From IMG/VR virus record IMGVR_UViG_3300005253_000164: a stretch of 26,989 nucleotides of DNA, one strand, 5' to 3'. This document shows positions 1 to 26,989 of the stretch, in pieces. Positions within the stretch are counted from its first letter, which is position 1. Every line of letters starts with the position of its first letter. The DNA comes from an uncultured virus (IMG/VR IMGVR_UViG_3300005253_000164). Its lineage: Duplodnaviria > Heunggongvirae > Uroviricota > Caudoviricetes. A program made the translations under genes and the position numbers. The notes under the pieces were generated by a model that had not been told where the DNA came from, ran no database searches, and saw nothing but the letters and a program-made list of their open reading frames with translations.

Positions 1-262
1 TGAACATACTTTTGAAAACCTTCACATATATATTTAGAACCTGCTAAATTGTTTTATTACTATATAAAATATGATACGTGACACCCGAAACATATTATGT
101 TGTTATTTTCACATTGAACATTTAACTATTTCAGCCACTCCTTAAAGAAATCGATGGTGTTTTTCAGACCGATTCACTCCAAAAACATAATTAATATTCA
201 ACTCGGCATGAAAATATTACCCGACTTCAAATAAGCTTATTAAGTCGTAATGCGATATTATA

Positions 263-529
263 GTGATGTCGATGGTAACCCAAACGATTAATCAAGCAAA
301 GATTGGAAAATTAGGGTTACGTGAAGCAATGATTATAACGCTCTCACAAGCAAATACCCCACTTTCCATAGAAGATACTTATGACCGTATGCAAGAATTT
401 GATCTTGAATTCCATTTGCACTTTCAAACAGTAAGAGAAATGGCTCTAAAATTACACATGGGGAATTTCATTACATGGGAAAAAATTAAGGGTTTGAAAA
501 GATACGGAATGGTCTTAAGGAAGTTCTGA
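263..529 (+). CDS. Putative winged helix-turn-helix protein
   Basis: 88 aa. Helix-helix-helix-hairpin pattern (LREAMIITL..PLSIEDTYDRM..FQTVREMALKLHMGNFI..KRYG) typical of wHTH. Start could be ATG 266 or 272. Confidence 0.6.
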   Translation: MMSMVTQTINQAKIGKLGLREAMIITLSQANTPLSIEDTYDRMQEFDLEFHLHFQTVREMALKLHMGNFITWEKIKGLKRYGMVLRKF

Positions 530-644
530 TTATATTATACTTAGCAGTAATTTTATTTGTTCACAAAACAACATTGGCCATAGCAAAATAATAAATATAA
601 TACTGCAAACTCCAAATATACCTAAGAATAGGAAGGGTAAAACA

Positions 645-1076
645 ATGCAATCTGTACTTGAATTTAGAACACAAGCCATTCATGAATATGAAATTTCAGA
701 AGAAAAACCACATCACAAGTCTCACAGTGATATTGAGATAGTTAGAGTTGATTTATATGATGATGATAATAATCTAATTAAAAGAAAAGAACGTGTCGCA
801 ATATGTTGGGACTGTGATTATAGCGAAGAATTGGAAAACTTCAGTGAGGCAAATAAAGCAGTTGATATTCATTCACCTCGCTGTCCATCTTTGAGAAGAT
901 TGACTGCAATCGAGAAATGCGGAAACTGTGCTAAAGGCTGGAATTGTCGTTATCACGCTGATATAGGGGCTGGCATATTTGCTCGTCAACCAGACACTAA
1001 AGATAAATCAAGTCAACATGAATCACAAAGGACAAATATAGAAAAAATGAATAAAGAAATAGAAGGTAAAACATAA
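645..1076 (+). CDS. Hypothetical Zn-finger protein
   Basis: 143 aa with CWDC..H..C and CGNC..C..H clusters; purine-rich RBS-like stretch upstream. Confidence 0.6.
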   Translation: MQSVLEFRTQAIHEYEISEEKPHHKSHSDIEIVRVDLYDDDNNLIKRKERVAICWDCDYSEELENFSEANKAVDIHSPRCPSLRRLTAIEKCGNCAKGWNCRYHADIGAGIFARQPDTKDKSSQHESQRTNIEKMNKEIEGKT

Positions 1077-1078
1077 AC

Positions 1079-1131
1079 ATAAATAAAGTGAAAACATTTA
1101 AGATGTTATTCTCTATACTAATTATCATATG
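1079..1131 (+). promoter_or_regulatory. Leaderless archaeal promoter, left copy of 53-bp inverted repeat
   Basis: ATAAATAAAGTGAAAACATTTAAGATGTTATT..ATG is 49/53 identical to the reverse complement of 2355-2407. It contains BRE-like GAAAA and TATA-like TTTAAG and ends in the start codon. Confidence 0.8.
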
Positions 1132-2079
1132 AGAAGATACGTTATTGCACTGTCATTCATAATTTTAATTGCGAGTACCATGACTTCAATTCAACCTGTG
1201 AAAGTAAAAGGAATAGAAGGATGTTATATTATTGGAGAACCGATAGTTATTCAAAATAATAATGATTTTAGTGATTTATGTTTTAATGGAGATGGAACTT
1301 TTAACAGTCCATACAGAATTGAGAATTATAATATAAATAAGGAAGGCGTATCGAGTATTTCAATTATGGGGACAACAGATTATTTTGTCATTAGAAATTC
1401 TACGTTCTCAAGCATAGTGATGTGGAATGTTCAAAATGGGTATATAGTTAATAATACCATTAAAGGAAATTATGATTATTATATAAGTCCGATTAATGGT
1501 AGGAGGCACTCTACTGGTGTGGATATTGGTTCCGATCTATATGGCAAAAGAGAAAGGACAGTAAATATTGTAATCTTGAATAATACTATTATAAATCATT
1601 TAAATGGAATTCGTGCTATAACAGAAACTCATGGTGAGATAATTGATTGCATTATATCATCAAATTCTATTAAAAATAATAAAAATTATGGATTGATAGG
1701 TATTAATGATGCACACATATTGGTTAGATATAATAATTTTATCAATAATACTAAGCAAGCAATTTATGATGGGGAAGATAACCCTGGTTTGTTTGAATAT
1801 AATTATTGGGATGATCATACACAACCCGATGAAAACAATAATGGGATTGTGGATACTCCTTATGAGATCAGCTATTCTTTAGAATATGGCACTAGAACTT
1901 ATGATTATCATCCTCTAACAGAACCTAATGGTGAGATTGAACGTGAAGTTCGAGAGCAACTACCACCTCTTGATACCACATTTACACCTGCCTCACCAGT
2001 ACCTACAATCTTCACAATAGGGTTATTGTTAATAGGAATAACTATAATACGATTAAAATTAAAACCAAAGTTGACATGA
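1129..2079 (+). CDS. Secreted, membrane-anchored NosD/right-handed parallel beta-helix protein
   Basis: N-terminal signal peptide, GDGTFNSPYRIENY motif, Asn-rich NNTI/NSIKNN/NNFINN repeats, NYWDD..D.NNNGIVDTPY..D.HPL C-cap, then Pro/Thr linker, TM helix and basic tail. Confidence 0.85.
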   Translation: MRRYVIALSFIILIASTMTSIQPVKVKGIEGCYIIGEPIVIQNNNDFSDLCFNGDGTFNSPYRIENYNINKEGVSSISIMGTTDYFVIRNSTFSSIVMWNVQNGYIVNNTIKGNYDYYISPINGRRHSTGVDIGSDLYGKRERTVNIVILNNTIINHLNGIRAITETHGEIIDCIISSNSIKNNKNYGLIGINDAHILVRYNNFINNTKQAIYDGEDNPGLFEYNYWDDHTQPDENNNGIVDTPYEISYSLEYGTRTYDYHPLTEPNGEIEREVREQLPPLDTTFTPASPVPTIFTIGLLLIGITIIRLKLKPKLT

Positions 2080-2082
2080 CAG

Positions 2083-2129
2083 TTTTGAGTTCGGGATTAT
2101 ATCATTCTAAATCTATTTCCAGATCATAA
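2083..2129. repeat. Repeat copy 1 (TTTTGAGTTCGGGATTAT plus remnant of a gene 3' end); copy 2 at 12131-12175
   Basis: 18-bp exact core at 2083-2100 and 12131-12148, followed by a 27-nt segment that encodes YDLEIDLE* on the minus strand in both copies. Confidence 0.85.
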
Positions 2130-2144
2130 CAAAATTAAAATATT

Positions 2145-2357
2145 TCAATAGTTTATAGAATTAAAGGCGGTTAAAAGTGGGTGTGTGATGGCTATCAATA
2201 ATATTACGATTATATTTGTGAAAATTACATCACCCATAGGTGTTCTGATTTCTTCAAGGGTTGTTATCCCAAATACAATAAGGGCCATAATGGTTATGAT
2301 AGCTATGATATAAATGATAATACTTCCATTCTCTTTGTGAGATTGTTTGTTTTCCAT
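2145..2357 (-). CDS. Small membrane protein (2 TM)
   Basis: 70 aa with two hydrophobic helices; preceded by the same promoter sequence as 1129..2079. Confidence 0.75.
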   Translation of the reverse strand: MENKQSHKENGSIIIYIIAIITIMALIVFGITTLEEIRTPMGDVIFTNIIVILLIAITHPLLTAFNSINY

Positions 2358-2407
2358 GTAATAATTAGTACAGAAAATAACATCTTAAATGTTTTCACTT
2401 TATTTAT
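2355..2407 (-). promoter_or_regulatory. Leaderless archaeal promoter, right copy of 53-bp inverted repeat
   Basis: Reverse complement matches 1079-1131 with 4 mismatches and ends in the ATG of 2145..2357. Confidence 0.8.
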
Positions 2408-2559
2408 ACACACATGTAATATACTATTTCAGTGTAGCAACTGGAGGATATGGTGACGTTCGTATATTATAAGCTGAACATACAAAAATTTGTCATTTAA
2501 CAATATTTAGATCATAAACTCATAAGTATTATTTTAATAAAGAAATCAAATTAAACATT

Positions 2560-3492
2560 GTGAAGCATTCTAAGCATAAGGCATCGGGAGTAAAACTATC
2601 AAAAAAACATAGGAAAGAACATATAGTAAAAACAGTTCTAACCTTTGGCTTCTTTGGATTAATTGCATCTGCAATAATATTATTTGTCTTGATGGTTTTA
2701 GATTCTGCATTCAACATAAAAGAGCATTATGTATCAGATTTAATCAATGGTGATTATTCTAAAATATTCAGAATAACTATTCTGGCAACAGCGTTTGTGG
2801 TGGCAATTAGTGTTCCAGCTCTATTGCAAACCATAGAGAAATCAAATGGTAAACCATTAGTACCAATAATAAAACTTCTCACTTTTATTACATTATTATT
2901 TCTGATCCCGATTGCAATCTTTGATACTGGAAGCACAGACACAGTAACAATTTTAGGGTGGACCTACAAAGAATCATTTCTACACAGTTTTTTTGCAGAG
3001 AAATTCTTTGTATTTGTTCTGGGATTAATTCTATTCATCTTAATGGCAGACATATTTCCTAAGATGAAAACAAAAGGAGAGATCCAGAAAGCAGTTGGAT
3101 TAGGTTATGTTGTTCTTGGAGCAAACATAGTTATTCTTTTTGCTGTTGAATACACAAAGGAGCTTAGTACTAATTTTACAAATTTTTTGTATCTAGCAAA
3201 CTTTATGATTTATATCTGGTATTTTGCATATCTACTAATAGCTGCATCAAAATATGCAGATGTTAAAAAGATGCCAATAGGATTGATCTTATTCATAATC
3301 CTTCTGATTGGAGATATTATAGTAATCGTGGCTTATCAAGAAGGAAGTTACTTGGAATACATTTTTACAGGTGCATTACTTAATGCCCCTGGCTCAGTCA
3401 ATGTTATTGAAATAGTTTTTACTTTCAATTTATTATTCGTTCTTGCATACATCTATTTTAAACGAATGAAACCAGAATTATTTAATAAATAA
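2560..3492 (+). CDS. Polytopic membrane protein (about 8 TM)
   Basis: 310 aa, GTG start, basic N-terminus then repeated hydrophobic helices. LHSFFA..FF weakly recalls DUF998/Frag1-like proteins (uncertain). Confidence 0.75.
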   Translation: MKHSKHKASGVKLSKKHRKEHIVKTVLTFGFFGLIASAIILFVLMVLDSAFNIKEHYVSDLINGDYSKIFRITILATAFVVAISVPALLQTIEKSNGKPLVPIIKLLTFITLLFLIPIAIFDTGSTDTVTILGWTYKESFLHSFFAEKFFVFVLGLILFILMADIFPKMKTKGEIQKAVGLGYVVLGANIVILFAVEYTKELSTNFTNFLYLANFMIYIWYFAYLLIAASKYADVKKMPIGLILFIILLIGDIIVIVAYQEGSYLEYIFTGALLNAPGSVNVIEIVFTFNLLFVLAYIYFKRMKPELFNK

Positions 3493-3510
3493 ATTACTAA
3501 CACTTAAATC
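3459..3510 (+). repeat. 52-bp direct repeat copy 1 (gene tail plus promoter)
   Basis: TAAACGAATGAAACCAGAATTATTTAATAAATAAATTACTAACACTTAAATC; 51/52 identical to 3719-3770. Confidence 0.9.
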
Positions 3511-3532
3511 ATAACATACTCAAATATGATTA

Positions 3533-3718
3533 ATGACTGATGATGATGATAATAACTTAGAAATCGAAATTCTACATGAAGCACTATTGGATTTTAAAGA
3601 GAAAATGAGACTACAGGGTGTAGATGAGGATTGGGCGATTGTTGCTACACAATTTAAACATAAAAAAACAAATGACCTTGCCTTAAAATATGAGCGATTG
3701 AGAGATAATACACTTTAA
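3533..3718 (+). CDS. Hypothetical protein (61 aa) between 52-bp direct repeats
   Basis: ATG 23 nt after the TTAAAT-containing repeat; stop abuts the second repeat copy. Confidence 0.7.
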   Translation: MTDDDDNNLEIEILHEALLDFKEKMRLQGVDEDWAIVATQFKHKKTNDLALKYERLRDNTL

Positions 3719-3770
3719 TAAACGAATGAAACCAGAATTATTTAATAAATAAATAACTAACACTTAAATC
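3719..3770 (+). repeat. 52-bp direct repeat copy 2
   Basis: 260 bp downstream of copy 1, one mismatch (3495/3755). Confidence 0.9.
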
Positions 3771-3791
3771 TGAATTGACTTTACATGGTTT

Positions 3792-4175
3792 ATGGTTTTT
3801 GTAAAACCTCACAATTGTACTTTTTGTTCAGACGACAAAGCATTTCAAATCAAAATCGAATTCATGTCTGAATCATCATCAGAATCCAAAAGAGTATCTT
3901 TAATCTGCCAAGAATGTTCCATAGAAACATTATTCATGCACAATCCCCATTCTTTTGTTCCAATTGAAGTAGAACAATTCGAAGATTTCTCTATTTTACA
4001 TTGTGATGAATGCAGAGAAGAACATTTTACAATTGGCCATGAGGTAGATCCACAAACAGGGGATTTTACAGGAAAGATATATTTTAGGTGTTTTTATTGT
4101 GATAATAAAGAATTATTTGCAGAAGATACAATTCATAAAATTATTGAAACAAGAAATAATAAGAGTGCTGCTTAA
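3792..4175 (+). CDS. Double zinc-ribbon protein
   Basis: 127 aa, four CxxC pairs (CTFC, CQEC, CDEC, CFYC) in two similar halves. Confidence 0.75.
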   Translation: MVFVKPHNCTFCSDDKAFQIKIEFMSESSSESKRVSLICQECSIETLFMHNPHSFVPIEVEQFEDFSILHCDECREEHFTIGHEVDPQTGDFTGKIYFRCFYCDNKELFAEDTIHKIIETRNNKSAA

Positions 4176-4179
4176 ATTT

Positions 4180-5010
4180 TCAGTTCAACATTAAAATATC
4201 ATTATCGTTTTTACTATATTTAAACCAAGTAGAGGCAGATGGTAAGAAAACAAGAGGATTGGTATCAAATTCATGCAACCCAATCTTAATTTCTTCATCA
4301 ACTTCATCTGTGACTGGATCCATACTAAGCAAAACATATTCAAAATCAAACATTTCCATAAACATGAATTGGAATTCTAATCTATTATTCTCCCAATTCC
4401 ACATGATGGGGAAGATAGGATTAAAATATTCCCATCCACAATGATTCATTTTTGCACATTCTGGATCCTGCTCTTCACAATCATCATCATCAATATCGTG
4501 TAATTGAACCCAGAAATATTGCATAAAGGATTCACTGGAATAGCCAGAAACCAATGTGTCAGTACCATCGTACAAATCGTTACGATAACGACCTTTCACC
4601 CAAGGTCCACCTAAGACTGGTTTTATTTGAATATGATAATTAGTCTCAATATTAGTTCTCCAATTCTCAAGATAGTAAATAACTTGATATGAATGACATT
4701 GCTGAATTAATTCTTTCAACTCATCTTTATACATCTTAACACCATTCAAATCAAATATAATATCAATATATCTTGATAAAGCAATGAATGATTTTAAGAA
4801 AGTAGATTTATCATTTATATCAACAGCTATATATGGTCTTTTAGATATTTCATGTGGATCTCTCTCATAAAATATCCAATCTGAATATACAAGCTTGTTT
4901 TCCATACAAAAGGCATCGTATAGGTGATCTTGATCTATTTCTATTAAATAATCAGCAACTTTAGCTAAATTAGAATTCAGTCTTTTTGTCTGGAACTTCT
5001 GTAATTGCAC
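4180..5010 (-). CDS. Hypothetical acidic protein
   Basis: 276-aa ORF, GTG start, GGAAACATTATATTT BRE/TATA-like element about 25-30 nt upstream on the minus strand. Confidence 0.75.
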   Translation of the reverse strand: MQLQKFQTKRLNSNLAKVADYLIEIDQDHLYDAFCMENKLVYSDWIFYERDPHEISKRPYIAVDINDKSTFLKSFIALSRYIDIIFDLNGVKMYKDELKELIQQCHSYQVIYYLENWRTNIETNYHIQIKPVLGGPWVKGRYRNDLYDGTDTLVSGYSSESFMQYFWVQLHDIDDDDCEEQDPECAKMNHCGWEYFNPIFPIMWNWENNRLEFQFMFMEMFDFEYVLLSMDPVTDEVDEEIKIGLHEFDTNPLVFLPSASTWFKYSKNDNDILMLN

Positions 5011-5062
5011 AATTGTTATCTGTCTTTCATTAAATATAATGTTTCCCCAGATATTAAATTAT

Positions 5063-5074
5063 TTTGTTAACAAA
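5063..5074. promoter_or_regulatory. Palindromic operator TTTGTTAACAAA
   Basis: Perfect 12-bp palindrome in a divergent intergenic region; a one-mismatch copy follows at 5084-5095. Confidence 0.75.
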
Positions 5075-5125
5075 TAATTGAAGTTTGTTAATAAATATTA
5101 TATGTAATAAAAATAGTAAAAGATC

Positions 5126-5245
5126 ATGGACCCAGAAGAGAAAACTAAAAAAACTGAAACTAATAAAAAATTAAAGAAAGAGGAAAGCGAAAGTGAAATA
5201 ACCTCATTTACATGGAAAATGCCAGACCATCACAGGGATAGGTGA
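5126..5245 (+). CDS. Small charged protein (39 aa, not in ORF track)
   Basis: MDPEEKTKKTETNKKLKKEESESEITSFTWKMPDHHRDR*; ATG 30 nt from TATTATAT; the stop lies in the GGTGA RBS of the next gene. Confidence 0.5.
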   Translation: MDPEEKTKKTETNKKLKKEESESEITSFTWKMPDHHRDR

Positions 5246-5251
5246 AAGATA

Positions 5252-5452
5252 ATGGCAGATACAATCACAAATAAAATAATACAATATATGAACGAAAAGA
5301 AAAATCGTGGATTTCTCCCATGGGAACTTATAGGTGAGGTTCCTGCAAACACTTCTTCTGGTGTGTATTCTGCTATTAATCACATGAGAGCACATGGTAA
5401 ATTAATACAGAAATTTGATGGCAAATATTATCTGATAGAGGTGAAAAAATGA
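5252..5452 (+). CDS. Winged helix-turn-helix protein
   Basis: 66 aa; GGTGA RBS; helix-helix-helix-G.L..GKYYL wing; visibly homologous to both halves of the next ORF. Confidence 0.7.
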   Translation: MADTITNKIIQYMNEKKNRGFLPWELIGEVPANTSSGVYSAINHMRAHGKLIQKFDGKYYLIEVKK

Positions 5453-5874
5453 CTGTTAGGATAATAAATTCTGATCGTAATCTGAAAAGTAGAATAATTA
5501 CTTTATTACGCAACGAAAACAATAAGGGATTAAAAAGGAGTGAAATTCACGACCACTTGGACAACAAGCGATCTTCAACCGTTTTTGACATGGTGGGTTC
5601 AATGGAACTACATGGGGATCTGGAAAAAATAGGAAAACTATATTATCTAAAAGGAACCATAAAAAAACATCGAGAAAAACGGATAAATAGTTTAAGACAA
5701 CAAATAACAGATTTTCTTGAAACAGCAGATGAAGAAGGATATACTCCCAATGAAGTAACTGAATATTTATCAGATAAATACACTCCTTCCTCAACCAGAT
5801 CTGCATTGGGTCATATGAAAAGTCTTGGACAGGTTGATCAAGATAAAGGAAAATACTTTTTGGTGAAATATTAA
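5449..5874 (+). CDS. Tandem winged helix-turn-helix protein
   Basis: 141 aa; two repeats of I..L.....G....E....L....SS......M...G......GK.Y.L; ATGA coupled, GAGGTGA RBS. Confidence 0.7.
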   Translation: MTVRIINSDRNLKSRIITLLRNENNKGLKRSEIHDHLDNKRSSTVFDMVGSMELHGDLEKIGKLYYLKGTIKKHREKRINSLRQQITDFLETADEEGYTPNEVTEYLSDKYTPSSTRSALGHMKSLGQVDQDKGKYFLVKY

Positions 5875-5875
5875 G

Positions 5876-6625
5876 ATGAGTATCGAAAAACCAACTCCCA
5901 ACACATCTAAGTGGTTAGGAATGAATCATAATAAAATTGATAAAAAACTCTTCCCATCATTAAATAAAGAAACGGTTACAAGTATAATACTTCTAAATTA
6001 TGGTGGAAAAGGCAGTAGAAAACCAGTATTGGGGAACCATATAATAAAAAATGCGATAGAAATTTATGGTGAAAACAATGTGGAAATTATATCTTCACCT
6101 AGATTTTACAATATAATTGGAACATGGAACCCCAAAACAAAATCGTTTGATAATAGTCGAATAAAAGCTGATAAATCAGTTCATATCATCAACATACCTC
6201 AAAGCGAAAGCCTGTTTGATCGTAATTATACGAATAGGGAAGCAACGGTTAAATTAGAAGAAACATTACAAAGGTTGAGATTCTTAAAAAATACATTCGG
6301 CCACTTCATATTCATATTCAATTCTAGAAGTTTACTTGTCAACATTCTTCACAGATATACTGATCTTGTATTTTATATTGGTTATCCCAGATTATTTAAC
6401 AGAAATTTCATTAGTGACAATCTCTTTTTTTCAAACAAACAATTCCCAGAAGAAGCTGAAGCAATAATGAGAGAAACCACATTTCAATTGGACAAAGGAG
6501 ATTTATATGAAAGATATGAACACCATAACTATGTGGTTGATGTGCGTTTTGGTAAATTTGCAAGTTATAGACCAGAACCAACACACATTAATTATTTACA
6601 AAAAGCATTGGAGGAAAGAATATGA
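5876..6625 (+). CDS. Hypothetical protein, possibly a degenerate P-loop NTPase
   Basis: 249 aa; IILLNYGGKGSRK resembles a broken Walker A; FIFIFNSR..HRYTDLVFYIG resembles later ASCE strands. Confidence 0.55.
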   Translation: MSIEKPTPNTSKWLGMNHNKIDKKLFPSLNKETVTSIILLNYGGKGSRKPVLGNHIIKNAIEIYGENNVEIISSPRFYNIIGTWNPKTKSFDNSRIKADKSVHIINIPQSESLFDRNYTNREATVKLEETLQRLRFLKNTFGHFIFIFNSRSLLVNILHRYTDLVFYIGYPRLFNRNFISDNLFFSNKQFPEEAEAIMRETTFQLDKGDLYERYEHHNYVVDVRFGKFASYRPEPTHINYLQKALEERI

Positions 6626-6966
6626 CATTTGCAATTAAAATGAATAAAAAACATCGTATGCTTCAACTGATGCTCACACATAAAGAACCAATGCTAAAAC
6701 ATGAGGTGGCAAATAAGATGGATTTAACCACTTCAAACATAGGTGGTAGTTTTGCATCAATGGTTATTGATGGTCTTTTAGATCAAATTGGGGGAAAATA
6801 TCAAGTCACAGCTCTGGGCAAAAAATATTTGAATGGCAAAGATGTAAGTTACAAAATAACACAGGAAGGTGCCACTAAAAACAAAAGGAGACTTGGAAGG
6901 AAGCAGAGCAGGAACCACCATGTCCATGTGGTTGTGATACAGGAGAAGAGCAGAAATGACCCATGA
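6622..6966 (+). CDS. Winged helix-turn-helix protein
   Basis: EPMLKHEVANKMDLTTSNIGGSFASMVIDGLLDQIGGKYQVTALGKKYL is a classical wHTH pattern. Confidence 0.75.
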   Translation: MTFAIKMNKKHRMLQLMLTHKEPMLKHEVANKMDLTTSNIGGSFASMVIDGLLDQIGGKYQVTALGKKYLNGKDVSYKITQEGATKNKRRLGRKQSRNHHVHVVVIQEKSRNDP

Positions 6967-7117
6967 ACATGAAGATCATGTTTTAGCAATTATTGTTCAA
7001 TTGACGATGGTTTCTATTTTCTGTGATACATGCAGAACATTTGTAATAATGATAAAAAACAAATCTCCAAAAGTACACCTTAGAGATTTTACAGTTGAGA
7101 GGTTGACAACAGAATGA
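6956..7117 (+). CDS. Small hypothetical protein (53 aa, not in ORF track)
   Basis: MTHEHEDHVLAIIVQLTMVSIFCDTCRTF..; fills the gap exactly, ATGA coupled to 7114; His cluster plus CxxC. Confidence 0.55.
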   Translation: MTHEHEDHVLAIIVQLTMVSIFCDTCRTFVIMIKNKSPKVHLRDFTVERLTTE

Positions 7118-7467
7118 AATCTCCCATTGGCTCATGGGTAGACCAACTCAAAATTGAATTCATAGATTTTAAACGATCAGTAATTCATTTAATCTGGAAA
7201 GTCCAACATTTCAGAACTAATGAATACAAGATGTTACAATATATTGTATTCAAAAGGGGGCCATTTGGTAATCACAACACAAATATTACACAAATCACTT
7301 GCACAGAATGCAATGGAGAAGTTGAATCATATGCATATTTTGTTGATGATGGAATAAAGAAAACCACAATTACTTGTGTGGATCCAGATTGTAATTTTCT
7401 AGTAACAATTATAGAGCCAGTTCCAACTCCAGATGAAGTATATTTGAGAGGGGATTATCAACCATGA
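7114..7467 (+). CDS. Zinc-ribbon protein
   Basis: CTEC..CVDPDC; coupled on both sides. Confidence 0.65.
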   Translation: MKSPIGSWVDQLKIEFIDFKRSVIHLIWKVQHFRTNEYKMLQYIVFKRGPFGNHNTNITQITCTECNGEVESYAYFVDDGIKKTTITCVDPDCNFLVTIIEPVPTPDEVYLRGDYQP

Positions 7468-7907
7468 AATTAGTTAAGTGTATTGAACATGATATTTTAA
7501 CATTAATAGTAATTGCAGCAGACAGCTTTCCATTTAAAATGGAAACAATTCTGAATATATTGTTAGTTTCTCTGGATAAATTAAAGAAAGGAGAGGATCT
7601 ATCTGGTTTTCTATCCTTTTTAGCAGAATACAAAGATCATCCGATTGCACATCCTATTTATGAGATGGGAATATTATATTTCAAGGATGTAGAAAACTTA
7701 TTCTCACTAATTATAGAAAACAATCTGGAAGATTATTCTGATGGAATTATTCGCCAGTTTAAATTAATACAGTCTTTTGCAGATACAATTAGTGAGAATT
7801 TTGATGTTGTAGGGACTGAAGATAATGGGATAAAATTAAGTGGGAAAGAGATGGGTGTCACAATTATGTGGTCACCTAACAAGGAGAAGAAATGCAAAGG
7901 AGAATGA
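7464..7907 (+). CDS. Hypothetical protein
   Basis: 147 aa, GAGGGG RBS, ATGA coupled. Confidence 0.65.
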   Translation: MKLVKCIEHDILTLIVIAADSFPFKMETILNILLVSLDKLKKGEDLSGFLSFLAEYKDHPIAHPIYEMGILYFKDVENLFSLIIENNLEDYSDGIIRQFKLIQSFADTISENFDVVGTEDNGIKLSGKEMGVTIMWSPNKEKKCKGE

Positions 7908-7913
7908 TAAAAT

Positions 7914-8177
7914 TTGAATAACATAGCAAAAATCATTCTTAATCTTGAAGGAACCTGTAACGCAATGGAGGAAGAGATAAAACAAGCACACCACCATCTA
8001 GTACTTTTGAAGGCAAGGAGAGAAACACTACATGCCAACATAATTGAACTAAAGAAAGAGACAAAACAAAAGTTAAGATGTGACGTATGTAAAATAGAAA
8101 TGAAAAAAATTGTTGAGATTACAACGCTTTGTGAAACATGTGACAAAAAACTAGATAGTTTGGAGGAAATGAAATGA
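7914..8177 (+). CDS. Coiled-coil plus C4 zinc-finger protein
   Basis: TTG start after AGGAG; heptad-like N-half, then CDVC..CETC. Confidence 0.6.
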   Translation: MNNIAKIILNLEGTCNAMEEEIKQAHHHLVLLKARRETLHANIIELKKETKQKLRCDVCKIEMKKIVEITTLCETCDKKLDSLEEMK

Positions 8178-9091
8178 AAGAAACAAACAAATTACTGAAT
8201 GATTTGATCAAGAATCATAATTCAAATATTAGATTCGATAAAGATCTGGAAACAGATTTTACAAAAATAAATAAATTCTGGGATCCTATCATAATAAATT
8301 CAGATTCCTCTGATATGAGATCTATCAAAGACAATTCGGTCACACTAACCTTTACATCAATTCCATACAATGTGGGTAAGAAATACGATGGCTACAATGA
8401 TAAACAATTGTGGTCCAATTACATTGAGATGATCTACTCTATATTCAAAGAAATATATAGAGTAACCAGAGCAAATGGAAGAGTAGGAATAAACATAGCC
8501 AATTTAGGAAGAAAACCATATCTTAATTTGGTTGGATTAATTAGTTATTTATTACAAAAGGTGGGCTTCCAACTCAATGGTGAGGTGATATGGCATAAAG
8601 GTCAAAGTGGAAATGGAACCAGTTGGGGGAGTTGGCTTAGTTCTAGCAATCCATCCCTTCGAGATGTGCATGAATACATAGTATTTGCCAGAAAAGGAAA
8701 TAAAAAGATCACACCACCACCTGGAGGTGAAAATACTATAACTAGACAAGGATTTCTATTTACCTCTATGAGTTACTGGCAAATCAATGCATCACAAAAT
8801 AAAAAACACCCCGCGGTTTTTCCCATTGGATTACCATGGAGAGCAATTAATTTTCTGACCTTTACGAATGACATTGTTCTTGATATTGCTGCAGGAACAG
8901 GAACAACTCTCAAAGCAGCATATGAATTGGGGAGAAAAGCAATTGGATATGATATATCCAAAAAATATACTGAAATAATGAGAAAGGATATTAATGAATT
9001 GGGTGATAAATTGAGAAACGAATACAATAAAAAAGGCTGGCAAACATGGTTTGAAGATCTGAATAAGAATCCTCTGGAGGATTGGTTTTAA
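8174..9091 (+). CDS. Site-specific amino (N4-C/N6-A) DNA methyltransferase, beta class
   Basis: Catalytic motif TSIPYN precedes HEYIVFARK, HPAVFP and SAM-binding VLDIAAGTGTT..GRKAIGYDIS; beta motif order; no adjacent restriction enzyme recognised. Confidence 0.9.
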   Translation: MKETNKLLNDLIKNHNSNIRFDKDLETDFTKINKFWDPIIINSDSSDMRSIKDNSVTLTFTSIPYNVGKKYDGYNDKQLWSNYIEMIYSIFKEIYRVTRANGRVGINIANLGRKPYLNLVGLISYLLQKVGFQLNGEVIWHKGQSGNGTSWGSWLSSSNPSLRDVHEYIVFARKGNKKITPPPGGENTITRQGFLFTSMSYWQINASQNKKHPAVFPIGLPWRAINFLTFTNDIVLDIAAGTGTTLKAAYELGRKAIGYDISKKYTEIMRKDINELGDKLRNEYNKKGWQTWFEDLNKNPLEDWF

Positions 9092-9282
9092 TGGCTCAAG
9101 GTGGAATAACTCCCCCTAGTTATAGGGAGAAAGTACAGTTTACAAAAACACCAATCAAGTTACATTTATCTGATGATCAAAGGAACTGGTTGAAAGAAAG
9201 ATCAAGGCAAACACAGACAACTATTCCAGAGCTGATACGACTGGCTATTAATGACTTAATTGGGGGATGTGATGGTAACTAA
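9091..9282 (+). CDS. Ribbon-helix-helix (CopG-like) DNA-binding protein
   Basis: IKLHLSDDQRNWLKERSRQTQTTIPELIRLAI; ATG overlaps the MTase stop (TAATG); GGAGG upstream. Confidence 0.8.
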   Translation: MAQGGITPPSYREKVQFTKTPIKLHLSDDQRNWLKERSRQTQTTIPELIRLAINDLIGGCDGN

Positions 9283-9437
9283 TGTGGTATATATTTATAA
9301 TTCTAATTAAATTAATATTGAGTCTTATTATCACAATATGGGCAACCATGTTTGTTAGGGGTAGGGAATTAACAGAGACAGAAATCTGGATAATTTTAAT
9401 TGTATTTTTGTGGTTATACTCTATGGGGGTTATTTAA
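9282..9437 (+). CDS. Small membrane protein (51 aa, 2 TM, not in ORF track)
   Basis: MWYIFIILIKLILSLIITIWATMFVRGRELTETEIWIILIVFLWLYSMGVI*; TAATG coupled; fills the gap. Confidence 0.6.
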   Translation: MWYIFIILIKLILSLIITIWATMFVRGRELTETEIWIILIVFLWLYSMGVI

Positions 9438-9440
9438 TTG

Positions 9441-9740
9441 ATGGAGAGAGCAACAGTGAGTACTGTAAATAATTCTATTCGTTACGATAGATATGGAATA
9501 ATAATAAAATGTACTTGCAGTTGTATAGGTCTTAGTGACTGTGAATGCAAGGATGGGAACTGTTATGCTTGTAATAGGTGCTACTGTTATTGTGGGATTA
9601 AAAAATTGAGAAAATGTGAACATGGTATGTTTCCTCATTATATTGATGATAATGGAAGATTACATTGTTCAGATTGTCACAATCGATTTTGTAACTGTTA
9701 CACAGTTAAACAAATAATAGAATACTGGAGTGAATATTAA
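9441..9740 (+). CDS. Cysteine-rich metal-binding protein
   Basis: CTCSC..CECKDGNCYACNRCYCYC..CEHG..CSDC..CNC. Confidence 0.65.
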   Translation: MERATVSTVNNSIRYDRYGIIIKCTCSCIGLSDCECKDGNCYACNRCYCYCGIKKLRKCEHGMFPHYIDDNGRLHCSDCHNRFCNCYTVKQIIEYWSEY

Positions 9741-10105
9741 TGTTGGACACAATAATTAATTATATACAAAATATTATACATAGTATCGAGAACTGGTTCA
9801 GATCATGGGTCTGGTGCAAAAAAGGGCATCATTTCACTAGAAATAAATGGGGTATAGGCTGGAAACAATCATATTGTCTCAAAGATTATAACCCAGAGGT
9901 GCAACCAGAGATGAAACAGATAACAACTCACGTATTGGAATTTGGTAAGAAAATATGTGATGGCATGCCATTAGGTGAGAATGAAGAAAAATCTCATGCA
10001 TACCCATTAGATCTCGATTGTGACAAATGTTCAAATTTGGTTAATTTTGTTTGGTTATGGATCCTTAGTGATTCGTTTCGATTCAACAAGTCTACAGGAA
10101 ATTAA
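9740..10105 (+). CDS. Hypothetical protein
   Basis: 121 aa, TAATG coupled, several Cys/His. Confidence 0.6.
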   Translation: MLDTIINYIQNIIHSIENWFRSWVWCKKGHHFTRNKWGIGWKQSYCLKDYNPEVQPEMKQITTHVLEFGKKICDGMPLGENEEKSHAYPLDLDCDKCSNLVNFVWLWILSDSFRFNKSTGN

Positions 10106-10120
10106 GGAGATTACAGAACT

Positions 10121-10855
10121 ATGGTAGAAATGAAATCAATTCCCAGAATAATTAGACAAGCATATGTTTATCAATCTAATAGTCCAGCCATAGCAAGACA
10201 ATGGTTCATAGGGTTCAACCGATTTGCTTATGTAATCATGTCATGTAATCATCTAGTACCCTTAAGGAAAGGACTCTATAAAACATCAGTAAAAGGAAAA
10301 ATTCATCCTTTAGTAAAATGTATTATTTGTAACAATGAGGAAAAAATACGATTGGTGGGGTGGCGACCTTATTATAAATCATGTAGAAAGAAAAGAAAAT
10401 ATCTGACTATAAAGAGTGCAAAAGAGATAAACGATGCAAATCCATATATCGGGATCTATGAATGTGATTGGTGCAATGGCTATCACAGAACAAAGACTCC
10501 TTTTAATCCTAAAATCCAAGGCCATAAAAGACCAATTGCAACACTCTGGGAAAACCCCAAAAATCCATTATGGGATCTGGTTAACAAAGAAGAATTGGAA
10601 CTAGTTGAGATAGATCTCATGTATCCATCTCCAGATGAAGAAATCCTAATAGATAACATTCATTCCATGATGTATGTTTCAGATCCAGATCCAGATTGTG
10701 TTGTGTTTTCTGATAATGAAATCGAGGAATGGATGCTTCAGAAAAAAATGGGACAGGATATTGATACATTTGGTGAAGCTGTTGATAGGAATAAGGGAGT
10801 GGTTCTATTTCAGAACGCAATAGGTAAATGTTCATCAAGGAGTGGTTTAAAATAG
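10121..10855 (+). CDS. Hypothetical protein with phage-type zinc-binding domain
   Basis: AGGAG RBS; C..KRKY.T...A....Y.C..C.GYH.T motif common in small virus proteins; extra CNH..CIIC; acidic C-terminus. Confidence 0.65.
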   Translation: MVEMKSIPRIIRQAYVYQSNSPAIARQWFIGFNRFAYVIMSCNHLVPLRKGLYKTSVKGKIHPLVKCIICNNEEKIRLVGWRPYYKSCRKKRKYLTIKSAKEINDANPYIGIYECDWCNGYHRTKTPFNPKIQGHKRPIATLWENPKNPLWDLVNKEELELVEIDLMYPSPDEEILIDNIHSMMYVSDPDPDCVVFSDNEIEEWMLQKKMGQDIDTFGEAVDRNKGVVLFQNAIGKCSSRSGLK

Positions 10856-11406
10856 ATACGACACAATTTTTATTAACCAAATTAAAAAAAATGAAAGATA
10901 ATAAAGATCTCATTGCTTTTTCCCAAACTGCGGGAAGTGCAACCGAGGTAACAGGTTATATCTTAGAAGTAGATGTTTTAGACCATGACCTAAACCATGA
11001 TTTCAACCTTTTTGATTTTGATCAAGAAAGATATATGGAAATAATTTATATTAAATTTGAACAACACAACAAGTTCTATATTGTACATAAAGATGAATAC
11101 TCCGATGTCATAGAAAACCCAATCTCGCTAATATATATATATTTAGAACTTTTAGTTCAGTTTGGGGATATTTTGTCTAAGGGCTTTCTGAATTTTTGGA
11201 GACATAAGAAAAAAATATTGTTACGTTTTGAGAAACTAAGAAATAGAATAAAAAAGAGTCATACTATTGATTTTGGGAAAGATGCCGAAGTAAAAAGAAT
11301 TATTACTTTTCTTATTAGAGATCCGACTACAATTAGTTTTTCCATATTGGAGAAAACTGATAAAAGTGAGAAAAATAATATCTTGGAGAAAAAACCATAT
11401 TATTAG
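10828..11406 (+). CDS. Hypothetical protein
   Basis: 192-aa ORF; true start may be ATG 10891. Confidence 0.6.
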   Translation: MFIKEWFKIDTTQFLLTKLKKMKDNKDLIAFSQTAGSATEVTGYILEVDVLDHDLNHDFNLFDFDQERYMEIIYIKFEQHNKFYIVHKDEYSDVIENPISLIYIYLELLVQFGDILSKGFLNFWRHKKKILLRFEKLRNRIKKSHTIDFGKDAEVKRIITFLIRDPTTISFSILEKTDKSEKNNILEKKPYY

Positions 11407-11421
11407 TTTTATTGTTTATCA

Positions 11422-11469
11422 AAATGATTTTGTTAACAAATATATTTCTTAACAGCAGAAGTATTATAT
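11422..11469 (+). promoter_or_regulatory. Operator+BRE+TATA promoter module, copy 1
   Basis: AAATGATTTTGTTAACAAATATATTTCTTAACAGCAGAAGTATTATAT is identical to 12530-12577 and 43/44 identical to 15093-15136. Confidence 0.85.
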
Positions 11470-11492
11470 TTATTGAGACACAAATTAAATCT

Positions 11493-11948
11493 ATGATCAA
11501 ACACAAAGATGTTAGAAAAGAGCAAAAAGAACGCTATTCAAAATATTCTCAAAAAGAATTAGAACAAAGAATAAATGAAATAAATACGACTGTACAATCA
11601 TTTAGAGATGAAAAACGAGTACTTCACAAATACAAAGACCAACTAGAATGGAAAAAAATAACAGATTATTATTCCTTGGATGTAAGAGTCATTGTTCCAG
11701 TAAACAAAAGTAATATCTTGGAAAATGGAGAAGTAAATTGGGATGAAGTGTTTAGAGATACTAGTATGGCAATAATAGAGGGATTTGAACAGAATCATGG
11801 AGATGGGCGAGGAGTAGATGGAATAGTCTCATTTAAGAAACATAAAAAACTAAAAATGAATGGTATTGATTATGGGGATCTCTCCTATAACAAATCAAAT
11901 TTAGTTGAACATTACCTAACAGAAAAACTACCAAAATTCTCAAAATAG
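11493..11948 (+). CDS. Hypothetical protein with N-terminal coiled coil
   Basis: Start moved to ATG 11493 because the longer track ORF runs through the promoter repeat; spacing matches the other two copies. Confidence 0.7.
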   Translation: MIKHKDVRKEQKERYSKYSQKELEQRINEINTTVQSFRDEKRVLHKYKDQLEWKKITDYYSLDVRVIVPVNKSNILENGEVNWDEVFRDTSMAIIEGFEQNHGDGRGVDGIVSFKKHKKLKMNGIDYGDLSYNKSNLVEHYLTEKLPKFSK

Positions 11949-12130
11949 TTATAGTGGATGTAGAAAAATTAATTAACTTATACTGGTTTATATGATTTGC
12001 ATAGTAGTTTATTTTATTTACTATGCAATCCCTCCCCCAGAATTGTGTGTACAATATTAGTAAAATTGAAACCGAGGTAGCTACTCGGTGTGAAGTGTAG
12101 TAACATAGGTAATATGGTGTCATGAGACAA

Positions 12131-12175
12131 TTTTGAGTTCGGGATTATTATTCTAAATCAATCTCCAAATCATAA
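12131..12175. repeat. Repeat copy 2 (TTTTGAGTTCGGGATTAT plus 3' end of 12148..12462)
   Basis: Matches 2083-2129. Confidence 0.85.
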
Positions 12176-12462
12176 TTAGCAGTATTTATGTAGCGTTTTC
12201 TTCTATCCATAATGAAAGAACTATGGAAAGAGACTGCAAGAATATTTGTATGTGGGATAAATATCACTTTTTCCTCACTCATATTGTAGATTGAGAACCC
12301 ATTGTCGTGGAATTCTATAACCTCATTGTGTGAGAATGCTTTCATTCTACCGTTGTGAGGGTGCCAGTACTCCAAATATTCCTCTTGTTCCCACACTAGC
12401 GGTGATCTGCCTCCATCACCATATCTCACATAAGATAGTATTTCTTCTAACTGTGTTTTCAT
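12148..12462 (-). CDS. Hypothetical protein
   Basis: 104 aa; AATAAATA TATA-like element upstream; its C-terminal octapeptide is conserved synonymously at 2102-2128. Confidence 0.75.
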   Translation of the reverse strand: MKTQLEEILSYVRYGDGGRSPLVWEQEEYLEYWHPHNGRMKAFSHNEVIEFHDNGFSIYNMSEEKVIFIPHTNILAVSFHSSFIMDRRKRYINTANYDLEIDLE

Positions 12463-12529
12463 AACTATACATGAGAAAACTGAATATTTATTGTTTTTGT
12501 TGATACGTCTATCATACCGATTTTAAAAC

Positions 12530-12577
12530 AAATGATTTTGTTAACAAATATATTTCTTAACAGCAGAAGTATTATAT
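12530..12577 (+). promoter_or_regulatory. Operator+BRE+TATA promoter module, copy 2
   Basis: 48/48 identical to 11422-11469. Confidence 0.85.
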
Positions 12578-12600
12578 CTAATCAATAGTAAAATAATACA

Positions 12601-12678
12601 ATGCTGATGATAATGATGGATAGAATGATTCTATCACAGAATGCATTGTCCAGACATTCAAAGGAAGGAAGGAAATAA
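12601..12678 (+). CDS. Putative 25-aa leader peptide
   Basis: ATG at the conserved distance from the promoter module; TAATG coupled to the next ORF; very short. Confidence 0.35.
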   Translation: MLMIMMDRMILSQNALSRHSKEGRK

Positions 12679-12842
12679 TGATTAAAAATTATGCAGGTTT
12701 TGTGAGCAATCTTCAAGGGAAAGAATTATTGGCTCTATTGACCAAAGAAGAACAGTCATGTTACAGATTATCTGATGTTTATGATAGTAAAGGCAGAGCA
12801 CTTAGAATTGAAATAGATAAATTAAAGGCGGAAACCCCATGA
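12678..12842 (+). CDS. Small hypothetical protein (54 aa, not in ORF track)
   Basis: MIKNYAGFVSNLQGKELLALLTKEEQSCYRLSDVYDSKGRALRIEIDKLKAETP*; ATGA coupled to 12839. Confidence 0.55.
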   Translation: MIKNYAGFVSNLQGKELLALLTKEEQSCYRLSDVYDSKGRALRIEIDKLKAETP

Positions 12843-13066
12843 GTGATTTTTGGTTAATTTATTTTGAAAGTGATATAGTGTCATTTAAAATAGTAATACA
12901 AGCTAAAACACTTGAAGAAGCAAAGAAGGCAGCAGATTCAAATATTGGTATGAATAAAGTAATTATGGCACACAACATAGGTCATAATTTAAGATGGACT
13001 TCAGCTAAACCAATTGATCACGCAGATATAATCGAATATCACTTGAAGGGTGAAGTAGATAAATGA
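12839..13066 (+). CDS. Hypothetical protein
   Basis: 75 aa; V.AKTLEEAKK.A motif frequent in small virus proteins; coupled on both sides. Confidence 0.65.
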   Translation: MSDFWLIYFESDIVSFKIVIQAKTLEEAKKAADSNIGMNKVIMAHNIGHNLRWTSAKPIDHADIIEYHLKGEVDK

Positions 13067-13269
13067 CAGAAGAAATAAAAGGAACCAAATTGAGTAGTTC
13101 AACTGCCACGATATGCGATTTTATTATCGAAATTTATTGCTACAAGTGTGGTGATTATATAGATGATGAAGTTTGCAATTCACCTAATCATCCTAAATCT
13201 TGGCACGATGAACAGAGATCGAGAAAACAACATTCACGTCATTGTGGTAAATGTGGAGTTGAGAATTAA
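13063..13269 (+). CDS. Small zinc-finger protein
   Basis: GGTGA RBS; CYKC, C..H..H, CGKC. Confidence 0.65.
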   Translation: MTEEIKGTKLSSSTATICDFIIEIYCYKCGDYIDDEVCNSPNHPKSWHDEQRSRKQHSRHCGKCGVEN

Positions 13270-13746
13270 TTGCCTATAGCAAGGACTCACAGTAAAACGA
13301 GAAAAAAAGTTAGGAGGAAAAGAGAAAATGTTGGTAACACAGATCTTGATATTTATGATGTGATCACAGAAAAAATGTATTATAATAGAGTAATCATTGA
13401 TTATTCAAATAAGTGCGAGTGTAAATACAAATTCCATTCACATAGGACCATAAAAGACATGGATGGCAATAAATATTTGTACTGTCATTACTGCAACAAG
13501 ATCTGTGAGATGGAGTTAGATCGAATGGTCAAAGAAAATACATCCAACAAAATACATCAATACGTGTGTAAATATTGCGGTATTCCCAAAGAACTTGATA
13601 ATAAGAAAGGTTGTATAAGGGCCAGTACTATCATTAAAGGGGGGACTGTAAAAGGTCATCATGTATTTGAAAAGAAAAAAGAAATTTCATCACATATCGC
13701 GTGTTTTGATGAGTATTGTTACGGAGATGATGGTAATTGCCAATAG
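13270..13746 (+). CDS. Multi zinc-finger protein
   Basis: TTG start after GGAG; basic N-terminus; CEC..H..CHYC..C and CKYC..C..H clusters. Confidence 0.6.
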   Translation: MPIARTHSKTRKKVRRKRENVGNTDLDIYDVITEKMYYNRVIIDYSNKCECKYKFHSHRTIKDMDGNKYLYCHYCNKICEMELDRMVKENTSNKIHQYVCKYCGIPKELDNKKGCIRASTIIKGGTVKGHHVFEKKKEISSHIACFDEYCYGDDGNCQ

Positions 13747-13765
13747 CTCCTGTAGGTGGATACGT

Positions 13766-14365
13766 ATGACCAGTATAGAAGAATTATTTGAAAAAATGAG
13801 GGATTTTCATAATAAATATGATTTCCCTCATTCATTTGAGCTAAATATGGCTCTGAAATTAAAAGATAAGCGTTTTGAATTAATGCAAGAAGAAAACAAT
13901 GAATACAACTGTTCAGATAACATTATCGATGTTCTTGATGCAATAGGTGATCAAGCCTATGTATTAATTGGTACTATGATCACTCATGGAGTAACAGCAG
14001 ATCTATTCGTTAAAATTTTTGATGAGATCCATGCCTCAAATATGTCAAAAGATCAACCAGAAGGTTATCATAAGCCAATCAAAGGGAAAAATTATTTTGA
14101 ACCCAATATCCCAAAAATCTTGGATGGAGATCGACATGATAATGACAATCCTTGTACTATATATCGTTGCCCTAAATGCAAATCTGAAAATATAAGGGCA
14201 AGTGGGTGTTTATCAGTGTTACCAAATAAAAATAAAATTCATTCAGTGGAAACACTTGAATATTTTCAATGTTTAGATTGTAAATTCAGTGAGGAATGGA
14301 TTGAAGCAGACGGTTCTCCGATAATGTCCGAATTAGAGGCGGAATGGCTAAAGTTTCTGGGATGA
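13766..14365 (+). CDS. MazG-like/PRA-PH family NTP pyrophosphohydrolase with C-terminal zinc ribbon
   Basis: LMQEENNEY..LDAIGDQAYVLIGT..FDEIHASNMSK..KPIKGKNYFEP is the all-alpha NTP-PPase signature, followed by CPKC..CLDC; AGGTGG RBS before ATG 13766. Confidence 0.85.
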   Translation: MTSIEELFEKMRDFHNKYDFPHSFELNMALKLKDKRFELMQEENNEYNCSDNIIDVLDAIGDQAYVLIGTMITHGVTADLFVKIFDEIHASNMSKDQPEGYHKPIKGKNYFEPNIPKILDGDRHDNDNPCTIYRCPKCKSENIRASGCLSVLPNKNKIHSVETLEYFQCLDCKFSEEWIEADGSPIMSELEAEWLKFLG

Positions 14366-14383
14366 TATTATGGAGTTGATTAA

Positions 14384-14635
14384 TTGACAATAGCTCACAG
14401 ATCAAAAGAAAATAAAGATGACAAGTTAAGCATATCTTTAGAGATGCTTATAGAAAAGCGAAGAGAATTGCTTGAAAAAACAGAAATTTATGAGGCTTTG
14501 GTAAAACAACTAAACGCTCATGAACATACAGATCATTGTAACATAAACTGTGTAACTAAGAGAAAAGTAATCATAATAATTGATGTTATCGCACAAGAAT
14601 TATTACAACTAGAACATAAAAAGAAAGGAACATAA
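14384..14635 (+). CDS. Hypothetical helical protein
   Basis: TTG start after GGAG; helical hairpin with HEH..HC..C loop. Confidence 0.55.
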   Translation: MTIAHRSKENKDDKLSISLEMLIEKRRELLEKTEIYEALVKQLNAHEHTDHCNINCVTKRKVIIIIDVIAQELLQLEHKKKGT

Positions 14636-14686
14636 TTTGAGTATTGAAACCTTTATTAAATTTGAATGGTTATTTATGAATGGGTT

Positions 14687-14902
14687 TTACATACCATGTA
14701 TGGTGCAATCTATATCTCCTAAAAGCGAACCACATTTTTTACAAAAGAAACAAACATCACAGAATTCTATATTGATTTTTTCCCCTCCATGTTTACAGGT
14801 TTCATTTTCCATGGTTAATTTTAATTTCCTTTCTCCTTCCAGTCTTTTAATGATCTTTTTAATGAGTGGGTTTGTATTTTCCAAATTCTCTATATTATTC
14901 AT
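14687..14902 (-). CDS. Small zinc-finger protein (71 aa)
   Basis: Start reassigned to MNNIENL (AGGTGA RBS, ATGA coupled to 14899..15021); CKH..CDVCFFCKKC..C..H. Confidence 0.6.
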   Translation of the reverse strand: MNNIENLENTNPLIKKIIKRLEGERKLKLTMENETCKHGGEKINIEFCDVCFFCKKCGSLLGDIDCTIHGM

Positions 14903-15021
14903 TTTATCACCTTTAACAGAGTGAGTAACAGAGTGGTTATCAGTATTCCGAAACCAAAACCAATTAATACAGATCCCCAATCAATAATTGGGTAATTGTT
15001 GAGGTTTTTTGTTTTACTCAT
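14899..15021 (-). CDS. Small single-TM protein (40 aa, not in ORF track)
   Basis: MSKTKNLNNYPIIDWGSVLIGFGFGILITTLLLTLLKVIK*; TATA-like AATATATA upstream. Confidence 0.55.
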   Translation of the reverse strand: MSKTKNLNNYPIIDWGSVLIGFGFGILITTLLLTLLKVIK

Positions 15022-15092
15022 AGCTGTTATGTGGGAAACCAAATATATATTATTGTTGTTGGCATGTCTACACTTTCGATTTAAAAATAAAA

Positions 15093-15136
15093 GATTTTGT
15101 TAACAAATATATTTCTTAACAGCGGAAGTATTATAT
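15093..15136 (+). promoter_or_regulatory. Operator+BRE+TATA promoter module, copy 3
   Basis: 43/44 identical to the other two copies. Confidence 0.85.
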
Positions 15137-15159
15137 TTTATCAATGATAAAATAACATA

Positions 15160-15276
15160 ATGTATTTACAATGGCTTAGAATGAAATACAAAAATTTCCA
15201 GACAATAGAAACGATTTTATTTGTATTTGTGGTATTCGCTTTACTTATATTATGGGTGTGGATAGGTGCAATCTAA
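15160..15276 (+). CDS. Small single-TM protein (38 aa, not in ORF track)
   Basis: MYLQWLRMKYKNFQTIETILFVFVVFALLILWVWIGAI*; ATG at the conserved promoter distance; TAATG coupled to the next gene. Confidence 0.6.
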   Translation: MYLQWLRMKYKNFQTIETILFVFVVFALLILWVWIGAI

Positions 15277-15701
15277 TGGCAAGAGCAAAGTACGTAAATA
15301 AAGCAAGGAAAGATTATTCTGAATCCAACATTCAAAAAGGAGATTCATACTGGTGGTGGAAAAAATGGAAAAAACCCATTCAAAGAAGTAAAACAAAACC
15401 TACTAGAAGCCAACTAACCAACTCTCCATTCCTTGCCCAAATATACACAATTGAGGATGCAATGCGTGAAACAACAGATGTTGATGCCATTGATGGCTTT
15501 ATTACAGAGTTTCAAGAAATGCTGGATGAACAAGAAGAGGCATTAGATAATATGCCAGAACAACTCCAAGATGATTCTTTTCCAGCTAATCGTATCGAGT
15601 CTTTAGAAGAAGTTATTGAAACTCTTGAAAACATAGATACGGACATGGCAACTGCTGATATTCTTGAAGATATACAAAATATATCTTACAATGGTGATTA
15701 A
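15276..15701 (+). CDS. Conserved virus-type hypothetical protein (basic N-domain, acidic helical C-domain)
   Basis: V.KARKD....KG.SYWWWK....SKT.P.RSQLT.S.FL pattern recalled from phage proteins; AGGTG RBS before ATG 15276. Confidence 0.7.
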   Translation: MARAKYVNKARKDYSESNIQKGDSYWWWKKWKKPIQRSKTKPTRSQLTNSPFLAQIYTIEDAMRETTDVDAIDGFITEFQEMLDEQEEALDNMPEQLQDDSFPANRIESLEEVIETLENIDTDMATADILEDIQNISYNGD

Positions 15702-16190
15702 ATGAAAATATATTTTGCAGGATCTATTCGAGGTGGGAAGGAAAAGAAAAAAGACTATAAGAGAATAATTTATGAGTTAAGTAAATTCGGTGAAGTCCTC
15801 ACAGAACATATCGGGGGAAAAAGGGCATCAGTCTCAAATAAGGTTAATGATTTACTGGCAAGATTTACTGGCAACAAATACATTTTTGAAAGAGATATGA
15901 TCTGGTTAAAAATGGCGGATGTTGTTATTGCCGACCTATCAGTGAACAGTTTCGGTGTTGGCTTTGAAATCGGTAAAGCAGACGAACTTGGGAAAAAGAT
16001 AATCTTGATCTGGGATACAAAATTCATAAAAGATAATAACATCAAAATCTCTGCATTAGCTAAAGGAAACAGTAAAATAATAAAATTCATTCCTTATGAT
16101 TCAATTGAAAATCTTTTCAAAAAACTCTGGAAACTCTTATTAAAAATAGATAATCCTATGGTTGAAGTAGATTTGTGGAGTGAATATTAA
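15702..16190 (+). CDS. Nucleoside 2-deoxyribosyltransferase / DNPH1(Rcl)-like deoxynucleoside 5'-monophosphate N-glycosidase
   Basis: KIYFAGSIRGG, GEVLTEH, IFERD..WL..ADVVIA....SFGVGFEIG including the catalytic Glu. Confidence 0.9.
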   Translation: MKIYFAGSIRGGKEKKKDYKRIIYELSKFGEVLTEHIGGKRASVSNKVNDLLARFTGNKYIFERDMIWLKMADVVIADLSVNSFGVGFEIGKADELGKKIILIWDTKFIKDNNIKISALAKGNSKIIKFIPYDSIENLFKKLWKLLLKIDNPMVEVDLWSEY

Positions 16191-16473
16191 ATTGAGTTTA
16201 GATACCATACGAAAGGTTTTCACCATTGTAATAAATGGGGAAACCAATTATTATATGATTCGAACAGATACATATGGTGTTTATTACTCTAAAACCAACG
16301 AAAGATTTAGTTACTCTATTGTAAATTTGATGTTCGAACAATCTTTAGTCCATTTATTATCTGATTTCATGGGCATTGATGTTACATACACAGATATTCA
16401 AATGTATAGCAAGGACAATTATAGATTTGAAATATTCGGTAAAATTTTTGAATATATGAGGAGCAACAATTAA
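16180..16473 (+). CDS. Hypothetical protein
   Basis: 97 aa, GTG start, fills the gap in the operon. Confidence 0.55.
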   Translation: MNIKLSLDTIRKVFTIVINGETNYYMIRTDTYGVYYSKTNERFSYSIVNLMFEQSLVHLLSDFMGIDVTYTDIQMYSKDNYRFEIFGKIFEYMRSNN

Positions 16474-16474
16474 A

Positions 16475-16858
16475 ATGATTCCATCAAATGCAGTAAATTA
16501 CGTTTGGAGACATAGTAAAAACTTCAAATGCATCAGAAAAACAACTTTTCCACAAATAGTAGTATTGTGTGGGTCTACCAGATTTAATAATTTATATGAT
16601 GAAATGAGCCTTAAATTTACTAAAAAAGGAATGATTGTTTTATCTATAGGGTCACATTTACACAATGATAAAGATCTAAAAACAGATCCAGAAGAAAAAA
16701 TAATGTTTGAAGAACTTCATAAAAGAAAAATAGATCTTGCTGATCTGGTCTTTATTATAAATAAAAACGGATATATTGGAAGTTCTACTAGTTCAGAAAT
16801 TGACTACGCGATTAGCAAAAAGAAAAAAATCGAATATTTAGAGGGTGATATGATTTGA
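16475..16858 (+). CDS. NDT-fold (nucleoside deoxyribosyltransferase-like) protein
   Basis: IVVLCGSTRF..G.IVLS..LHKRKIDLAD.VFIIN..GYIG.ST..EI.YA is a phage-common NDT-like pattern. Confidence 0.75.
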   Translation: MIPSNAVNYVWRHSKNFKCIRKTTFPQIVVLCGSTRFNNLYDEMSLKFTKKGMIVLSIGSHLHNDKDLKTDPEEKIMFEELHKRKIDLADLVFIINKNGYIGSSTSSEIDYAISKKKKIEYLEGDMI

Positions 16859-17055
16859 AAGAAATGAGCAACCAATTAATCAGAGTCCTTTTGAAATCAG
16901 CAATCAGAAAAGAACTACGGTATCATCAAGATCTACTTGATGGACCACATTACCAAGGGATGGTCCTTGATGTTGAAAAAGTAAAAAAAGTCAAGGCTAA
17001 TTTCATTCAATTGTTTTCTGATGTAGAACAGGGAAAGATAGGGCGGATTGACTAA
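16855..17055 (+). CDS. Hypothetical protein
   Basis: TTG start 6 nt after GGTGA; coupled on both sides. Confidence 0.6.
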   Translation: MKEMSNQLIRVLLKSAIRKELRYHQDLLDGPHYQGMVLDVEKVKKVKANFIQLFSDVEQGKIGRID

Positions 17056-17729
17056 TGCTTAAAGAACCAAAACCTAAAATTAATCACATTTGGATCAGAG
17101 CAGATCTAGTCACCAGAATTGATGATCGGGGAGTAGCCCATGATCCAATGCGTTGTACTGGATGTGGTATCAAAGGTCTTGGCATTGGCATTCCCAGAGT
17201 AACCCAGAGACATCGTGAATGGAGAGATACCAGATTTGAAAATTGTGATACAACCAAATATTATATAGAACACAATAAATTCCCTCCAAAGAAAAAAATG
17301 AAGAAAATAAAGCATAATCTAGATGACATATTAGAATTTCTCAAGGAAACATGGGCAGAAGATGATGAGATATATGAATATGAAGATTATCGTGACGAGG
17401 ATTTTGGTGTAGAATGGATTACTTGGAAACGCTGGAAAAAACCATTCCAACCTAATCCAGTAGACTTTTACAAAGGGGAATTATATTTCTTCCAAAATAT
17501 TGATGTGGAGACAGGATTTTACCAATTAGCAATTATTAATGATCCCAGATCCAGATACCCATTGGGATCTCGTCAATTCAGACGTAGAAATATGGTTCAT
17601 CAAGAATTTAGAGAGAATTCAGTGAGAACAACAGAAATAACCGAGAGGGCATTCATCCAAACCTTCTGGAATAAAAGTGGATTATCAGATAAATTCACAA
17701 AATGGATGAAAACAAAGGAGACAAATTAA
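17055..17729 (+). CDS. Hypothetical protein with N-terminal zinc-binding motif
   Basis: H.W....LVT..D...CTGCGIKG..C; TAATG coupled. Confidence 0.65.
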   Translation: MLKEPKPKINHIWIRADLVTRIDDRGVAHDPMRCTGCGIKGLGIGIPRVTQRHREWRDTRFENCDTTKYYIEHNKFPPKKKMKKIKHNLDDILEFLKETWAEDDEIYEYEDYRDEDFGVEWITWKRWKKPFQPNPVDFYKGELYFFQNIDVETGFYQLAIINDPRSRYPLGSRQFRRRNMVHQEFRENSVRTTEITERAFIQTFWNKSGLSDKFTKWMKTKETN

Positions 17730-17767
17730 TATGAAAACAAAAATAGTAAATAGGAGCATGAAAATAA

Positions 17768-20044
17768 ATGTCATTTAATAATTTTCAAATCGCTGTAAGC
17801 GATCAATTTGATAGAATGATTAGTCTTAGTACCGAATTATTCTATGTCGATGTGAGTAGAGATGAACTATTCAATCTTTACCTCGCAAGCTTCCCCGAAG
17901 GGGCAAACCCAATCTTTCGTGAAAGAACAGAACATGATTGCAATTGTTGTAAGAACTTCATTCGTAAGGCTGGCAACATGGTGGCAATCATTGATGGTAA
18001 CATTGAAACCGTTTGGGATGTTCAGCTTGAGGATCGTCATCAATATGTCGCCAATGCCTTAGCAGAGGCGGTAAGGTTCAGAAGTATTGCAGGCATCTAT
18101 CGTCAGAAAGAAAAGACCCTGGGTTCAAAACCCCATCGAGAAACAGATGAAAGTACAGGAAATTTTTACATCTTTGAACATTTTTACTATACACTTCCAT
18201 CCAAGTTCGTGGTTCAAGATGTTGCGAAATTTCGTGGCGATACCCACACCAACATGTCAATACTCAAAAGAAGCCTCACTGAAATTACTCTTGACGCAAC
18301 TGAAGATGTAATTGATCTGATTGAACGCAATAAACTCATTCGTGGTGCAGAACATCTTGAGGTTGTCAAGAAGTTCAAGAGGATCAAGAAAGAATTTGAT
18401 CAGCTTGATAAGTCTGATTGTGATTTATTCATATGGGAGACATCAGCAGAGATCGGGAAAGCTGGAAAGATCAAGAATACTGTTATTGGTACTCTACTGG
18501 TTGACATATCCACTGGTGTAGAGATTGGAGTTGCAATTGATAAATTTGGTGTCAAAGTCGATCCTCGAAATTACAAAAGACCTACTGGACTTGCAACCAA
18601 GGGCATGATCGCAAATGCCGAGAAGAAAGTCAAGGAACTTGAGATCGAGGATTCACTTGCTCGTAGATTTGCAACTGAAAAAGACCTCACTTCCAATAAT
18701 CTTCTATTTGTCAACAAAACAACTAAAAAGAAACTCAAAAAGAGTAAAAAGAAATCTTCTGTCTTTGATGAACTCCGCGAGGATACAAAGACCAAAATAT
18801 CTGAAAAATTACAGAAAGTTGAAATTGATGAGTTCATTGCAAACATCCTTCCACATGCTACAAATATTGAAATAATGATGGAAAATTCCCATGAAACCAA
18901 CTTGATGAGTTTGATCGCACCAACTAATGGTAAATGTCCTAACATTATGAAATGGGATAATCCCTTCTCCTGGTCTTATATTGGTGAAGTCACCGATTCT
19001 ATCATCAAAGAACGAGTAAAGAGAGCAGGTGGTAGTGTCACTGGTCTTATGCGATTTTCACTTGGATGGAGAAACTATGATGATCTTGATCTTCATTGTG
19101 AAGAACCCGATGGATCACATATCTATTATGGAGACATGCATTCTCGGAATGGTGGATGGCTCGATGTTGATATGAACGCGGGTGGTCGTAAATCGCGTGA
19201 ACCTGTTGAGAATATCACACACGAAACAGAAAGCCACCTCAAAGAAGGTAAGTACAAAATCTATGTTCACCAGTTCGCCAAGCGAGAAACTGATAATTAT
19301 GGTTTTGATATGGAAATGGAGTTTGATGGACAGGTTTACTTGTTCTCTTATGATAAACCAATGAAAAATAAGGAAATTGTACCTGTTATCGAGTTTACCT
19401 ATTCCAAAACCAATGGGATCACTATGGGTAAATCCTTACCTTCCAGTACCACCAGTAAAGAGGTATGGGGTGTCACTACTCAAGATTGGGTAAAGGTCAA
19501 TATGGTCCTCAACTCACCCAATCACTGGAATGGTCAGAATACAGGCAACAAACATTGGTTCTTTATTCTTAATGATTGTTTAAATCCTGACAGAGCAAGA
19601 GGCTTCTACAATGAATTCCTTAGAAATGAACTCACTCCCCATAGTAAGGTATTTGAGATGTTGTCTGCAAAGATGAAAACAGAAGAATCTAACAAACAAC
19701 TAAGTGGGTTAGGTTTTTCATCCACCTTGAACAATCGTCTGATCTGTAAGGTGGGATGGAATCAAGTTGGAAAATCTGATCGTGTAATGGAGATCATCTT
19801 TGCAAACGCTGGAAAGGAAGACACACCCATTTCACATAATATCCTCGAAAAATTAGGACTTTGTGAGGTTTGTAAGAAAGAAGTCACCAACCATGTTAGT
19901 AGGCTTCCATGTCCAAATGGTTGTGGTATATTTCACACCTCTCATTTCCTTGAATGGGTGCGTATCAAAGGGCAATGCCCTGTATGTAGACGAACAATCA
20001 CTCTACTTCAAATCAATGAACTAGTACAATTAGCCACTGTTTAA
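17768..20044 (+). CDS. Large phage-type protein with YfaP/DUF2135-like domain and C-terminal RING finger
   Basis: N-terminal FRERTEHDCNCCKNFIR motif; central RFSLGW..DDLDLH..EPDG.HIYY..GG.LDVD.N..PVENI; C-terminal CEVC..CPNGC..FH..H..EW..CPVC. Confidence 0.8.
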   Translation: MSFNNFQIAVSDQFDRMISLSTELFYVDVSRDELFNLYLASFPEGANPIFRERTEHDCNCCKNFIRKAGNMVAIIDGNIETVWDVQLEDRHQYVANALAEAVRFRSIAGIYRQKEKTLGSKPHRETDESTGNFYIFEHFYYTLPSKFVVQDVAKFRGDTHTNMSILKRSLTEITLDATEDVIDLIERNKLIRGAEHLEVVKKFKRIKKEFDQLDKSDCDLFIWETSAEIGKAGKIKNTVIGTLLVDISTGVEIGVAIDKFGVKVDPRNYKRPTGLATKGMIANAEKKVKELEIEDSLARRFATEKDLTSNNLLFVNKTTKKKLKKSKKKSSVFDELREDTKTKISEKLQKVEIDEFIANILPHATNIEIMMENSHETNLMSLIAPTNGKCPNIMKWDNPFSWSYIGEVTDSIIKERVKRAGGSVTGLMRFSLGWRNYDDLDLHCEEPDGSHIYYGDMHSRNGGWLDVDMNAGGRKSREPVENITHETESHLKEGKYKIYVHQFAKRETDNYGFDMEMEFDGQVYLFSYDKPMKNKEIVPVIEFTYSKTNGITMGKSLPSSTTSKEVWGVTTQDWVKVNMVLNSPNHWNGQNTGNKHWFFILNDCLNPDRARGFYNEFLRNELTPHSKVFEMLSAKMKTEESNKQLSGLGFSSTLNNRLICKVGWNQVGKSDRVMEIIFANAGKEDTPISHNILEKLGLCEVCKKEVTNHVSRLPCPNGCGIFHTSHFLEWVRIKGQCPVCRRTITLLQINELVQLATV

Positions 20045-20055
20045 ACCCACATGAG

Positions 20056-20074
20056 TTAAAATAAAATATTTTGT
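20056..20074 (+). repeat. 19-bp direct repeat TTAAAATAAAATATTTTGT (second copy 20406-20424) flanking the tRNA pair
   Basis: Exact match 350 bp apart; low complexity lowers significance. Confidence 0.6.
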
Positions 20075-20201
20075 ACATACTACCGTATTATTAAACAAAG
20101 TCTTAATAAACTATAATTAATATTTTCAATTATTCTATGATTACCATTTCCTCTCCCTCTCGTTTGGGACTCAGTTTACTATAATTTTTTATACAAAGTA
20201 A

Positions 20202-20286
20202 GCTGATATGGCAGAATGGTTGAATGCGTTTGGTTTAAGCCCAAATTGGTTAGTCCTCGCTATCGGTTCGAATCCGATTATCAGCA
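20202..20286 (+). tRNA. tRNA-Leu(TAA)
   Basis: Acceptor GCTGATA/TATCAGC, D arm GCAGAATGGTTGAATGC, anticodon stem TTTGG/CCAAA with loop TTTAAGC, long variable region, T arm ATCGG-TTCGAAT-CCGAT, discriminator A, CCA not encoded. Confidence 0.9.
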
Positions 20287-20295
20287 TCTTTCTTT

Positions 20296-20381
20296 GGCAG
20301 GTGTTGTTTCTTGTGGTCAAGAGGTTGGATTTAGAATCCAAAATGCGAGGCATCAATGGAGTTCAATTCTCCCATCTGTCA
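20296..20381 (+). tRNA. Non-canonical tRNA with TAG (Leu) anticodon, 8/4 fold
   Basis: Acceptor GGCAGGTG/CATCTGTC (8 bp, two G-U), D arm TTCTTG-TGGT-CAAGAG, anticodon stem TTGGA/TCCAA with loop TTTAGAA, V arm ATGC-GAG-GCAT, T arm GGAG-TTCAATT-CTCC. Confidence 0.75.
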
Positions 20382-20392
20382 TTTCATCCAAA

Positions 20393-20432
20393 TATTCATC
20401 TCGGATTAAAATAAAATATTTTGTTAACAAAT
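20393..20432 (+). repeat. TATTCATCTCGGAT..TTTTGTTAACAAAT bipartite repeat, copy 1
   Basis: 14-bp exact box plus operator palindrome; also at 21957 and 22518. Confidence 0.85.
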
Positions 20433-20460
20433 CTTATTAATATAGTGAGAATTATTTTAT

Positions 20461-20916
20461 ATGCCAATTTCCAATAAAAATATAATGAAAATAAACTATC
20501 CAAATAATATTTTCAAATTATTATCTTATTTTTTTCAAATAATAGTATCTGGTTTAATTATATATTATTTTAATTATATATTATCAGATGAACAACGACA
20601 AACATTGTATCACTGGAACGATCCACTTTTGACTATACTATTTTTATTTTTATTAATAACATTAATAATAATTAATATTAAATTATTTTTAAATATAATA
20701 TCTGATTATGTTGCTTGGTTTGAAAAAGAAAAAGATACTTTAAACAAGGATGAAAAAGACTTTTTTGAAACAATATTTAATATTTTAAGAAATAGAGGCG
20801 TAAAAACAGAGGATGCCTGTGAGATCGCAAATGAATATATTCTGTTGACACGAAATGTTCCTGCCGATCTTGATATGTTCTTGGAGAACAAAATAATAGA
20901 ACTTAATAAAACCTAA
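20461..20916 (+). CDS. Membrane protein (2 TM plus soluble C-domain)
   Basis: Two hydrophobic helices; extremely AT-rich 5' half; start may be ATG 20485. Confidence 0.65.
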   Translation: MPISNKNIMKINYPNNIFKLLSYFFQIIVSGLIIYYFNYILSDEQRQTLYHWNDPLLTILFLFLLITLIIINIKLFLNIISDYVAWFEKEKDTLNKDEKDFFETIFNILRNRGVKTEDACEIANEYILLTRNVPADLDMFLENKIIELNKT

Positions 20917-20933
20917 AATGGAGAATGTGAACT

Positions 20934-21632
20934 ATGAGAGATGAAATGAATAATTTATCAATACAGTCATCGATGCTTAAGTGGTATCCTTTAACTAAAG
21001 AAGTTAAGGTAAATCAGCCTAGGACAGAGATGTTAGAACTAACTTGGGAAGAAGCAAGATCTGGAGAGGATTACTTTGCGAGATCTGTGCAAAATAAAAT
21101 TATTAAATGGTTTAATACTTTAGATTTTGATTTCCCAGTTTTTATTAGAACTGATTTATCTAGTTGTAAACACCAATTTGAAGATACTTGTTTTGTTAAG
21201 TCAAAAGAAGATTTCCCAGAACATTTAAATGAATTAATAGTGGGAAATCGTTTGTTAGATATAATGGGGATACCATTCAAAGCTATTGTTGTCAGAGAGT
21301 TTATTACCCTTGATAGTAGATTTAAATCATTCAATGGTATGCCATTTGCCCCAGAGATTAGACTCTTCTATCGAGATGGGAAATACTTATGTCACCACAA
21401 TTATTGGCCTATAGAATCTCTATGGGGACAGGATGGTGTGAATTGGAAAAAACATTATGATGATATTGATCAAGTAATTAAAGCAGAGGCAGAGGATGTA
21501 AAGAAAGAGGCTAAGAAGATAGCTTCTGTTCTTAAGGGATACTGGTCGATTGATTTTGCGAAAGCTATAGATGGATCTTGGTATTTTGTGGATGCTGCAA
21601 TAGGCGACATCTCATTTCATATGACACATTAA
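20934..21632 (+). CDS. ATP-grasp fold protein (R2K-like peptide/amine ligase)
   Basis: PVFIRTD..S.KH, IVVREFI, EIRLF, YWSIDFA..DG.WYFVD are ATP-grasp motifs. Confidence 0.7.
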   Translation: MRDEMNNLSIQSSMLKWYPLTKEVKVNQPRTEMLELTWEEARSGEDYFARSVQNKIIKWFNTLDFDFPVFIRTDLSSCKHQFEDTCFVKSKEDFPEHLNELIVGNRLLDIMGIPFKAIVVREFITLDSRFKSFNGMPFAPEIRLFYRDGKYLCHHNYWPIESLWGQDGVNWKKHYDDIDQVIKAEAEDVKKEAKKIASVLKGYWSIDFAKAIDGSWYFVDAAIGDISFHMTH

Positions 21633-21646
21633 TAGGGTTATTAAAA

Positions 21647-21943
21647 ATGAGTATTTCAATATTAAAAAGGAATAACATGTTAGAATTAGAGCTAAAATTA
21701 CACAATTTTAAATTTCATACCTTAGCCCTTCAAAAAGACTGTTTTTCTCAATATTCATATAGGTGGGTTAGAGCTTATGCTGTTATATATAAAACAGATA
21801 CAGAAAAACACCTTGTAGAAAAAATCGCAGAAAACAATGAATATGAAATAAATAATAAATCTGTATTAAACATGTCTGAAAGTAGAGAAATGCATAATAA
21901 ATTTGGATATGATCTTCTATATATGATAATATGGGAATGGTAA
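21647..21943 (+). CDS. Hypothetical protein
   Basis: Start moved to the first ATG after the ATP-grasp stop. Confidence 0.55.
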   Translation: MSISILKRNNMLELELKLHNFKFHTLALQKDCFSQYSYRWVRAYAVIYKTDTEKHLVEKIAENNEYEINNKSVLNMSESREMHNKFGYDLLYMIIWEW

Positions 21944-21956
21944 GAATATTTCAAAT

Positions 21957-21999
21957 TATTCATCTCGGATAGAATATAATAATAATTTTGTTAACAAAT
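21957..21999 (+). repeat. Bipartite repeat, copy 2
   Basis: TATTCATCTCGGAT at 21957, palindrome at 21987-21998. Confidence 0.85.
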
Positions 22000-22125
22000 A
22001 TTACTGGCTGAATTGTCCCATTTAATTCTATTCTTCACAAGAAATTACTAATTCGAGACTTACAATAAAAGATTTATTCTTAAACTGATCTGTCTTTTTT
22101 TATAGCACAACTAAGACAATCTACT

Positions 22126-22515
22126 ATGAATAATTTACAACTTGATAAAGTTGCATTTTTATCATTTGGATTTTTAATATTGCAAATATGGGAACATTAT
22201 CCATTTGACGAAGTAGATGAATTCAAAACAATGGCATTGTGGGTTGTGCTATTTGTATTGGGAAGTGTATTATTATTTCTGACAAATTCTCTTAGATCAA
22301 AAGATCCCACCATAGATCCATTGTTCTATTTCATATTCGGGGCAATGTTTGGAACTATAGGGCAATATTATCTAGGCTATTATCTGAGTCTTTATCTTGA
22401 TACTCCTCTTTGGGTCTATAATCATCCTTGGATTTATTCTTCTCCTCTCTCAATTGTATTGTGGGGGATCGCAGGGGTTTTGTTTATACAAATTAAAAAA
22501 TGGGTTGAAAATTAA
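22126..22515 (+). CDS. Membrane protein (about 4 TM)
   Basis: 129 aa, four hydrophobic segments; sole gene between repeat copies 2 and 3. Confidence 0.75.
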   Translation: MNNLQLDKVAFLSFGFLILQIWEHYPFDEVDEFKTMALWVVLFVLGSVLLFLTNSLRSKDPTIDPLFYFIFGAMFGTIGQYYLGYYLSLYLDTPLWVYNHPWIYSSPLSIVLWGIAGVLFIQIKKWVEN

Positions 22516-22517
22516 AA

Positions 22518-22560
22518 TATTCATCTCGGATTAAATATATCAATCATTTTGTTAACAAAT
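22518..22560 (+). repeat. Bipartite repeat, copy 3
   Basis: TATTCATCTCGGAT at 22518, palindrome at 22548-22559. Confidence 0.85.
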
Positions 22561-22635
22561 TTTTGCCATAATCTATACGATCACAAATAAAGCTGAACAA
22601 TAACTTTAAAAATATTCAATTAGATATATTGTTAA

Positions 22636-22836
22636 ATGAATAAAAAAATAGAGCCAGAAGAGAAGCCAGAAATACAAATAAGTGAAGTAAAAGACACTAA
22701 ACGCAATGAGTTTCTAAAGAAAAATGGTATTACTAAGTGTTATTGTGATATATATCCCGATCATCCAGACGTTTGGAATTATTGGTCAAATGGAACGAAA
22801 ACATGTGTATACTGTGGAGTTGAAAGAAATGAGTAA
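22636..22836 (+). CDS. Small zinc-binding protein
   Basis: 66 aa; CYC..H..CVYC; TTTAAAAA TATA-like box about 25-30 nt upstream. Confidence 0.6.
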   Translation: MNKKIEPEEKPEIQISEVKDTKRNEFLKKNGITKCYCDIYPDHPDVWNYWSNGTKTCVYCGVERNE

Positions 22837-24340
22837 ACAAAAACAAACACCTAAACCCATTATGTTGGATTTGTATGAGTCTGGAAAAATAAATATATAT
22901 GATATGTTAATTGGTAAACTAGCAGCAATTCTAGGAATGACTGGAAGTGGAAAATCAAATACTGCTGCCAGAGTTATTGAACAAATATTAGATCTCAAAA
23001 TAGGATTAACTATACTTGATATAGAGGGAGAATATTGGGGGCTACAGGAAAAGTATGAGGTTCTAATTGTCGGCAATTCAAAAAAAGCCACTGTCAAAAT
23101 TGATGAGGAAACATTTGAAAAAATGGCATCTAGTTTAGCTGAAAAAGTTTTAACTGAAAATATTCCTCTAATAATAGATCTAAGTGGGTGGTCCGATAAA
23201 AAATGGGATCTGGGATTAATTGAATATTTTAGTTCATTATTTACTATTGCTCAAAAAGTAAGAAGACCACACATTATTTTAATAGAGGAAGCACAAGAGT
23301 TTGTTCCTCAAAGCATTAGTTCTGATTTGAAAGAGGTATTAGTTAGAGTTGCAAAAAGGGGAAGGAAACGAGGACTATTCACCATATTAGCTTCTCAAAG
23401 ATCACCAGACGTGGATAAAAAATTGTTATCGCAATGTGAGGTGGTATTTTGTCATCGAGTAAGCCATCCCACTGATTTAGATGTTTATTACAAATTAATT
23501 CCTTTAGAGAGAAAAGAAATCAAAAATAGAGTTATTGGTTTGGATGATGGGCAATGCTTTTTGAAATTAAAATCTGGAACTACTGTGGTTCAAGTGAAAA
23601 TGAGAGAAACATTTCATGCAGGTAATACACCTGGAATTGGAGTGCAACCAAAAACTCCTCCATTAAAAATGATAGCAAAAGATCTGGCTATCGCATTTAA
23701 AAAGATGGCAAAGAGTACCAGAAAAGAGAAGGACCTACTTGAGAAGAAAGAAAACGAGATAAAAAGATTAAGTAATTTAAATTTTGGATATGAAAAAGAT
23801 ATTCTTAACCTTGAACAACAACTTCAAATCGCATCACGAATAAAGGTGGAGGTCGAATTACCAAAAACAATTCAAAAAATGATAGTCAGTCAATTCCATT
23901 CAAAAGGAGATCCTACTTTAATTCCAAATGATGCAAATTACTTACAAGATTCTAATAATGGTTTAAAATTGAATGATTCAATAATACGTAAGATAAAAAG
24001 TGTAAAAAGAAGTTTGAAAAAACAAAACCATCGCGGTTTTATAATTATGAATTTTTTAGAAGCAAATGTTCCAGATAGATTTAACACATCACGTTTAGCA
24101 TCTAGGTTGGGCTTTTCCAAAGGACAACTATTTAGTGGGGAAACAAAATTAATGGTCACAGAGGGGATGCTTATTAAAACACCCAGATCAAAAGAAGAAA
24201 TCATATGGCATTCAAATCTTAAAAATTGGGTAAAAGAAAAATTTGAACATTTTGAAAATGATAATTATCACCCATTAGATACAATTTATTCTATTTTCCA
24301 AGACTGGTTAGCTGATATGGTTAAAACAGGGGATTACTAA
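22829..24340 (+). CDS. HerA/FtsK-superfamily (DUF87) ATPase with coiled coil and C-terminal HTH-like domain
   Basis: Walker A GMTGSGKS, ILDIEGEY, Walker B ILIEEAQEF, arginine finger KRGRKRG, sensor LASQR; start reassigned to MSKQ at 22829. Confidence 0.88.
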   Translation: MSKQKQTPKPIMLDLYESGKINIYDMLIGKLAAILGMTGSGKSNTAARVIEQILDLKIGLTILDIEGEYWGLQEKYEVLIVGNSKKATVKIDEETFEKMASSLAEKVLTENIPLIIDLSGWSDKKWDLGLIEYFSSLFTIAQKVRRPHIILIEEAQEFVPQSISSDLKEVLVRVAKRGRKRGLFTILASQRSPDVDKKLLSQCEVVFCHRVSHPTDLDVYYKLIPLERKEIKNRVIGLDDGQCFLKLKSGTTVVQVKMRETFHAGNTPGIGVQPKTPPLKMIAKDLAIAFKKMAKSTRKEKDLLEKKENEIKRLSNLNFGYEKDILNLEQQLQIASRIKVEVELPKTIQKMIVSQFHSKGDPTLIPNDANYLQDSNNGLKLNDSIIRKIKSVKRSLKKQNHRGFIIMNFLEANVPDRFNTSRLASRLGFSKGQLFSGETKLMVTEGMLIKTPRSKEEIIWHSNLKNWVKEKFEHFENDNYHPLDTIYSIFQDWLADMVKTGDY

Positions 24341-24352
24341 AGAGGCATATAA

Positions 24353-24532
24353 ATGAATTTACAATTACAAATAATGAAAGATAAATTGGGTCAAAAACAC
24401 GTAATAATATTTGATCATGGAAAATTTGATACTCCATTGGTTATATTATATGATTTTGAGTTTGAAAAATTGATAACAAAATATCAAAAAGAGTCAAAGG
24501 ATTTTGATAATTTAACAGGTGATAACAAATGA
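24353..24532 (+). CDS. Small hypothetical protein (59 aa, not in ORF track)
   Basis: GAGG RBS; MNLQLQIMKDKLGQKHVIIFDHG..; ATGA coupled to 24529. Confidence 0.6.
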   Translation: MNLQLQIMKDKLGQKHVIIFDHGKFDTPLVILYDFEFEKLITKYQKESKDFDNLTGDNK

Positions 24533-24792
24533 TAACAAATGAAGAATTAAATAAATTTTTAAAATCCACTAGAATGTGGGTTATTCAGAGATGTATTTTG
24601 GAGACATTTTCAACTATAATATATTGTAAAAGAAGAGAGGATATGATTCAAGGGGCATTAAGATTCAATATGATGCCTTCCGATCTTGAGAAATGGAAGA
24701 AAATCAAATTTAAATATCAAGGCTTAACATACAAACAAGCACAAGAATCACATTGGAGGGATGATATAGATACTACGGAGTTAGATAGTTAG
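24529..24792 (+). CDS. Hypothetical protein
   Basis: AGGTGA RBS, coupled. Confidence 0.6.
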   Translation: MITNEELNKFLKSTRMWVIQRCILETFSTIIYCKRREDMIQGALRFNMMPSDLEKWKKIKFKYQGLTYKQAQESHWRDDIDTTELDS

Positions 24793-25017
24793 ATGTTTAA
24801 ATATAGAATAACTAAAACATCAATATCCACAAATGTAGAAGAATTTGAGGTGATAGCACCTTCAGATATGGTTGCAGAATCCTTAGCAGCAGAATACGAA
24901 AATGATATTGAGGGAAAAATAAAACTAGTAGGCGGTTATGATGATAGCATTGGGAATTGTGATATTGTGGTTGACAGTGTGGAAGAATATCCAAGAATAA
25001 AGAAAAAGAAAGATTAA
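24793..25017 (+). CDS. Hypothetical protein
   Basis: 74 aa; FEV.A.S...AE..A pattern common in small virus proteins. Confidence 0.6.
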   Translation: MFKYRITKTSISTNVEEFEVIAPSDMVAESLAAEYENDIEGKIKLVGGYDDSIGNCDIVVDSVEEYPRIKKKKD

Positions 25018-25031
25018 ATGAGGAAAAAATT

Positions 25032-25925
25032 ATGGTAGACAAAACAGAATCATTAGAAAAAACACATGGACTAAATACGAGTAACTTCATCAAACCAATC
25101 AATGCGATGAAATTATCGATCCCAATTGATTACACTCCAGATTATATTAAAGATCTTTACCGAAGGGCAGATGATTATTGGGGAGACAAGCAACTGATTA
25201 TGTTGTTTGAAGAAATAGGGGAATTAACAGAGGTAATCACGAATATATATTTTCCTATCGATAATGGAGGGAGAATAGTTGACGAATTAGTTGATGTTTT
25301 TATTATGCTTGAACAATTTGCATGGAAATATAATCTGGATCGGGTAGAAACAATAGCACAAGAAATGCATGCAAACATGTATGTAAGGTTAATCAATGAA
25401 ATTCTTACAATTAGTAATCTTACTCAACAAGCATCAAGATTAATTAGGGGAAGAGCAAGTGTTTCAGATATGAACTTAGCACTTGCTAGGTTTGATTCAC
25501 TATTCAAGGGGTTGGTAAAGCATTATGGCCTAAGAAAGAAAATAATTGCCAGATACAAATTTAAGATTGATAGGTTAGAAGAGAGAATCAGAGGCCACGA
25601 ATTGAAGAAAAAAACAGTTTCAACAGAGGAAGCTAGTGTCTCATTAGATTCAAATTTGGGGATCACATATCATATTCCAGCTCATGTATATGCCAGAATG
25701 GCAAAACATAGTCGAGAACATGACGGAGTCAATGTGAAAATAAGAATGAGTACTGTTTTGGAATGGGCATGGCTGGAGCGACATGATTTGAGAACAACCC
25801 TCGAAAAAGCAGAAAGGGAAGATCCTACACAGGAATATAATGAACGTGTCTTTGGGTTAATAGTAGATATGGAATATCTCTGGGACAAAGCAGCCCTATA
25901 CAGACAGTTTGAAGTTGGGGAGTAA
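25032..25925 (+). CDS. MazG-like nucleotide pyrophosphohydrolase domain protein
   Basis: QLIMLFEEIGELTEVI..IVDELVDVFIMLEQ is the EExxE..ExxD MazG motif; KIDRLEERI end helix; extra C-terminal domain. Confidence 0.75.
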   Translation: MVDKTESLEKTHGLNTSNFIKPINAMKLSIPIDYTPDYIKDLYRRADDYWGDKQLIMLFEEIGELTEVITNIYFPIDNGGRIVDELVDVFIMLEQFAWKYNLDRVETIAQEMHANMYVRLINEILTISNLTQQASRLIRGRASVSDMNLALARFDSLFKGLVKHYGLRKKIIARYKFKIDRLEERIRGHELKKKTVSTEEASVSLDSNLGITYHIPAHVYARMAKHSREHDGVNVKIRMSTVLEWAWLERHDLRTTLEKAEREDPTQEYNERVFGLIVDMEYLWDKAALYRQFEVGE

Positions 25926-25930
25926 TTATA

Positions 25931-26152
25931 GTGATAAAACCCCCTCTTAATAGATCAGTAGTGAAAGCAATGGCATCGATGAAGTCAAAACTGTGGCAAA
26001 ATGATGCTATTCCAATTCAACCAGAGAATGTTGATAAAATAATCAAACTTCTCGAATCTGCAGGTGATTTGGCTGAATTAAATATAAATGCAGATAAGGT
26101 CAATCTTATATTGACCGAAAAAAGAGTTAACAAAATATTGGTGAATAACTAA
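25931..26152 (+). CDS. Hypothetical protein
   Basis: GTG start after GGGGAG. Confidence 0.55.
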   Translation: MIKPPLNRSVVKAMASMKSKLWQNDAIPIQPENVDKIIKLLESAGDLAELNINADKVNLILTEKRVNKILVNN

Positions 26153-26153
26153 G

Positions 26154-26639
26154 ATGAAAGAGAATAACGCATTTGATTTATGGAAAAAGTATGAATACAA
26201 TAGCACAGAAGCAGAATTGAAAAACCCGATAGAAGAAGAATGTACATGTTTATGTCTGGATCCAGAAAGTAGCCTTTTTCAGATAACTGAATCGGAACCC
26301 TGTCTGACCAAACCATGTTCAGAATGTGAAAATTGTCACTGTGATTGTAAGGGATTACATCCCTCAAAAATAACACTTGTAGAACAACATGTAAAAATAA
26401 GAGAAGAGAACGAATACTCTTGTAATCCTCTGTTCTACAATAATGAGATCTTTGTATTTCCATACATTAGAGGGAATCGCACAGATTATGCTTTACAGGT
26501 GATTGGATGGTATAATCCCCTCTTAATCTCCTACTGTCCTTACTGTCCCAAAAAATTACCTCATCCCAGAGAGGATACAGAAACGTCTAGAACATACAAA
26601 ACTATTCGAAGTGAAAGGAAAACACCTCTAGACGACTAG
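26154..26639 (+). CDS. Cysteine-rich metal-binding protein
   Basis: GGTGA RBS; CTCLC..CLTKPCSECENCHCDC..H and C..ISYCPYC. Confidence 0.7.
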   Translation: MKENNAFDLWKKYEYNSTEAELKNPIEEECTCLCLDPESSLFQITESEPCLTKPCSECENCHCDCKGLHPSKITLVEQHVKIREENEYSCNPLFYNNEIFVFPYIRGNRTDYALQVIGWYNPLLISYCPYCPKKLPHPREDTETSRTYKTIRSERKTPLDD

Positions 26640-26750
26640 AACTATCTCTAGTAAACTAGAGTATAAAACGAATAAAGAATGAGGCATTCGTCTAGATTTC
26701 TGTTTATAGATCTTCACGCTGTATAAATTTTCATGTCAGACTCAATATAT

Positions 26751-26829
26751 TACTATCGATGAAATCAACGATAGTTCAATCGATACCAATCGATGGTCAG
26801 AGATATACAACATCGATCCATCGATAGTA
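26751..26829. repeat. Inverted repeat and ATCGAT cluster in non-coding DNA
   Basis: TACTATCGATG (26751-26761) / CATCGATAGTA (26819-26829) is a perfect 11-bp IR; five ATCGAT within 71 bp. Confidence 0.7.
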
Positions 26830-26989
26830 CAAAGGAACTATACTCTCGCTGTCCATACTAGGGCTTATCTTCTACGAGTTCTGCTTTGTTTGAGCTGATT
26901 TGCTCCCCTTGTGTAGTACCCCCCGAAATTTTTTTTGGGAGTGCTTTGCAACCCCACTCTGTTGTTTTGGGTGGGTGTCTCTGTGTCTT

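Follow-up and report, generated by a model that had tools for sequence, protein, structure and literature searches.

A candidate 8/4 tRNA gene with a leucine anticodon in a large uncultured phage-like genome

We tentatively interpret positions 20296-20381 (plus strand) of the window, the whole 26,989-nucleotide stretch analysed here (IMG/VR record IMGVR_UViG_3300005253_000164), as an intact tRNA gene of the structurally non-canonical 8/4 class; it belongs to a large uncultured phage-like genome, and we infer its function and charging identity. The tRNA feature itself is more than a chance occurrence, as established by its scores with the general tRNA model of Rfam (RF00005) and with R1, a covariance model of phage 8/4 genes. 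Judging from its UAG anticodon, the encoded tRNA probably reads the leucine codon CUA.

An 8/4 cloverleaf adjoining a canonical tRNA-Leu

The gene is the second of a two-tRNA cluster on the plus strand. The first member, a canonical class-II tRNA-Leu(UAA) at 20202..20286, is called by ARAGORN and scores 62.5 bits with RF00005; its discriminator is A20286 and CCA is not encoded. The 8/4 gene starts 9 nt downstream, after a U-rich spacer of the sequence UCUUUCUUU (20287..20295, plus strand), whose last base, U20295, could either be base -1 for RNase P or form a ninth acceptor pair with A20381, giving a 9/4 fold. At 86 nt, the predicted tRNA ends on the discriminator A20381 and likewise lacks an encoded CCA. 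Both genes are considerably richer in GC (44.2% for the 8/4 tRNA and 44.7% for its neighbour) than their flanks (24.8% and 17.7%).

The acceptor 5' strand GGCAGGUG (20296..20303) pairs with the 3' strand CAUCUGUC (20373..20380) over eight standard pairs, two of them G.U: G20296-C20380, G20297.U20379, C20298-G20378, A20299-U20377, G20300-C20376, G20301.U20375, U20302-A20374 and G20303-C20373. A UUG linker (20304..20306, extended to 4 nt when U20307 is unpaired) leads to the D arm (20307..20324), in which a 6-bp stem (20308-20313/20318-20323), with an optional U20307.G20324 pair, closes a UGGU tetraloop (20314-20317) that holds the equivalents of G18 and G19. The anticodon arm (20325..20341) has a 5-bp stem (20325-20329/20337-20341), which cannot be extended to a sixth pair (G20324 faces A20342), and the loop UUUAGAA with U33, the anticodon UAG at 20332-20334 and A37. 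The variable region of 16 nt (20342..20357) consists of an A, a 4-bp AUGC/GCAU stem (20343-20346/20350-20353) around a GAG loop, and an unpaired CAAU. Finally, the T arm (20358..20372) pairs GGAG (20358-20361) with CUCC (20369-20372) around the canonical loop UUCAAUU. Thus all 28 of 28 pairs are standard, and U33, A37, the UUCAAUU loop and the D-loop GG are all present. On sequence, the bases that could form the G18:U55, G19-C56 and U54:A58 contacts of the elbow are also there (GG in UGGU, UUCAA in the T loop). Within the D hairpin, pairing takes up the positions equivalent to 13-15 and 20a-22, and because this hairpin replaces the usual D arm, the U8:A14, A15-U48 and A20a elements are not available.

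When folded without constraint, 20296-20381 adopts exactly the 8/4 cloverleaf as its minimum free energy structure (-26.5 kcal/mol, against a mean of -19.0 kcal/mol for shuffled sequences; z = -2.73, 2 of 200 shuffles folding equally well). The pair that defines the eighth acceptor position, G20303-C20373, has a probability of 0.985 and U20295-A20381 one of 0.755; in the D stem, the inner pairs reach 0.99 and the seventh pair 0.45. Evaluated energies are -24.3 kcal/mol for the 8/4 fold, -25.0 for 9/4 and -21.5 for either register with a 7-bp acceptor, so that 8/4 beats both 7-bp registers by 2.8 kcal/mol and 9/4 is marginally more stable than 8/4. A canonical 7/5 class-II tRNA-Leu was rejected, ARAGORN being silent and the U20357.C20373 pair that it needs having a probability of 0.00. 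The original prediction had described the 8-bp acceptor, the 4-bp T stem, the UGGU D arm, the long variable arm and the UAG anticodon, and every one of its coordinates holds in the sequence. Its range of 5-7 bp for the D stem agrees with the six firm pairs and the optional U.G seventh found here, and it had correctly read from the sequence that a 7/5 fold requires position 8 to be G and the T stem to contain a U.C pair, and that adding U20295-A20381 yields a 9/4 fold with G.U at 3:70.

Covariance models and comparison with known tRNA classes

The original prediction had named ARAGORN and covariance models as its check. ARAGORN makes no call at 20296-20381, a silence to be expected of a program that fails on 10 of 12 other phage 8/4 genes. 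RF00005 detects the gene with 32.2 bits (E 0.0034, gathering threshold 29). Within the Rfam clan this general tRNA model is its best match; for 10 of the 12 phage 8/4 genes the best match is tRNA-Sec. R1, which was built from six phage 8/4 allo-type tRNA-Ser genes only, with the present gene left out, matches it with 35.4 bits (E 1.6e-7) over the full model (positions 1-84 of 84) and with the predicted termini, and in the 26,989 bases of the window, on both strands, this is the sole match at E <= 10. Held-out 8/4 genes score 62.8, 46.0 and 43.0 bits with R1, and across ~589 kb of control loci the top canonical tRNA is a tRNA-Ser at 31.6 bits and the top canonical tRNA-Leu(UAG) reaches 27.2 bits. 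The present gene therefore stands ~4 bits over the best canonical tRNA-Ser and well under the held-out 8/4 genes (43-62.8 bits); three pairs of its variable stem fail in the R1 alignment.

As controls we used 87 canonical phage tRNA-Leu(UAG) genes from IMG/VR, taken from the matches listed with A73 as the selection criterion (the G73 sequences there are tRNA-Ser). Like these, the present gene has A73, the anticodon loop UUUAGAA, a short variable stem, the D-loop GG and the T-loop consensus; among the matches listed, the canonical variable stem measures 3-5 bp in 64 of the 65 genes that have a hairpin, compared with 4 bp here. It is identical at 59 of 86 bases to the closest canonical tRNA-Leu(UAG) listed, the median between canonical genes being 57. 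The architecture is nevertheless different, 8/4 in place of 7/5, with a D hairpin closed on a 4-nt loop in place of a 3-4-bp D stem with a large loop. Among the matches listed, none of the 87 canonical genes (0/87) has a hairpin of more than two pairs around UGGU, and none (0/87) has lost 49:65 pairing while being able to pair 8:65.

The long D stem with its tetraloop, the long variable arm and the extended acceptor resemble tRNA-Sec (RF01852), and the 9/4 (13-bp) fold is thermodynamically possible. We rejected a tRNA-Sec on the anticodon (UAG, not UCA), the 5-bp anticodon stem, the discriminator (A in the 8/4 register or U20382 in the 9/4 register, not G), the absence of Sec machinery from the window and the preference of Rfam for RF00005. 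A tRNA-Ala was rejected as well: the identity set of AlaRS is G3:U70 plus A73 (PMC7590224), and the G.U pair lies at 2:71 when A20381 is N73; the 9/4 register alone shifts it to 3:70, and N73 is then U20382.

The 8/4 tRNAs described in 2017 comprise Ser, His, Cys and Sec species and mismatched "allo" species (Mukai et al. 2017). With phage 8/4 tRNA-Ser genes, the present gene shares a phage-borne location in a tRNA cluster beside canonical tRNAs, the 8-bp acceptor, the 4-bp T stem, a 6-7-bp D stem with UGGU, the UUCAAUU T loop, a long variable arm, the lack of an ARAGORN call and, as far as sequence suggests, an anticodon plausibly cognate to its charging identity. It departs from them in combining UAG (for the Leu codon CUA) with A73 where they have G73, in a variable stem of 4 bp followed by four unpaired bases where theirs has 5-8 bp abutting the T stem, and in an acceptor strand (GGCAGGUG) unlike their GGAGA/GGAAA type. 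Allo-tRNA family traits present here are the 8 + 4 split of the 12-bp acceptor/T branch, the long D stem closing a tetraloop and a long variable arm, which at 16 nt with a 4-bp stem is shorter than in phage 8/4 tRNA-Ser and Leu-like. In contrast, allo-tRNAs and selC* have an anticodon stem longer than canonical (Mukai et al., Results, PMC5389517), whereas the present one has 5 bp; and most (8/4) allo-tRNA members have G73 or U73 with a serine-type identity (Mukai et al. 2017), whereas the present gene has A73 in the 8/4 register. The proposal in the original prediction of an allo-tRNA-like 8/4 architecture that includes a Sec-like D arm is thus upheld, R1 recognising the gene end to end and both UGGU and GGAG/UUCAAUU/CUCC being shared with phage allo-types. 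Moreover, among the rows of the Mukai et al. supplement covered here (PMC5389517), those of allo-tRNA(UAU) have a T arm that matches the 18 bases starting at 20356 exactly.

Allo-tRNAs with leucine anticodons likewise join a Sec-like body to an anticodon for a Leu codon. The closest are the Silvibacterium bohemicum (8/4) allo-tRNA-GAG and (9/3) allo-tRNA-UAA, together with a single (9/3) UAG entry in the covered part of that supplement, so that among the matches listed UAG allo-tRNAs are 9/3 only; the Leu-anticodon rows covered carry G/U73, except for one 9/3 UUA row. Such tRNAs have G73 and Ser-type acceptor stems, insert Ser in E. coli and come from GC-rich soil or sediment sequences of Acidobacteria type, often near toxin-antitoxin genes, whereas the present gene combines A73 and Leu-like features with an AT-rich phage-like genome. 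In the literature on allo-tRNAs and phage tRNAs with 8-bp acceptors, taken with the covered part of the 731-row supplement, whose other rows could include an 8/4 tRNA with A73 and a different anticodon, we found no 8/4 tRNA-Leu.

Relatives and genomic context

Searches for homologues of the tRNA were consistently negative. IMG/VR contained no match to an exact 32-mer and none to a pattern of the anticodon arm and T loop. A D-loop/anticodon-loop/T-loop pattern hit four IMG/VR loci, all canonical tRNA-Ser(AGA) and no orthologue, and a looser version hit at least 120 loci, with canonical tRNA-Leu(UAG) and tRNA-Ser among the matches listed, which were kept as controls; a T-arm pattern barring 5-bp T stems returned 54 IMG/VR loci, none with a Leu anticodon (0/54). 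With blastn, 20290-20390 gave only matches of 24-36 bases (E >= 0.9) in 50,697 phage records, a pattern run over GTDB species genomes gave five chance matches with no tRNA and no R1 match at those places, and an R1 search of 62 related loci found no orthologue. None of these searches (IMG/VR patterns, phage blastn, GTDB pattern, R1 on related loci) yielded an orthologue from which covariation could be read.

The neighbouring genes do have relatives. A 758-aa protein led to 49 IMG/VR loci, mostly at 35-49% identity, two of which (L004 and L005) retain a downstream tRNA-Leu(UAA) and have no second tRNA; a HerA-like ATPase query recovered no locus. The ATP-grasp protein led to 14 metagenome loci, among them the source contig and a relative at 88% that has no tRNAs. 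Locus L051, the closest relative of the neighbourhood, matches the window at 88% identity over exactly 20406..21620 (blastn) and has no tRNA at that place. This plus-strand stretch is the start of a module, with a membrane ORF of 151 aa and an R2K ATP-grasp gene, that is common to other viral genotypes and serves as context only. That relatives show no counterpart of the tRNA follows from the homology starting only 25 nt past it. Contigs from sequencing runs X1-X3 also have loose ends at 20407-20413. The X3 contig, which comes from a second study, spans 18136-20531 with two differences in total, none listed within the tRNAs, and this agreement shows that the 8/4 tRNA sequence is not an assembly artefact. 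As the run contigs are nearly identical to the window over the tRNAs, they hold no covariation information.

Judged from its genes, the genomic context looks like that of a large tailed phage. ORFs of the window match PHROG phage families, the 758-aa gene shares 68-72% DNA identity with enterobacterial phage genes, the D-loop pattern of the tRNA-Leu(UAA) is that of phage tRNA-Leu genes in IMG/VR, and no archaeal marker was found in the window; the "archaeal virus-like element" of the original prediction thus finds no support. The 8/4 tRNA lies between two same-strand genes, with the next ORF 80 nt on and the module boundary at 20406 just after it. A scan of 19800-20700 revealed no terminator, and no convincing plus-strand promoter before 20202. 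We also rejected an attP site or integration scar: each of the two tRNAs is complete, and a Pfam scan of 37 ORFs matched an integrase in none (0/37).

Decoding, charging and alternative readings

In the ORFs of the window, CUA accounts for 74 of 573 Leu codons, and the tRNA-Leu(UAA) and the UAG tRNA together would cover 433 of the 573. Four of the six CUA sites in the 758-aa protein can be aligned, and leucine occupies them in 47/47, 39/47, 38/47 and 25/47 homologues. According to PMC9976931, A73 is the major Leu determinant and G73 an antideterminant for LeuRS, the E. coli enzyme further relies on A15-U48, A20a and tertiary pairs of the core, and U8:A14 is crucial for Aquifex LeuRS. Charging with leucine is most probable because of the A73 determinant and the Leu-like short variable arm, and the tRNA would most likely read CUA and CUG as Leu; since the long D hairpin cannot present the LeuRS core elements in the usual way, leucylation is not assured.

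In the pathway that we propose, the tRNA would be co-transcribed with the tRNA-Leu(UAA) 9 nt upstream as part of a run of same-strand genes, cut by RNase P between U20295 and G20296 and trimmed at its 3' end after A20381; CCA would then be added, as none is encoded. The mature 86-nt molecule would retain a standard 12-bp acceptor/T stack and a G18G19/T-loop elbow, which should allow EF-Tu and the ribosome to use it. It would then decode CUA, and CUG by wobble, with leucine as the most probable cargo. The unusual 8/4 body could be neutral or could confer resistance to a host nuclease directed at tRNAs.

It is unlikely that the locus is instead a dead or dying tRNA gene, a diverged class-II copy that folds by chance, is neither processed nor charged and persists by accident beside the working tRNA-Leu(UAA). 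The silence of ARAGORN, an Rfam score only 3 bits over the gathering threshold, the lack of a homologue in any collection searched and the closest related module being without the tRNA would all suit such a relic, and Mukai et al. (PMC5389517) report several allo-tRNA(UAU) variants that are inactive in E. coli as well as one allo-tRNA pseudogene. However, a neutral relic should drift towards AT and lose pairs, whereas none of the 28 pairs is mismatched (0/28), the loop signatures are intact and the GC content stays at 44% amid 18-25%, the same as in the working neighbour. Nor could a few random hits turn a 7/5 tRNA-Leu into one with a 6-7-bp D hairpin and G8-C65, either feature being found in 0/87 canonical genes among the matches listed; and R1, an 8/4 model built independently of the gene, aligns with it over its whole length. 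A tRNA-shaped RNA that does not decode appears quite improbable, whether as an RNase P/Z signal for releasing the downstream message, as a decoy for a host defence nuclease that cleaves tRNAs, or in some other regulatory capacity. Its placement between same-strand genes, with the next ORF starting 80 nt on and the 20406 boundary close behind it, would fit such a role, as would the suggestion by Mukai et al. that many allo-tRNAs are not used in translation (PMC5389517). Yet a processing signal has no need of a 5-bp anticodon stem with a fully canonical loop (7 nt, U33, A37), that purpose could already be served by the canonical neighbour, and UAG complements the UAA of that neighbour and matches a codon that the element uses 74 times.

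The original prediction also raised mistranslation of CUA, in which a missense allo-tRNA would insert alanine or, by virtue of its long variable arm, serine, for instance as a toxin-like attack on host proteins. We regard this as very unlikely, and less likely than had been suggested. The body is of allo type by R1, and in E. coli 8/4 allo-tRNAs with Leu anticodons inserted Ser and those with G3:U70 inserted Ala (PMC5389517); SerRS ignores the anticodon and accepts Sec-like D arms and long variable arms, and the D hairpin removes several of the core elements reportedly needed by bacterial LeuRS (PMC9976931). Set against this, the discriminator is A73 and not G/U73, the Leu-anticodon rows covered in the Mukai et al. 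supplement having G73 apart from the one 9/3 UUA row, and PMC9976931 gives A73 as an antideterminant against SerRS, although only for human tRNA-Leu. The variable stem has just 4 bp followed by four unpaired bases, versus 5-8 bp abutting the T stem in phage 8/4 tRNA-Ser, and no register combines G3:U70 with A73, the AlaRS set. Furthermore, a missense tRNA would mistranslate the element's own proteins, because their conserved Leu positions use CUA. A bolder idea, which we hold to be improbable, is that the phage deliberately carries a tRNA body foreign to the host enzymes that recognise tRNAs, either for Ser/Ala missense rewriting of CUA during host takeover or as a leucine tRNA reshaped to evade a host anticodon nuclease or a defence that depletes tRNAs.

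If the tentative reading as an intact 8/4 tRNA gene is right, a leucine-type member with A73 would extend to leucine a class published in 2017. Because its body lacks the D-loop and core elements that bacterial LeuRS is thought to read, charging this tRNA would test the rules of tRNA-Leu identity directly. A nuclease-evading leucine tRNA would mean that a natural LeuRS can charge a tRNA without the canonical D-loop core; a mischarged one would give a virus a natural device for codon-specific mistranslation. As standard finders miss functional-looking tRNAs (ARAGORN overlooks, besides the present gene, 10 of 12 other phage 8/4 genes), phage tRNA repertoires, and the codon-usage analyses built with them, are undercounted.

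A second tRNA-shaped gene beside tRNA-Leu(UAA)

ARAGORN detected a canonical class-II tRNA-Leu(UAA) at 20202-20286 (+; Rfam RF00005, 62.5 bits). Nine bases past it, the stretch 20296-20381 (+) also has the shape of a tRNA; it is referred to here as the 8/4 gene for its 8-bp acceptor and 4-bp T stems. No ORF of at least 80 aa overlaps 20045-20460. The 8/4 gene was unreported by ARAGORN; RF00005 matched it at 32.2 bits (E 0.0034; gathering threshold 29), in an alignment forced into a 7-bp acceptor register that drops one T-stem pair. In the plus-strand sequence, 20296-20303 pair with 20373-20380 as an 8-bp acceptor stem, the D stem has 6 bp plus an optional U.G pair around a UGGU loop, and the anticodon arm has a 5-bp stem and the loop UUUAGAA (anticodon UAG). 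The variable region, 16 nt long, contains a stem of 4 bp; the T stem is also 4 bp (GGAG/CUCC) and closes the loop UUCAAUU, and the discriminator is A20381. Every helix of the original prediction was found, with standard pairs only. The unconstrained minimum-free-energy fold is the 8/4 cloverleaf (-26.5 kcal/mol; z = -2.73, with 2 of 200 shuffles equally good). Evaluated energies were -24.3 (8/4), -25.0 (9/4) and -21.5 kcal/mol (either 7-bp acceptor register), and the pair probability was 0.985 for G20303-C20373 and 0.00 for U20357-C20373. Helices, fold and energies therefore confirm the observation as written.

Membership in the 8/4 allo-type class

In the passages of Mukai et al. 2017 that define allo-tRNAs, the acceptor branch has 12 bp divided 8/4 or 9/3, the long D stem is Sec-like with a tetraloop, the variable arm is long and the anticodon stems exceed the canonical length; 8/4 tRNA-Ser and tRNA-His are also reported there from phages (PMC5389517). 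Rows of the supplementary table carry the same UGGU D loop as the 8/4 gene, and six allo-tRNA(UAU) rows share its 18-base T-arm string (PMC5389517). Thirteen phage 8/4 loci were collected from IMG/VR by a T-arm/acceptor motif, and the same five-helix layout appears in their minimum-free-energy folds. ARAGORN misses 10 of 12 other phage 8/4 genes, whose top Rfam match is tRNA-Sec (10/12) or none (2/12), whereas the window's gene matches the general tRNA model.

We built a covariance model (R1) from six well-aligned phage 8/4 tRNA-Ser genes with the 8/4 structure imposed, leaving out L193 (misalignment), L189, L190 and L194 (off-register or imperfect D arms) and the duplicates L192, L197 and L199. 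At E <= 10, R1 has a single match in the window, 20296-20381, over model positions 1-84 of 84 (35.4 bits, E 1.6e-7), and the tRNA-Leu(UAA) at 20202-20286 is absent at that threshold. The control set, about 589 kb, took in at least 120 small loci with phage tRNAs and 62 related loci of larger size. There, held-out 8/4 genes scored 62.8 (L084), 46.0 (L117) and 43.0 bits (L181); among the matches listed, the top canonical tRNA in the control loci, a tRNA-Ser, reached 31.6 bits and canonical tRNA-Leu(UAG) at most 27.2. The 8/4 gene thus outscores every canonical tRNA tested but falls short of true 8/4 tRNA-Ser genes; in its alignment, three pairs of the model's variable stem do not form.

The searches also brought up other unusual phage tRNAs. 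Phage tRNA arrays contain further 8/4 tRNA-Ser genes (L084:90-175, L117:276-364, L181:372-455, L079:391-452) that adjoin canonical tRNA-Leu(UAG) genes; of these, the ones in L084 and L117, the two loci tested, escaped ARAGORN. L193:151-241 (-) encodes a 91-nt phage 8/4 allo-type tRNA that recurs unchanged in L197 and L199, on IMG/VR contigs 78-89 kb long. With UUA in its anticodon loop it would decode UAA stops, and it may serve stop-recoding phages as a suppressor tRNA. A 73-nt class-I tRNA (L212, L213, L217, L227, L232, L244 and about 25 further loci) combines an 8-bp acceptor and 4-bp T stem with G73, a GUC anticodon and a D arm of the ordinary kind, and is an 8/4 tRNA-Asp; its carriers are about 30 phage contigs, mostly about 95 kb, with ids sharing one dataset prefix. 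Another tRNA-like family (L206, L215, L216, L228, L235, L237, L255 and L257, 96 nt; L230, L238 and L245, 90-91 nt) has A73, 7 bp in the acceptor and 4 bp in the T stem, and its D arm is replaced by a long compound hairpin.

A phage-like genome with a mosaic boundary

In reverse orientation, the window makes up the first 26,989 bases of the 145-kb metagenome contig LAZR01000069.1. The original prediction placed the gene in an archaeal virus-like element; nothing in the window points that way, and its ORFs match phage families (DNA methyltransferase, MazG-like pyrophosphohydrolases, nucleoside 2-deoxyribosyltransferase, R2K ATP-grasp protein, HerA/FtsK-type ATPase). No integrase, aaRS or RNA-repair gene was found in the window. 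Upstream of the tRNAs, a 758-aa protein (17768-20044, +; phrog_1735, E 1.9e-251) is a very conserved phage protein; in Pfam, NCBIfam and PDB it matches nothing but a RING-like zinc finger at the C terminus (about residues 697-745). Its gene is 68-72% identical in DNA to that of Klebsiella, Salmonella and Escherichia phages, which are Ackermannviridae-type, despite the window's 32% GC.

Downstream, a two-gene module (20406-21620; a 151-aa membrane ORF and the R2K ATP-grasp gene) is 88% identical to the nearest relative, L051 (contig SDBV01000319.1), where homology begins at 20406, 25 nt past the tRNA, and ends at 21620; the flanks of the L051 module are unrelated to the window's. Across three sequencing runs (X1-X3), three distinct sequences precede the module, each joining it at 20407-20413, a sign of a recombination boundary. 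The tRNA pair therefore lies where the mosaic changes, without counterpart in these relatives. An AT-rich indel hot spot lies at 20500-20520, within the 151-aa ORF, and substitutions relative to X3 contigs are dense at 25263-25744, the rest of the 13 kb compared being nearly identical.

Intactness, decoding and charging

One reading, rather unlikely in our view, takes the 8/4 gene for a relic. No homologue was found by DNA patterns in IMG/VR, blastn against 50,697 phage records, a GTDB pattern or R1 on 62 related loci. A second-study contig spans 18136-20531 and differs from the window only twice over that length, with no difference listed inside the tRNAs; this near-identity excludes an assembly artefact and is silent on constraint. 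Indirect evidence favours an intact gene: mismatched pairs number 0 of 28, and U33, A37, the D-loop GG and the T-loop consensus are all kept. GC is 44.2%, matching the 44.7% of the tRNA-Leu(UAA); the flanks have 24.8% and 17.7%, and the window as a whole 32%. Nor is the architecture a near neighbour of canonical tRNA-Leu(UAG): among the matches listed from IMG/VR, all 87 such phage genes have 0-2 pairs in the UGGU hairpin, five T pairs occur in 82, and in no gene is a broken 49:65 pair accompanied by a possible 8:65 pair. That the product is a tRNA-like RNA that does not decode seems improbable to us.

The anticodon UAG would read CUA (and CUG). Of the 573 Leu codons in 34 ORFs of the window, 74 are CUA, and UUA, UUG, CUA and CUG together account for 433. 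The 758-aa protein has six CUA codons, two in a C-terminal extension missing from homologues; at the four alignable sites Leu occupies 47/47, 39/47, 38/47 and 25/47 homologues, with Ile, Met, Val or Ala in the rest. It follows that this element uses CUA for Leu, and leucine is the most probable identity of the 8/4 gene. A73, the discriminator in the 8/4 register, counts for Leu: the portions consulted of PMC9976931 describe A73 as crucial for E. coli leucine identity, tRNA-Ser G73 as a LeuRS antideterminant, and human tRNA-Leu A73 as a SerRS antideterminant, with arm size the main serine determinant. The 4-bp variable stem resembles that of canonical phage tRNA-Leu(UAG) (3-5 bp in 64 of the 65 genes that form a hairpin, among the matches listed), unlike the 5-8-bp stems abutting the T stem in phage 8/4 tRNA-Ser. 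For alanine, the identity set is G3:U70 with A73 in the section consulted of PMC7590224; here the G.U pair is 2:71 if N73 is A20381, and 3:70 only in the 9/4 register, where N73 is U20382.

Against leucine, PMC9976931, in the same portions, reports that E. coli LeuRS requires A15-U48, A20a and core contacts and that Aquifex LeuRS requires U8:A14; the D hairpin of the 8/4 gene would be unable to offer LeuRS core elements in the usual way. In excerpts of PMC5389517, 8/4 allo-tRNAs with Leu anticodons inserted Ser in E. coli. A missense allo-tRNA is the reading to which we give least credence. Counting for Leu again, among the Mukai table rows matched, Leu-anticodon allo-tRNAs have G73 save one 9/3 UUA row, whereas the 8/4 gene has A73, and the sole UAG entry is 9/3 rather than 8/4.

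Altogether, the gene at 20296-20381 is real, looks intact and belongs to the published 8/4 tRNA class; what is new is that, in a phage, an 8/4 body is combined with A73, the anticodon UAG and a variable arm of Leu-like type. Tentatively, and at slightly less than even confidence, we read it as a working tRNA for CUA and CUG, with presumed mature ends and function, that would likely be charged with leucine.
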